Program-made: the position numbers and the translations under genes
The notes under the pieces: generated by a model
Told to the model about the DNA's origin: nothing
The model's input: the letters and a program-made list of their open reading frames with translations, nothing else
Database searches by the model: none
Shown: piece after piece, positions 1-64,000 of the stretch
Layout: every line of letters starts with the position of its first letter
Numbering within the stretch: the stretch's first letter is position 1
Assembly (NCBI GenBank): GCA_017654855.1
Contig: CM030334.1
Span: forward strand, 1,612,001 to 1,676,000
Length of the DNA stretch: 64,000 nt
DNA from: Podospora anserina
Taxonomy: Eukaryota
Direction of reading: 5' to 3'

Positions 1-1371
1 GAACAGGATAGCACTTATGTTGTTGTTATCTTGATGAACTTGTTCATATACGTTCAACATTTTTCCTGGTGTAAGATAATCTACCTTATGTCTGCTTTCA
101 CAAAATCAGATGTTTTGGTTTATTTTCAGTGTTCACCTTGGAATTCAGAAGCCGATGCTGTGCAACTGCAGCTGAGAAAGAAGCGACAGGTCGATGACAC
201 CTTCCTCATGAACACCAAGGCCCACTCCGGCACTGATGGTCCAGCAGACCGTCCCATGAGTAGGTCGTTCTTTCCCAAGTTCAATCATCGCATGTCTTAG
301 TCGCCTCAACAGATCATGATAAGCATAGCCTGGAAGTCTAATCTGGCGGAATTTCCTGTTTAGATGCCATGAAAATGCGTCCGTCACCTCTCATCCCTTC
401 AATCCGGTCCAGCATCATCTGGTGCTGGATATCGGCATCACAACAGCTACCCAAGTTTTGGTCATCTTGGATGTTGGACTGGCATATCTTACAGTCTTGT
501 GCAAGAGTATATCCATCTCATCTTCTTTCATCTGCCCACCATCCCGTCTTCAAGCCGTTCACCTCGCTTCTTCACCAACCTGAGCTCACTCAGCTGGCCA
601 TCTGAACTTCTGCAAAAACCTTGTGCTAGCCTAGGTAGCTGGTAGCAATTGCAACACATCACATTCCAGGGCTGATCAGATCTGGTGAGATATATCTCCG
701 TCGAACGCGTGGGCACACCTGTGAGCCATTTCGTTTGGCCGGCTAAAGCTAACTCATTTGTAGATATTGGACTCTCCCGTCCTGCTCCCACCACCTTGCA
801 GACGTACGTAACCACCATCTTCGCCGTTCTGGTCAAGACAAGCGACCTGGATGGGCCTGTGCCTGGCTCCCGTGGGCCTGGGTCCAGCAGTTGTTGGGCT
901 TTTTGTCGATCTTGGTGAAGTGCCGTACTCTTCCCCGGTTGCACTGTTGTCCGGCAAGGAACTTTTCCAGTCATCATTGTAACCACGAAGGGGTGGTGGG
1001 CACCGGGACCGAGAAGCCGTGCGGTGACCCGGAGCAAGGCGTTTGCATGTTTTTCTGGTCTGTCTTGTCCTGAGATAAGACACGGGCAGGCCCGCTTTCC
1101 TTCTTATACGAAGGCTGGGCATCTGATGTCTCCCATCGTCGAGCGTTTGCCTGCACGTACCCGTTCGGTTGTGCAACTTTCCGTCGACCGCCTCTTTATT
1201 GCCCGCTGGTGGACACGGGTGGCTGTTGCTATTGCGTTTGGCTGTATCTGGCACCTCAACTCGAGCTGTCATTCTGGAAAACCTCCGACTACTGCTATAG
1301 CCTCCTCGAGATTATTGTTGGCGAAGGCACTGCGGTATACTTGAGCCTCATCTCCCCCTATACTCGCCAAC

Positions 1372-3958
1372 ATGGCGGCCGGTATCACAGAATCATGGCC
1401 GATCAACGAGGTAGGTGCCACGACTCAGATCTTTGCTGGACCTCCAACTTACATGTCAAACAGATCGTTTATACTGCCATCGTGGGCCTGATTATGGTGG
1501 CAGCTTTTCTCGAATGGTTTCTCTGGATCGCTGCCTTCATGTACTGTCTGTGGAAGGTCTTTGTAAAGGCAGAACACTGGACGGTAAGATTCCTGGCTGT
1601 ACTGATTGGCACCGCCTTTCTTCTTCTCAGGTAACACCTCTCCTGTCTTTTCCAGATATGCTTTTGCTGAATGTTCAAAGATTCATCTTCCTCCCCATCA
1701 TGGTGGTCACGCTACCGTTACCAAGCGCGGTTGTTAGAATCTGGCCTACGGCAATGGTCAGCTTTCTCCAATGGTTCGCCTTTTACAGTTTTGCTGGTCT
1801 CTTGACTCTCCCCTGGCTTTTCTGCGTCTACCAGATTGTCACACATCAACTTGGAAGAAAGAAGCGCATTAAACAAGTGCTTGACGAGGTGTCGGCTCCC
1901 AAGGTCGTTATTGTCATGCCTTGCTATAAGGAGGAACCCGACGTCCTCGTCACCGCCGTCAACTCGGTCGTCGACTGCGATTACCCACCGTCCTGCATCC
2001 ACGTCTTCCTGTCCTTTGACGGGGACCAAGAGGACGAGCTATATCTCAACACCATCGAGAAACTCGGGGTGCCCTTGACACTCGAGTCATATCCTAACAG
2101 CATAGATGTCGCGTACAGGGCCGCTCGTATCACAGTATCTCGATTTCCTCATGGTGGAAAGCGCCATTGCCAAAAGATGACCTTCAAGCTCATTGACAAG
2201 GTCTACCACGAGTACCTGAAGAGAAACGACAACCTCTTCATCCTCTTCATCGACTCCGACTGCATATTGGATAGAGTCTGCCTGCAGAACTTTGTCTACG
2301 ATATGGAGCTCAGCCCCGGAAACAGCAGAGACATGTTGGCCATGACGGGTGTCATTACCTCGACTACTCGGAAACACAGCCTCATCACGCTTCTTCAGGA
2401 CATGGAGTACATACACGGCCAGTTGTTTGAGCGTACGGTGGAGTCGGGCTGCGGAGCAGTATCCTGTCTCCCCGGTGCCCTTACCATGTTGCGATTTTCA
2501 GCGTTTCGTCGAATGGCCAAGTACTACTTTGCTGACAAGGCCGAGCAGTGTGAAGACCTGTTTGACTTTGCAAAAAGTCATCTGGGAGAGGACCGATGGC
2601 TGACCCATCTGTTCATGATTGGTGCTAAGAAGCGGTATCAAATTCAGATGTGCACCTCGGCGTTTTGCAAAACGGAAGCTGTCCAGACGATGCGGTCTCT
2701 TATCAAGCAACGGCGTCGATGGTTCCTCGGCTTCATCACCAACGAAGTCTGCATGCTGACGGACTGGAGGCTGTGGAAGAAGTACCCGATCCTTTGCTTG
2801 GTTCGGTTCATGCAGAACACGATACGGACGACGGCTTTGCTTTTCTTCATCATGGTCCTGGCGCTAATGACGACGACCAAGAGAATTAACGACCTTCCTG
2901 TGGGCTTCATTGCCATCTCGCTCGGTCTCAACTGGCTGATGATGGTCTATTTTGGGGCCAAGCTCAGGAGGTTCAAGATCTGGCTTTACCCGCTGATGTT
3001 TGTGTTGAATCCGTTTTTCAACTGGTACTATATGGTTTACGGCATCTTCACCGCTGGTCAGAGGACCTGGGGAGGGCCACGGGCCGACGCTGCGGCAGCC
3101 GACTCGACCACAACAGCTCAGGAGGCGATCGAGCAGGCCGAAAAGGCCGGTGATGATCTAAACATTGTTCCCGAGTCTTTTATTCCGGCGGCACAGGAAA
3201 GGAAGGGTGTTGAAAAGGTGAACGCCAGTGCTATCAAGAGATCCAAGAGCGTTTTACAGCCGCCCAACCAAGTTATTGGCAAATTCGCGGCGCCTGAACG
3301 GACGCCAAGTGGATGGTATCAGCATCCAGATGAGTCCATGGCAAGTGTTGGTGTATTTGCCGGGTCGTCATCTCGCCTCGAACGAAAGGCGGATGTGCCA
3401 GAGCGGGACTCAATCGACAGCTCATCTTCGGCGCACACTGGAAGCTATTCGGTCTATATGCCACGCAGAGTGGAAAGCATCATGGGCGAAGAGGACCGGC
3501 GCAAATATGACCTAGCACATGCCAGCCAGGTCAACCAGTTTGCAAGCGCTTCGAGGATATTTCAGGGTCCACCAACAGGTCAAGTGTACGAGTATCCGGA
3601 ATCCGAACTCCAGAGGGCAGGATTTAGAGACCCCGGGGTACCCAACTCGAACCGGCCCGGGACGCACAGGAGGCTCGGCAGCAACGGCAGCGCAGGCTCC
3701 CAGAGCGTGGGAAGCTCACTCCAAGACCCTCACGGTCCAGAATCATCAGTGGAATCATTCCAGACATCTCGTCAGTCGCCAGTGCCACGGCCAGTCTCAG
3801 CTGCAGGACGATCTGGTAGGACACCGCTTGGTCGAGCTAGCTGGATGCATACATCATCCACAGAACAAGTCGAAACGCAAATCGATGAATCTCAGAGCCG
3901 TCTCGGGGCAACATCACAACCTCGCCAGGGACCACCAAGAGGTGACCACCGCCGATAG
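1372..3958 (+). CDS. Chitin synthase, short division-3 type (class VI/VII, ChsD-like); exons 1372-1410, 1464-1630, 1681-3958
   Basis: GT2 chitin synthase motifs FIDSD, QDMEY, CLPG, LGEDRWL, QRRRW. Introns GTAGGT..CAG (1411-1463) and GTAACA..AAG (1631-1680) join a hydrophobic N-terminus (MAAGITESWPINE-IVYTAIVG...) in frame. Confidence 0.93.
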
Positions 3959-5782
3959 TTGAGGCGGACAGGCGAACTCGGGGACACAGGCTCTGATGCA
4001 GACACGCATCGACTGCTCATACGACCGAAACGGCTGTGTCCAACTTCATCAGGGGGTAGGCATCGAATGGTGGCTATCACGGCGCGAACTGCCATGCCTG
4101 CACGGGCAACAAACGTTTTTCTTCGCAATGGTCAGGGCAGAGACGGAAATGGGCTATAAACAACACTCAGTCTTGATAAAAAGGGGTGATATTACGGAGT
4201 GAGAGAGATGATTTTTTTTGGAACTCTACCGTTAGAGTGATTTTGGAACGTTTTTCATGGGCTGGAATGCACCACGTGTAACCTGTATTGTATCCAAAGA
4301 TAATGTTGTACCTAGTTTTCCTTTGCTTCTTGGCGTTGTTTATATTAAAGATACTGACTCGATTCGGAACAAATGCGAAGCGTGGGAGAGGCGAGACCGC
4401 ATGACACGAATCCACGACGATGGTGTTGCAAAGCCTGAGGTTTACGTGATGGGTTCAACGCCCGTGGGTCTGTGAGGCTGGGCATGACAAACAGTAAGTC
4501 TGACGGCCGGCCCGGCAACCAACCCATCCAGCAATTACATGCGTCTCCCGGGCCGGGTTATTGGGCAGCTAACATAGGACTTTGTGGGATGGCAAGTCCT
4601 TGGTGATGATCAGGAATCTTCTGGATAATTCTCACTTGTGTGTTGGAGATTTATTGGGCAGCTATGGTGACCTAATGTTTAGTGATGGAAAGAGGTTACA
4701 CAAAGTCTTGGGAGTGGGAGACTGAGAGATTGTCAAGCATACTACAACACGGTACATGGTGTATATAGAGAGATCAGTCTTGGCCCATCAAGGTGATGCT
4801 ATTCATAGCGGGGCACTTTTTGACAGAAAAATGCGGAGGAAGAGAGGGATGGAAAGAAAACTTGACCGCCAACCCCGAGCCACGGATGCCCCTCGCCCCC
4901 CGAGCAGCGCGGTTGCCCCGCCCTTGCGAAAATGTCGTTTTTCAGGTCCAGGAGGACACAAGAAAAAAAAGAGATGGTGGGGTGATGGGTGTACGGTACG
5001 GGGTGGAAGGAGTGATAGGGGGGAAAGCAGGGCTTATCGCTAATCGGCAGTGAGAAATCTTATCGCGTTGCCCCTCGTTGCTTGGCAATCAGCATGATGC
5101 AATGGTGAAGCGCTGTCAGAGAAGAAGTTGAGATGGCAAGTGCACTGGGTTGTAGAGTTGACAAGATGAATGGATGACTTTGATGATACCTACTGCCTAG
5201 ACATATCGTTTCCTGCATGATAGACACATGAGAAATGACTTGCAAAAAAAAAAAAAAAAGCATTGTGTGAGCAAGAGTCTTCTTGTTCAGGTTTGCTGAT
5301 GAAGATGCAAAAAGACAAAAAAGGCCAATCGAGAATCTTCTCCTGGCTTCTGGGGGGGGCCTTGGCTACGGCACAGACCCCCTGGGCGCGGGGCTATTCA
5401 AAGAGCAGCGGTGCCCGCCCCTACATGATGGAGGGAAATTGTATAGAGGGGAACTTGCTTGCGTGCCACTGTCGGGCAATCCAAACATCAAAGTCTGCAT
5501 TAAAATCCATTTCCACTGTGGGAAAAACCTCGTTTTTTTACAGAGTCCAGTTTCCCGCCCATCACCACCAACCAAGCCTGCCTTTCTGAGCAGTCCAACG
5601 AAACAACAACCCCACCTTCTTTTTCCCCCCTTCTCACCCACACACAAACCCGCCCCATATCGTCCATTCTCGACTCGACTGGTGAGAACACATCTTCTTC
5701 GAAGCAACTTTTGAGCCATCCCAAAGCTTACCGGTTGCGTCTTGAATCTTTTTGCAGAGCCGAGTCCATACAACTGCCCAAC

Positions 5783-8487
5783 ATGAGTGTCGTCGGTACG
5801 TTATGCGCCCACCACACACCTACCACATGTCTCGAGAGCCTGACTGCTAACATGGCTTGCGTCTGAACAGGTGTCGATTTCGGAACCCTTAACACAGTCG
5901 TCGCTGTTGCGAGAAACCGGGGTGTCGATGTGGTAAGTAGCTTACCCGCCCAACCGCCCTCCTGAAGGGGAGGAGGAAAGCAAAAAGTCGATAAGGCTGA
6001 TTGTGATGGTACACCGAGCGCAGAACTGACAACGACTTTGTCAATGATAGATCACCAACGAGGTCTCTAACCGGGCGACTCCGTAAGTTTTCTCTTCTTA
6101 CCCCTTGAGGTTGCTCTCCGGCTCTAGCCTGCTCTAGGAGCCGTGCAGAATTGGCGCCCAATGTCTAACACTCCTTCCACAGATCGCTTGTTGGCTTTGG
6201 CCCCAAGTCCCGCTATCTCGGTGAGCCCGCGAAGACTCAGGAGATTTCCAACCTCAAGAATACCGTCGGTTCTCTCAAGCGCCTGCTCGGCCGCACGTTA
6301 AACGATCCCGATGTCCAGACCGAGCAGGCTTTCATCTCGGCCCCTCTGGTCGAGATCGACGGCCAGGTCGGCGCCGAGGTGTCGTACCTCGGCGAGAAGA
6401 CCAAGTTCTCTGCCACCCAGCTCACAGCCATGTTCCTCGGCAAGATCAAGCAGACCGCTGCTGCCGAGCTCAAGCTCCCAGTATCCGACCTCGTCCTGAG
6501 CGTTCCCGCCTGGTTCACCGATATCCAGCGCCGCGCCCTTATCGATGCCGCCGAGATTGCCGGTCTCAGACCGCTCCGCCTCATCAACGACACCACCGCC
6601 GCCGCTCTCGGCTACGGTATCACCAAGCTGGATCTCCCCGGCCCTGATGAGAAGCCCCGCCGCGTTGCCTTTGTCGATGTCGGTTACTCCAGCTACACCT
6701 GCTCCATCGTCGAGTTCAAGAAGGGCGAGCTCTCCGTCAAGGGTACCGCTTTCGATCGTCACTTTGGTGGCCGCAACTTTGACAAGGCCATCGTTGACCA
6801 CCTCGCCAAGGAGTTCCACGGCAAGTACAAGATCGACATCAACTCCAACCCCAAGGCCCTCTGCCGCGTCTACGCCGCTGCCGAGAAGCTCAAGAAGGTG
6901 CTCTCTGCCAACCAGCAGGCACCTCTCAACATTGAGTCCCTGATGAACGATGTCGACGTTCGTGCTATGATCACACGTCAGGAGTTCGAGGCTATGGTTG
7001 AGCCCCTTCTCAACAAGGTCCACGTTGTTCTTGAGCAGGCCCTTGCCGACTCCAGGCTCACCAAGGAGGACATCGACATTGTCGAGGTTGTTGGCGGCGG
7101 CAGCCGTGTCCCCTCTATCAAGGAGCGCGTGCAGAACTTCTTCAACAAGAACCTCTCCTTCACCCTGAACCAGGACGAGGCTATCGCCCGCGGTTGCGCT
7201 TTCAGCTGCGCCATTCTCTCCCCCGTCTTCAAGGTCCGCGACTTCGCCGTCCAGGACATCATCAGCTACCCCATCGAGTTCGCTTGGGAGAAGGATGCCG
7301 ACATCCCCGACGAGGACACCAGCTTGACCGTCTTCAACAAGGGCAACGTCCTGCCATCAACCAAGATTCTCACCTTCTACCGCAAGCAGGCTTTCGACCT
7401 CGAGGCCAGATATGCCCAACCAGAGGGTCTCCCCGGAAAGGTCCCTCCTTTCATCGGTCGCTTCTCCGTCAAGGGCGTCAAGGCCACCGGCGGCCCAGAG
7501 GACTTCATGATCTGCAAGCTCAAGGCCCGTGTCAACATTCACGGTGTTCTCAACGTCGAGAGTGGCTACTACGTCGAGGACCAGGAGGTTGAGGAGGAGA
7601 TCAAGGAGGAGAGTGACAAGAAGGAAGGCGATGTGAGTATTCTCCCAACACGTGAAAACAACCCCTTATCGGTGGATTCCACACAGATGAACACCACGGG
7701 TGGAATGGAGGAGGTGCCTGTCAGATCGCCGAAACGTCGCAAGACCGAGGCGCCCGCGACTAGCGAATCCGATCACCACGCTGGAGCTGTTGGGGAGGAA
7801 GATGACGACGAGCAAGAGAGAAATAAACTAACCACCGAATCTTTTACACAAAAGGCCATGGACACAGACGAGAAGCCCAAGACCCGCAAGGTCAAGAAGC
7901 AGGTTCGCAAGGGCGACCTGCCAATTGTCAGCGCCACTCTCTCCCTCGACCAGGGCGCCAAGGCCCAGCTCTTTGAGAAGGAGTCCGCCATGGCTATGGA
8001 GGACAAGCTTGTCGCCGACACCGAGGAGAAGAAGAACGAGCTCGAGACCTACATCTACGACCTCCGTAACAAGCTCGACGACCAGTACTCTGAGTTTGCC
8101 AGCGACGAGGAGAAGGAGAAGATTAAGGCCAAGCTCGAGGCTACTGAGGTATGTTTTGGTCACTTGGTACAGGTGTGATGTGATCTGTCGCTGACGGTCA
8201 ATCTACAGGACTGGCTCTACGACGAGGGTGACGACACCACCAAGGCCGTCTACGTTGCCAAGATTGATGAGATCCGCGCTCTTGCCGGCCCCATCGTCCA
8301 GCGCCACTTCGAGAAGGTCGAGGCCGACAGGCAAGCACTCCAAGCCCGCCTGGATGCCGAGAGGGCGGCGAAGAAGGCCGAGGAGGAGGCCCGCAAGGCT
8401 GCCGAGTCCAAGTCAGACTCCAAGGATGAGGAGATGACGGATGCGGACGCGCCAAAGGCCGAGGTTGAGGAGGCTGGCGATCCTTAG
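5783..8487 (+). CDS. hsp88: Hsp110-family chaperone / nucleotide exchange factor (Hsp88/Sse1); exons 5783-5795, 5871-5932, 6051-6082, 6183-7632, 7855-8148, 8209-8487
   Basis: Spliced N-terminus [42 protein letters not shown]; motifs VGGGSRVP, LNQDEAIARG, KNELETYIY, DWLYDEG; canonical introns; strong codon bias. Confidence 0.96.
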
Positions 8488-10838
8488 GAGGGTAGTAAGG
8501 ACAAGGGTGAGGAGGATTATTGGACAGATGATTCGGAAGAGGAAATGATACCTTGAGCGAAAAAGAGAAGAAGCGGATAGGGGGGAATTAAAAATATCGG
8601 GACATGATTACGGACATGATGAAACCCACTTTTTAGAAGTTTTCTTTTTTTTTTCTTTTTGAGAGAGAGATGGAGAGGAAATTTTATGTTTACCCACCAC
8701 TACCATTACACTTTGCACACACATTCCCGAGCCTAATAGGTTGAATGAGAGGTAGCGGTAATTCTTTTTTTCTTTAGGTATGAGGCTAGAAGGAGGAGGA
8801 GAGCGATGGATGGATTGATGGATGGTGGTCATTTGATAGATTGGGATGGTTTTTTCTTGGGGGGATAGTTTGGAATTTTGGTAGGGGAGGGTGGTATAAC
8901 TTTTTGTAGTGTAGGTAGAGGAAATAAAGAGCGAAGGTGGGGTAGATAGGATGATGTTTTGGTTGGTGATGAGTGTGATGTGATGTGATTCGTGACTCGA
9001 CATGGAATTCGTTCGTCAAGTTGACCACAACAAGGGAAAAGATGCATCAACCTTTTGTTGGAGAGATGGCATTTTGTTTTGTTTTTTTCAAACCTTGATC
9101 GGGAGGCTTGGATAGATAAGAGTTAGGCAGAGAGGGTGATCCTGAGCGGAGATTTCATATTGGGCCTATTTTCTTCTACAGATTTACTGAGACTTTGAAC
9201 CACCTTGGTGAGCGATGTTCTTCTCCATCTCTTCCACCAGGGCATGGGGAGGTTCGTCGTTGAGGGGGTGATGGCTTGTTCGATAAGGGCGTATTTCGCC
9301 TTCGAATTAGCCTTCTTTCTTCCCAACGCTTTGGGCAGAACAATGATGTTTGTAACTAAGTTTCAGACCGACGTGTTGGTGGACAGCCCCTGGTGAGGGA
9401 AGAGATAGGTGTCTTTGTAGTTGTTGGGTAACATTTGCCTATCTAGCTAGGCAAAAGGGCTTAAAGCCAGACCGGGGAGATGGATGAATAGTGGAAATAG
9501 ATGGGAGAAGAAGAAAAAAACATACAACACCGAGGATTCCCCAGTGGTCACCCACCTGAGTACTGATTCGGCCCTTCAGCTATTTGACTCGGGCAGAGCG
9601 GACGGGATGCCGTATTTTTAGCTGGGTATGGTCGTATGTGATTGTAGGAGGGAGAAATGCACATCATAGGTAGTAAAAAAGAATTCTGCTGTACAAACTG
9701 TCGTCTTGTTCCCCCCCTCCCCACATCCACATGTTTTCCCGTCTTGATGAGTTATGCATATGTTTTTTTTTTATCTCAATGAGTTTTATGCTAGGCCGCC
9801 TATCCCAAATTACACCACTATCCCCTCCCCATCCCTTCGCTATTCCCGTTTACTTTGATGAAGAAACTAGAGCGTTGTGTATGATGATGATGTAGGGGGT
9901 ATCAACATAAGAAAACAAAAAAAAAACACAAAAAGCCAACCAGAGTCGAGATAGGTAATGATAAACTTCCTCTAACCACATCACCCACCCATCCATCCCT
10001 TTGAAAGAATAAAAGAAAAAAAAATACATGCCTCATAAGAGATAAATCATCGCACCAAAAGAAGTCTAGCTTGAGCAATACAAACAAACAAGCAAACGCT
10101 ACAAAGATTAAAAAAATAAAGAACAACGATTTCCCTCCCCATTGGTATCTGCCTCTTCTTCTGTCTGGTGTAAAACTCGCGAGGAAAAAAAAAAAGAATC
10201 TATCTAGCCCGCCCACCCCCCATCAATGGCTGATATGCATGATTAAACGCCAAGAAGAAGAAAAATAGAGCAGAGGGGTGAAAATGATAAAAACAATACG
10301 ACCAACAAAAACAATGAATCCGCTTGTAAAACGGAATGTGTGTGCCTCCCACCCCATCAATCAACCCAGCCCCGCCGACCCAATCGCTATGCTTGTTATG
10401 CAGTGTCTTCGTGTGCTGGTGTTGTCGTTGATGCCCAGTCCGCCCCCTTTGGTTTCCCACATCTGCGATGCACCGGAATGAAAAGAGTGAGCAGAGAGGG
10501 TATTGAGAATCACAGCATAACCCCCAAACTCCAAAGCAAAAAAAACCCTGGTTCCCGATTAACCCGCCTTGTACGATGTTGAGGAAAAGCGCAGTGATGA
10601 CAATGCTGACAGCAATCATGATGGATGATATAAATGCCCCCGAAACGTGAGAAAACTGCCGTCCGTGAGCCTTGCGCCTGTGCCATGATGCCATCCATCT
10701 TCATCCAAGTCGTCATGTGCGCCGATGAAGTAAAGGAATGCTGCAAAAACCCGAGAGAAGGAAAAGGGAACGGTGAAAAACCATTGCGCCTGAAAATGCA
10801 AAATCAAGCCATCGCCATCAATCACCCCCAAGTCTCCT

Positions 10839-13800
10839 CTATTTAAAGAGACTTCTCAAATCTTGCAACCTCTGCCTCGCCGCATCACCCTGGCTTCTCA
10901 CGCCCTCGGCCTCAGCACGGTCCATGCTCAAGCTGGCCAGCTGCTTCTTTTTCTCCTGCAGCGCAATCATCTTCTCCTCAAAGCTGCCGCTCATGATATA
11001 GCGCACCGTCCTCACAGGCCTCTTCTGGCCCAGACGATGCACACGGTCGACGGCCTGAGCCTCGGCGGCAGGATTGAACTGAGGCTCCATGACAAAGACA
11101 CTGTTGCCAGCTGTCAGGTTGAGGCCCATACCCCCCGCCATGATGCTGACAAGAATGACTTGTACATTGGGATCATCGCGGAACGCCTCCATGGCTTGGT
11201 TGCGAGCGTTGCGAGTCATCTTTCCGTCAAGACGGGAGTGGGTGATACCGGCGTCGTCGAGAGCGATCTCAATGAGATCAAGATGAGAAGTCCAGCCGGA
11301 GAAGACGACAGACTTGTAAGGTGGCTCGTCCGGATTGGCTTCACTCCGGGCCTTGTTGGCTAGAAGCTCTTCGACCAAAGCCCGAGTCTTTGTGTGAGGC
11401 CCAGTATACCGATCATCAGGAATGATTTTGCCAGCCCGAGTCTTCGTCTGGCGGGTCTCGTGCTCAACATCGGCTTTGCTTCGGCGGAGTTCAACGCAGT
11501 GAGCCTTTTGAGCAAAGGCGCATGTAGGGCAGCCCTGATGCATATCGCCATTGCCGTGCTGGTGCACGAACCTGATGCAGGTTGGGCAGTAGACGTGGAA
11601 GCACTGCGCCATGTAGCCCAAGACGTCGTTGTTCTGATCAAACTCTGGGTCGTCGACCTCGATGGCCCCAAGCTTGTTGTTGCACTTGATGCAGAAATCA
11701 CTGCTGCCCTCCTGCATCAAGTAGTACATCTCATAGGCCTTCTTCTCAGTCAGGGCCGGTTTCCCGTCGTCGTCCTCGCTATCCAAATCGATGGGGGCAT
11801 CTGCCGACAAGCCTTGGATTTCTTGAAAATCATCGTCATTCAGCAGATCCTTGCCATGCGCGCAGATCAAACGAAGTTGAAGAATAGACCGCAGAACGTG
11901 AATCATGGTCTTGCCACCCATAATGCGGGTCTGGCCGGTGCCCTGGCCCGTCAAGACCTGAACACGCTCCTCGGCCATCTTTTTGAACAGGTCATAGACC
12001 TTGCGCTCCTCGGAGGAGAACTCGAGGCGAATAACCTCGTCGGTGCGCTCCGGGAGTTCGATCTTGTCCTTGAGACGGCGGATGGTAATGGTGTCAATCA
12101 AAACCCGAAGTTTGGGCACAATGTCCGGATCAGCAGCCTTGAAGGGAGCAATGATGTACTGGATAAACTTGCTCCTGTCGTCGAAGGGCTTCAGGCGCAA
12201 GAATGCCAAAAGGGAGGCGAGATCTTCGAGCTTGTTTTGAACTGGTGTTCCGGTCACGGCCCAACGGCGGTTAGCCTGTAGTCGGCAGATCGACTTGAAC
12301 GACAGCGTGTTTTGCTCGCGAATTGTATGGGCTTCGTCGAGAACGATGCGGAACCAGGCAATTTCCTCCAAGGGGTAGAGGCCCGGCTTTTTCTTGAGAC
12401 GTGCGTTGAGCTCGCTTGTGACGGATCCGTAAGTTGTGATCACCAGATCGTACCTGGCCAGCTGGGCAGAGTCCTTGATACGGTTGGCGCCGTGATAGAT
12501 GTAGTAGTTCAGCTTTCCAGGTTCGATATGCTGCTTGATCTGCTCCTCCCAGTTGGTGATTGTGCTCAGCGGGCACACCAGCAAAGTGGCCTTCACATTC
12601 CGGCGAATTTGAGACAGGGGCAAAACCTGCGCGCGGGGGGCTTCATGGCTCTTCTGTGGCCTCTGATTCTGGACGACGGGCTGGAGGGGCTCACGTTGTG
12701 ACCAGGCCTGCGCCTCGTCCAGAGTCTTGGCCAAGAGAGACAGAATGCTGAGCGTCTTGCCGAGGCCCATCATATCGGCAAGGATGCCGCCAAGAGTCGA
12801 AGGGGGCGGTTCCATCACCTCCTGGTTGGTGACCACATTGTAGTAGACCGTGGTGCCGAACTGATTTGTCCTGCGCTTCCATGTTGATGTGACAGGAGCC
12901 TTGCTATCAGCGTCTGGCAATTGCTCAGACTCCCGAGAAGACATGAAGAACAGAGCTTGCTTCTGGTGCTTCAGCAGCGGTGTTAAAACAGAGGGAGGAG
13001 GATCCAACTCCGGCAGCTCGTCCGACTTGGGGAGGGAGTCGAAAACACCCAGGACCTCGGACCGAATCTCTTCTACCGACTTGATCATGGGCGGAGCCTG
13101 ATACTGGACGACATTGTTGACGCGGGCAAGGGAAGGCAGCTGCGGCCGGTTCTCCTTGGCCAGAGGGTTGAAGACTTTAACGCCGGACTCGACTCGCGGC
13201 GGACTAAGAAGATTAATGTTCTTCCGCTGCAACAGTTTACCCACTCTATCAGCAAAGGAGCGAAGACCATAAATCATCAACTCAAGCTTGAATTGGGTGG
13301 ACACCTGCTGCCCAACCTCTTCGCCGGGATTCTTGCGTCGGACGGGGATTCTGCAGTCAGTGCGTGTCCCAAAGGTTCCAGCCATGTCCATGAGAGGAGC
13401 AAGAACGCTGGCCGTCTTGGGATCAACCAAGCCAATGCAGCGCTTTTGCCAATCATGGGCATAAATCTTGGTGGTTGGATCGCCCGGGGTTCTCTTGAGC
13501 AGAATCTTGACTTGAGGCCAAAAAGCAGGACCGCCCATAGAGATCATGTTAGGCTTCGGGGCTGGGATCATGTGGCCTTTGATGAAGGCGCCCTCAACCA
13601 TTCCAAAACAGACCTCCTCCTGTTGGGGACTGCGGGGAATGATTTCGACGTCGGTGTCATCGGTCAAGTCAATTGTAGCGCCGGGGACCGGGGCCACAGA
13701 TGACTGTGAGGGTCCATCGGATCGGTCTTTGATGTGCTGAGCCAGGATGCCGCTGCTGGGTGAGAAGAAAATACTATTTGCAGGCAGCGAAGGATCATTC

Positions 13801-14117
13801 TCGTTCGCTGTCTTTCTCCTCTTTGGCGGCGGCACCATAATGCGCTCCTGGACATTGTGAAGGCGCTCGATACTCTGTTGAGCACCCAACCCGTTCTTGA
13901 AGATGGGCATGGTACGATTACTAGCCAACCCGGTCGGGGCGCTCAGCTCCATGGGCGTTTGATCGGGACCGGTGAACTCAAAAGTGAGCTGCTCGGATGG
14001 TTGCGAAGGGCCTGGCGTGGATGACGAGGCGCCTTCACCAGGCTGGGGTGTAGCAGACGATCCGGCTGCAGCCTTGGGGTTGAGCAAGTCGGCCGGGTTC
14101 CACGACGTGGAAGACAT
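10839..14117 (-). CDS. SNF2-family ATPase with inserted RING finger (Rad5/16, HLTF/SMARCA3-like)
   Basis: GGILADMMGLGKT, IVLDEAH, TGTPVQN, RING (CIKC..CFHVYCPTC..CPTC), RLDG, GLNLT, QAVDRVHRLGQ. First ATG (MSSTSWNP) at 14117. Confidence 0.93.
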   Translation of the reverse strand: MSSTSWNPADLLNPKAAAGSSATPQPGEGASSSTPGPSQPSEQLTFEFTGPDQTPMELSAPTGLASNRTMPIFKNGLGAQQSIERLHNVQERIMVPPPKRRKTANENDPSLPANSIFFSPSSGILAQHIKDRSDGPSQSSVAPVPGATIDLTDDTDVEIIPRSPQQEEVCFGMVEGAFIKGHMIPAPKPNMISMGGPAFWPQVKILLKRTPGDPTTKIYAHDWQKRCIGLVDPKTASVLAPLMDMAGTFGTRTDCRIPVRRKNPGEEVGQQVSTQFKLELMIYGLRSFADRVGKLLQRKNINLLSPPRVESGVKVFNPLAKENRPQLPSLARVNNVVQYQAPPMIKSVEEIRSEVLGVFDSLPKSDELPELDPPPSVLTPLLKHQKQALFFMSSRESEQLPDADSKAPVTSTWKRRTNQFGTTVYYNVVTNQEVMEPPPSTLGGILADMMGLGKTLSILSLLAKTLDEAQAWSQREPLQPVVQNQRPQKSHEAPRAQVLPLSQIRRNVKATLLVCPLSTITNWEEQIKQHIEPGKLNYYIYHGANRIKDSAQLARYDLVITTYGSVTSELNARLKKKPGLYPLEEIAWFRIVLDEAHTIREQNTLSFKSICRLQANRRWAVTGTPVQNKLEDLASLLAFLRLKPFDDRSKFIQYIIAPFKAADPDIVPKLRVLIDTITIRRLKDKIELPERTDEVIRLEFSSEERKVYDLFKKMAEERVQVLTGQGTGQTRIMGGKTMIHVLRSILQLRLICAHGKDLLNDDDFQEIQGLSADAPIDLDSEDDDGKPALTEKKAYEMYYLMQEGSSDFCIKCNNKLGAIEVDDPEFDQNNDVLGYMAQCFHVYCPTCIRFVHQHGNGDMHQGCPTCAFAQKAHCVELRRSKADVEHETRQTKTRAGKIIPDDRYTGPHTKTRALVEELLANKARSEANPDEPPYKSVVFSGWTSHLDLIEIALDDAGITHSRLDGKMTRNARNQAMEAFRDDPNVQVILVSIMAGGMGLNLTAGNSVFVMEPQFNPAAEAQAVDRVHRLGQKRPVRTVRYIMSGSFEEKMIALQEKKKQLASLSMDRAEAEGVRSQGDAARQRLQDLRSLFK

Positions 14118-15320
14118 GTTGCCCGACTGTGCTTGGCTGGCTGTTTGTTCCTTATTTTGTTTTATTTTTGTAGTCAAATTTCAGTGGTATGTATCTGTGA
14201 TAGATGTTAGAGTAAGAATAACTAGCTTTGCTTTGAGGACCGCTGAAGAAGATGAAAGAAGCTGGAGGACAGGATAGGCAAGTGAAGTCGGTGTGAGAAA
14301 GTGAATATGGGATGATGAGAAGGAGTTGACCAGTCACATGCCGGGATGGGGGGGGGGGGCCGTACCGTACCGTTGAAATGAAGCTACCAACAACGCCCAC
14401 ACTCAACCAGAGCACCGGGTCTTTCTTTTCTGTCGAAAAAAATCGGTTGTCCAGCCCTAGGCAACCAACTCGGGCGAATGATGAGATGTAAGATGCACCG
14501 ACATCACAAGCAGTCCGATGAGGACCGATGTTGTGTTGCTGTTAAGGGTTGCTGGAGGGGAATGAGCTGCCGTGGTAGTGACTGGGAGCCTTGCTGTGGT
14601 GGGGCTTGCTGCATACGCAGTACCTAATACTGGGCTACCCGCCGCAGAATGGATCAAGCGATGGTCTCCGTAGTGGGGGTTGCTTGGATGGGTAGGTATG
14701 GAAGAGGGAGGGCAACGGGAGATGAAGGAGAGAGGTTGTCAAAGGAAGGAAGACGGTGAGTGTGGAGGATCCTCGGTGAGGGCAGAGTTGGGAGAGTAGA
14801 GTAGAGTGAGCACTGCAAATAACCTGGCAGGATATTGTGGGAGCTGGGAATCTATTGTTGACGTTGGCTGGGTTGGTCGCTCACTTTTTGAGAGCCGAGA
14901 GGCTTTATCGCAATCGGCTGGGAGCGATAGGCGCGTGACCCTCGAGGATTGCAGCGGTTGGTGTGGCACGTGCCGCTGCGCAGACCGTGCCTTGCTTAGT
15001 CCACCACAGCGACCGTGATGCATCAGACGCTGGGGCAAAGCCTCTTGTTGCGGTGTGGTTATGTTATTATCTCGTACCAAGTTCAAATCGGCGTCAGGGG
15101 CGGCAAATGTCATCAAGGGCCATCAAGGGACATGCAAGATGGGATATTTGCGATCGGCCAAGACACCAGTCAGAGACAGTCCTCGGGATTTCTTCGCTGT
15201 CTACCAATCCCAACTGCAGCCTCAGAACGGCACTAGAAGGCCCTTGATGCATCATCAACCACTTCTGTAACCTCTGTTTGCACAGTGACGGGACGCCAGG
15301 AGCGATCTCGCCCCCATGGC

Positions 15321-16037
15321 TCCACAACTTACAATGGGCAACATTGAGTATGAGATGGGATAAAGATGTTTTGATTACCTATTGAGGGCCTTCTTGAAAC
15401 AGTAAGTGAACAACCTGGAACATGACAATGATCGATACCGGTCAAGGAGACCAGATGCCATCCCAAAAGCCCCCTAGACAATGAGCAGCTACTATCTCCA
15501 AATCTCATCCGATATACTCACCGGTCGAACAGCCTGGAACCAATATCTTGATGAGCACCATCAACAACTTACGATGGGAAGACGGATGGCATATTCACCC
15601 AGATAAGATGAGATATCTCTCAAGAAAGCACTTGAAGGCAGTAACCATCAACAAACTCGTCCGATTTTTCTCACCGGTGGAACAGCCTGGAACATCACAG
15701 AGAATTAATGCAGTTGCCCGCCGGCCCAGAGCAACAACATACGATATCAAATGTAGGGGCGACATCAGATAAGCCGCTTTTATGGTAGAGGAGGCAGTTA
15801 CCGTCTGCGATATTTATCTGATGTGTTCAGCGGTGGAACGATTTGAAAAACTATGGCCATTATCAATATCTCACTTGATACCCTCACCGGTCCAGAGCAA
15901 CAACACACGATAGGCAACAGCATGGTGTATCTACTGAGATGAGATGACTATAAGATAATAAAAAATCTGAAAGAAAAGGCTGGCACTATCCTAAATCTTA
16001 TCCGATACCTATCCCAACCGTTAGAAAAACCTGGAAC
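15321..16037. repeat. Degenerate non-coding tandem repeat, 4 or more copies of a ~55-bp core at ~150-185 bp spacing
   Basis: Core gcag..c(t/c)atc..aa..tc.tccgat....tcaccggt.gaacagcctggaac at ~15485, 15638, 15794, 15978; second motif ccgg(c/t)ccagagcaacaaca(t/c)acgata at ~15721 and ~15887. Confidence 0.7.
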
Positions 16038-16272
16038 ACACCACAGGCAAACACTTGCTTCACATTTAATCACACGAGATGAGAATCATTCAACACGCCG
16101 AAAGGCCCCTTGACGAAAGGTGATCACTGACCCTGGCTATCAAACCCATGATGTCAACTTATTCCCAACACAACAACCAGCTCCAAATCCCACATTGCAT
16201 ATAACCCCCCTTAATAAAAGAAGAACCCAGCCCCCCCTCACCGTGTATGCTCCCTCCCCCGACTCCTAGTCC

Positions 16273-16815
16273 TCATCCTCCTCCTCCCCTCCTCCCCCAT
16301 CGGCGACCCCGACCTCGACGGACTTTCTGTGCGTTCCTAATCAGCACCCATCCCACTTGGTATCGCCATTGTAGGTACATACGACTTCTCTCATGCCTCT
16401 TCCTCCCTGTCCCTCCCCTCCTCTCCTCCCTCGGCCAAGCTCTATTCAGAACACTGCTCGAGCGGTATCTACACCTTCCGCGGAGCGAATCAGGCGTGTT
16501 GGTCCTTTTGGAAGCTTGATCGTCGCTGGGTGTGGGTTCCTCGCAGTAACGCATCCGTTTCCTCCCTCGCTCTTCATCCAAGTCTGTCACGTCCACGTGT
16601 CCGAGGTTGACTTGGTAAGTGAGACCGATTCCGTTGAGGTCCGGGGAGGGGCAGGGGGTTGGTGGGTAAGGTTTCGAAATGTCAAGGGGGATGGTGGTGG
16701 TGGTGGTGGTTGTTGTTGTTGTTGTCATGGTTGATTTTTGGGAACGGGAAGTGGTAGTGGTGGTGGCGACGGTCTTGTCCCCGAAAAGGGGGAGGGTGGA
16801 GAGTTGGGTTGTCAT
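16273..16815 (-). CDS. Hypothetical basic protein (180 aa; poly-Thr N-terminus, RGRKR/RGR motifs)
   Basis: ATG-initiated ORF with the same C-rich-start / G-rich-end coding-strand composition as real genes in this window; no recognisable domain. Confidence 0.45.
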   Translation of the reverse strand: MTTQLSTLPLFGDKTVATTTTTSRSQKSTMTTTTTTTTTTTIPLDISKPYPPTPCPSPDLNGIGLTYQVNLGHVDVTDLDEERGRKRMRYCEEPTPSDDQASKRTNTPDSLRGRCRYRSSSVLNRAWPREERRGGTGRKRHERSRMYLQWRYQVGWVLIRNAQKVRRGRGRRWGRRGGGG

Positions 16816-17642
16816 GGTAGTTGTGGTAGGCGTAGTATTAGCTGGGGTATTGGGGTCAAAGTAGGTGGTGGTTCAACATGCAGGGCATGTATCGAGTAGT
16901 AGCTGCAAGAGGCTCTAAGCTGGGCTGCCAGCACTTAAGTGAGGTAGGTAAAATAAAAGAGATATGCCGGAACCGAGAGAAGGGGAATAAGGGATCTGTT
17001 CAGTTGATTTATGTCCAAAATGAGGAGATTCATGATCCTGGAAGCCACGCTCCTAGACCCGGTGTGTACACTTAAGTGGTGTGTGTGGTTGCCTGACTCG
17101 AAGAGGGCCCTGCGAAGCACCACCACATGGGAAAATGGTTGCAAACAAACGTCCCATAGCACCGGTAGCTAATAATCTTTTCCCCCGCACATACGGAAAG
17201 ACAGCCCTCGCAGCCGAGAAGGACTTCCGGTCCAGAGGCCATCAGAGTGAGATGGTTGTTCAGACGAATACATTCAAGGCGTGCTGAACCAAAGCGCGTA
17301 AACCAGGACATGCCACCCCATCGAACTTGCACGGCCAAAGCGGACAAGACAAACAGAACTAGTGACGAATATGCGCCGTCATGGCGGGCAATCGGTGAGG
17401 GTTGGTCCTTGCGGGATAGCTTTGCTCAGTTTCCCCAAGGACCACCCCGAAACATAGCCCAACGTCTCAACTATTCGTGAAAACGAGGGGGGGAAAGATC
17501 TTCAAAATATCGTACAATTCTAGCTTTGTCGACCACTGCTCAATGTGTCGCTGCCAATCTTCATACTATACACGTGAAACAATCGAGCATCGGAAACGCT
17601 GGTATCATCGCCGAATTGACCTAATGTGGCGTTCCCTTGCCA

Positions 17643-18269
17643 CTATGACGACTCAGCCAGCTTCTGCGAGATCTCACCAATCATCTGGGTAATTTCCTTC
17701 TTCTCGACAGCAACAGCCGCATCCTTGAGCTCCTTACCCATCACCCTTGCCGTGACAGCACCTCTCAGGGCCTTCACATCGGTAGTACCCGCCGCAATGA
17801 GTTCCTGAGCCACCTTGGTGATAAGCTGCTCGATTTCCTCCTTGCCGACTTCCTTGACGCTGCTCTGGGCGGTGTACTCCTCAATGATATTTTGCTGGAT
17901 CTCCTCCTTCTCAATCAAGTCTTCTCTCCCCGCAGCCTTGAACTCAGCGACAGCATCCTGGGACTTGCGGGCCATCTTGCGGAGGAGATCGACGAGCTGG
18001 ACGTCGGTCTTGATGGGCTTGTCGGTCTTGCTGGCGTTCAAGGTGGCAGCCATGACAGCACGCAAAACAGTTAGGCGGTTGATGTCCTTGGCTCTCATGG
18101 CTCCCTTGAGATCCTCTCTAATTTTGGCGTAGAGTGGTGATGGAGGCGCCTCGGTGGAATATGAGGCGCGCAAGCTGGCGGAGCTGGGCCATGTTGGTGA
18201 TTGCCTGAGGCTCGGGCTGGGCCGGCAGACGGCGCTGCGAAGCAGGGAGGAAGGGAGTCTGGCGGCCAT
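17643..18269 (-). CDS. AIM41: Mitochondrial GatB/YqeY-domain protein (Aim41)
   Basis: Arg/Ser-rich presequence MAARLPSSLLRSAVCR, then YqeY signatures IREDLKGAMRAKD and FKAAGREDLIEKEE. Confidence 0.88.
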   Translation of the reverse strand: MAARLPSSLLRSAVCRPSPSLRQSPTWPSSASLRASYSTEAPPSPLYAKIREDLKGAMRAKDINRLTVLRAVMAATLNASKTDKPIKTDVQLVDLLRKMARKSQDAVAEFKAAGREDLIEKEEIQQNIIEEYTAQSSVKEVGKEEIEQLITKVAQELIAAGTTDVKALRGAVTARVMGKELKDAAVAVEKKEITQMIGEISQKLAESS

Positions 18270-19829
18270 TTTTGCTTGTTGTTGTCGTTGTCTTGAAGTG
18301 AAGATCTTGTGTTTTTTTTTTGGTTGTCGTTGCTGCTGCCACGGCGGATCGACCCGATCATGCACGCCAGCTGTTACGCTAGGCGATGCAGCCAATTGCT
18401 GCCCACATCCCCGCTGCAGGTGGATCTTGGTCCCCCAATGCGCTAGGACGTCACGCTGGAGATGGCTCAGATCAGCCATTGCCCTGGTGCCCTGATGGAC
18501 ATCGCTGATGAAGTGGCAGAATGTGTGAATGTGTTCTAGGAAATGGGCATATGGAACCATTCTACCCCTCGCTATCTTACATAACTAACGATAAGAAAGA
18601 GATTGCGATAGGTCTAGTTATGATTGGAGCCAAGCCATCGCGGAGGATCTCTGAGCACACCACGTGGCTGGCTTGAAGCATGCATTGTTTGCCTACCACC
18701 ATCTCCCGCTGTCGACTGTAATGCGATCTCGAGAGTGGCCATGAAGGTTATAACAAAAGAGCTACTCCATATGTCCCCAAGGGTCAGCTCAAGACTGTCG
18801 TCGCAAGAGACGACAGGGCAATCACCTGATCTACGGCCCCCAAGCCACCAGGCCCACTGCCGGGGTCGGGGCGTGCCGTTGACTTCCCCGGATGCTTGAT
18901 CCCATCCATGTCACAGAGGCGGGGCCTTGGCTATCTTTTTGGGCTGGCGGCCCGGGGAGCGGGAAGTGGGAGTCGGAGTGCGGTGATGTTTGTGGAGGGT
19001 AACTGATGGGTCGTGGCCCCGGGTAGGTGGGAGCTGGCAACTGCCGAGTAAGCGGTGAATTCTAGACAGGATATGCGCGGCCGTTGGCCATCAAACCGTG
19101 TGATACTCGACTTGACAATGAATGGTACTGTGATGAGTGGAAAGAACGGGTGATGAGGACCCAGTCGGGCGGAACCGAGATGGAGGGACGCCTTTTTCAG
19201 GTCCCCGCCGTTTGCTTGATGAGATGGATTAAATACTAATAAAGGTAGCCAATCCTCCGCTCTGTTAATTGTACCTCAACAAACTATTCATCCCAATTCT
19301 ATCTTCCCTGGGCGCTTGTTTGTTTCCTGTTGTTGCCCGGCACCTCAATTGGTTTGGAACCCCTCCACCTATGTCTGCCGTCCCATCCATACATATCCCA
19401 TCTAACCCTCCGATGAAAATCCTTCCCCCCTGCCCGTCTACCGACCTTATACAACGAATCAGTTGCTCCTTCTCTCAGATTCGCTGGCTGGCAATTGTCG
19501 GGCGGTGATGATGCTCTTTCCCAAAGCAACAAGGCCAAAGGCCTAGACCGGGAGAGACCGGTTTGCCTAGACCTGAACACAGCAAGAACCGCGAAGATTC
19601 CTTCCTCTCCTCATGTTCCCTCTCCCCGGGCCCGTCCCTTCCTTTTCCAAATGCAAATGCAACCAATATGCGATGACCATTATCATTCGTGGTTCAGACG
19701 CCCCTGCCAGCTGGCAGGTATGTAAGGGGCCCTCCGAGACTGCCGTATGTGGCATTACCGCCATTTCACAACCAACAGCTTGGAACCTGGATGGAAACCT
19801 GGAATTCCTTCTTGATTTCTCCGTCTGTC

Positions 19830-21534
19830 TCAATGTCGCGCTCGTTTTCTCGAATCACTCTGTCTCCCGCCTTTGGACGACGACGGCGTGTGTGATCGGG
19901 GAATCTCGCTGTGCCGATGACTCCTACTGCTCCCTGGTTTTCGACCAATGCAGACATAGCTGCAAACATTATCATGTCAGTTATGCTCAACTCGTTACTC
20001 CCTTACACCCGGCTTATTTTGACGAGACAGTAACTTACACCGGAAAATAGGCCTGTGAACCAGAGTCAGTACACTCACTTGAGAACCTCGACGCCATCGA
20101 CATACCTTGAACGCCGGGTTATCAGCCTCCGCCCGGGCCTGTGCTACAAGCAGCTGTATGTCGGTGTTTGACATGCTTGTTATCTTCCGGTCAGCAGGCT
20201 GTCTTCCGCAACGGTCTAGACCTGTTCTTACCCGAGACCCTGGGAGAACGGGTACATGGCAAGAGACGATAGCAGCCGATGGGCATTTGCTCTGTTCGCA
20301 ACCCCTATGTCACGATCTCTTGGATCTGTTCATGCATGCGTCAGCTCTGGCTTTGGGCCACAGTTGCCCGATGGCTACCAGGTACATACCGTTGGACCAC
20401 CCGCTCAGGGGAAGGGTTATCAATCGCGATTCGACTTCAACAAATCCCGCTTGTGTCATCAGAGTCTGCAATCTCAACGCTACCCTCGGATCTTTGTAGT
20501 GTTGTATGCTTTGCAAGTAGCTCTGGGACCACACTTGCAACGCATGATCTGGACCAACTTGTCAGCACCAGGCCTCGGGAACACACAAGAAATCGAAAAA
20601 GGGCACTGACTGGCTGTCAAGGTCCCGTTGTCGGACTGGGCGTTGTAGTAAATTTCGACCATTTGCTATTGTTCGGTTAACACCCATCCGCTGCCTTCGG
20701 CCTCTTGATCGACATACACACCAACCACCAGGGCGGAGCACCCGGTAGATGTCGCTCAAATAGTTTGTCCACCTGTCTACGTGGATGCCTCCCGACATCA
20801 ACCTGCTATTTACCAGATCGAAATGGTTGGAGGGAAAGGTCGACCTGGTCTCATCGTTAACTTCGAATTTGGGGTGGGCTTGGGTTTGGGGGTGCTCTCA
20901 CGGACTGTTTAAGTCATCCACCTGGAAGTCTACGTTGTCGGGGATGTCCTCTGGAACCGGGTAGGGGTAGATGTCGAGTCCGATGACCTGTTGGCCAAAG
21001 TCAGTCTGGAGTCTTGCCATGGATTCTCCTGCAGGTGCCGAAGCTGTCGTCTGTCACCGTTGACAAGTTCTCGCCCGAGACCCCGGATGGATAGGCTACA
21101 CCTGACACAAAACATGCCATACGCACCTCGCATTCGGGATACTGCTCTGCCACTTCTATCGCCCATGCCCCGGATCCGGATCCACACTCCAAGATTCTCC
21201 GAGGCCGCGGCACGGGAGGAAATATTAATCGGTTTTCGAACACCATGTTGAACAGCTCGTGTTGGTAGTGAAGCCGCTCGATCTCGTCCTGTTCCAGCGC
21301 GGAGCACAGTCAGCCCAGAAGCCAGAGTGGCCCGTCAAGTCCCTGCTCACATCGTCCACGGGGGCGAAATAGATGCTGTTTTCGACGGCATATCTCTGAA
21401 AGTCTCTGCCGTTGAGAGTGATGACCTCGCGATAGGTGTTGTCGACCGGGACCGTTTGGAGATCGCTACACGGTGTTTAGCACATCTTGGCCTGGCAACC
21501 TAGTGGGAGCGAGTACCCTCTACCTTTCGTCCAT
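19830..21534 (-). CDS. SAM-dependent methyltransferase, LaeA/UMTA-like family; about 10 introns
   Basis: Exons assemble to MDESDLQ..NGRDFQRYAVENSIYFAPVDD-DEIERLHYQH..ILECGSGSGAWAIEVA..FQVDDLN..FDLVNSR..RVLRPGGW..AGFVEV..PLSGW..YVCIGRKP..RKRARH*; each junction reads GT..AG. Confidence 0.88.
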
Positions 21535-24500
21535 GGTGTCGGTCTGATGGTTATGGTTTTTCCTGATGAGGCTTCTGCTACCTACCTTGAGAGAAAATTA
21601 TGGGGTACAGAAGGCAGCGACCACAAAAAGACAAGACTGGCAGAATTCACGTCATCAAGTATGGGGGCAAGAGGCAAGAGAAGATGGAGTCAGGTATTTC
21701 ACAGACTTCATGGCATTATGCAGTCCCGAGAGTGTGGGCGGAGATATTTCTCGAACCCTGGTCCCTCGGGACTCACTTCGAGAACGGTGTCGGACCATGT
21801 GCCTCTTGCTCTGCGGCACTCGCACACGTTTGAAATGAGCAAAGCTTGCCAGTGGACCCTCGAGGTGAACCAGGATACTCAGATTGGCCCGCCCGTCACT
21901 CTCTTGCACGCCACGATGGGTTTTGTCGATCAGGGTGCGTATCGTTGGCGCATTATACCCATGGAACACATACGGGAGGGATCCCCTTGACCCCTGCCTG
22001 CCTTGGAACCCTGGGGGCTTCCCAGAGAAGTGGGTGGGAAGCTGATTACCATAATGGGGACTGCGCGGCGGTCAAATTCAACTACACCTACGTTATGGAA
22101 CACTACACCGCTTTGGAGAGGCCAAAGACGGCGGCCAGCTTTTTGGCTGCGTGGACATATGAGGCTTCCTTGCCTATAGACGGGGGTGCAACTAGGACAG
22201 GCATCGCCAAAGAGCTGTGTATGGATGCTTGACGGCTCACGGTGTACAGGTCCGCCCCCGCATAACCCCAGGGGGAGCTCTCTGCTAATCGGGATAGGCC
22301 CTCATTCCGGCTACGACATACGTTACATGTCTTGTTCCTCAACTTGGACCTTGACTCCTATAGCCGCGGCCGAAGGGGGTCGGATATGACTTTGATTGGG
22401 AGATCAAGGATAAATCGACGTGTCTCCTCGTTCACGCGCCGCCTGCGAGGGTTGGCTTTGTCTTGGCTCGACGCAGTGTTCAGATACTCATGACTAGGCC
22501 AGCTCCTCAGCACTTGTGTTGTATCCTGGAATTGGAAATTTGGGCGTGCTGCGGGACTTGATGCCCCGGCAGCGGTGGCCGACCAAAAAGCGACCCGAAG
22601 GCTACAAACAGGGCCCCAGCTCAATGGGTGGTGTGAGTTTAACGCACCACCAGTCCTATAATATAATGCTGGCTCCATTTCAAGGGAGCTCGCATATGGA
22701 CCTACCATTCAGGGCTTGCAGGATCAAACAAGCACAGAAAACCGGGTCGTCGGGCAAGTTCTTACTGAACACTGAAAGCTGCACGATCAGTTCTCCTCGC
22801 ACCAAGAGGAGAATCCAGCGCATTGTGTTGTGGCTGTTCAAACATTGGTGGTGCTGGGTCTGACGTCAAGCGAGAACGCCGCCCGCTGTGAGCTGTGGTA
22901 CAAACACCACATTCAACACTGACCAAGGGGCTGGCAAGAATCCCAAGGACATGGTCCTGGGATCGCACAGAACGTCCCAAGCCCGCCATCGGCCCCGCCG
23001 GAAATGTGTCCGCCTGGGACGTGTTTGGGCCGGATGAGGACGGGTATCGAAGGGTTCTTACTTGTTGCTTTTGAGACCTTTCGACCGCCATTCCCATAAC
23101 GGCAACCATCGACGATCCGGAATGACTGCTCATTTCTCCCACATGAGGACCTCACACCCCGACTACCTCTCTGCAGGATACGTGGTCTGATAGGAACGTA
23201 TCAGGGAGGAAGTGCCCATCATACCACCAGCCCAAGTGCCGGGTCAAGTTCGAAACAAAACAAATTGGTACTTTCATCGGACGGAATCAGGAGGGGCAGG
23301 GACCTTGATGATGGGAGGGGAGGGGTGGGTAAGGTGGATGGAGGGTTGGACGGGACAGCTGTGACTGGGATAGCCCGGGGAACACGCGTGCTTGTCCCAG
23401 AGAAGCGAACCGGGCCGAAACGCTGGGGTCCCCAGGGTACGTACTCCTTGCCAAAATCCAGCGCTCTGGCACAGGGCGCCTGTTGGCTGTCTTCGCTGCC
23501 GAGCGGCATCCATCCGGTCGGTAAATTATTGCCCACTCGTCATCTGTGCGCAAACCAAACCAACGGGTCTGGGCTGGATCTGGACAGTCTCCTCGCCATG
23601 GGTACCCGACACTGGAGACGGGACGAACGGGCTGCTCGTCAGCTCGCGGCAGATTGTGCGGTACTGTCTCAGTGTTCCCAGCGGTGGGCCGATCTCTTGC
23701 GGCTAATGTTTGAGGGGGACGAGAAAATGGCACGATGGCTTCAACGGCTCGTTGAAGTAACAGCAGTGATTTTTGCCCGTTATTAGGCGACGTCGGTGCA
23801 GGACCAAAACAGGACCAACGGCGACCAACGGCGACCAGCAACATTGCTGCGTATCTTCCCCAACCCGCGAGAAGCACCCCCCTGTGACGCGCAGGAATCC
23901 CGCAGCATCGAAATGACAGCGTTGGCCTCTCCCATGGATGAGCTGGAGATTGGATGTAACCGAGGCTCTCCGGCCCTGGCTGTCATCTGCTGTCTGTCGG
24001 TGTCGTTTTCGGACATACGGCAAAAGGCACATGTAAAGACCCGGCTCAGTGCTCGCTCTCATCAAACTTTGGCTACGAATTCCCAGTCACCTTCATGTCG
24101 GCTCAAAGACCTGTTAGATGACTGGTCAAAATGAGGCGGTCTGCTTGCGGTCCTGGGTCGTGGGTAATCAATGACCGTGCAGACGCCACATTTGCTCCTA
24201 TCCCCAGCGCTGGGTCCGAGTTTCACAATTCATGATTCGCGGCTATCCCGGATACAACGACAGGACAGAGAGCAGAAAAGGCCGCAACAGAAGCAGAAGG
24301 ATAACCATCGTGGGTATGCCGTGGGGTTGCAATAAACACTAACCCCGAACAACTTTGTGCGGCATATCTGGGTCCGGTGTGCTTCTGGGAATCGCGGCAG
24401 GTGTCGAGCTGCACGTCAAAGACGAGATGACACACCCCTTCTATTATTCCCCGACCAAGCCAAACCTGGGTCGGTTGGAAGGGTTTGGGACAGGGGTCCA

Positions 24501-27500
24501 TCCGTGGGCAGGGGTTGGTTTTGCGTGCTCAGCGGCGGGATTGCTCGCCATGGACCAGGGCCCTCCTGGCGCAACCACCGCCTCGGGACAGGCTGTCATG
24601 ATTACAGACGGTACGGATATGTTACGGAATACCTTACGTGGGTAACCTGTACTTCTCTCCCTGCTCCCAGCCTCTTTCTGCATGCACCTTTTTCGGTCCC
24701 AATGGCTTTGGAAGGTGCAACAGCACTGGTCAGAACTATCTGATGGGTTGGCAAACTGCAGCTTGCAGCGAACGCCCCTTCGTATCTCTGGTTTTCTGGC
24801 TTGTCGGCACCCTCGCCAACGCATCGCGGACCGCGCGGAAGACCGCCGGGGAGATTGCGCCGCTGCTCGATACCAGCAAGAGATCGCCATGCGATGCTGT
24901 TTTGACGCTGGCTGACTGGCTCAACAAGACGCCGGTCATTACTCGAGCCTGTGGTCAAGGTTCCGCCGGGCGAACCAAATGTTTGAGCAGTACTGGGTCT
25001 GCTGGGGCGGAACCATCCTCTCTGGAGAGGGTCGAAGAAACGAAACGAACGTCTTGACGAGTTCCTTCCCTCCTAGTCGGCCCCGTGTTCCCAGCCGGCC
25101 GGGTTTCCGTTTGTGCAACCTGACAGATCGACCCCCCCCCCTCGTCGGCGACCTGTCCCGACCTCACCGGTCTTGGCAGTTCGCTATTTCCGTCAGAGAT
25201 GACTGGGGACGTGAGGGGAAGAGGAATAAGAAACGAAACGAAAACTAAACTAAACTCGCAGATGCATTGCCATAGTGCCATATCACCATGAACAGTTGGT
25301 TCTCTCTGGATCTTCTCCACCGATGTCCAAACCCCCCGCAGCATTTCCGTCGTGGTTGGGGTGGCCAGCCTCACTATAGGCACGATGGGAAAACTACTAT
25401 AATGCATGATATTGACGGGACCTATCAAGCTCCTTACCCAGAACCACGAAGAGACAATTTGTCATGCCGGCGGCAGCACGATGATGCGCACGAGTTCCGG
25501 CTTGGCCACCCTCTTGTTCAAATAATGAAGAACTAGCAACAACGTGCAGCTGTGGCGTGACGACAAGTTGGATGCTGGGTTTGGTGGCTTTCTGCTGATG
25601 TTGGATATGGGCGGGCGGATGCTGCGCAAAGTAAGTGAGTGCATTTGTCTCCTTGCATCGACTTGCATTTTCCTGTCCAGCAGTCCCAGCAATCTGGGAT
25701 GGAAAGTTCCACGCTCCCTCCTCCTCGGCTTACTGGTCTCGATCAGACAGACATTCACACCACCCCTTTCTCCTGCTTGCGTATATGCCTGCATATATGC
25801 AACCCCTATCTCGACATCGACGCAGTATGATAGGTTCCAAGATTCGCATACCCTGCTGTGCTGTGCCCATCACCATCAACCTTTTGCTCCATGTCCGCCG
25901 GACCGGACCGAAAGCCCCTCTCTTTGTTTGGATTCTGAGGGGGGAGGAGTTGCTTAAGTGGTCATATGCTGAAGAATGCATAACATGCATATCTCCACTC
26001 TTTCAAGCCCTCCTTCCCCTTTCTGCCTCGTCTCCCGACCATGACCCGCTACCCCCTCTCCCCCCATGATGAATGCTCTTGTTTTGTCTCATCCTTGGCT
26101 TTTTCCCCTGCCATTGTCGTCAGATTCGGGCTTGTGGAGGACTTGTTTCCCGCCAGCTCGCAGCGCCTGGGTCGCTTTGATGAGCTAGCTTGGGATAGCT
26201 GTGCCCGAGGTGGAGGACATGCGGTATGAGTAATGCTCGACACACCAGTGGCTATCAGACTGGTTGTTACAGCCATGTGGCGTCAGCAGTAGAGCTTACA
26301 TGAAGACCACCTTCCACAAGTGGGGGATTCTTCTTTTGATGACTTTTTGTGACAGGCGAGTTCAAGTGGAAACGGGCCAAAATGGAGTTGAATTGTTCGA
26401 TGCCCTGCCCTGTCCCTTAAGGTTCCCAATAACATAGCGAGTGGCTGATTCATGGTGCAGCAGTTTTTTTGCGTGCATATTTGATATTTCCTGGGTTTTT
26501 TTTTTTTTTTGTTGGTTTTTTGGCGCTTCGCTTGTTTGGGGGAGGCTTTTCGTTTCTGCTTGCTTTGCTTCCTCGCTTACTCTCTGCCTTGCATACGCGT
26601 GGGTGGGTGGGAAAAAGCTGGAGCCTTCTGTGGACTGGGTGTATGTAACGTACTCTTTCATTTTCTTTACACACGCCAGGGCTCCATCGACCCCCAACAG
26701 GTTGACCGGGCCGGTGCTTTTTTTTTTTTTTGGGAAAGGGCTGTTCTGTTTTGTGTGTCAATGAAGATGGTTTGTGGTGGAGTTTTGGGCAGCAAAAGTA
26801 TGGGGTAGGTAGGTTTGACGGTGTGAGTTTGTTGCACGCTACTAGCACGTTTGGTCAAGTGACCTGGAGGGAGGGTCGGTTGGTTTTTAGTGTGGAAGGC
26901 AAGGAAGTTGTTGGCGGGTGGCGAGGAAGGCGTTTGGGGCGGCTGTTTGGCTGTGGGGGTTTGGTGCTCAAGTGGAGGATGATGGGGGGATGGGGGTTGT
27001 TGTCATTATGATGGCTATGGAGCTTGGAGACTTTGAGGTTGAAGATGACTGTTGCGCGAGAGCCGCGGTAGGTTAACTAGGTGACTGGCACGGTGCTCAG
27101 CTCAGGATTTAGGGTTGTTTGTGGTTGTTCTCTTTGGACAGTTTGACTGCTATTATCCAGCGGTGGCCGCAATAGCCTCTTTGGGCTTGGGAACTTGTGA
27201 GCAATAACTCTGTCTGACGACGAGGTGAGTCTTGGAATTGAGCCTTGTATGAACTCGGGAAGGCGGTTTCATGAAAAGAGACCAAAAGACTGTATACATT
27301 ATAGTCTCTGCTCCATTGTCCAGCAAGTGCTTTTTCTACATCATGGTTATGTCAATGACGTGGGGATGGCAATGGTTGACTCTGAAACTTATCAGGACAT
27401 GTAATACTTTATCAGAATGAAACAGGCTCTGGTTGAAGCAGAGGATAGATATCAAGAGACGATCGAGCTACGCTGTTGAACATAGGTACGGAACGAGCCA

Positions 27501-28856
27501 GTCGTATATGATAATGCCTGCACCTCTCACTGACAAGCTGTGTGTTTTTACCTTCTTATGACTCCTTCACCGGTGACATTGTGTGTGCTGGGGGTAATCA
27601 GGTTTTTTTTTCTTTTTGTCATGTTTAAATGCCGGGAGTTAAGCAGGATTCCTGCCAGGTCAGTCAGAGGTGTTATTTTGTAAGGTGAAGTAAGTTCCAA
27701 GGTAAATGAAGAGAAGGGAAAACCACAGGAAAACACCGGGCACGCAAGATACGCTTAGCAGTGGCCCTGCCCACTGTAATGAGACCAAACAGAAAGCTTA
27801 GATGTGGGAGGCTTGCAGAGCGCTGACATCTATTTTTTCTCTTTTTGACAAAATCAACGCCACTTTGGCGTTCAAGAAGGTTTTACAAGACATGAAAGGG
27901 AAAATGGTTGGTAGTTTGTATTCTGTGATTTGTTTCTTTTGCTCGTTCTGTTTTTTCTCTCCGCTTCCCCGCCCTGAAGTTTCAAAGGTTATGTTGTGTT
28001 TTCTCGGGGTTGATTTCTCTTTTGATCTGGTTGGAATACTTTTACATGTAATCAGGAACCATGTCAGAAAGTTCGGAACCTCGGGCTGCCCTCCATGTGA
28101 AGCTTTGAATGAATTTCTTTTCTGGCGGCTTCTGTTAGGTTTTTTTTTTTTTTTTTTTAAAAAAAGCAGGGCTTTGATCTGGCTTTTCGGGCTCACGTAT
28201 TGAGTTGATTTTGTATTTTAGCTTAGGTACCTATATAGATTTTTCAACGGTAGGGGCCGTTTGTGACGTAATCATAGAGGTGGTGTGGTTTGTATGAGTA
28301 AACGGTGACTAAGTGGAAAGGTATCGTCGACTACACCTGGTACGGGGCTTGAGCAGCACGCAATGTCTTGACTTGACGTGGCGCGTGTTCAGGATGATTT
28401 TGCGGTTTTTTTCATTTTTTTCATTAAGGTTTTTTTGAGTGAGATTTGAGTTTGGTGGATGGCGTTTGGTCTAAGTGGATGTATCTGGTGCCTGGGTGGT
28501 GAAGCTATCAGGGTTAAGAAGTCGAGGGGATTTCAGACACACTGTGCTCATCGACGGCGACAGAGAGGGGAGATACAGCGGGAGCAAGGAGGATGAGAGG
28601 AGAATATTTGCTCCAGTGAAGTCATATCAAGGAGCAACATGCCTCTTTACTCTTGACGAGCAAACACGTTCAGCATCAGACGGAAAGCCATAGGACCATC
28701 AACAACCTCCTCGCCGCCTCCTGCCTGGAAGCTACCGCTATGTGGATCATCATTAAGGTTGTCTTCACCAAAGGTTCCGCCCACGGAAAGCTGCGAAACA
28801 TTCGCCGAGCAGGGTATAAAATGAGTATTCACCTCACCTGCTCACCCAAAGTCAGT

Positions 28857-28895
28857 TTCTTCTTCTTCTTCTTCTTCTTCTTCTTCTTCTTCTTC
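28857..28895. repeat. (TTC)n microsatellite, ~13 units
   Basis: Read directly. Confidence 0.95.
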
Positions 28896-29152
28896 TTGCT
28901 ATTGTCGCCGGACCCATCTTCTGCCGAGCTGGACCACAACTTGGATATTTCAAGAGCGACGACAATCTTGAACACTCTTCCAACTTTTATCACAACAGAG
29001 GTTTACCGAGATCCAAGCTGCCACAACAGTCTGTTTACGGACTTGTCGAACGCCATTACCACAGGAGTCTATCGAACGCCATCAGTACCGGAGGCACTCG
29101 AGAGAATAGAACCGAACGATATTCTAGCTTGACGAGTTCGCTGACCACCAAT

Positions 29153-30628
29153 ATGGGCAACCAAGCCTCAACACTAGCTCGTCCTCTCGACGCTGCTGAC
29201 TCTATTCGCGCCCATCTTTCTGCTGGGACATCTCGCCCTCAGGGCACCGCCGGCACACGCGCTCAGGACACTGTTGGTGCGCCTCCTCACAATGGGACTC
29301 GCCATCCAAGCCCGCAAGAAACCGCTTCGAGTTACCGACCTGGACCACGGGCAATTGCCCTTCCAACTGCTTTGCAACCACCATCAGGCCCACCCCAAAG
29401 CCAACAACACTCTCGGTCTTGCTCACCTCCCCGCTCGGACGCAATCGCGGTCCCGTCATCATCCGACCTAATCAGTGCCTCCCCAACAAACCAGTCGGAT
29501 CACGAAACCAACCCATCACCCCGCTCCTTCTGGCGATCCTTCTCTCCAAATCACCTCACCCGCCGCCCTTTTCCAAAACCCGAACCAGAGAGACCACCCG
29601 ACACGGATGAATTCGACCCCTCCCACCCCCCCTCCCCAAAACCCTTCAACCCCGACTGCCTAGGCCATCAAGTCGGAATCTACTCCGCCCAGACCCGCGC
29701 TCTGGGTGACGCCCTCGATCTCATCTACGAGGACTTGGACGCCCACAGGGAGACGGTTGACACGCTGGCGAAGAAGCTGGGTGAGTACCAACGTGCGTTG
29801 GCGACGCTGCTCGCGACTCCCGTCACGGCTGAGAGCTCCCCCTGTGCAAGGGCGAGGGCGTCGAAAGCACGGAGGTGCGGGCGGAAGTGCTTTGAGACCA
29901 TCATCGCCGGTATTCAAGAGCGGCTCTTGCGCCTTCCGCCGTTGGGGGAGATCATCAGGGAGGAGCTTAATTCTACTCTGAGGGAGTCGCTAGAGCAGGA
30001 TTTTGACGCTGCTGGGAGGTGTCGGAGGGCTCGTCTCCAACGCCGGAAAGAGGAGGCGGACCGGGAAGGGGAAAAGCTCGCCAAGGAGAGGCTTTTCACC
30101 CCAATGATGGCGATGGATCTTTCTTCCAGGTCGAGATGGAAGAGCACGAAGCTGCCCGACCAAAACGAGGAGCTTCAAGACAAGATGATGGCTCAGCAAA
30201 CCGACTTTTTGCGCTGGAAGAAGGATAATCCCGGGGTTGACCTGCCGGAGGACGATTTGATGAGCCCGCCGCCCAGATGGTGGGGGGCTTTTCTGAAGAG
30301 GGGCGCTTGGAACAAGGGAGGGGAGCTTCTGAAGGAGGAGCTCAGGTTTGAGATGTTTGGGCGGGAGATCAAGAAGATGCAGGAGAGGGTTGAGTTGGAC
30401 GAGTTGTTGACAAGGGAGACGAGGGGGGTTGTCAAGAGGAGGGGGGAGGTTTGGAGGTTGAGGGGGGAGGTGAGGAGGGCTATGGAGGATGCGGGGTATG
30501 GGAGGGATAAGTTTGATTGGGGGAAGATTTTGGGGTTGGAAAAGGGGGAGGAGGAAGTGGTGGATGATGGTGAGGAGGAAGGGTTGGAGGAGTTTGTTGG
30601 GGAGTTGGGGGAGGTTATGCCTGATTAG
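29153..30628 (+). CDS. Hypothetical protein: MGNQAS N-terminus, Pro/Ser-rich region, coiled-coil C-terminal half
   Basis: 491-codon intronless ORF from the first ATG; helical heptad-like segments; typical local composition gradient. Confidence 0.75.
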   Translation: MGNQASTLARPLDAADSIRAHLSAGTSRPQGTAGTRAQDTVGAPPHNGTRHPSPQETASSYRPGPRAIALPTALQPPSGPPQSQQHSRSCSPPRSDAIAVPSSSDLISASPTNQSDHETNPSPRSFWRSFSPNHLTRRPFPKPEPERPPDTDEFDPSHPPSPKPFNPDCLGHQVGIYSAQTRALGDALDLIYEDLDAHRETVDTLAKKLGEYQRALATLLATPVTAESSPCARARASKARRCGRKCFETIIAGIQERLLRLPPLGEIIREELNSTLRESLEQDFDAAGRCRRARLQRRKEEADREGEKLAKERLFTPMMAMDLSSRSRWKSTKLPDQNEELQDKMMAQQTDFLRWKKDNPGVDLPEDDLMSPPPRWWGAFLKRGAWNKGGELLKEELRFEMFGREIKKMQERVELDELLTRETRGVVKRRGEVWRLRGEVRRAMEDAGYGRDKFDWGKILGLEKGEEEVVDDGEEEGLEEFVGELGEVMPD

Positions 30629-31199
30629 AGAGGGGCGGGGGGAATAGACACGAGACGGTATTCACGGATTACTGTCGACATGGCGAAGTTCAATAGGCCA
30701 GACGAAGGGGATGTATTACAGCGCCGGGGGCCGGTATTCTCATCCGCAATACTGGCGGCCCCGGGGTCGGAGTTGGGAACTGGGAACTGGAAGCTGGAAG
30801 CTGGGAGTTGCGGTTTTTTTTTTCAGGGGTTGGCATGGTTCGGGGATGGTTAGCAAGATACCCAGGCGTATATGGCGTTCGATATCATGATAACCGAGAT
30901 ACATCTTAGTGTGTTGGAATAGTTGCTTTCCATAGCAAGAGATGGGTTCTGGACACACAAGACCAGTATTGCACAAGATACCCTGACATGTTGTGAACTT
31001 GTCAACTGATTTTCTGAATAAATATTGATATCATCATATGCCTGCTGATGTTCTGCGGCTTGTGTGAGAAGGAGAAATGTGGGTAAGTTGCGATGGGTGT
31101 ATAGCAGTATGGTCCGTAATATCAACCAACCTCAAGACCTGTCCAACACGTCAGCATCCAGCAGCAAATCATCCACAGGAAATATTCACCCCTTACCAT

Positions 31200-31517
31200 T
31201 CAAGCAGCCCTCCTCTTCAGATACTGCCCTTCCCAGGTCCCTTGATATCCCACTTGACACTGCGTCTCCTCCTCTGACCCAGGCGTCTCTGGGCCCTCGT
31301 CCACGACCGACCAATCCTCCTCCTTGTCGTCCTGTTGCTTCAGATCCAGGCCATTAGCCCGTCGGTGATAAGAACAGCTCTTGTTGGTGGTCTTGTACGT
31401 GACCCACGAGCTGCAGTTTGTGCGAAAACTGTCGCACACGTGGTGGGTGGCCGTGTCTTCTTTGCAGCCGCAGCCAAAGGTGAGGCAGACTTTCCAGCAA
31501 AAGTATTGGCGTGGCAT
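31200..31517 (-). CDS. Small Cys/His-rich, putative metal-binding protein (105 aa)
   Basis: MPRQYFCWKVCLTFGCGCKEDTATHHVCDSFRTNCSSWVTYKTTNKSCSYH followed by an acidic tail. Confidence 0.55.
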   Translation of the reverse strand: MPRQYFCWKVCLTFGCGCKEDTATHHVCDSFRTNCSSWVTYKTTNKSCSYHRRANGLDLKQQDDKEEDWSVVDEGPETPGSEEETQCQVGYQGTWEGQYLKRRAA

Positions 31518-32539
31518 TCTGACTGAGGCTGAACCCCTGTTCGCAGCAATGAGGGGGGCTTGCGGGGAGGAGAAAAGAAAAACAGCCTTGCTGTTCTGGG
31601 GGAACGATAATAAAATCAGACAAGAAGGCCGGAACTCGGTAGCAAGAAATATTACGTGTCCTGCACGACGAGGTTGAACAAGAACCAAGAGACACCACGT
31701 TCTGGCATGTGGTGTTGGTTGTGTGCTGGTGCGAGGCCGAGGGAACGAATAAAGGGTTCTAGATCAACGAGGCGGTAGGCTGCTACACTACTGCATGCAT
31801 GAGTATGAGAATAGTAAGACGACGGGGGGATTGAAACAGAAACGGTGTTCCGATTGGGGAGGGTTGGTGGGTAGCTGCCGCCGGTCTGCTCCGGATGGGG
31901 GAGACTAAAGCCGAGAGGAAAATGATAGGAGAGTTGTGGTTGAGTAGGGAGGGATCTAAAAGAAATCAAGAAATCACGCCAACGCTGATGCTGCTGGGAG
32001 GTTACGTAGAAAAAAGTTGAAGTGTTGTTGAAACATTGTAAGTGGGTGGACGTCGGAATTATTGGGGACCTTGACGGCCAGGCCTGGACAGTGCGGCAGG
32101 GGATGAAGGGGGGGAACTGAACACTGTGGACTCCACAGGATTCCCCGGCACACCCGCTGCCATCATTGCCTCATTGGTGGCCTGGCTCCGTGTCCCTGGC
32201 ACGCTTCGATCCTCGCTGTAATCACTGACGACAGCAGAAACAGGAGACAATCATTTCTCACTGATTGAGCCATCATCTCTCTTTGCCCTGGCCTGGCAGA
32301 GAAACCACTCTGACGCTTATATTTCGAATTTAGTTTTTGTATTAATACTCTAGCTTCTCTCTACGCCTAGCCTACCGGTTTTCTAGATCGCTGTTGCCCT
32401 CGTACGACAGGTAGTGCTGCTGGTTGTTGCCTCCCTTAATTTCAACCATCAAATTGAACGACAGACGTGTCAATCCAGTCGCAATTCCATCGCTTTTGTC
32501 CTCACACTCCGGGTGTTCTTGTCCTCGACGGCCGCAACA

Positions 32540-35050
32540 ATGCCACGCACGCGCCCAGCAACAACGGGCTATGAAAGGCTCGCACAAGCCGACCAGTTCG
32601 GCGACGACTCCGACGACGAAGATCCCCTCGCCCACAGCTATGCCTCCCTCCAACCTGCTCAAGCCCCGCAATATGCGCCTATCACACAACCCCGCCCGCA
32701 CTCGGGCATGTCGACGCCGAAGCGGAGGAGGTCGTCATCATCCGCCAATCTTCGCGGACGGGGTCGCCGAGCTCGGAGCAACTCAGGGGTCGACCTGAAA
32801 GCCATCAATGCCCGCCTCGAGCGATGGGCGGACGAGATCGCCTCCAAATTCAAGCGCGGGAAGAACAAAAAGACGGGCGAGGAAGAGAGGCTGGAGATTC
32901 ACCACTCGGTGTTCCAAGCCCCTGAGGGTGTCCGCCCCGTCACAGCCGAACAGCTGGCTGTACCAGAACCGGGGTACATGACAAGGGCGGAATTCGAAGT
33001 CATTGTGGACAGCGTTAGGGAGGCCATTCGGAAGGGCGTGCAGCCGCTCATGATCTCGCAGGGTAGCTCTGGCAGCTACTTTGCGAGGAATCCTGACGGC
33101 AAGGTTGTGGGAGTGTTCAAGCCCAAGGACGAGGAGCCGTATGCGGCTGGTAACCCGAAATGGAACAAGTGGATTCATCGAAACCTGTTCCCGTGCTGTT
33201 TCGGCAGGGCTTGTCTTATTCCCAATCTTTCCTACGTCAGCGAGGCCGCTGCGTACGTCCTCGACGCCCAGCTACGAACTCACATGGTCCCATACACCGA
33301 CGTCGTTTACCTCTCATCGAAATCCTTCCACTATCCATTCTGGGACCGCTACAACTTCTCGAGAAAGAAAAAGACACTGCCCGCCAAACCTGGCAGTTTC
33401 CAGGTGTTCCTCAAGGGCTTCAAAGATGCCAACGTCTTCCTGCGGGAACACCCATGGCCAGACCAGTATCTATCTGGCTTCCGGACGAATGATCCCCACA
33501 GGAAAAAGAAGAAGAGATGGGTGGATAACTGCCGTCCGACGGGGGCGATGCAAGGCGACGGAGATAGTGACGAGGAAGGTCAAGGCAGCCCTGCCTCGGC
33601 AACACCAAGCCCGGGCAACTTTGTGTGGACGCCGTCACTGAAGCAGTCGTTCCGGGAGGAGCTGGAGAAGCTCGTTATTTTGGATTACATCATGCGGAAT
33701 ACTGATAGAGGGTTGGACAATTGGATGATCAAGGTCGATTGGGAAGCTCAGAAAGCGTCGATAGTGTCGGACCCAGTCCAGCTCAACACCGACGTGGAAG
33801 AACCAGAGGAGCCGGAGGAGGGGCCGAGACCGGTGGATCTGGCGACCAGAGAACCGCCAAAGACTCGTGCGTCTTGCCCTTACCGAACAGAGAGGCCCAT
33901 GAACGCCTCGACGCCGGTATCGAGCACACCGGACCCCAAGATTTCCATCGGTGCCATCGACAATTCGTTGTCATGGCCCTGGAAGCACCCAGACGCCTGG
34001 AGGAGCTTTCCCTTTGGGTGGCTTTTCTTGCCGGTTGATCTGATTGGCAGGCCGTTCAGTCAGAAGACGAGGGATCACTTCTTGCCGCTGCTCACGTCGA
34101 CCACATGGTGGTCGCAGACACAGCTTGCGCTGAGGAGGGTGTTTCAGATGGACCCGGATTTCCAGGAAAAGATGTTTTCGAGGCAGATTGCGGTTATGAA
34201 GGGGCAGGCGTGGAACGTGGTGGAGACGCTGAAGACGCCGGACCATGGGCCGTTGGAGCTGACGAGGCGGGCCAAGGTGTGTGTCTGGGATGATTTGGTC
34301 GACGTGCCGGTGGCGGTTCCTATGAGGGTTGCCTCTGCCGAGATGAGGAGACGGGCGGTGGAGGAGTCGGAGCAGGCTGCCAGTGCTGCTGCTGGACTGA
34401 CGAGATCCAACAGCGATGTTATTGCCGAGGCGGAGGAGGAGGAGATGGATATTGGGGCCTTTACCGCCGATTCAGACGCGGCTAGTGCCCCGGCCGCGAC
34501 GGGGGTGGCGGAGGTGGTGGATCTGCTTGGGATGGCGAGTCCGGTGGGAGACCTGCCCAACCCGGGGAGATTCGAGCTGGCGATGGGGGAGGAACCGCTT
34601 ACGCCTGGGTTGACACCGGGACGGTTTGAAACTCCTGTTTTGGGCGGCAGCAGCGGCAGCAGTAACGGGCCCGTACAGGTGACGAGACCTGCGCTGAAGC
34701 ATGCCAGTTACAGCCAGCCGCAGAGGTCGCTGAATATGTACTCGCCTGATCGGGGGTCGAGCTCGATGGCGGTTCATCACCAGAGGAGGTTTAGCTTTGC
34801 GACGGCGGCGGGGAGGAGGGAGAGCAACAGCATTGCGGCGCAGCTGTATGGGACAGGGAGGCTGAGCTGGGAGGGGGGGAGGCAGGGGTTTGTGGGGGAG
34901 TGGGAGGAGGAGGAGGAGGAGGAGGATGCGTTGGAGGGTGGGGATCTGGGGTTTGCGGCCGCGCAGGGGATGGAGGGAAACCAGAGGAAGGTGATTGTGG
35001 AGAGGTTGGAGGCTGTGAAGACGAGGAATCCGGTTTTTACTTGTTGGTGA
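32540..35050 (+). CDS. LSB6: Type II phosphatidylinositol 4-kinase (Lsb6)
   Basis: QGSSGSYF, VFKPKDEEPY, palmitoylation motif FPCCFGR, LDYIMRNTDRGLDNW, AIDNSL, C-terminal PVFTCW. Confidence 0.95.
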   Translation: MPRTRPATTGYERLAQADQFGDDSDDEDPLAHSYASLQPAQAPQYAPITQPRPHSGMSTPKRRRSSSSANLRGRGRRARSNSGVDLKAINARLERWADEIASKFKRGKNKKTGEEERLEIHHSVFQAPEGVRPVTAEQLAVPEPGYMTRAEFEVIVDSVREAIRKGVQPLMISQGSSGSYFARNPDGKVVGVFKPKDEEPYAAGNPKWNKWIHRNLFPCCFGRACLIPNLSYVSEAAAYVLDAQLRTHMVPYTDVVYLSSKSFHYPFWDRYNFSRKKKTLPAKPGSFQVFLKGFKDANVFLREHPWPDQYLSGFRTNDPHRKKKKRWVDNCRPTGAMQGDGDSDEEGQGSPASATPSPGNFVWTPSLKQSFREELEKLVILDYIMRNTDRGLDNWMIKVDWEAQKASIVSDPVQLNTDVEEPEEPEEGPRPVDLATREPPKTRASCPYRTERPMNASTPVSSTPDPKISIGAIDNSLSWPWKHPDAWRSFPFGWLFLPVDLIGRPFSQKTRDHFLPLLTSTTWWSQTQLALRRVFQMDPDFQEKMFSRQIAVMKGQAWNVVETLKTPDHGPLELTRRAKVCVWDDLVDVPVAVPMRVASAEMRRRAVEESEQAASAAAGLTRSNSDVIAEAEEEEMDIGAFTADSDAASAPAATGVAEVVDLLGMASPVGDLPNPGRFELAMGEEPLTPGLTPGRFETPVLGGSSGSSNGPVQVTRPALKHASYSQPQRSLNMYSPDRGSSSMAVHHQRRFSFATAAGRRESNSIAAQLYGTGRLSWEGGRQGFVGEWEEEEEEEDALEGGDLGFAAAQGMEGNQRKVIVERLEAVKTRNPVFTCW

Positions 35051-36643
35051 GGTGGGAGGCATACACGCTGGTGGTGAATATCTCTAGCTATTTTGAGCGG
35101 AAGGGGTGGGGGGGAATGGGGAGGTAGAATTACACAAAAGAACAGAGGAGTAATCATTATGCTATACCGGCACTGAGTTTTTTCTTTACTAGTCGATGCG
35201 GTGACTTCTCTTCTTGCATCAAGGACCCAGTCATGTTGTGGATAGAAACAAGAGACTGCGATGAAAATATCAGGTGTTTGAAGAACGGTTAACAGCCCCC
35301 TACTCTCTACCACCACCCTCCTCCTCTGAACCCCAGAACACACCTGCCAGACCATCAACCACACTCATCAGCCAGCCCCCTTTGGTACTCAGCTTCAGTC
35401 CATTTAACCACTCCTCCCATCTCAAAGATAACCACCAGCACAAGGGAGGTAGACATGCCTAATCAAGCGGTGGCCTCGTGCCCTCTCCCTCGGCAACAAT
35501 CAAAGACCCTGAAAGCTTCAGAATACTAGAACCTCGCTCGCTCACGAACCAACGGACCTACCAGGTGGCTGACCGTGTCACTCCATCAGCAAGAGCTGAA
35601 TGAGGTTTCCAACTCTTCCTGTTGGTAGCTGGGAGGTGGGTGGGTGGGTGGCTACCTTGAGGGACAGAGCCAATAAAAGGATGGCGTCTTTCCATCGTGA
35701 TTTCTGCTACGGCAGCGTGGATAAGAGGTGTCTGTTGGGGCGGGAGTGGGAGGGGACGAAAGGAGAGGGGTGAGTTGGTTGAGTAGATATTCCAGATAGG
35801 TCGAGGGTTTCCATGACTGGAGGGGGCGGGATGAAGGGGGTTGGTGTCACCTGTGTGAGGGGATGGGGGAGTTGTTTAGTGTGGGTTTTGTGGTGGTAGG
35901 AGTGATGAGGTTTGTACCCAGGGGGAGAAGAGGTAGCTAAGGGGTTAAACGTCGGGTATCACAGTGTGTTGGCGAGGGCTCGAGATGGCGGGTAAAGTTT
36001 GAAGAGAGCGGTCTTGTACTCCATTTTGTCGTGGCGATATCCTTGTCTCGACAGGATGGGTATACCGGCCGTCGAAAGGTTCAAGATGAGAGTCTCGATG
36101 ATGTTTTGATCGACCATGTCTACTTTCGACATTACCCTTTTCACAGTCTTGCCCAAAGACCAAGTCAAAAAAGCAGATGTCATTGCCAAGACGTTGGATG
36201 ACCATGTCGAGACTGGTGGTAGTCTATATACCTTCTCAAAAGTCTAGTCCATCCTCCGTTGATGACCGGCTGCCCAACTCTCAAACAACAAAAGCAAAAT
36301 CTGACCAGGTACCCGGGGAGGGATGCCAAAACCACCGCTTCCACACCCCTAAACAACATGCCCCCCCACTTTGGTACCCCAACTAACCACTCCCTCACAC
36401 ACCAAGCAAAGCCAACCATAGGTAACAGACAACTCAATTAGAGAGACGAGACTACCCTCGCTGGCTTGTCTCAGCAGGGAGACAACAAAAGGGGCCCTCT
36501 TCCCAAAGACCACTGCGCCATGCTCGGGGTATCTTGCCATCTAAAACGCCTCTAAAATGCAAGAGTACAAAAGAAAACCCCCTAGCCCGCCAAAACCACC
36601 AGATGTGCAAGCTAGGGTATCGGCCTCCCTATTCCAATCCCAT

Positions 36644-37423
36644 CTAATACCCCTTGTACCTCTTATCCTCCCCCTTCAACCACCCCTCCACCACCTCCCT
36701 CCCCCGCCTCACCATCCCCTCCCTCTCCCTACCCAAAACCTCCAACTCCCCCAGTAACTCCCTCTCCACAAAAACCAAATGCTCCATCTCCACCGCCACC
36801 CCCTGGTTGTCCTTTGTCCTATCAAACCTCAACTCCATCTTATTCCTCCTAACCTGCTCCAGCGCCTGCTGCTTCCCCCTAATCCTCTCCTCCATGGCCA
36901 AAATCTCCTCCCTCATCCGATACTGCTCAGCACCAAACTGCCCCGTTTGTCTCTCCCGCTCACCGATCGACCTCTCCAGCTCTGGGCCTAGAGATGGGGC
37001 TTCCTCGCGGGGTTTGGGCTGGGCCGGGTTCCAGAAGGGGTAGTTTGGTGTGTCGTAGTTGCTTAGGGGTGGAGGGGGGTATTGTTGCCAGCTTGTGAGG
37101 GAGATGGGGAAGACACCACGGGCGGGGGTGTGCATGGGGATGTTGCGGTAGTGGTGGATTAGGGAGGGGGTGGAGCCGGGGATGTGCCCTCCGGGAGAGA
37201 TGCCGGCTCTTATGGCGGCTGTTGTGGCGGCTGTTGTGGCGGGTGAGTCCGGGGGTGCGGTGGTGGGCTGTGGGTTGTTGGGTGGGATGTTAGGAGGGGG
37301 GGCTGAGGGTGTGATTCTGAGAGAGTTGGTCGCGGTGGCGAGTGAAATATCGGTGGCTGTGGTCGGGGGATGAGCGCTGGTGTTAGAGCGCCTGCGGGTG
37401 CGGGTGCGGGTGGGACAGTCCAT
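36644..37423 (-). CDS. Hypothetical protein, Pro/Thr-rich N-half and coiled-coil C-half
   Basis: Likely start at MDCPTRTR (37423); charged heptad C-terminus; typical composition gradient. Confidence 0.65.
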   Translation of the reverse strand: MDCPTRTRTRRRSNTSAHPPTTATDISLATATNSLRITPSAPPPNIPPNNPQPTTAPPDSPATTAATTAAIRAGISPGGHIPGSTPSLIHHYRNIPMHTPARGVFPISLTSWQQYPPPPLSNYDTPNYPFWNPAQPKPREEAPSLGPELERSIGERERQTGQFGAEQYRMREEILAMEERIRGKQQALEQVRRNKMELRFDRTKDNQGVAVEMEHLVFVERELLGELEVLGREREGMVRRGREVVEGWLKGEDKRYKGY

Positions 37424-38625
37424 TGTTGTTGATGTTTGATGGGTGTGAAGTCTTGTTTGATGTCGAGGGGAAGGTTTTGTTGGCGTACGGGAAAGCCAAG
37501 GGTACGTTATATGTAGGGACTGGAGCATCTGGGTGGACAGTCTTGCCAGGTGAATGGGACGGGGTCTTGCAAAACTCTTCAATTCAGATGACAATGGATC
37601 GGATCGGCGGGTGACCGATACGTTCTTCGGCGCCATTTCATCTCTAACCGTCAAAAATGGGAAGGCACGAGAGCAAGTCGGAGAGCAGCTTGTTGGTGAT
37701 ATGGTCAGTTGCTCCAGATAAGAGCACAAGTCTCCATAGCAGCGAGGTCGTAAGAAGCATATAGATATCAGAGATGGACCTGTCCCCTCGATACTCATCA
37801 TGATTGTTATTCTTTTACAAAGTGATACCTTCTCTTTCTTCCATGCTAGATAGAAGTCCATCTACTGCTTGAGCTGAAAAGATCAAGTCACCAAAATACA
37901 CCCATTACCCATCAAACCGCCAAGAAGAATCCAAGTCGACTTCCTAGACTATACAAGTCCATAATCTGTCCGTCAAAAATCTCGAGCGAAGAAAGTCAGA
38001 GTCGATCGCAAAGTCACTCTACCTTCGACGAAGACTCGACCAAGACCAAGACCAAGACACCATTCACCAATCTCACCACCAACAACAACAGTCTTTCCGA
38101 TCATAATTACGTCTGGTCTAAAGGGCACGATCGCTACCCAGCCGGTGGAAAGCAAGGCCCGCCCACTGATCCGGTGTACCACGCTGTCTCACCTTCCCCT
38201 GAATGATCAGCTCTTAGTCTATCCTCAAAGCCAACATTCCGACAACATATTCCGACCGTTCCCGTCTCCCGGCCTCGGTCCCGCCCGTTCCTTCGGTCAA
38301 GCCTGCCATCAACATACCCAATCTGCCAAACGGACCCCAACAACAGGCGGGAGAGACTCGGGTTTTTTTTTTGGCCTTCCTGATCGTACCTGAGCATATA
38401 ACTTGAGTAAAGGGTGAGTGTTTTGCGGTGTGGGGCTTAAAGCTGAAAAGGGGCAAGTAAACAAAATCGATGTTGCTGTAACAACATCGAAAACAGGCGT
38501 TCTGAGTACAGCGATATAAAATACATCTCGTCGTAAGATCAAGCTCTTTTTATATGTAAATCTGGGTATCGCTCATTCAAATCCTCCTACTACGTCACAT
38601 TCCAACAGCTCCAAGACGAAATATC

Positions 38626-40662
38626 TCAAGACGTCACCGGCCCAACCGACACCTTCTCCATCTCCCTCCTCTGCATCTCCATCTCAGCATACATACTAAT
38701 CTTCTCCCTCCTCTTCCTCTCCGTCTCCAACTCCGCAAACCTCCCCCTGGCACCGTGCTTAATTTTGGTGATCATATCCGCCGCCTTCCCCCTCGTGATA
38801 TCCCCCGGCTCAAGCGGAACCAGCTTCGACCTCAGCTTATTCAAAAATCTCAGCTGCCCCTCCGACGCCGGTGCCTTCCTCCACGGCATCCTCTGCGAGA
38901 TATAAAACGGCGCATAAAATTCCGCCACAAACCTATCACACCCATGCACCGCATCCCTAAAATCCATCGTCCTTAATATCTCCCTCGGCGCCGCCCACGG
39001 TGACTTCCCATTCGAGAGCGCCCTCATCACATACCCCTTCCACATCGTCTTCCTCTCTCCCTCCTCCTCTCCATCTTTCCCGCGTGGGGGTACAGCCACC
39101 TCCTTCTCCAACCGCATCACATCCCTATCCGTGCTCAAAACGTACTTGTTCGGATTCACCTGCACCCACGCATTCTGACTAATAGCCCTAATATGCTTCT
39201 CCCCCGCCGCATCCGAGATCAGGTCAAAAACAGAATCATACTCGGTAAACGCCACCTTGTAGCTCTCTCCCGTCGGACGCGCCTTCTTGGCAGCCTTCGA
39301 CATCCTCTTCTCCCTCCCCTCCGCCGTCTCCTTCTTCTCTCCCCCCTCTCTCGCCAAAGCGAGAAGTTCCCCTCCCGTCTTCTCCGCAACCAACTCATCC
39401 GGATCCAGCCCAAACAGCGTCGGCGTGGTGATGATCCCCACGTCCAAACTCGCCACCATGTCAATAACATGACAATTCTCCTTCCCCTCATGCAGCCTCA
39501 TCCCCCGTCCGATCATCTGTATCAGCAAATTCCTCGACCTCGTCGGCCTGGCCAACACGACGCAGTCAATATTGGGAATATCCGTCCCCTCGGTAAAAAC
39601 ACCACAGTTAAGCAAGACAGGAAACTCCTTTTTCTTGAACTTCTCCAGCGTTTCCGCCCGCTCCTTGGCCGGGGTGTCGCCGAATACATACCTGGCATCA
39701 ATCCCGTGATGCCGAAACCGTTCCGTCAAAGCCGCCACATGGCTCAGATCAACGCAAAAGACCAGCGTGGACTGTCTCTTTGGTGGTGCGGCTTTTGCAA
39801 ACCAGGCTCGAACGACAATGTCGTTTAGCTCGGGGGAGTTGACGGCTCTTGACAACGAGGCGGTTTCGAACTCGCCTGTCCCACCCGCACCCTTGGCTCG
39901 GACGCCGGAGAGGTCGGCTCTGGACTCGACGGTGGTGAAGACGACTTCGGAAAGCCACTTGTCCGCAATCATGTCGATGTAATCCTTGTGGTAGACGATC
40001 TCGTCGATGGCCGCTCCTAGTTTTAGGCCGTCTGAGCGGGAAAAGGTGGCTGATACGCCGACCAGGGTGGGGGAGTCGGGTTGTTTTTGCCGGAGGTTCA
40101 TGTGCTCCAAGATCTTGAGATAGCCTGGGGCGACGATGTGGTGTGCTTCATCGACGAGGACAAGTTTGTAGTTTGAGGGGTCGAACTTCAGGAGACGGTC
40201 TTTGGACAGGATGGATTGCATGCTGGCGACGGTGATGTCGGCAAAGCCGGTTGCTTGGAGGTTTCCGAGCTCGACTTCGACGGTCTTGTTTGGGTAGGCT
40301 GACTGGCAGTGGCGGGCGGCTTGCTCGACTAGTTCTCGCCTGTGGGCGAGGATGAGGGTGCGGGTTGCTTGGGGGTTTGGGGGTGTGACGCGGTCGATGA
40401 GGTGGGTGAAGATGACTGTTTTGCCGGCGCCGGTGGCGAGGGAGATGCCGAGGCGTTTGTGGCCTTGGGTTATGGAGGTCAGGACTGCTTGGATGCATTC
40501 TTCTTGGTAGGCGCGGAGTTGGATGGGGGTTGGTGGTGATTCTTGTGAGAGGCGGGTGGTGGTTGTGGTGAAGGGGCGTGAGGGCCAGAGTTGGAAGGAG
40601 GTGGTTGGGTCTTTGGGGGATTCTTTGAGACGGAGGGCGGTTTTGATGAGCCGCTTCATCAT
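38626..40662 (-). CDS. IRC3: Mitochondrial DExH-box helicase Irc3
   Basis: Presequence, LRAYQ, ATGAGKT, VDEAHH, SAT, VFTEGTDIPNIDC, QMIGRGMR, C-terminal WRKAPASEGQL. Confidence 0.93.
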   Translation of the reverse strand: MMKRLIKTALRLKESPKDPTTSFQLWPSRPFTTTTTRLSQESPPTPIQLRAYQEECIQAVLTSITQGHKRLGISLATGAGKTVIFTHLIDRVTPPNPQATRTLILAHRRELVEQAARHCQSAYPNKTVEVELGNLQATGFADITVASMQSILSKDRLLKFDPSNYKLVLVDEAHHIVAPGYLKILEHMNLRQKQPDSPTLVGVSATFSRSDGLKLGAAIDEIVYHKDYIDMIADKWLSEVVFTTVESRADLSGVRAKGAGGTGEFETASLSRAVNSPELNDIVVRAWFAKAAPPKRQSTLVFCVDLSHVAALTERFRHHGIDARYVFGDTPAKERAETLEKFKKKEFPVLLNCGVFTEGTDIPNIDCVVLARPTRSRNLLIQMIGRGMRLHEGKENCHVIDMVASLDVGIITTPTLFGLDPDELVAEKTGGELLALAREGGEKKETAEGREKRMSKAAKKARPTGESYKVAFTEYDSVFDLISDAAGEKHIRAISQNAWVQVNPNKYVLSTDRDVMRLEKEVAVPPRGKDGEEEGERKTMWKGYVMRALSNGKSPWAAPREILRTMDFRDAVHGCDRFVAEFYAPFYISQRMPWRKAPASEGQLRFLNKLRSKLVPLEPGDITRGKAADMITKIKHGARGRFAELETERKRREKISMYAEMEMQRREMEKVSVGPVTS

Positions 40663-41106
40663 GGCTATGGTGAGCTAGAGTGAGTGAGTGAGTGACTAAA
40701 TCTCATGGACGGTGGGTGTGTAAGTCGTCTTTTCATGAAAAGAGGTCGTTGATGTTTGAGATTGACAGCTGGTGAGGTGAAAGTTGCAGCTGGGGGCTGC
40801 TGTGCGGCTGTGTGATTGGTCAATTTTCTTCAGTGGGCGGACCGCCTGGGATTGCAGTACGCACCTCACTAACGCTTCACTGTAACAGCTGCAGCATCAC
40901 CGATGAGATTTGAGTTTCGACCGAGTTTTCCTCACCAATACATCAACAAACTCATGTTTTCAGGCGACCTGATCGATTTTATCTGTATCAGTGAGTTATC
41001 TCTCATACACCACCTATCAAAGGTAATGCTAACATCAATTACAGAATTGATCGAGGAACTAAAGTCACTGCTCATCACTCAAAACGAACGGTCTCCTCAA
41101 GTTAAC

Positions 41107-42960
41107 ATGGACATCGACGACGGGTCAGACGGCCAAAGTCCCAACACTGGACCACGCTCCCGCCGGATATCTATGCCAATCCGATCTTCGGGGGTAGACC
41201 CAGCACTTATCGATCCGGAGATTCTAGGTTCCGACTGCGAGCGGGAGGAGCCCGAGCTCAACGAGTTTGATGATGCGGAAGAGCGAGAATATGCCCCGTC
41301 AGATGCCTCCTCCGAGTACACTGCCCGGCCTAGTTCGGATGACGAAAATGACATCGATTCACCGCCAGACTACGACCTACCCGCGGAGCAACCACCCCAA
41401 TCCAAACCAAAAAAACGTTCTCTCAGCACCACCTCCCCCCGCCCTCTCAAACGCCGCAAACCACCACCCCCCTTCCGCCCCGCCTACCTCGACCTCCTGA
41501 ACGAAGACATCGTCTCCACCTCCACCAAATTCCTCCCACCACCCCCCTCCTTCCCCCCCCTATCCGACTCCCAACACGGCCTCGCATACTGGACCGAAAC
41601 CGAAAAGATCCTCCTCTTCGAATCCCTCTCCCGCCTCGGCCCCTCCAACCCCCTCGCCATATCCCAACGCCTCAAAACAAAATCCGAACTCGAAGTCTCA
41701 GCCTACATCTCCCTCCTCAAATCTTCGGCCGGTGGTTCAGACCCAATCCCCGTATCCGACATCCCTTCCGCAGTAGAACTCTCCCCAGCCCTCTGCCTAG
41801 CCCTCGAAGACGCCTCCGACGCTGTAGCAACAAAACAACTCACCCACGAACGAACCCTCGAATCTAACAAATGGGGCCCAGCACACTGGCTCATCACCCC
41901 CCAAAACATCGAAGAGATCGAACGTGATCCCGACCCCAAAATGCTCTTCCACCCCCTTTTTCGTCTGCGGACTTGGCTTAAGCTCTCGGAGCGGGTGTTT
42001 ATGAACTCGAGGGTGGAAGACTATAACTACCGCACTTTTCTGCCGGAGAAGGGACAAAAACCGGGGATTCGTGCTACTGCGCTCGAGGATTTTTATTCGT
42101 TGGTCGTCTCCCTCACGCGAAGATTGGTGGCGACGTCTATTTTCATGGCAGAGGAGAGGATAGACCAAAAGAGGAAGAGTGCTTATCCCGAGATTAGCAG
42201 GCGGGTTTGGAAAGGGGATGTGAAGGCTGCGCTGCTGGCGGTGAATATGCCTAGTCCTGCCAGGAGGGAAAGGGAGAAGTTTTGGGGAGAGGCTGCGAGG
42301 AGGCTGAGGTTGAATGTTGTGGACGATAGTGCCCAGGACGAGAAGGTGAGGATGGGGTGGGATCAGGTGGAGGAGGTGTTGGGGGTTCGGACGACGGGTG
42401 GTGGTGGCCCCGGTACCGCTGCTTCAGCGCCAGAGGGAGAAGATGATGACGAGGGGTCGGAATATGAGGAAGCCGAGCAATATGAGAATGAGAGCGAGTA
42501 CTCGTTTGTGATTGATGGCTTGGCTGAGAAGCTGCCTGTGTTGGAGGAGGTGGACGAGGCGGTCAGGTTTAGTGCGTTGGAGTACCCTGATAACAAGCAG
42601 GCGAGGAAGACCTTGAGGGACAGGATTAGGAATGAAAAGGAGAGGGAGGGTTACGCGGACAAGCTTGATATGAGCGCGTCGCGTGTGGAGGAGAGGAGGT
42701 TGTGGGAGTTGCTGGGCCAGAAGCCGCCTGAGGGGATGGCACCGCTGGAGGAACCGGTGAGGCCGGCGGCCAGTAAAGGAAAAATAAAGACTGTGGCGGA
42801 GCTGATTGGGGGGTTTGATAGGGGTTTGAAGACAGAGGGGGAGGTGCCGAGCAATTGGGAGATGGAGTATGTCTTGTTGAAGCAAGCAGAGAGGGAAAAG
42901 GAGAAGGCCGGGCGGGAGAGGTTGAGGGAGCTGAACAAGCAAGTGGACGATGATGAATGA
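41107..42960 (+). CDS. RRN5: RNA polymerase I upstream activation factor subunit Rrn5-like (SANT/Myb-like domain)
   Basis: YWTETEKILLFESLSRLG..KTKSELEVSAYI, PSAVELS, LKLSERVFMN, EDFYSLVVSLTRRLV resemble filamentous-fungal Rrn5. Start codon uncertain. Confidence 0.75.
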   Translation: MDIDDGSDGQSPNTGPRSRRISMPIRSSGVDPALIDPEILGSDCEREEPELNEFDDAEEREYAPSDASSEYTARPSSDDENDIDSPPDYDLPAEQPPQSKPKKRSLSTTSPRPLKRRKPPPPFRPAYLDLLNEDIVSTSTKFLPPPPSFPPLSDSQHGLAYWTETEKILLFESLSRLGPSNPLAISQRLKTKSELEVSAYISLLKSSAGGSDPIPVSDIPSAVELSPALCLALEDASDAVATKQLTHERTLESNKWGPAHWLITPQNIEEIERDPDPKMLFHPLFRLRTWLKLSERVFMNSRVEDYNYRTFLPEKGQKPGIRATALEDFYSLVVSLTRRLVATSIFMAEERIDQKRKSAYPEISRRVWKGDVKAALLAVNMPSPARREREKFWGEAARRLRLNVVDDSAQDEKVRMGWDQVEEVLGVRTTGGGGPGTAASAPEGEDDDEGSEYEEAEQYENESEYSFVIDGLAEKLPVLEEVDEAVRFSALEYPDNKQARKTLRDRIRNEKEREGYADKLDMSASRVEERRLWELLGQKPPEGMAPLEEPVRPAASKGKIKTVAELIGGFDRGLKTEGEVPSNWEMEYVLLKQAEREKEKAGRERLRELNKQVDDDE

Positions 42961-42985
42961 TGTTGTGGGTCATCTTTCCACCACC

Positions 42986-43092
42986 TTGACTGGCAGCATC
43001 AATCCATTTCAGAGTCTCAACCACAGAACTTGTGAACCTATATGTTTGACAGGCAGCATCAGCCCATTCAAGAGTCTCCTACAAAACCTGTG
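42986..43092. repeat. Two imperfect ~48-bp direct repeats (period 60) between convergent genes
   Basis: ttgactggcagcatcaatccatttcagagtctc..cagaacttgtg versus ttgacaggcagcatcagcccattcaagagtctc..caaaacctgtg. Confidence 0.85.
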
Positions 43093-43106
43093 CCTTTACC
43101 TCTTAA

Positions 43107-46100
43107 TCACTCCCCACCCCCAAAAACCTCATCAATCCTCCTCTTCCTATCCCAAACAACCTTATCATCACTCTTCCTCCTGAAATACAGAATCCGATGC
43201 TGCGGAATAAACTCCTCATCCGTCTGCTCAGTCTTCCAGTCATCGAGTTCCTTCTCCTGCGCCCCCAAGAACCGATCCTCATACCCCACCACAAAATCCC
43301 CCGACTCCATCCCCGGATCCCACCTCAACCGGTTCATCACATCAATCGCGCTCCTCAGCTTCCCCTCTCTCGTCACAATAACATACTCCTTCTTCTTTCC
43401 CTTCTTCTTCCTCCCCTTCTTCTCAACCTCATAATCCTCCTCGCCGTCATCCCCCCCCTCTTCCAATTCCTCCTCACCATCCTCCTCCTCTTCCGTCTCC
43501 TCCTCCCCGGCGTTCCCCTCCCCCCACTCCCTCACATCCAACACCAACTCCGGAAGCGAGGTCTGGTTAACCAGAGAGGCAGACATCCACCGATTCTGCG
43601 GATTAAAATACTTCTCATCCCCCCTGATCTGCCCCTCAAACCTCGGCAGCACACCCCGCAACTGCCCCAGCGCGTTCAGCAGCTCGCTCTTCCCCAAGCC
43701 CTCCGACGCCTTGTCCAGTCCGATGAGATAACACCCCCTGTACGACCCGCCATCCTCTGTCAGATCAGCCGCCTCGACAAACCTCGCTGGCCAGATCCTC
43801 GCGTGGAGGGAGGAACACTTCCTTCCTATGTCTACCAGTAAAAGCGCACAGCGGGACTCGAACCACCCGAGAAAAGAGGCTCCTTTTGTGGGCGACAAGC
43901 CCCAGTAGGAGAGATCGAGCTTGATATAGGTTTTGAACTGTGTTAAAAACGTTGTTGCGGGAGCCGAGAGAAAGGATGACCAGGATGGGGAGGAAGAAAG
44001 GGCGGAAGCGGCAAGGGAGAATTCCCTTTGGAGGGTCAGGACGGAGGGGAGGGTGGCGGCGGAGGCGGTGTTAAGGCCGGGAGGGAAGTACCCCAGGATG
44101 GCGAGGGGTTCGCGGTAGGAGCGTGTGTATTGCGGTACTGAGGTGTGAAAGCTTGGGTCGAAGACTAGATTGTTGGCAAAGTCAAAGGCGGAGTAATGGG
44201 TGAAGAAAGAGGTGATCAAATCCTCGACGGAAGGTTTGGATTTGGCAAGAAGCTTCTGCACGCGAACGAGGAGGATGGCGACTTGGATTCCCGATAGGTA
44301 CCCAAAGCGGGCGGAGTAGACACCACGGGATCTAGCCCAGGTTTTGATGAAGCGGTGGGCTAGGCGGAAAGAGACAAGATCAGGGAGGGAACGGCGGAGG
44401 TAATCAATGTCGCGGATGGCTTTGAGCTTGTTGAGGGTCTGCGGGGCGAGGGACCAGACGGGATCTTTGGCTGGGAGCCGGAGGACGTTGGGCCACTGTT
44501 GAGCAACGGAGGCGGCCGGGCAGTATTGGAGGTCCATTCTGACGCCTTGGACTTCGAGCTCGAGCATGGTGCCTGTGTTGGCTTTGACTCGGCGGAGAAT
44601 GCGGACACCCTGGGTGGCGGCTTTGCGGAGGGATGAGGAGGCAACGGAGAAGAAGGTGTTGGAGCTGAAGGGGCCGATGCAGCAGACGTCGATGTCGGAT
44701 GAGGTTGTCCATACTCCGAGAGCGTATGAGCCCACGGGAACGACGACTACAGAAGATTGGAGTCTGGCGGCAGCGGGGGTCTTAGTGGTGGCGTCGAGAA
44801 GGAGAGTTTTGAGCAGCTCAAAGGCCTCTCTTCTCTGGGCAGCTTCCTCCTCGCCGGGGGTGACATTCAGCTCGGAGAGACAAGCCTTGATACCGCCAGC
44901 CCCCGAGAGTGCCTTTGGCGCCTTCTCAAGATGAGCAGGCACAACAAGCGGGTTTTCTGGCTCCTGTTCCTGTTCCATTTCCTCTTTCTCGTCATCTCCA
45001 AACCCTCCAATGCTGAGCACAGCCCGGATCCCCCAGTGGTCACTGGCGAAGGACTCCTCGACAGCATCTCCAACATGGCCCTTTTCCTGACCAAACATGT
45101 TGAACTCCTTCACATCGAGAAAATCCTCGCCGCGAACAAGAATCCGGTCATATCGCTGTGGCCAGATATTTCCACCACTCAAAGTCACCGCAACACCATT
45201 GACAGGCGGATCCCATGTTGCACCACCATCCTTGTCCTCAGCAGTAACCTCCCAGGCATCCACCAAGCCGGCGTCCTTGAAAATAGTGTCCAATCCTTTC
45301 CACTGCTCAACCGTAAGGTCCGAAACATTCTTCTTCTCCAGCGCCTCCTGAATGGCCTCTTTCGAAGTAGCAATATTCCAATCCCCAGCCAGCACCCAAG
45401 GACACCCCCCATAATTCTCCTCCAAATACCCAATCAACCTCTTGATATCCCCCTTCCTCGATGCCACCGCCCCATCAGTAAGTCCATGACTGAGATGAAC
45501 CACTGCCAGCACAACCGGCTTGAACTCATCCCCCTGCCACTTTCCCACATGTCGAAACCTAGCCACCAAAGCACCCTTGTGCTTCCTCTGGAAAGAAACA
45601 GATTCCCAGTCAAAGGCGACCTTGCTCAAGACAACCATATTGAGAAAATTCGGCAGCGGCCCCATACCCGGCTGATCAGGCGGTCCGTGAGAGCAATACG
45701 GATACCGATCCGAGACTCTCTCGTCACTGAGCAGAAACGACAGGAACCCATCCGTGACCTCCTGCAAGACCAGCGCGTCCGCGTCGGCCTTGTCGTCGAG
45801 AATGTTGTTCACAAGGAGGGGATACCGGTCCTCTTTTTGTGGGTACTCAAACTCAGCGAGAACGTTATAACTCGCCACCGTCAACATCTTTCTCCCTTGC
45901 CCTTCGTCGCTGTCATCTCGATCATAGTCCCCCTCCTGAGCAACCCCCCAAATCCGCATCTCCTCATCCCAGTACACCGTCCTCCCGCTCATCAGCTCAT
46001 CTCTATACCCCTTCTCTTCCCCCGTCTCTCCCAAAAACCCCTGATCAAACCCCCTCGTCTCTTCCAAAACCGTCACCTTCCCATCATGCACCCCCACCGT

Positions 46101-46667
46101 CCCCCAAAGTCTCATCTTCCCATTTTCCCTCCTCAAAATCACCAGTTCTTCCACTCTGAAATAACACCCCGACATCAGACCCAACTTTCCCATCAAATTC
46201 TCCCACTCCTTCCCCGCTACCTCGCCCGCAGCCTGCCCCATGGTCAAATGCATCTTAAAGGGTCGGTCATTCTTCCCCTCTACCCCCCGTTTCTTAAATC
46301 CACTGACAAGATCATGAACAAGGTCTCTGAGCTGTTCACGCTGGTCTTGGTAGGGGGAAGTGAGGAAACAGACACTTTCGTTGCGGCGGGGAAAGTGTCC
46401 TGGCTGAGTGAGTGCAATCGTAAATGGGTCAGGGGTTGTTTTCCGGGTGGAGAGGATTGAGGAAATGATGTGAGAAGCGGCGGGGAGGGAGGAAGGGGGG
46501 CAGAAGGGGTAAATGAGGTTGACGTGGGGTGGCCATTTGTGGGAGGCGGCGTCGTAGAGGGAGCGGATGCGGTTAAGGGTTGGCCATTGGGACTCGTAGG
46601 GGAGGATGGCGAGGGCTGTGTCGTATGAGTTGAATGAGGAGTTGAATGAGGGTTCGTCGGTCGCCAT
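43107..46667 (-). CDS. Multidomain RNA-processing protein: 2H phosphoesterase + EEP phosphoesterase + poly(A)-polymerase-like nucleotidyltransferase + MJ1316 (DUF504) domain
   Basis: 2H: WPPHVNLIYPF and MHLTMG. EEP: SYNVL, LQEV, GDWN, RYDRIL, SDH. NTase: GSYALG..SDID..MDLQY, FGYLSG. MJ1316: DVMNRLRWDP..VGYEDRF..FIPQHRILYF..VWDRKRRID. Confidence 0.92.
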   Translation of the reverse strand: MATDEPSFNSSFNSYDTALAILPYESQWPTLNRIRSLYDAASHKWPPHVNLIYPFCPPSSLPAASHIISSILSTRKTTPDPFTIALTQPGHFPRRNESVCFLTSPYQDQREQLRDLVHDLVSGFKKRGVEGKNDRPFKMHLTMGQAAGEVAGKEWENLMGKLGLMSGCYFRVEELVILRRENGKMRLWGTVGVHDGKVTVLEETRGFDQGFLGETGEEKGYRDELMSGRTVYWDEEMRIWGVAQEGDYDRDDSDEGQGRKMLTVASYNVLAEFEYPQKEDRYPLLVNNILDDKADADALVLQEVTDGFLSFLLSDERVSDRYPYCSHGPPDQPGMGPLPNFLNMVVLSKVAFDWESVSFQRKHKGALVARFRHVGKWQGDEFKPVVLAVVHLSHGLTDGAVASRKGDIKRLIGYLEENYGGCPWVLAGDWNIATSKEAIQEALEKKNVSDLTVEQWKGLDTIFKDAGLVDAWEVTAEDKDGGATWDPPVNGVAVTLSGGNIWPQRYDRILVRGEDFLDVKEFNMFGQEKGHVGDAVEESFASDHWGIRAVLSIGGFGDDEKEEMEQEQEPENPLVVPAHLEKAPKALSGAGGIKACLSELNVTPGEEEAAQRREAFELLKTLLLDATTKTPAAARLQSSVVVVPVGSYALGVWTTSSDIDVCCIGPFSSNTFFSVASSSLRKAATQGVRILRRVKANTGTMLELEVQGVRMDLQYCPAASVAQQWPNVLRLPAKDPVWSLAPQTLNKLKAIRDIDYLRRSLPDLVSFRLAHRFIKTWARSRGVYSARFGYLSGIQVAILLVRVQKLLAKSKPSVEDLITSFFTHYSAFDFANNLVFDPSFHTSVPQYTRSYREPLAILGYFPPGLNTASAATLPSVLTLQREFSLAASALSSSPSWSSFLSAPATTFLTQFKTYIKLDLSYWGLSPTKGASFLGWFESRCALLLVDIGRKCSSLHARIWPARFVEAADLTEDGGSYRGCYLIGLDKASEGLGKSELLNALGQLRGVLPRFEGQIRGDEKYFNPQNRWMSASLVNQTSLPELVLDVREWGEGNAGEEETEEEEDGEEELEEGGDDGEEDYEVEKKGRKKKGKKKEYVIVTREGKLRSAIDVMNRLRWDPGMESGDFVVGYEDRFLGAQEKELDDWKTEQTDEEFIPQHRILYFRRKSDDKVVWDRKRRIDEVFGGGE

Positions 46668-47942
46668 GGCTGTTGTTGGCGACTAAAACTTGATAGAGAT
46701 TTATCGAGGTTGTAAAAGGGGGGTATAAGTGGTGTGAAAGTGAAGCTATTCGCAGTTGTCAACTGTGTCGTGTCGATCGTGAAATAGATCAGTGTGTCGC
46801 CCTGTTACACTGCGATGAAATAAATCGATATCGAATCTGATAGCAACTCCAACACGAACCCAGATCCAAGGACCGCTCAGTCTTATACATGACCTCACAT
46901 CTCACCATACCCAACGACGCATTCCCACAGCATCAATGACTGCTTCCCCGCATTGGCGGCGCCCAGCTCGCCAATTCCCACCGCTTAAGCCGCTTTTGGG
47001 GGCCATCGGAGCCCGCTAACGCAGGTACGACCACTAAAGAGACCCTGGAATCACTCCGGTGAGTCACTGGCCGGTGTTTACTCGGTAGAACGGCATACTT
47101 CTTGCAGGTCGCGAGAAGGAACGAGGTTTGCTGTGCGAAAATGCCTTGCCGTGATGAATTGTAGAAGACGGTCTACTCGATTCGGCGATATGTGCAAGTG
47201 ATAGACCTATACTCGCTTCTTCTGAAAATGAAAAAGACAATGGTTGAAATTGGCAGCGAGTCTGGAAGTCATCGTGGCGCAGCACCTCTGCCGGACAGCT
47301 CCAAGCCCGCGATGTCAGGTTGTGAGAGGCTGATGGTCGAACCGGCTGTGCGGTTGGTGTCGCTGCCAATAAGCAATCCGCATTCTGATGAAAAAGGAAG
47401 GATGGTGTTGAAGAGAGAGGCCGCCGGTTTGTGGGGTGGAAGAGTGTATTGGGTGGGGTTGTTCTCGAAAAAGTGTTAGTGCATTGCTGCAAACAGTTGC
47501 GGGAACACTAACATTTTGTGGAGCACATCAACCTCCAGGGTCCGGTGGCTTGCTTCCCGAACACCAACTTCCTCTCAACCTCACTCACCACCCAAAACTC
47601 ACTTGAATCTGGCTCTTTGGGTTGTGAGGTGTAAAATGCATATCGTCTCTGCGGCGCTCGAAATGCCGCCTATCATGATCGAGCAGCATCTCATCGGAGT
47701 GGCTGCCTGTCTGCCAGCCCAATGACAGCGATATGTTGTTGTTCGAGTTCATCAGCCGCAGTTTCTCTTGAATATGGTGGGCATCTTCAACGGTTCATGT
47801 TGGCCCCTTCTACCTAATATCCAGCCTTATATTTGAAGCCATTCTCATGTTCGCGAAGTGAAGCAAATGTCGAAAGTGTTTTAAAGCACCATCAACCTCA
47901 CCCTCCCATGTCTTCTTGATCCAGGGGTAATCCTCCCTCAAA

Positions 47943-48621
47943 ATGACACCCGAAAGATTCTACATCCCCCGAGCCTTCAACTGGATCCTCCCAGCCCAAG
48001 TCTTGCTAGCCGCAGTAGCCATCTACTCCTCCACCTACGTCTTCAACCTAGCCACAACCCCAACAATCCTCACCATCATCGCCGTAAGTAGTTCCCTCCT
48101 CATATCCCTAATATATCACTCACTAACCCCCCCAGACCAGCATCCACCTCCTCCTAGCCCTCTCCCTCTGCCTCACCCATTCCATCCCAACCCGAAACAC
48201 CCACCAAATATTCACCACCCCCATCCTCCTCCTCCTCCTCCTCCTCCTCCTCGGCACCGGCCTCTGGGCCGCCAGCCTCTGCTACCACGCCAAACAAGTC
48301 GACCTCCTCCTCACCTACCCACTCCTCTCCCAAACCACCACCCAACCCCTCACCCCAACCTGGTCCAAAATCGGCCTCGCAACCACCGCCCTAAACCTCT
48401 TTCTCGATCTCGCCCTCCTCCTCCTACTCACCCTCTCCATCATCCTCGACCAAAACCCATCACCACCACCACCACCCTTACCAACAACCATCAGTTACCC
48501 CCAACAACAGTCCCACTACACCACCCACCACCAGTTCACCACACCAACCTCCCCTATCCCTCCCGTCCCCCCTATCCCAAGCACCTACTACTCCACCGCC
48601 ATCCCCGAATCACGCATTTAA
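47943..48621 (+). CDS. Small four-transmembrane (MARVEL-like) protein, 208 aa; intron 48084-48135
   Basis: Removing GTAAGT..CTAAC..CAG joins hydrophobic exon 1 to a frame with three more TM segments (TSIHLLLALSLCL, ILLLLLLLLLGTGLWAASL, IGLATTALNLFLDLALLLLLTLSII) ending in TAA at 48619-48621. Confidence 0.72.
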
Positions 48622-49518
48622 AGATAGCTACCATTCCTCTCAAGAAAATAAGTACTCCTCTCAAAATGATATACACGCCTTTCAACATAGCCAGCACCCT
48701 CTTATGCCTAAAGATAATCAGCACCCCTTCAAAACCCACCAACGCATCCAATACCTCTAAAACAAAACCATACAAATAACACAAATACGCATCATACACA
48801 TCATACACATACACACCACCATCAACCAAGTAAGGGCTGGTAAAACACAAACTACACGCTTCATCCACACCCCTACTAACTACATCGCTACATCATCTAC
48901 ATTCCTCGCACTAATTCCCCCCAACAACTTGACCCCCTGATCAACACAAACCAACCAGTATGATTTCATACCTCCCCCATGTTACAGAAAGAAAGAAAAA
49001 ACCGCTGGGTTGAAACAAGACTGCCGAGCAAAAGTGTCGTCTGCTGTTGTGTAATGCCCTCCTTTTCGAATCAGACATGCCTCATTCATGATTCGATTTG
49101 CCATTCACGTCCGCATCCTCTCCAGCACTGGATCCTGCACCTGTTTAAGAACTTGTTCCAGAACTTGCTCCGGAACTTGCTCCAGAACTTGCTCCCCCAT
49201 TTACTCCATCACTTCCTCCCCCATTTGCTCCAGCACCAGCTCCTGGAGCCAGCGTATCTTCACGCGTCCCGAACGTCACGAACGTCGACGAGCTGGCCCA
49301 AGACACCGGCCGCCGCAGTGGGGGCAAAGACGCCGGCCGCCGTGCTACTGCCTCCACAGCATTTCTTAGAGATCGTACAATTCGCCAATCCTCCTCCGTC
49401 ATCTCGCCTCTGCTACGCCCAACAGAGCGAGGCGGGGCCCCAGGCGTCCGGGACCTCATTGAGCTGGGCAACACCTTCGGCTGCACTGGTGTTGTTCCCG
49501 CACCCGCTCCAGCATTTG

Positions 49519-49686
49519 CTCCAGAACCGGATCCCGCACCCCCTCCAGCACCAGATCCCGCACCCCCTCCAGAACTGGATCCCTAACCCCCTCCAGAACC
49601 AGATCCCTCACCCCCTCCAGTACCAGATCCCTCACCCCCTCCAGTACCAGATCCCTCACCTCCTCCAGCACTAGATCCCGCATCCA
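49519..49686. repeat. 24-bp tandem repeat x7 (GGGEGSGT-type peptide on the minus strand)
   Basis: ctccag(a/c/t)accagatccc(t/g)cacccc units; one unit carries the GAG>TAG change. Confidence 0.9.
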
Positions 49687-51155
49687 CCTCGGAACCCGAA
49701 GCCACACCAGCTCCCGCACCAGCTCCCTCGCCTCTGGTACGCCTGATATAGCGAGGCGGGGCCCCAGGCGCCCGGGACCTCATTACCCTGGGCAAAACTT
49801 CTGGCTGCACTCCAGCATTTGCTACAGAACTGGATCCCGCACCCGCTCCAGCACCCCCGCCAGAACCCGAAGCCACATCAGCTCTCGCACCACCGCTTGG
49901 AACTAGCGTACCGTCACGCGTCCGGAACATCATGTTGCTAGACAATACTTCCATTGGTGTTATTTCCGCACCCGCTTTAGCACTTGCTCCAGAACTGGAT
50001 CCCTCACCCCCTCCAGCACTGGATCCCTCACCGGCTCCCGCACCAGCTAGCGTACCGTCACACCTCCGGAACCTCGTCGAACTGGGCCAAACCCACGGCC
50101 GCAGTGGATCAGAACAAGCTCTTCGAGCCAGCAAATCTCGCGGATCCTCCTCCGCCAGCTCGCCAGTCCTGATATTGATATAATGAAGCACGTTCTCGGG
50201 CATTTGAACCGCCACCCAACCGGGCAACTCGTCCGGCTGCAGCGGTGGTCTCGCAGCCGCTCCCGGAGCTAGCTAATCTCGCGGATCCTCCACCGTCACC
50301 TCGCCCGTGCCGGTGTTGATATATTTAGGCACATTTCCAGCCGTCCATATCTTCACCCAACCGGGGCAATGATCCGGTATCATCTGTAATGCCTCCACAA
50401 AATGTGCTGGAGCCCGCCAAGCAGCTCGCGGGTCCTCCGGCGTCTCCTCGCCGCCTGTGCTGGTGTTGACATCGCGAGGCGCGTTTCCAACCCTCTTCAA
50501 ACTCAGCAAATTGCGCAAATCCTCCGGCGGCACTGGTGGTGTTCCCCTACCCCCCTCTCTTTTCAGCGGATCCTCCCACGACCTCTCGCCTGTGATCTTG
50601 TTGATGTAGTAAGGAATGTGGTCACGCGTCCGCAACTTCACCCAACCGTGGCAATGTTCCGGCGTCAGTATTTCTCCCCCAGCACCTCTTGGAATGCGAT
50701 CACCTCGCGGGTCCAGCCGCGTCCTTCTGGGTGCGCTTCTGGAGAAGTCGGCATAGTAATGTCTGCCGGCAGAGTCGCAAAATACGTCCCAGTCAGGGGG
50801 GAAATCACGACGTCCCGGATGCCGCCATACGTTCTCGAGCTGTTCCTGTGTTCCTCGCGGATCATCATAGGTCTCCTTCCCGGTCTTGAGGTTGATAAAA
50901 ACTTTACCGCTGTCCTTCCGTCTACATACCCACTCAGGGGGGAGCGGGACTTCTCGTAATTCTTCGTCCTCCTCAAAAGAATCTTCCTCAGAAGGATTAT
51001 CGTTTTGAGCACGCTGAGCAGCTGTTGTAGATGACTCCCCTCGCTGGGGGCCTTCTCCTATATCGTAACGGATTCGTTTGCGTAGTGCCTTTGGGTCTCG
51101 TGCGCGTATTCCTCTGATTTCTGTATTTGGGTCTCGTAGGCGTATTCTTCTGACA

Positions 51156-51335
51156 TCTGCCTTTGGGACGACTTCTGCCTTTGCGACGACTTCTGCCTTT
51201 GAGACGACTTCTGCCTTTGGGGCAACTTCTGCCTCTGGGACGGTTTCTGCCTCTGGGATGACTTCTGCCTTTGGGGCGACTTCTGCCTCTGGGACGGTTT
51301 CTGCCTTTGGGTCGACTTCTGCCTCTGGGTCGACT
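51156..51335. repeat. 18-bp tandem repeat x10 (PKAEVV/PEAETV peptide on the minus strand)
   Basis: tctgcct(t/c)tgg...gact units read directly. Confidence 0.92.
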
Positions 51336-52140
51336 TCTTTGTCTTTTCCTTTCAGTGCTCGTTTACCCTCTGGCGTGAGCTTGTCCAGCTCCGTCTCCTC
51401 GACTCCTCCGCTTTCCGCCTTTGGGGTTGCTGGCTCGGGTGGTGCTGGTAGAGCGCAGCAGCACATATAACGCCCGAAAGACCTCTAGCCACATTCCAGC
51501 TCATCACGTCTCACAGCCTCCCAGAAACGGACGCAGGATATAAGAAATAGCAAAAAACCCAAGCCACCCAAGATGGAGGATACCACCGTTGTGACCACGA
51601 GCGTTGTGTTCGGGTCCCTTTTGTCAACGGGTGCCATGGTGGTGATGCTGAATGGTGTCTGCGTGTTGATGTCGGTAAATCTACTGGTAACGAACGAACA
51701 ATCGCGGGCTGACTGATGATACTGGCGATAGACTGATGACACTGGTGATGGGAGAGGGAGAGGGAGAGGGGAAGAGGGAAAAACCCAGATGTCGTTGAAC
51801 CATAAGACCTCTGGAAGGCAGGTTCCTTCCCCGAAACTTGGTCGCGGCAGGGGCCCGTCAACTGCCCCGAGAGTGAGCCCGAAAGGGAAGAAACCTAGGC
51901 TCTCGCAACGAAAAGTCCCCATAGAAGTGGAAGGATCATGGTGAAAAAGCCCCCGCGCAGGAAAGTGCCCTCGAACACCAGAAAGAAACATCAGTCACAA
52001 ACTCGGGCACCCTCCCCACAAAATAATTGGGACAGCAAAAGTAGGTTTGACCTATGCCATATTCGTGTCAATCATTTGTGATGAGAGAGTGCTCAGGGTA
52101 TCCATTCATCAATCTCGGCTCGTATCAAAAGTCTCCCCGT

Positions 52141-54617
52141 TCAGTAAGACGACATTGCCATCTCGCTGCCTTGGCGCTGCTGTTGTTGCTGCTGCTCCCA
52201 CGTTTTCCTGCACACCTCCTTCATGAGCCTCTTGGGGGCCATGCGCCCAGTCATCAGCTCAAAGGCCTCGATGGCCATTTCCGCGACCACCTCCAACCCG
52301 TCGACGACCACCCATGATGGCGACATGTGGTCTCTGACAGCATGCATCTGGGCTACCAATGGAGTTACCAGAGGCTCGTAGGCCAACTAGAGCAGAAAAG
52401 TCAGCAAAATACCTAGATATCACAAAAGCTGGCTCATCTGATGCTTACCTCGACCACGACGCCACCAGTCGGACTCCTAAGCCAGTCCAGAGGCATCTCA
52501 AAATCAGCAGGCGCGGACCCATTCGCGCTGGTAGCTGGAACACAGGAGATCACCATCGTGGGAGGTTGGTAGGCCCGAGGCCATGGCTCTGACAGCGATG
52601 GAAGGACTCGGCAGATCTCATGTGACCCTCCTTTTGTGCCCACAATTCCCTGTGTTGCCGCCCAGTCGTTGAAGTGCTGTGCAACTTGGTTGGCATTTGG
52701 TGCTGTTCGGTTGTAGATAAAGATATTACGGCATCCCAGCTGAATCAGCGCATAGATGGCAGCTCTGGCCATGCCACCGGCGCCAACAACTAACCCGGTA
52801 GTTTTAGATGGCTGGACATAATTCCGTGGACTGATAGCCCTCCGAAGGCATGTCAGAATGGAGCTCCAGTCGGTATTATCACCAAAGAACTCGCGTGCAG
52901 GCCCGGCCTTGTTTCGAGAGTTGGCATGGTCGAGAATGGCGCTCGTCTTTCCCCTGAGTGGAAGCAGTACGTTGACTGCTCCTATCGCGGTGGCATGGTG
53001 GCTCTTGACTTTGAGATGGGGCATGATGGCAACCTTGAAAGGGGCTGTCAAGCTGGCCCCCCCAAAAGAGTCTGATAGGCAGATCTGGTTCAGCCTGTCG
53101 ATCGTAGAGCACGTTACATCCTGGAAAGTGTGTGGCATCCCGCAGAAGTCGTAGGCCGCACTATGCATGGCCGGTGATAGCGAATATGATACGTGGGAGC
53201 CGAGCACGTAAAACTGCAGCGGATCCAGAAGAAACTGCCGGAAAAGCAACTCATACGAGTGATAGTAGGTAGAGACCGTGGCAAGGTGGTCTCGCTCATT
53301 CTCCATATCTGGATGCTTCACGGGATTCAAAATCCTGCTTTGCAGTGGTGTCCGAACGCCGAGGACGGAAAAGTCGTAGGCCACAAGTGGTGGCTTTGGG
53401 TCTGGTACTTCTTGCTGTAGCCTCCTCTTGAAGCCTTCCAGAAGCTCAGCCGGGCTGTCATTTGTGCAGAAGCGGACCATCCGCACCACCTCGCACCCTA
53501 GCCCCTGAGCCCTCTTGTAGTTTTCCATCTGTCTGTCGTCCTGCCAAGCAAGGGCCCCAAAGCCCATGTACCAGAAGTTCCCAATGATCTTTGACCTTCC
53601 TCTGTGCCGTAGTACCCGGTTCACAAACTCGTCATGGCGCTGGAGATCTAGGCTGATATAGTCAACGCCGAGACGGAGGCCCAGCTCCAACAAGTCAGCA
53701 TCCATGGCGTCTTTTTCTTCCGGCGTTCGTCTTCTTTCCCCTCGTGGGTTTTCTTCCACATGGTAGATGATTGGAATGCCGAGTTTTCTCCTTATCAAGG
53801 CGATTTGTCTCGCAATAACGTTCATCAGATCGTCTGGCCAGTGATCGATGATGAACTCGACGCAATCTCCTCTCGCCTCAAAATCCTCCCATTCCAGATC
53901 CATGTCCATCAAATAGGATAGTCTGAGTCGCAACGCGTAGGAATATGACCGGAATTCCGGTGGCACTGAGCTCACAGAAAATGGGCTCTCCAACCAGGCC
54001 TTGGTGGCGCCCCTCCCTGTGACGATGTCGAGAAATCTGGTAAAATCTTCCCTGGCACTTAAAAGCTTCGATGGCCCAGACTGTCGGCCATTCAGTGGTG
54101 TGCTGGCCCCCGAGCTCGTGCCCGAAATGTGACCCCCAGATTTGTTTGGGGGATCGTAGAGGTTGTAGTACTCAAAATTGGAGCAGCTTCTATGCCGCTC
54201 GTCGGCTTTCAGGAGCTGTTGAAGGTCGGCAGCGTCCAAATGCCGGGCAATTTGCTCCTTTTCGCGGTGAATGTAGACGACTGGGTTGGTGCTGGAGTAC
54301 TGTCTTAGTGCGTCCTGTGCCTCTCCCGTAAGGCTGCTCATGCCACATTCGATGATACACCCGGTCCTGTTGCTGTCCAACATTCGTTTGAACACCTCGA
54401 TATCCTGCCTGGCAAAGGCCTCCCTGCCATGTCGGGCGAGATACTCCCCACGTGATAATCCCGTGGTTTTCTCAAAGTAGTGCTCCTCTGTGACTAGTCG
54501 TCGGCGTAGGTGAAGAGCTCCCATGAATCCCAAGGTCCGCTTCCCTGCCCCGCGGCATCCGACGAGGACAATGGATGAGTTTGCCTCGAAGGCCCGTTCA
54601 TTCTTTGGTGGAGCCAT
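52141..54617 (-). CDS. QutR/QA-1S/GaaX-family repressor (shikimate kinase-like + DHQase-like + shikimate dehydrogenase-like domains); intron 52387-52448
   Basis: GCRGAGKRTLG; SLSPAMH, TAPFK, IGAVN, GDNTD, GAGGMARA, YNRT; last exon LAYEP..DGLEV..FELMTG; lacks the AROM DHQ synthase and EPSP synthase domains. Confidence 0.9.
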
Positions 54618-55730
54618 GGTGTTGTCCGTGGCGTCGACACGGCTGTTGAAATGGTCCTCAGCTCGGTGGTCTCTTGTGGTATCGATATGGCACCGTGAGC
54701 TGGACCATTGGTGCGTGATCAGGGACGGGATGAAAAGTCGAGAAGGGGCTTATGATGCTAGTATCTTGATTTGTGAGACTGAATAATAATGAGTGAGGGC
54801 ATCTACCTATCAGATAATCAGACACAATTCAGGCCGCAGATGAAGGCCCGACTCCCAGTCGCCATCTTGGACCGTCGAAATGTCGGCAAATCGGTCGGGA
54901 CTGGCAGGCGGGAAAATGTAGACCCTGCATTGGCCCGGGCAGTGAAGCCACCCCCGCAACGATGCTGCGACAGCGGGACTCGGGTGCCGGGTCGTCGGTG
55001 TTTAGTGGGTCACTGCCCCAGCAATGCCCCAGGAAACGCGCCAGTGTTTGCGGGGAACATGGCAGTGGCTACGGGAGATGCAAAGCACAAATTCAGTTTG
55101 AAATAATGAAGCACATGATGTCCAATGGGAGATCATGGAACAGATGCAACGTATGAATGCTACGAATGGCAGCTGTCATGATACCTCTCGGCCGAGATGG
55201 CAAGAAACCTCCACTGGGAACCATGAAGAAGGAGGGTGCAGCAGGCTTAGGTTGAAGGCCATCCATCACCTGCCCTGGCATATCGGGCCCTGCCGGAGGT
55301 TAAACTCCACTCGAGGTTCACGTCATGTTGAATAATGAACTTGTAACAGATGTCCTGAAATGTGTATAATGAATCAATGCCAAAATATCTAGATTACCTT
55401 GGGTAGACATGGAGACCAAGACGTGCCGTGTGATCCCCCCGACACGCCCCGCCTCCGTAGACGTTGAATTTTTAGGGGCGCTTCCGGGGCACTGGTTCGG
55501 GCCGGGTGCTAAGAGCGCCGGAAGCGTGGGCCCGAGCCCCCACGATTTCCCTGCAAATCAAAGTCCCCGCGTTCGGCACCGCGCTTTTCTCCTGCCAACT
55601 CTAACACACCTGTTTTCCACCGAAATACGGCATTGGCTGGCTCTGCTCTGCTGCTCCCTCCCTTCCTTGTGGATAAAGTATTTCTTCCGACCAAGTCTAT
55701 GGGCCCCGCCCGTTCCGAAGCCCCAGGAAA

Positions 55731-56319
55731 ATGGAGTTCTCCGTCGAGGAGCGCGCTCCCTTAGCCACCAACACCAACCCCGTCTTCGGTGGTGCTACCG
55801 CTTCCGGCCCTCCGCCTCCCCCAGCCAGTGACACCGGCGCCGATGCCGGGAGTGAGGCTCCGGCCAATCCCCGCAAGAGGAAGAAGGCCTCCCGTGCGTA
55901 AGTGTCTCACTCTCTCTCCACCACTGACGTGTCACTCATACCCATCTCATAGTTGTGACTTCTGCCATGTCAACCATCAGCCATGTGACAATGGCAAGCC
56001 AAAATGCAGTGTCTGTACCAAACATAACAAGCCATGTTTATATCTCCGTCCAACCAAGAGACGTGGTCCCCAAAAAGGCTACCGTACTGCTCTCAACACC
56101 TACAAGGAGAGTGCCGCCGCATGGGGAGCTGTACTGGACGCCATCCCTGGACTTGACGCCCTGATAGAAGGCCATCTACGAGGAGCCGCCGGGAAGAGCA
56201 TGATAACCGCTATCAAAGATTCCAATCAGCAGGAAGCCTTGATCAGCAAGTGGCAGCAGAGCTCAGTCTTCAAAGCCTTCTTTGGTCACAACGGCCCAGC
56301 ACCCACTCCACCCACAGAG

Positions 56320-56350
<31 letters not shown>

Positions 56351-56874
56351 ACAATAACCAGACCACATTAGATTCCAAAAACAACATTCTACCATCACAA
56401 GAAGTCGACGAAGAAGACGCACCAGAAGAACCACCCGCCCGGCCACCACCAGCAAAGAGAGCCACACTCCAACCACCCGCCCCAAGAAGCCAATCAGCAT
56501 CAAGCTACGTGGTACCAGAACAACCAAGAACTCCAATACAATTCCCCCAACTGGGCTCTCCCTTCCAACCAAAAGATTCCGCCAGCTTATCAGACATTGT
56601 AGCAAAAGATGCTGCCCAGGCGTATGTCCTTGTTTCTTCCTTTTTTTCAATTCGCAACTTCTAACAGTCTAAACACAGAGCCATGAGGACCTCACAAACC
56701 CTCGCCTCTCTAGGCTTCGCCCCAGACGAAACAATAGCAGATTTCTACAGCATGGGCTCCAACCCAGAACCAATAGCCGACTCCAACGACCCAGACTTTG
56801 ACCCGTCGCTCGGCAGCGAGTCGGAGCAGAGGGCTTATTACGAGTTGCTGATGGGGAGGATGTTTCCTGGGTGA
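55731..56874 (+). CDS. Zn(II)2Cys6 transcription factor, short (~343 aa), QutA/QA-1F-like N-terminus; introns 55898-55952 and 56622-56678
   Basis: Spliced RKRKKASRA-CDFCHVNHQPCDNGKPKCSVCTKHNKPC-LY..KRRGP; poly-Asn linker; short acidic C-terminus. Confidence 0.88.
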
Positions 56875-57326
56875 TGTCTTCTTTTGCTCGAAAGGCTATG
56901 AAGTCACGTGTATTATATTTATCATATTACCAAGCATTATGTGTTGTCATATATGAAGGATGAGGTGAGTCAACCGTCTCAGATCAAACAATGCCAACTG
57001 GAAACTAACCTCAGCCCAAGAAAGTGGATGACGATCTCAACTGGGTGAAATTTGGAGGGTTGTGGGAGACGTAAAGTTTTGTACAAGATGAGAAATTAGA
57101 TACCCGCCTTTTTGTGCAACCAAATCTGCATATCAAGTTTGACGGTGTACCTATTATAGCAATGACTCAGGACTGAGATATTCTTGCAAGCCCATCTCAC
57201 TAAAATCCCAGGAAATATGATGATGCTTTCTTTATCCGCAATCTGATGGAAACTCGATGCACCCAAGATTAAAATGATCAAGTCTCATCACATTAGGTTC
57301 TGGATATACTTGTATTTTGCATGCTA

Positions 57327-57331
<5 letters not shown>

Positions 57332-57383
<52 letters not shown>
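57332..57383. repeat. Compound (CT)n(CA)n microsatellite
   Basis: Read directly. Confidence 0.95.
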
Positions 57384-58336
57384 ACTGTCTCTCATACTAT
57401 ATTCCCTAATATACTTTCTCAGCCAAGTTATATCCCATATATTCTTACTCTTTCTAATTTTCACTCTTCCTTGTTTTCTTTTTCATTCTTTCCGCTCTTG
57501 CGTACCTATTCTCCCACCCCTCCATCCCTCTCGTTCACACACTCACATACATTGCAACACATAACAAAGACCCAATACGTACCACCTATCACATCTCCAC
57601 CTCTCCTACGTAGCGCCCATTTATAAAAGTCATCCACCTACACATCCTTATCATAAATTTCACACCGAAACAAAAATACACAGGATCATCAACAAACTCA
57701 TCCGCTGTGAGTGTAGAAGAGAGTTGTCTCAGCTGTCTAATAAGTCTACAAAACATGTTGTCAACGAGATGTGTTCAACAGCAACTCCAAGGTACCACCA
57801 CATCACACGGAAAATATTAAAGGAGAGCGTTCTCTCCTCGATAGACACTACAAATGAGCAACACTGTGAGTGTGTATTGGTAAAACTTCTACCCCTAAAA
57901 GAAACTATCTAAGGATATACTATGGGAGAAAACTCTTTGAGAGGAAGAAAAAAAAACAATGTGAGAGAAATACCAGTAGTCTACCCATGAAAGCCAGCAA
58001 CCGTATGACCAAGAGATCACAATAAAAAAAAACATCTGTCAACACACTTCATTGCCATGCCACCACACCAGTCTCCGCTGCTATGAGCCGCTTTAACTAC
58101 CAGCTACCAAACAACAATGCAAAATACAAAAAATTACAGACACACAACCATACTCTTACACAAAATCTCACACCCATTTTTTAGAGTACACACCCTTTTC
58201 CGTTTTCCTTTTATATAACCCCCCCTTCCCACCCTTTTCCCTATCCACCACCGCTTGTACCACCCACCCTCTTTGTCCGACTCCACCGCCGAATTTCCCT
58301 CTCCCTTGCCCATTCCTCCCATTTGGCCTTCCTCCA

Positions 58337-61300
58337 CTAAAGAAGCCCCCCATGCAACTCCCCCAACAACCCCTCAAACTCCTTCCTCGCCCTCTTCCTT
58401 TCCACCTCCCCCACATCCTCCAACAACTCCCCCTCCTCCTTCCCCCTGATAATCCCCCACGCCCTCCTAAACTCATCCCTGATCTTGACAATCCCCTGGT
58501 GCGTCACCGTCCTGGCAACATTGTGATCCGTCTCAAACGGGTCCTCCACCGCAAACAAAAACCTGAGCCTGACCTCCTTTACTTCACCACCGCCACCACC
58601 ACCCGGAGTCCCAACACCACTACCACCACCGCCCGGAGACAAAACCCCCCCCACACTCCCCGGCGACAAAACCCCCCCTGCCGGACTCTCCACCACCGTC
58701 TTCGCCCCCGTCCACCCCTTCTCAACCTTGCTCATGAAACCCCCCTGCCTCCTCAAACAAATCACATCCCTCCCCCAATCAAAACCCTTCCCCGTCCTGT
58801 GGTTATTATGGGCATAATACTCGAAAAAGCCCCTCAACAACATCCCCAAACTCTCCCTGTTCATCGTCAGCTCGTTCCCCTTCGCCAGCCTCTCAATCTG
58901 CGCCTCGTCTCGCCAAAAGTGGATGGGGTACCCCTTGCACATCTGTGGCGGCTGCCCAGACGGGCCGAGGAGCTGCAAGTTAGGCACCACAAACGGCCGC
59001 GCAACGTTGATAAGGTAGTGCAGCATCATGATCGCATACCCGTAACTCCCCAGCGTGCCCCGGTAGGGCGAGTTAATTTGCCTCACCTTGGCCCAGTGCT
59101 TGACAAACAAGATGAGCGGCCTGACCCTCGGATCGCAGAGGGAGTAGCACCTCAGCAGGGTCGTGTTCTCCACCGCTAGATGAGCAGAGAAGTTGATGTC
59201 GCACTGGACGCCTATGTTCGACTTTGGGAACTCGAGACGGTCTCTGTGCAGATCTCGAGGTTGGTTGGGCGGTTCAATGGCTGGGTCCCCCAGCTGCTTG
59301 ATCGTTGCCATGAGCTCATCGGATTCATCCGGCAGGGGAACAGCCAACTCGCCAGTCTTGTCGTTCTTCGTCATCGGTCCCCGAAGCAGAGCAACATAAC
59401 ACCTCACCAAACTCGCCGCCGGTTCCTGATATTGCCCTTTCTGGAGACACCTCTCATAATCCAGCGCAAGCTGGAGACTCTTGTGCCGTTTCGCCACGGC
59501 TCCCAACGTTGAGGCGTAGGGGAATTTCGAAAACTCATCCACCTGCTCGCGAACCTCGCTGTTCCAGATGCCGTTGATGTAATGTCGTATAACAATCGGA
59601 AGGATCGTGTCCCCAGTTGACGACTCGTCGCACCCGCCCAGCTCAACGAGCAACTGATTCGCCCTTTTGTGAAAAGCCACCACCGGCTCATGCGGCATCT
59701 GCGCAAGATGAAGAAGCGCAAGCGACGGAATCCGTTTCAGCGTCTCAACATAGTTCTGGACTTCCTTCTGATACGTCAGCGGATCCTGACCGACATTGCT
59801 GCGGTGCATGAGGTCCCTCCAGCGTGCCAAGGTGGCAAAAGACCGCCGCTCCGAATTATCGTCTTTTTCTTGTACCGGTCGATCTTCCCACGACTGAGCC
59901 AGCATCTCTCCTTCGATCTGGAACAAAACCCCCAACAGGGTCCTCGGCAGTTTCAAGGTGAGAAGTTCGTGTTCGTTCAGATTCCTGGAATTCAACAGCG
60001 CCTCCCGCACCTTCTCGTTGGCAACACCCCGCGCAAACGCCAGACAGACCCGATTGAGAGGCTCGATCCACTCGGGCGTCATCGAGGAGACGTTGGTGTG
60101 GGTTATGTCGTAGCCCCCAAGCTTTCGAAGAACCTTCTTGGCGGCGTTGTGGTAATTCGTCAGACTCCGTCCATCTTGCTTGAGAGACTGAAGTAGCTGC
60201 TCGGGAGTAGATACCGCTTCACTTTCCTCGACAACACGTGCCGGCTGTTGACTTTCGCTTCCAGGCGCAGGAGGCGGTTGTGCTTCCTCAGCTCCCCGGA
60301 TAGGCTCAACCTCGTCATGCGCATCCTCTACATCAACCTCGGCCTCTACCGCTCCCTTTTCCCAGTCCTCTCTTTCCTTCAACAGCGCAACCCGTAACTC
60401 CTCTGGCGGCTTCTCACAAATCTTGATGATAGGCACTCTGGTCCGGGTAAGCAGCCTCGCACCCAACCCCATGTCAAGAAAAGCCTTTTCGATCAGCCTC
60501 GGTATCGGAGAACCTGATGCCTCTGGTTGAGGGTCCAACAACGGGGCAAACAGGCCCAAGTCCATATCCGCGTCCTTGGTTGCAAACCCAGACATCAGAC
60601 TTCCAAAACACTTCAGCTGGACACTCTCTCGTGGAAACCACGGTTCGCCGGCTTTTTCGTTCTCGAAATTGGTAATGACATCCCGGACGACCTGCTCAAT
60701 CCTGACTCGGAAAGCCTCCTTCTCTTGAATCTCAGCGGGATTGATCTCGGCATTTGCAACGACTTCGTTGCAGATGTTCTCCAGATGTTGTGCCTGCGCC
60801 AGAACCTCCCTAGTAATGCTAAATGCACTGCCACTACCCACAGTTTGATGACGGTGAGGGTGTGGCGGCTGGTTCCTAAACCGAGGTGACTGAAGGTCGG
60901 GCCGCACGGGCGACGGAAGGGCTGGGGTGATGACATCCACGGGATACTGTTCCGCAGGAGAATTCATTTGTTTGGGGCCCTGATAAGATCGCGAGACTTG
61001 GTGCCGCGGTTGTGTGAACGGAACGCCGCCTTGACCTGGGTCAGGTGGGAGAAAAGTAGCCGAGTGAGGCCGGTAAGCTGGTGTTTCTCCCTGCAAAACG
61101 CCACCGTTGCCTTGAGGTCCCCGGGCTTGTGGCCATCCATGAGGCTGACCGCCACCGCTGCCGCCGCCTTGCCTCTGGTTAGGTGGGAGGAAAGTAGCTG
61201 AGTGAGGCCGGTAAGCTGTTGCTTCTTCCTGTAAAACACCACGACCGTTGCCTTGAGGTCTGTGGTTAGCACGCTGTCCCTGCCAATGGCCGCCTCCCCT

Positions 61301-61747
61301 GCCTCCACTGCCTCGAGACTGATGGCCATGGCCACCACGCTGCTGTTGGTTGAACTGTTGCTGGTTTTGATGGTGTTGGGAATTCTGCCGTTGATGCTGA
61401 TGCTGAGGCTGATGCTGAGGCTGAGGCTGATGCTGATGCTGATGCTGATTCTGATGCCGGGACACCGGCTGTGGTAGAATCTGAGGTTGGGATACCGGCG
61501 GTGGTAGAACCAGAGGCCGAGGGTCGATGGGGATGGTGAGTTGAGCAGCCAGCTCGCGACGCTGACTCTGGTTCAGACGCTTCTGACGCTTCTGTCCAGA
61601 GGCATCCACCACGACCTGAGTCTCAGCAATAACCCCCTGCTGCTGCGGTCCAGCAGTAGACGGGCCTTGACTTGCAATCGTCATATTCCCAAAGCGATCC
61701 TCGAGGCCCTGGCCAGGTTGACCAGATGGAGGAGGAGGTTGTGCCAT
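58337..61747 (-). CDS. Cid1-family non-canonical nucleotidyltransferase (terminal uridylyltransferase-like)
   Basis: FGSLMSGFATKDADMDL, RTRVPIIK, QCDINF, FVKHWAK, GTLGSYGY, nucleotide-recognition motif VEDPFETDHNV; Q/H/G-rich N-terminus. Confidence 0.92.
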   Translation of the reverse strand: MAQPPPPSGQPGQGLEDRFGNMTIASQGPSTAGPQQQGVIAETQVVVDASGQKRQKRLNQSQRRELAAQLTIPIDPRPLVLPPPVSQPQILPQPVSRHQNQHQHQHQPQPQHQPQHQHQRQNSQHHQNQQQFNQQQRGGHGHQSRGSGGRGGGHWQGQRANHRPQGNGRGVLQEEATAYRPHSATFLPPNQRQGGGSGGGQPHGWPQARGPQGNGGVLQGETPAYRPHSATFLPPDPGQGGVPFTQPRHQVSRSYQGPKQMNSPAEQYPVDVITPALPSPVRPDLQSPRFRNQPPHPHRHQTVGSGSAFSITREVLAQAQHLENICNEVVANAEINPAEIQEKEAFRVRIEQVVRDVITNFENEKAGEPWFPRESVQLKCFGSLMSGFATKDADMDLGLFAPLLDPQPEASGSPIPRLIEKAFLDMGLGARLLTRTRVPIIKICEKPPEELRVALLKEREDWEKGAVEAEVDVEDAHDEVEPIRGAEEAQPPPAPGSESQQPARVVEESEAVSTPEQLLQSLKQDGRSLTNYHNAAKKVLRKLGGYDITHTNVSSMTPEWIEPLNRVCLAFARGVANEKVREALLNSRNLNEHELLTLKLPRTLLGVLFQIEGEMLAQSWEDRPVQEKDDNSERRSFATLARWRDLMHRSNVGQDPLTYQKEVQNYVETLKRIPSLALLHLAQMPHEPVVAFHKRANQLLVELGGCDESSTGDTILPIVIRHYINGIWNSEVREQVDEFSKFPYASTLGAVAKRHKSLQLALDYERCLQKGQYQEPAASLVRCYVALLRGPMTKNDKTGELAVPLPDESDELMATIKQLGDPAIEPPNQPRDLHRDRLEFPKSNIGVQCDINFSAHLAVENTTLLRCYSLCDPRVRPLILFVKHWAKVRQINSPYRGTLGSYGYAIMMLHYLINVARPFVVPNLQLLGPSGQPPQMCKGYPIHFWRDEAQIERLAKGNELTMNRESLGMLLRGFFEYYAHNNHRTGKGFDWGRDVICLRRQGGFMSKVEKGWTGAKTVVESPAGGVLSPGSVGGVLSPGGGGSGVGTPGGGGGGEVKEVRLRFLFAVEDPFETDHNVARTVTHQGIVKIRDEFRRAWGIIRGKEEGELLEDVGEVERKRARKEFEGLLGELHGGLL
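61025..61260. repeat. ~95-bp internal direct duplication within the TUTase N-terminus
   Basis: PQGNGRGVLQEEATAYRPHSATFLPP and PQGNGGVLQGETPAYRPHSATFLPP, also near-identical in DNA. Confidence 0.9.
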
Positions 61748-62367
61748 TTTCCACACAATGACCCGTCTGACTTTTGGAACCCCTCGACGGCGTGCCAGTC
61801 AATGCTGTGGGTATGGAAAAACGAGGGTTGGCCTCATAGGGCTAGTTAGGGAGAAGGTCGCCGGCGTGGTAGCTATTATTGACTAGCTTGGGTTCACAAT
61901 GGCGCCGCGTAGAGCTATACGGGAGTATGTAACCAGCCTTGTTTGGCTTGGTCGAAAAAGTATGAATGAAAGCCGAGTTGGCAGAATTTGCAAACGCGTC
62001 TGACAATGCTGGGTAGAAGGTAATGATGATCCCAAAGTAGTAGCTGTTTTGCCAGCCGCAGCAGACTGGTAGAGCCTCTGGAGGAAAGTTGTAGAATTCT
62101 CGGTCAAGGTTGTAGAGCAACAATTATTTCATTGCTGGTGAGGGAAACAACTTCAGCGAATGACCCCACTTATCGCTGTGAGTTGGGAGCGATTCGGAAA
62201 GCGCCAAGGGTTACCGTGCACGGGCCATATCAGCTGGACCTTTGAGACAACCAAGCAGGAAAGTGGTCTTGGATGATTATTTTACTTTTTTTTATTGGGC
62301 TGCGAAAATCGCTGGTCTAGATATGGTCTATCTGCAATGTTCATCACGCTAGATCCGCTACTTCCAC

Positions 62368-64000
<1,633 letters not shown>

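What the first reader, a model, noticed from the sequence alone, without database searches (positions are those of the whole stretch)
43107..46667. Single-chain RNA end-healing and tailing machine (2H + EEP + PAP + MJ1316)
Seen: four domains with apparently intact catalytic motifs (two 2H His motifs; EEP N/E/D-x-N/D/SDH; NTase GS..DID..D). Known: 2H enzymes open 2',3'-cyclic phosphates, EEP enzymes remove terminal phosphates or adducts, PAP-like NTases need a 3'-OH, and MJ1316 is a computationally predicted RNA-end recognition domain also found with 2H in LENG9. Inference: it binds a cleaved RNA end, converts >p to 3'-OH and adds a tail for repair or decay, possibly countering ribotoxins. I know of no experimental characterisation in fungi.
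Basis: partly seen in the sequence, partly recalled or inferred. Interest (0 to 1): 0.7.

Follow-up and report, generated by a model that had tools for sequence, protein, structure and literature searches.

The report
Fungal four-domain RNA end-repair enzyme
This is an intact, transcribed fungal gene that joins four modules for cleaning and extending broken RNA ends in one protein; it belongs to a widespread, already predicted but untested RNA-repair family, so it is a good enzyme to test and not a new kind of system.

Summary
Confirmed. 43107-46667 (-) is one 1,186-residue reading frame: 2H, EEP, a full canonical-type poly(A) polymerase (PAP) and MJ1316, with catalytic residues in place. It is single-copy, separate from Pap1, and has the same order from chytrids to Sordariales; its PAP domain follows the fungal tree. 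RNA contigs bridge every domain junction. Bacteria carry the same four domains in another order, and in 50 of 61 assessable loci an RNA ligase-kinase unit lies directly upstream. That favours repair: open the cyclic phosphate, remove the phosphate, add nucleotide(s), ligate. Three corrections. The EEP is TDP2-like, not ANGEL/CCR4-like, so its 3'-phosphatase role is inferred from context. PAP residues recalled as adenine selectors are changed, so a poly(A) tail is not assured. In this Podospora lineage the 2H domain changed 10 of 41 conserved columns, more than any of 104 orthologues. No activity is shown; ten literature searches found no experiment, and the key 2016 prediction paper was not readable. 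The scan met this family before in other fungi, giant viruses and bacteria. New member of a known, untested kind; interest 0.38.

The parts
43107..46667 (-). Whole open reading frame, 1,186 aa, no intron needed
   Evidence: RNA contigs without gaps over 43601-47374 (run X1) and 41529-43838 (run X3)
46092..46628 (-). 2H phosphoesterase domain (residues 14-192), YjcG/LigT-like; H48-x-N50 and H140-x-T142; lineage-specific burst of change
   Evidence: Pfam PF13563 E 2.8e-22; family profile to B. subtilis BSU11850 (2d4g) E 2e-15
45003..45890 (-). EEP phosphoesterase domain (residues 260-555), TDP2-like; N268, E303, H391, D429, N431, D507, D543, H544
   Evidence: Pfam PF03372; family profile to TDP2 E 5.7e-21; fold Z 26.0, rmsd 2.6, 238 aligned to TDP2
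43542..44945 (-). Canonical-type poly(A) polymerase: nucleotidyltransferase, middle and RRM-like domains (residues 575-1042); G646-S647, D658, D660, D712
   Evidence: phmmer to PAP gamma E 4.8e-21; fold Z 33.5, rmsd 3.0, 430 aligned to mammalian PAP
43365..43514 (-). Disordered acidic then basic linker (residues 1052-1101) that tethers MJ1316
   Evidence: pLDDT under 50; sequence
43116..43361 (-). MJ1316 domain (residues 1103-1184), predicted reader of cyclic-phosphate RNA ends; best-conserved domain
   Evidence: Pfam PF04457 E 1.4e-18; only MJ1316 match found in this genome; median identity 72% to out-clade orthologues
46668..47390 (-). Probable 5' leader of about 710-720 nt; strand not shown by contigs
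   Evidence: contigs of three runs from three studies stop at 47374, 47377 and 47390; 10 upstream ATGs, 10.5 expected by composition

Best explanation
A single-chain enzyme that prepares the 3' side of a broken RNA for repair. MJ1316, on a flexible tether, holds an end with a 2',3'-cyclic phosphate (inferred from a published prediction). The 2H domain opens the ring to a monophosphate (inferred from LigT/ThpR chemistry). The EEP domain removes that phosphate (inferred from context). The PAP domain then adds one or a few nucleotides to the free 3'-OH, replacing what the nuclease removed (fold and catalytic triad shown; product length and nucleotide inferred). In bacteria the kinase and ligase encoded upstream finish the job. 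In this fungus they are not linked; Trl1 and an Rnl5-type ligase elsewhere in the genome are candidates. Shown: the gene, the four folds, the catalytic residues, vertical inheritance in fungi, transcription, the bacterial gene context. Not shown: any activity, substrate or partner.
For: Same four domains in two orders: 2H-EEP-PAP-MJ1316 in fungi and MJ1316-EEP-2H-PAP in bacteria. Of 80 prokaryotic loci kept, 67 were multi-domain and 61 of these had 2 kb or more upstream; 50 of 61 have a PF09414 ligase within 3 kb upstream on the same strand (47 of 50 actinobacteria, 2 of 2 cyanobacteria, 1 of 8 myxobacteria, 0 of 1 Cytophagales). The ligase is fused to, or followed by, an AAA_33 kinase with weak similarity to bacterial Pnkp; 48 of 48 fused genes keep EKxDG and Walker A. 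The HD domain between them keeps a literal HD in only 3 of 48, which leaves the EEP as the evident monophosphatase of that two-gene unit. Such ligases need 5'-phosphate and 3'-OH, work with kinases and phosphoesterases, and pol-beta NTases are predicted to restore lost nucleotides before ligation (PMC7824862, section 3.4.9 read). ThpR, a 2H enzyme, turns RNA>p into a 2'-phosphate end (PMC4201822, passages). MJ1316 is described as recognising 2'-3' cyclic ends and fused to RNA repair domains across eukaryotes (PMC6514570, passage). Fungal fused PAP domains form one clade (99/97) apart from Pap1 (100/99) and follow the fungal tree.
Against: No activity measured here or found in print. The EEP is TDP2-like (Z 26.0) rather than ANGEL2-like (Z 21.2), and TDP2 hydrolyses 5'-phosphotyrosyl bonds (PMC4925160, passages). 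The ligase link rests mostly on 47 related actinobacteria; it is absent in 7 of 8 myxobacteria and in the fungal locus, whose neighbours are a helicase and a Myb-like gene. The 2H lacks ThpR's essential second-motif arginine (Q145 here). A few of 41 diverse relatives have lost EEP or NTase catalytic residues (P0144, P0155, P0157), and the Endogone model has no MJ1316 hit. The 2H domain of this lineage has changed sharply.
Confidence: 0.5

Rival explanations
1. Heal and tail for decay. In fungi the protein cleans the cyclic end and adds an oligo(A) or mixed tail that hands the fragment to the exosome, in the manner of TRAMP.
For: The polymerase is a complete canonical-type PAP with its RRM-like domain. 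No ligase gene lies next to it in the fungus, nor upstream in 7 of 8 myxobacterial loci. Tailing of healed ends for decay is established for other non-canonical PAPs (recalled).
Against: The ligase-kinase unit upstream in 50 of 61 bacterial loci argues that the ancestral purpose was rejoining. The genome holds an unlinked Rnl5-type ligase.
Confidence: 0.25
2. Two-ended healer. The 2H and PAP domains work on the 3' side, while the TDP2-like EEP clears adducts from the 5' side (a protein-linked or nucleotide-linked 5' phosphate) to give a ligatable 5'-phosphate.
For: TDP2 is the best match by profile (E 5.7e-21 against 3.9e-6 for ANGEL2, 5.7e-7 nocturnin, 2e-3 CNOT6L), by fold (Z 26.0 against 21.2, 22.9, 21.9) and among Atlas feature hits (0.95). 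TDP2 also unlinks VPg from RNA (PMC4925160, passages).
Against: The domain has H-L-S-H where TDP2 has H-L-E-S, and the genome has a separate EEP that keeps THLES and matches TDP2 first (E 0.003). Two other EEPs score within about 1 Z unit of TDP2 (4ruw 25.0, neutral sphingomyelinase 24.9). This reading leaves the 2H product's phosphate without a remover in most actinobacterial units.
Confidence: 0.15
3. [quoted passage not shown]
For: 2H enzymes act on cyclic mononucleotides too. The 2H domain here departs at 10 of 41 conserved columns, against 22 of 298 in the other three domains (Fisher p 0.002).
Against: Both 2H histidines are kept, and within the clade the domain is conserved at 71-78%, like other close pairs (65-76%), which fits a shift more than decay. 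Fusion with PAP and MJ1316 and the ligase context point to RNA ends.
Confidence: 0.1

Closest known systems
Fungal 2H-EEP-PAP-MJ1316 orthologues (named 'polynucleotide adenylyltransferase', '2'-5' RNA ligase superfamily-domain-containing protein', 'DUF455 domain-containing protein')
   Same: Same order and motifs. 553 hits among 8,000 scored candidates; named members in Sordariomycetes, Eurotiomycetes, Dothideomycetes, Leotiomycetes, Tuber, Dactylellina, Lentinula, Sistotremastrum, Chytriomyces. Closest named: Podospora comata, 98%.
   Different: The Podospora/Triangularia clade has a reshaped 2H domain. This copy needs no intron.
Bacterial MJ1316-EEP-2H-PAP proteins ('RNA repair domain-containing protein', Corallococcus; many Streptomyces, Kitasatospora, cyanobacteria)
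   Same: Same four domains and catalytic motifs, including the frequent H-x-N first 2H motif.
   Different: Other domain order; usually directly behind an RNA ligase-kinase unit (50 of 61), which the fungal gene lacks.
Canonical poly(A) polymerase (Pap1, Pla1, PAP alpha/gamma)
   Same: Three-part fold over 430 residues, Z 33.5; GS motif and three aspartates.
   Different: Separate clade; the genome has its own Pap1 on another contig, 28% identical over 189 residues; bovine N202, N239 and probably T317 align with K749, A786 and G859.
TDP2 (5'-tyrosyl-DNA phosphodiesterase, VPg unlinkase)
   Same: Best structural and profile match of the EEP domain; shared T-W/F-D..N, R-x-D-R-I and SDHWG segments.
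   Different: 22-24% identity; HLES motif not kept; fused to RNA enzymes; a more typical TDP2-like gene exists elsewhere in the genome.
T4-type and bacterial Pnkp heal-and-seal systems; RlaP NTases; ANGEL2
   Same: Same logic: open the cyclic phosphate, remove the phosphate, phosphorylate the 5' end, ligate; NTase predicted to put back a lost nucleotide. ANGEL2 is an EEP that hydrolyses 2',3'-cyclic phosphates.
   Different: Different parts: 2H plus TDP2-like EEP in place of HAD or calcineurin phosphatases; a eukaryote-type PAP in place of RlaP; no ligase in the chain.

Membership tests
MJ1316/2H/EEP/PAP RNA-repair fusion family | All four domains in one chain | tested here: met
MJ1316/2H/EEP/PAP RNA-repair fusion family | Catalytic residues of 2H, EEP and NTase present | tested here: met
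MJ1316/2H/EEP/PAP RNA-repair fusion family | Groups with the fungal fused proteins on a tree | tested here: met
   PAP domain tree of 51 rows (2 of 53 rows under 200 aa left out): fungal clade 99/97, midpoint root only; EEP and 2H quick trees less resolved
MJ1316/2H/EEP/PAP RNA-repair fusion family | RNA ligase-kinase gene next door (seen in most bacterial members, not required of eukaryotic ones) | tested here: not met
   flanking genes are a helicase and a Myb-like gene; ligases lie elsewhere in the genome
MJ1316/2H/EEP/PAP RNA-repair fusion family | End-healing and nucleotide-adding activity | not testable with these tools
   needs biochemistry; none found in ten literature searches
Canonical poly(A) polymerase (Pap1) | NTD, middle and RRM-like domains with three catalytic aspartates | tested here: met
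   architecture as described in PMC9922296 passages
Canonical poly(A) polymerase (Pap1) | Orthology with Pap1 | tested here: not met
   separate clade; own Pap1 on another contig
Canonical poly(A) polymerase (Pap1) | Adenine-pocket residues (bovine N202, N239, T317; roles recalled) | tested here: not met
   K749 (K in 119 of 121), A786 (A in 101 of 121), G859 (G in 119 of 121; mapping uncertain by one residue)
TDP2 | EEP fold closest to TDP2 with the full metal and phosphate-binding set | tested here: met
TDP2 | H-L-E-S motif | tested here: not met
   H391-L-S-H here, H-L-T-C/S/H in relatives; THLES seen in C. elegans TDP2 and in locus L007
TDP2 | 5'-phosphotyrosyl hydrolysis | not testable with these tools
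   needs assay
ANGEL/CCR4/nocturnin clade | Closer to ANGEL2, CNOT6L or nocturnin than to other EEPs | tested here: not met
   Z 21.2, 21.9, 22.9 against 26.0 for TDP2; E 3.9e-6, 2e-3, 5.7e-7 against 5.7e-21
LigT/ThpR RNA 2',3'-cyclic phosphodiesterase | Two catalytic histidines | tested here: met
   H48, H140; aligned to D. radiodurans-type entry 5h7e, E 0.012
LigT/ThpR RNA 2',3'-cyclic phosphodiesterase | Extended motifs HxTxxF and HxTxxR | tested here: not met
   HxNxxY and HxTxxQ here; motifs from PMC4201822, which notes YjcG also lacks them; TIGR02258 29 bits against cut-off 65.7

The most novel reading that the evidence does not exclude
Filamentous fungi have a second, Trl1-independent route for repairing broken RNA: this protein clears the cyclic end, puts back a nucleotide with a poly(A) polymerase retuned away from pure ATP use, and passes the RNA to an unlinked Rnl5-type ligase, while its TDP2-like domain also clears blocked 5' ends; the reshaped 2H pocket of the Podospora lineage marks a change of substrate.
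Probability: 0.18. Interest if true: 0.75.

Novelty: new member of a known kind. Interest (0 to 1): 0.38.

Why it matters
Most filamentous fungi appear to carry a second canonical-type poly(A) polymerase joined to end-healing enzymes, and no test of it was found. If it repairs broken tRNA or rRNA it would add a repair route to fungi beyond Trl1 and would be the first test of three standing predictions: that MJ1316 reads cyclic ends, that an NTase restores nucleotides before ligation, and that a TDP2-like EEP can act on RNA ends. This copy is intron-free and comes from a harmless, genetically tractable group, which makes the test cheap; its unusual 2H domain means an out-clade orthologue should be run beside it. 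As a one-protein converter of cyclic-phosphate ends to tailed ends it could also be a sequencing reagent.

Tried and rejected
Literature: Burroughs and Aravind 2016 (gkw722, PMC5062991), the likely source of the family's prediction, is not held; I saw only its entry in a reference list, and its text and supplements may already list this architecture and the ligase operon. A TDP2 mechanism paper was also not held. Ten searches found no experiment on this protein; searches used the phrase 'poly A polymerase', which probably cannot match 'poly(A) polymerase', so their blanks are weak. A Neurospora knockout of a 'DUF455 domain-containing protein' (NCU11050) is listed in PMC4545925 (passage); I did not test whether it is the orthologue and do not use it.

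Expression: no RNA holder listed on record; runs X1-X4 are taken as RNA because GT..AG joints at 40990-41045 and 48083-48136 appear in 4 of 4 runs. No single contig spans the whole frame. The loose end at 44220 seen in 4 of 4 runs is a short word shared with another locus, not a splice; the loose ends at 44805 and 46500 were not traced. A 45-nt skip at 46012-46058 in 1 of 4 runs lies between short direct repeats and lacks splice ends; taken as artefact or strain indel. Upstream ATGs in the leader: 10 seen, 10.5 expected, so no sign of uORF control.

Other: PADLOC gave no family for 5 of 6 proteins and one weak kinase-motif hit. Viral contigs gave 2 partial matches of 66 candidate stretches, not followed. 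Two attempts to map the EEP's first half onto TDP2 residue by residue failed because PAP filled the printed alignments, so the role of invariant K364 is open. The first HD count used a misaligned column and was redone. TIGR02306 found nothing in the own genome, although PF09414 and the Naegleria ligase structure do match L096. The 2H and MJ1316 folds were barely tested by the fold searches. The PF03372 search of the own genome scored 8 candidates only, so the absence of an ANGEL/Ngl gene is not shown. No complex prediction was run.
Full report
The observation. The window holds one uninterrupted reading frame of 1,186 codons at 43107-46667 on the minus strand. Pfam places a 2H domain at 24-183, an EEP domain at 265-516, a nucleotidyltransferase and PAP central domain at 596-837 and MJ1316 at 1105-1174; five of the nine families listed pass their curated cut-off. 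The closest named relatives are from the Podospora anserina complex, 98% identical. The gene is single-copy: the protein finds only itself and the canonical Pap1 in its genome, and MJ1316 and PF13563 each match once. An AlphaFold model from 70 sequences has mean pLDDT 88.2 and pTM 0.55, with a disordered acidic-basic linker at 1052-1101. The first 2H motif is H-x-N; it is N in 112 of 112 rows with a letter, N or T in bacteria and T in basidiomycetes and the chytrid, so it is a family variant.

Expression. No run is on record as RNA, but four runs from four studies show GT..AG joints in two neighbouring genes in 4 of 4 cases. One contig runs without gap from 47374 to 43601, across 2H, EEP and PAP to about residue 1022; another (41529-43838) joins the end of PAP to MJ1316 but also runs into the convergent neighbour, so it is weaker evidence. 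No contig spans the whole frame and none shows an intron in it. The 'separate transcripts' refutation is not met.

What each domain is. PAP: residues 575-1042 align with mammalian PAP over 430 residues (Z 33.5, rmsd 3.0), RRM-like domain included; Cid1 and URT1 score 24-25 over the first two domains only. On a tree of 51 PAP domains the fungal fused copies form one clade (99/97) that runs from Endogone and Chytriomyces through basidiomycetes to Sordariales, apart from five canonical PAPs (100/99); the root is a midpoint only, so no donor is claimed. Bovine N202 and N239 align with K749 and A786, and T317 probably with G859. I recall these as adenine-pocket residues and could not confirm it in a paper. 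About 18 of 41 diverse relatives keep N at 749 (read by eye). EEP: a 13-sequence family profile matches TDP2 at E 5.7e-21, ANGEL2 at 3.9e-6, nocturnin at 5.7e-7 and CNOT6L at 2e-3. The domain folded alone (pLDDT 92.9) matches TDP2 first among 48,161 chains (Z 26.0, rmsd 2.6, 238 aligned), then 4ruw 25.0, neutral sphingomyelinase 24.9, nocturnin 22.9, CNOT6L 21.9, ANGEL2 21.2. It lacks TDP2's HLES, and the genome has another EEP that keeps it, so this is a TDP2-related paralogue, not TDP2 itself. 2H: closest to B. subtilis BSU11850 (E 2e-15); it lacks ThpR's extended motifs. MJ1316: the best-conserved part; its function is a prediction.

Relatives. The same order occurs in Aspergillus, Coccidioides, Diplodia, Plenodomus, Sordaria, Tuber, Dactylellina, Helotiales, three basidiomycete lines, Chytriomyces and an unnamed eukaryote-like protein. 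A search from a distant member reached bacteria (28 hits among 8,000 scored), where the order is MJ1316-EEP-2H-PAP; a dinoflagellate protein has a third order. I set aside 13 loci that matched one domain only; of the other 67, 61 had at least 2 kb upstream, and 50 of these have an RNA ligase gene within 3 kb upstream on the same strand: 47 of 50 actinobacteria, 2 of 2 cyanobacteria, 1 of 8 myxobacteria, 0 of 1 Cytophagales. In actinobacteria it is one gene, PF09414 ligase plus AAA_33 kinase, often ending within about a dozen bases of the four-domain gene; in the two cyanobacteria it is a ligase gene and an HD-kinase gene. All 48 fused genes keep the ligase lysine motif and Walker A, but only 3 of 48 keep a literal HD. 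The actinobacteria are kin and the one myxobacterial case groups with them, so this is about two independent lineages, not 50.

How it most likely works. ATP-dependent ligases of this kind need 5'-phosphate and 3'-OH ends and work with kinases and phosphoesterases; NTases linked to them are predicted to restore nucleotides lost to nucleases such as RloC (PMC7824862, section 3.4.9 read in full). The bacterial unit supplies each step once: kinase for the 5' end, 2H to open the ring (as ThpR does, giving 2'-phosphate), EEP to remove the phosphate, PAP to add nucleotides, ligase to seal. I carry this over to the fungal protein at 0.5. The fungus has Trl1 and an unlinked ligase like Naegleria Rnl (E 2.4e-10); whether either is the partner is unknown. 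Rivals: tailing for decay (0.25), a TDP2-like 5' role for the EEP (0.15), small-molecule substrates or a vestigial 2H (0.1). Against the whole picture: no activity is shown; a few relatives have lost EEP or NTase residues; most myxobacterial copies have no ligase upstream.

What is particular to this copy. Leaving out the eight closest sequences when defining conservation, the 2H domain departs at 10 of 41 conserved columns, more than any of 104 other orthologues (median 2.4%), against 8 of 91 in EEP, 12 of 159 in PAP and 2 of 48 in MJ1316. The changes at T99, R117, H155 and W170 are shared by six Podospora, Cercophora samala and Triangularia proteins. Median 2H identity to out-clade proteins is 34-35% for this clade and 45-56% for six other references, while the other domains show no such drop; inside the clade the 2H is conserved at 71-78%. 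This looks like a burst on the stem and then renewed constraint, that is a shift of substrate or partner; decay is not excluded.

Comparison with what is known. The family is in Pfam by its parts and named automatically by JGI and NCBI. PMC6514570 (passages) says MJ1316 recognises cyclic ends and is fused to RNA repair domains across eukaryotes, citing Burroughs and Aravind 2016, which I could not read; I recall that it describes such fusions. Papers seen: PMC6514570, PMC4201822, PMC4925160, PMC9922296, PMC4545925 and bioRxiv 2022.04.28.489582 as passages; PMC7824862 as passages and one section. No supplements were read. Ten searches found no experiment. Earlier notes of this scan report the same family in other fungi, giant viruses and bacteria, one with the ligase-kinase link; I had found that link before reading them, and they are not independent support.

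Verdict. A real, transcribed, vertically inherited gene; a new member of a known but untested kind. Interest 0.38: unsurprising to a specialist in RNA repair domains, but a clean, testable target, with two refinements (TDP2-type EEP, reshaped 2H) that change how it should be assayed.

Noticed in passing
L096 (G000:C4:429394-432993), frame 646-3048: An unlinked RNA ligase of the PF09414 family, closest solved relative Naegleria gruberi RNA ligase (E 2.4e-10), with a long low-complexity tail; a candidate sealing partner.
   Followed up: partly
L007 (G000:C4:2997116-3000595), about 990-2020: A stand-alone TDP2-like EEP gene with THLES and a likely intron; best structure hit C. elegans TDP2 (E 0.003). 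Its last motif reads TDH rather than SDH.
   Followed up: partly
window 38626-40662 (-): 678-aa DEAD/ResIII-type helicase (Pfam ResIII, Helicase_C); resembles mitochondrial Irc3 (name recalled).
   Followed up: no
window 40903-42960 (+): Convergent neighbour with a weak Myb-like hit and a spliced 54-nt intron at 40991-41044; its transcript contigs overlap the 3' end of the four-domain gene.
   Followed up: partly
window 47390-47570: About 200 bases between the contig ends of this gene's leader and of the divergent neighbour; possibly a shared promoter.
   Followed up: no
window 48979-51466: Repeat-rich region with WW domains (Pfam E 1.9e-15) and strong GC skew; one run skips 96 nt at 49536-49633 between repeats.
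   Followed up: no
L014 and L015, directly upstream of the match: In two Corallococcus genomes a Sir2-family gene, not a ligase, lies 150-190 bases upstream of the four-domain gene (Pfam checked for L014).
   Followed up: partly
L086:6971-11308: A 1,446-aa Myxococcota protein with the same 2H domain at its N-terminus and no other Pfam match over about 1,250 residues.
   Followed up: no
L028, L031, L024, L052, L063: In several Streptomyces the ligase-kinase and four-domain genes lie close to the EF-Tu, EF-G and ribosomal protein cluster.
   Followed up: no
P0307 (Effrenium voratum, 1,418 aa): Third domain order: 2H, about 450 unassigned residues, MJ1316, EEP, PAP.
   Followed up: no

Follow-up and report, generated by a model that had tools for sequence, protein, structure and literature searches.

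Three in-frame TAG codons in an otherwise open WW-domain membrane-protein frame of Podospora anserina: a possible transcribed pseudogene, with stop-correcting editing as an alternative

An open frame with three internal TAG codons

The window, by which we mean the whole 64-kb stretch of Podospora anserina DNA that was analysed, contains on its (-) strand a single frame (49145..51637) that runs from an ATG at 51637 to a TAA at 49145-49147 and comprises 830 codons plus the terminal stop. An earlier note on this DNA had described a continuous frame between these points whose only lesions are three TAG codons, with no frameshift, and translation and stop counts bear this out: the internal stops are exactly three, all TAG, at codons 51, 455, and 685 (TAG1, TAG2, and TAG3), and the middle A of each corresponds to + strand positions 51486, 50274, and 49584. 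Their codon contexts are those that the note had given, namely TGTGGC-TAG-AGGTCT, CGAGAT-TAG-CTAGCT, and GGGGGT-TAG-GGATCC. Against the three internal stops of this frame (frame 0), the remaining sense frames have 25 and 33 and the antisense frames 13-21, and shuffled controls of the frame (n=1000) average 33.3 stops with a minimum of 19. The 830-codon frame is open to an extent far outside what chance would give. Neither the 229 codons that follow TAG2 nor the 145 that follow TAG3 hold any extra frame-0 stop, and this is the only stop-read-as-sense frame in the 64-kb window with several large pieces (169, 403, 229, and 145 codons) without a long antisense ORF.

The three stops share a type of placement: all fall in linkers or low-complexity sequence outside the folded units, as judged from the sequence and an AlphaFold2 model. 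TAG1 (51485..51487, (-) strand) lies between a membrane helix and a Cys cluster (MCCC), TAG2 (50273..50275, (-) strand) in the linker between the fourth and fifth WW-like units, and TAG3 (49583..49585, (-) strand) within a 24-nt Gly/Ser repeat array. That all three are TAG is by itself weak evidence for any special process, being only mildly improbable by chance, because 41% of the single-base routes from this frame's codons to a stop yield TAG and the probability of three out of three is ~0.07.

The predicted read-through product

If the stops were read as sense, the product would have a short N-terminus, a membrane helix, the Cys cluster, acidic EAEV repeats, WW units, and a Gly/Ala/Ser-rich tail with degenerate modules; it is thus predicted to be a single-pass membrane protein whose WW units comprise a good one and about four that are degenerate. 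The membrane segment claimed in the earlier note is apparent from hydropathy: a single helix is predicted at about residues 13-36 (51530..51601, (-) strand), with a short N-terminus carrying an NTT site ahead of it and basic residues behind it, and the best 19-residue Kyte-Doolittle window scores 2.37 at residues 18-36, with values of <=0.63 from residue 61 on. The acidic (P/K)EAEV-type repeats are encoded by 18-nt (54-nt) tandem repeats at 51152..51338, and the 24-nt tandem array that contains TAG3 (49519..49729; both on the (-) strand) has 8.8 copies encoding GGGEGSGT-type units.

The label "WW-repeat" holds in part. With the Pfam WW model (PF00397), the whole protein scores 59.7 bits against a cut-off of 26.9, thereby passing the gathering threshold, and unit 3 (residues 330-357; 35.4 bits) is the sole unit to pass it when scored alone. 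Units 1, 2, and 4 stay below the cut-off (19.8, 15.5, and 15.3 bits), and the same scan gave no match for unit 5 or for a further degenerate unit at 50426-50536. The five WW-like units lie on the (-) strand within 50132..50962, in order at 50852-50962, 50705-50815, 50558-50668, 50276-50383, and 50132-50242. A single-sequence AlphaFold2 model of residues 226-502 is of low confidence (mean pLDDT 50, pTM 0.33), and only its secondary-structure pattern was used; it places short beta-strand pairs or triplets at all five WW-like units, including unit 5 past TAG2.

Leader, start codon, and short products

The start ATG at 51637 has a better context (CACCACCATGG) than the in-frame ATG at 51991, up to which frame 0 stays open. 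The intervening leader (51638..51991, (-) strand), which has CT-rich tracts and is connected by RNA contigs with the upstream gene, is probably a 5' UTR or promoter. Comparison with ORFs of other contigs shows the leader and the N-terminal 50 codons to be the most conserved part of the locus: two of these ORFs (P0038 and P0040) have 0 differences in 168 codons, except for one 2-residue repeat gap in P0040, and two others (P0009 and P0039) have 1 difference within the 50 coding residues.

This conservation, together with the good start context, favors a reading that we regard as improbable overall, in which the short products are real or the ribosome passes the stops without editing. The 50-residue membrane peptide might itself be functional, the remainder being a long 3' UTR relic; an internal start at M58, the assumption behind the sister-species models and the ORF calls, might yield a 397-residue WW protein; or translational readthrough might occur at a low level, most plausibly at TAG2, where UAG is followed by CUAG. 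In animals and fungi, CUAG after a stop is known to make termination leaky; the next base is A at TAG1 and G at TAG3, and neither is a readthrough-type context. M58, for its part, has a poor start context, with T at -3, and sits downstream of an earlier ATG and ORF. Moreover, a 2.3-kb frame behind a 50-codon ORF needs a cause for staying open.

An unspliced transcript that retains the stops

The RNA sample consisted of assembled contigs from four runs of four studies, whose developmental stage is not on record and which keep the major variant only. The four runs were taken as RNA by their behavior: introns of neighboring genes are visible, an intergenic stretch is uncovered, and adapter sequence is present at the ends. 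In all four, the contigs pass TAG1 and TAG2 unspliced and with the genomic letter. Among the contig pieces listed, TAG3 is unchanged and unspliced in one run (X15), skipped in another (X20), and uncovered in the other two. The same contigs show the GT..AG introns of the neighbors, at 56621/56679 in 4/4 runs and at 48083/48136 and 52386/52449 in 3/4 each, and the only difference listed between them and the window across 12 kb is a C>G at 51845. Transcription of the gene gives an unspliced mRNA in which the TAGs persist, and splicing at TAG1 and TAG2 is absent; removal of the stops by splicing, which the earlier note had named as a result that would undo its proposal, is thus not what the RNA contigs show at these two sites in four runs or at TAG3 in one. 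In the RNA contigs examined, translation from the ATG at 51637 would end after 50 residues.

Contig depth at the locus is similar to that of the neighbors despite the stop at codon 51, depth in contigs being a poor measure. Gaps in contig cover, at 49527-49631 and 51232-51248, fall on tandem repeats. The skip in X20 (49537..49632, (-) strand) amounts to 96 nt, or four repeat units, stays in frame, and takes out TAG3; its ends are not splice-like (CA..CT on the + strand), and it reflects either a difference in repeat number or an artifact of the repeats.

Three deposited sister-species models (P0002, P0003, and P0004; sister-species locus tags QC761_304575 and QC762_304575) nevertheless evade the stops: they start past TAG1, omit TAG2 by way of a 63-nt "intron", and change frame in the tail. 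Taken as biology, this gene structure is very unlikely. The 63-nt stretch (50237..50299, (-) strand; GTGACG...CTGCAG), located by alignment with the models, does start with GT, end with AG, and have a length that is a multiple of 3. Yet the RNA contigs of all four runs are continuous through 50237-50299 and through TAG1 while showing the neighbors' introns, and GTGACG is at odds with the consensus usual for fungal 5' sites. The alternative tail frame is the high-GC3 frame, which is what an ab initio predictor would pick. In a weaker form of this explanation, a minor spliced isoform may lie below contig resolution. The post-TAG1 start, the 63-nt intron, and the tail frame change are annotation devices unsupported by the RNA contigs.

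Other haplotypes, distribution, and constraint

The stops are not private to this strain, another outcome that the earlier note had set against its proposal. In other haplotypes, the ORFs break off at matching places: 4/4 N-terminal ORFs stop at the place of TAG1 (...ELECG), 3/3 middle ORFs at that of TAG2 (...EDPRD; P0005, P0006, and P0007), and the one ORF reaching that far at the equivalent of TAG3 (...GGG; P0008). All four frame-0 segments are open in the other haplotypes too, and the segments seen have neither a frameshift nor a further lesion. These coincident ends also bear on whether the stops are sequencing or assembly errors in the window, an idea to which we give next to no credence and which we consider refuted: 20 of the 24 public runs listed, from 8 studies, contain 93-98% of the sampled words of 49000-52000, and the RNA contigs of four studies match the window at TAG1 and TAG2.

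The locus is otherwise unstable. The (P/K)EAEV-type repeats vary in copy number among haplotypes, the P. comata model has a rearranged N-terminus, and a copy of the WW3 region on another contig is riddled with C>T changes (26/26 differences).

Searches of 1.84 billion cluster representatives, along with word-index searches, found no orthologue beyond the Podospora anserina species complex. The cluster-representative search gave 31 matches at E<=0.001, of which about 20 are weaker (E 1e-9 to 1e-3) and cover short stretches; among the 10 looked up, the four that are named come from Salmo, Perkinsus (two), and Chrysotila/Pleurochrysis, and the best matches outside Podospora are generic WW proteins of Perkinsus and similar. 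In a tblastn search of the protein against the 64-kb window, the locus itself was the only match, and a literature search for Pa_3_4575 gave none. Judged by these searches, the locus appears to be a young gene limited to the species complex.

Signs of constraint are weak. The frame-0 GC3 of the four segments is 0.60, 0.53, 0.46, and 0.44; seven established genes in the window have 0.61-0.77. Among haplotypes, the protein differs before TAG2 at 3-7 of 282-287 non-repeat residues and, to a similar degree, after TAG2 at 1-2 of 110-121 residues; after TAG3, the one haplotype available has 4 differences in 96 residues. Because species of the complex are >98% identical in genic DNA, according to the passages available from PMC10936905, this amino acid divergence, a comparison of protein rather than DNA sequences, appears to be near the unconstrained expectation.

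Origin of the stops and the case for editing

RIP favors TAG and TAA. As a source of the stops, it is rejected for TAG2 and TAG3: the codon aligned with TAG2 in the paralogous unit 5 is TTG and the repeat consensus codon at the place of TAG3 is GAG, which imply transversions; the locus is also GC-rich (0.54-0.59). Neither codon is TGG, so the TGG ancestry implied in the earlier note finds no support for these two stops. However, non-TGG one-step origins have often been reported for known corrected stops, as described in part of PMC10776026.

Such correction was the earlier note's proposal. In this account, stop-correcting (PSC, "restorative") A-to-I editing in fruiting bodies, carried out by a tRNA-deaminase-derived activity of Sordariomycetes, would act at between one and three of the sites to turn UAG into UIG, which is decoded as UGG (Trp), such that mycelium would make the 50-residue membrane peptide and sexual tissue 454-, 684-, and 830-residue forms according to editing levels. 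We hold this to be possible, if short of an even chance. The stricter version, in which all three UAGs of one unspliced mRNA are edited in Podospora fruiting bodies to yield graded 454-, 684-, and 830-residue proteins as a three-step gated gene, is the more doubtful and on balance unlikely.

Several of the above observations suit editing. All three stops are TAG, lie in linkers, and escape splicing; their positions are common to all reachable haplotypes, with the three sister-species models avoiding TAG1 and TAG2; and no haplotype segment has a frameshift. The host also belongs to a favorable lineage: Podospora is in Sordariales with Neurospora and Sordaria, where such editing is documented (PMC7306014, in part), and a passage of bioRxiv 10.1101/2024.12.09.627484 has ADAT genes up-regulated in P. 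anserina sexual development, which together suggest that this host probably has an editing system. The profile of the locus further fits the PSC pseudogenes of F. graminearum, which, in the excerpted account of PMC10776026, include 43/71 with hypothetical proteins, 50/71 with disordered regions, and 16/71 abundant in all stages.

The sequence context claimed to favor editing stands only in part. Any TAG has U at -1 and G at +1, and in fungal editing only the -1 position is strongly biased, according to the part of PMC13431901 consulted. The favored pentamers, as quoted in a passage of bioRxiv 10.1101/059725, are UUAAG and UUAGG; TAG3 is UUAGG, a most-favored word, and TAG2 and TAG1 are UUAGC and CUAGA. 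In predicted folds, the A of TAG1 and of TAG3 sits in a 3-nt hairpin loop, but this context is rejected as evidence for editing because 6/11 control TAG triplets are placed likewise; TAG2 is predicted to be paired in 2/3 fold windows, which counts against editing there.

Other evidence also weighs against editing. The contigs of the four RNA runs from four studies, of unrecorded stage and with minority variants hidden, contain no A>G at the covered TAGs. A perithecial contig should show the edited letter, because PSC sites in F. graminearum perithecia are edited at a median level of 79% according to the relevant part of PMC10776026. The same part describes 65 F. graminearum PSC genes with one site and 6 with two, but none with three. 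Finally, the low GC3, orphan status, and near-neutral divergence suggest weak function. The literature searched contained no published Podospora editome or corrected-stop gene.

A transcribed relic as the preferred reading

We prefer, with a probability of roughly 0.45, to see the locus as a unitary pseudogene, left by the recent inactivation of a fast-evolving orphan gene and still transcribed, and we infer that its stops are not corrected. On this scenario, a young orphan gene of the complex would ancestrally have encoded a single-pass membrane WW protein. Nonsense mutation to TAG would have happened three times before the sampled haplotypes diverged, in at least two cases by transversion from a sense codon (TTG and GAG). 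Transcription would have persisted, with the unspliced mRNA retaining the TAGs, and the frame would still be intact solely through the short time since inactivation. Consistent with such a relic are the low GC3 of all four segments, the confinement of the gene to one species complex, the seemingly near-unconstrained divergence of its protein among haplotypes, and the instability of the locus, to which the skip in X20 may be added. It also fits that the RNA contigs of every run carry the genomic letter at TAG1 and TAG2, and chance makes three TAGs just mildly improbable.

The pseudogene reading has its own difficulties. Three nonsense codons with no frameshift, TAA, or TGA over 2.5 kb are unusual for neutral decay; going by assumed indel rates, we estimate that by the time neutral change had produced three nonsense hits, several indels that shift the frame should have accumulated, yet the other haplotypes likewise keep their four segments open. 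Each stop is the sole codon that fungal A-to-I editing can convert to Trp, each spares the folded units, and one has a most-favored pentamer. Nor would a relic be expected to retain a good start codon context or neighbor-like RNA depth, poor as contigs are for measuring the latter. There is also the resemblance to PUK1 of Fusarium graminearum, in which an annotated intron that concealed stops turned out to be unspliced and the stops edited, as given in excerpts of PMC7306014.

Were editing to occur, stop correction would be extended to Podospora, a genetic model in which crossing strains and replacing alleles are easy; if all three sites were edited, the number of corrected stops would exceed that of any of the 71 F. 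graminearum cases in the portion of PMC10776026 consulted. Editing here would also create a natural setting, with three sites, in which to ask whether the level at each stop in turn is adjusted so as to fix the proportions of the isoforms, and would bear on the dispute, visible in passages of PMC10776026 and PMC13431901, over whether stop-correcting editing is adaptive or merely harm-permitting. If the stops are unedited, the locus is an ordinary young pseudogene, and the lesson is a practical one that concerns the annotation of the sister species.

Comparison with known systems

With WW-domain proteins (PF00397), the predicted product shares a unit that passes the threshold alone and four more with the G-W-V...Y-I-N...G-E...E-D-P pattern; unlike in those proteins, most of its units are without the second Trp and below threshold. 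We found no named relative that combines a membrane anchor, WW units, and Gly/Ser repeats. Neurospora rfk-1 and Fusarium SKC1 are meiotic drivers in which stop-codon editing switches protein isoforms. The present locus is like them in that a small protein would become longer if its UAG were edited in sexual tissue, but it has no sequence relationship to them and no evidence of drive, and the change in length would be far larger and in three steps.

The other parallels lie with two kinds of pseudogene. Like the F. graminearum PSC pseudogenes typified by PUK1, the locus has in-frame TAGs in an otherwise intact, transcribed ORF (PMC10776026, PMC7306014), an annotated "intron" over a stop that is unspliced in RNA contigs (as for PUK1 in PMC7306014), a hypothetical product rich in disordered sequence, TAGs that can derive from non-Trp codons, and a Sordariomycete host, so far as the consulted parts of those reports describe them. 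It departs from them in that the RNA seen, in contigs of unrecorded stage, is unedited; in its number of sites, which is three where none of the 71 F. graminearum genes covered in that part of PMC10776026 has more than two; and in its confinement, as an orphan, to one species complex, along with its low GC3 and apparently near-neutral divergence. With unitary pseudogenes it shares multiple nonsense lesions, fast and seemingly weakly constrained evolution, repeat instability, and the retention of the lesions in RNA. Unlike an ordinary unitary pseudogene, however, it has neither a frameshift nor a non-TAG stop in 2.5 kb, carries the identical three lesions and no others in each haplotype seen, and has kept its start context and leader conserved.

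A WW-repeat frame interrupted only by TAG codons

The minus-strand frame from the ATG at 51637 to the TAA at 49145 comprises, by translation, 830 codons plus the terminator, with three internal stops that are all TAG: TAG1 at codon 51 (middle A at plus-strand position 51486), TAG2 at codon 455 (50274) and TAG3 at codon 685 (49584). Over 49145-51637 the other sense frames contain 25 and 33 stops and the antisense frames 13-21, and 1,000 shuffles of the frame give a mean of 33.3 stops and a minimum of 19; zero further stops occur in the 229 codons behind TAG2 and in the 145 behind TAG3. Thus, the whole length of this WW-gene frame codes for protein or did so until recently, which corroborates and strengthens the observation in the earlier note of a long frame with TAGs as its sole lesions. 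In a scan of the 64 kb with each stop codon in turn taken as sense, it was the sole multi-piece large frame (169/403/229/145 codons) not antisense to another long ORF. TAG makes up 41% of the single-base routes to a stop from this frame's codons (P for three of three of about 0.07), and the all-TAG pattern is only mildly unusual. As a control, a 635-codon frame at 10794-12698 (+), with two TAG stops only, lies antisense to an SNF2-type helicase gene; we take it to represent the usual openness of antisense frames.

The read-through product would begin with a short N-terminus bearing an NTT site and one strongly hydrophobic helix (best 19-residue hydropathy window 2.37, at residues 18-36, against at most 0.63 everywhere from residue 61 on), followed by basic residues, TAG1 and a Cys cluster. 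Next comes an acidic stretch of EAEV-type repeats, whose DNA is an 18/54-nt tandem array (51152-51338 (-)), and then a block of five WW-like units plus a degenerate one. The tail is rich in Gly, Ala and Ser; it contains the 24-nt repeats of 49519-49729 (-) as well as several short modules that recur. Pfam recovers WW alone from the whole product (59.7 bits; cut-off 26.9). Taken one by one, in order, the units score 19.8, 15.5 and 35.4 bits, nothing for the degenerate unit, 15.3 bits, and nothing for unit 5. Residues 226-502, modelled with AlphaFold2 from the single sequence at low confidence (mean pLDDT 50), show predicted short beta-strand pairs or triplets at all five WW-like units, unit 5 behind TAG2 included; in that model, TAG2 would fall in the linker joining units 4 and 5. 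The start context is strong at ATG 51637 (CACCACCATGG), and the first ATG past TAG1, M58, has T at its -3 position. That the locus serves to make short products, or relies on readthrough of its stops, is improbable.

Relatives and the sharing of the stops

Within a collection of 5.8 billion proteins, the only full-length relatives are those of a single cluster, made up of three Podospora proteins: QC761_304575 (P. bellae-mahoneyi), QC762_304575 (P. pseudocomata) and VBB77080 (P. comata). Residues 1-520, run with phmmer against 1.84 billion cluster representatives, gave 31 matches at E<=0.001, the strong ones being Podospora-like ORFs. Ten were looked up, four of them labelled (a Salmo low-complexity protein, a Perkinsus E3 ubiquitin ligase, a Perkinsus WW-domain protein and a Chrysotila/Pleurochrysis record); the remaining 20 or so are weak. 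The locus tags suggest the name Pa_3_4575 for the gene, which a full-text literature search did not match.

The stops are not private to this strain. These relatives are known as proteins, from which the presence of a stop can be read and not its identity as TAG, TAA or TGA. All four ORFs from other contigs that span the leader and the first 50 codons (P0009, P0038, P0039 and P0040) stop at ...ELECG, the place of TAG1, two of them deviating from the window at 4-5 residues. All three middle ORFs run from M58 to ...EDPRD, the place of TAG2; in P0006 the repeat number departs from that of the window, and P0007 carries altered repeats and, leaving the acidic repeats aside, nine substitutions. P0008 begins at the first Met behind TAG2 and terminates at ...GGG, where TAG3 stands, its repeat array being one unit shorter than in the window, and P0041 continues the tail in the same frame (92/96 residues identical). 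For each of P0007, P0008 and P0041 the record gives an 18,023-nt contig, which we take to be one and the same; the third middle ORF is P0005. The three sister-species models (P0002-P0004) all start beyond TAG1, drop an identical 21 codons around TAG2 as a 63-nt 'intron' (50237-50299 (-)) and leave the frame in the tail for one of higher GC3, the kind of frame that ab initio prediction favours. The chance that the stops are sequencing or assembly errors is negligible.

Transcripts across the locus

Four public runs from four studies (X15, X16, X18 and X20) were compared with 45000-57000 as assembled contigs, which keep the major variant and whose stage is not on record. GT..AG joints appear at 56621/56679 in all four and at 48083/48136 in three, a minus-strand intron at 52386/52449 in three, contig cover is nil or almost nil at 55025-56227, and some contig ends carry adapter sequence; thus, the four runs behave as RNA. 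The WW locus is covered over 48265-52386 at contig depths similar to its neighbours. TAG1 is spanned in every run (by a piece at 51248-52386 in three and at 51245-51670 in X20), as are TAG2 and the 63-nt 'intron' (pieces from 49631/49633 to 51208/51232), and the listed pieces show no gap from splicing at either stop. TAG3 is crossed unaltered by the X15 piece 48265-49606 and lies beyond the reach of the listed X16 and X18 pieces; X20 lacks it, skipping 96 nt at 49537-49632, which amount to four in-frame repeat units bounded by CA..CT and which we read as a repeat-number variant or repeat artefact and not an intron. None of the covered TAGs has a changed letter in these contig sets, in which minority variants are dropped. 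Therefore, the dominant mRNA form is unspliced and keeps the TAGs; removal of the stops by splicing, even in a minor form, is very unlikely.

The sole listed differing letter in the 12 kb is C>G at 51845, common to all four runs; it sits in the WW-gene leader (window C, RNA G on the plus strand) and is probably a strain difference. Three pieces carry two 'other letters', none listed away from a contig end, which we take to lie within the repeat 51209-51232.

The earlier note had proposed that the TAGs are corrected by A-to-I editing in fruiting bodies. Since such editing is reported to be restricted to sexual structures in fungi (PMC7306014), the unaltered letters in contigs lacking stage records and minority variants are no test of it. 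They still count somewhat against it, because the median editing of 79% reported for stops corrected in perithecia of F. graminearum (PMC10776026) would be visible in a perithecial sample.

Among the neighbours, the upstream gene (52434-54617 (-)) has Pfam SKI, DHquinase_I and shikimate dehydrogenase domains, an architecture which we take to resemble that of the quinate-pathway repressor. Its 62-nt intron (52387-52448 (-); RNA contigs in three of four runs) takes out the stop of the 727-codon ORF, so that the true C-terminus lies further downstream, and its contigs extend into the WW-gene leader. The loose end of the X20 contig at 51670 matches about 66 nt further upstream (to about 51737), near short direct repeats, and could reflect a short intron in the leader, a variant with a deletion, or an artefact of the repeats. 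In X15 only, 45 nt (46013-46057; ends TC..CG, not splice-like) are skipped within a 1186-codon gene with 2'-5' RNA ligase, phosphatase-like and poly(A) polymerase-like domains; the skip reflects either a length variant that keeps the frame or an artefact. A plus-strand transcript in 47570-49606 runs towards the WW-gene 3' end; it has a GT..AG intron (48084-48135), and its ORF 47943-48779 matches no Pfam family. Because RNA contigs across 48265-49606 bridge both 3' ends, a tail-to-tail overlap of the two transcripts is probable.

Origin of the stops and constraint on the frame

Unit 4 ends in ...GAGGATCCGCGAGAT-TAG-CTAGC where the paralogous unit 5 ends in ...GAGGATCCGCGAGAT-TTG-CTGGC, and the 24-nt repeat consensus has GAG at the position of TAG3; TAG1 has no paralogue for comparison. 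On the most economical reading, TAG2 would derive from TTG and TAG3 from GAG. Both changes would be transversions and hence neither TGG>TAG nor RIP-type transitions; given the paralogous TTG and consensus GAG, we reject the latter as the source of TAG2 and TAG3. Corrected TAGs in F. graminearum are reported to be mainly former TGG and 'often' other one-step codons (PMC10776026), so that the putative TTG and GAG ancestry is compatible with stop-correcting editing.

The GC3 of the four segments falls, in order, from 0.60 through 0.53 and 0.46 to 0.44; seven established genes within the window have 0.61-0.77. Compared with the window, other haplotypes show 3-7 differences over 282-287 non-repeat residues before TAG2, 1-2 over 110-121 residues after TAG2 and, in one haplotype, 4 over 96 residues after TAG3. 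[quoted passage not shown] Given such similarity, these rates, judged on protein alone, appear near the neutral expectation, and divergence behind the stops seems no higher than ahead of them. The locus is unstable, too: repeat numbers vary among haplotypes, and the P. comata model P0004 opens with MRSRTPGAPPRSVGRSRGEMTEEDWRI, identical to the tail module at 49380-49460 (-), before joining the pre-WW region, through either a rearrangement or a model artefact. P0010, a 79-residue ORF on another, 1,584-nt contig, reproduces the unit-3 region (50426-50665 (-)) in degenerate form; C>T alone accounts for 26 of its 26 differences, and it has the look of a duplicate mutated by RIP in a related genome.

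Relic or edited gene

We favor, at a probability of roughly 0.45, a transcribed relic, that is, a young pseudogene. To this point the orphan status, low GC3, near-neutral divergence and unstable repeats, together with the absence of the edited letter from four RNA sets and the weak significance of the all-TAG pattern. Stop-correcting A-to-I editing is a tentative yet substantial second possibility: every stop is of the sole editable kind, common to every haplotype, located in a linker and not removed by splicing, no frameshift or other lesion affects any segment in any haplotype, TAG3 forms a UUAGG word, and the case closely parallels PUK1. A literature search found no published Podospora editome.

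The mechanism itself has been described before, in Fusarium, Neurospora and Sordaria. As in the sister-species models of the WW gene, an intron is annotated in PUK1; it is reported to have proved unspliced, with its stops edited (PMC7306014). On the other hand, the 71 F. graminearum genes with a corrected premature stop include six with two sites and none with three (PMC10776026), whereas the WW gene has three TAGs. Thus, if edited, it would be a new, unusual three-site case of a known mechanism; otherwise, it is an ordinary young pseudogene.
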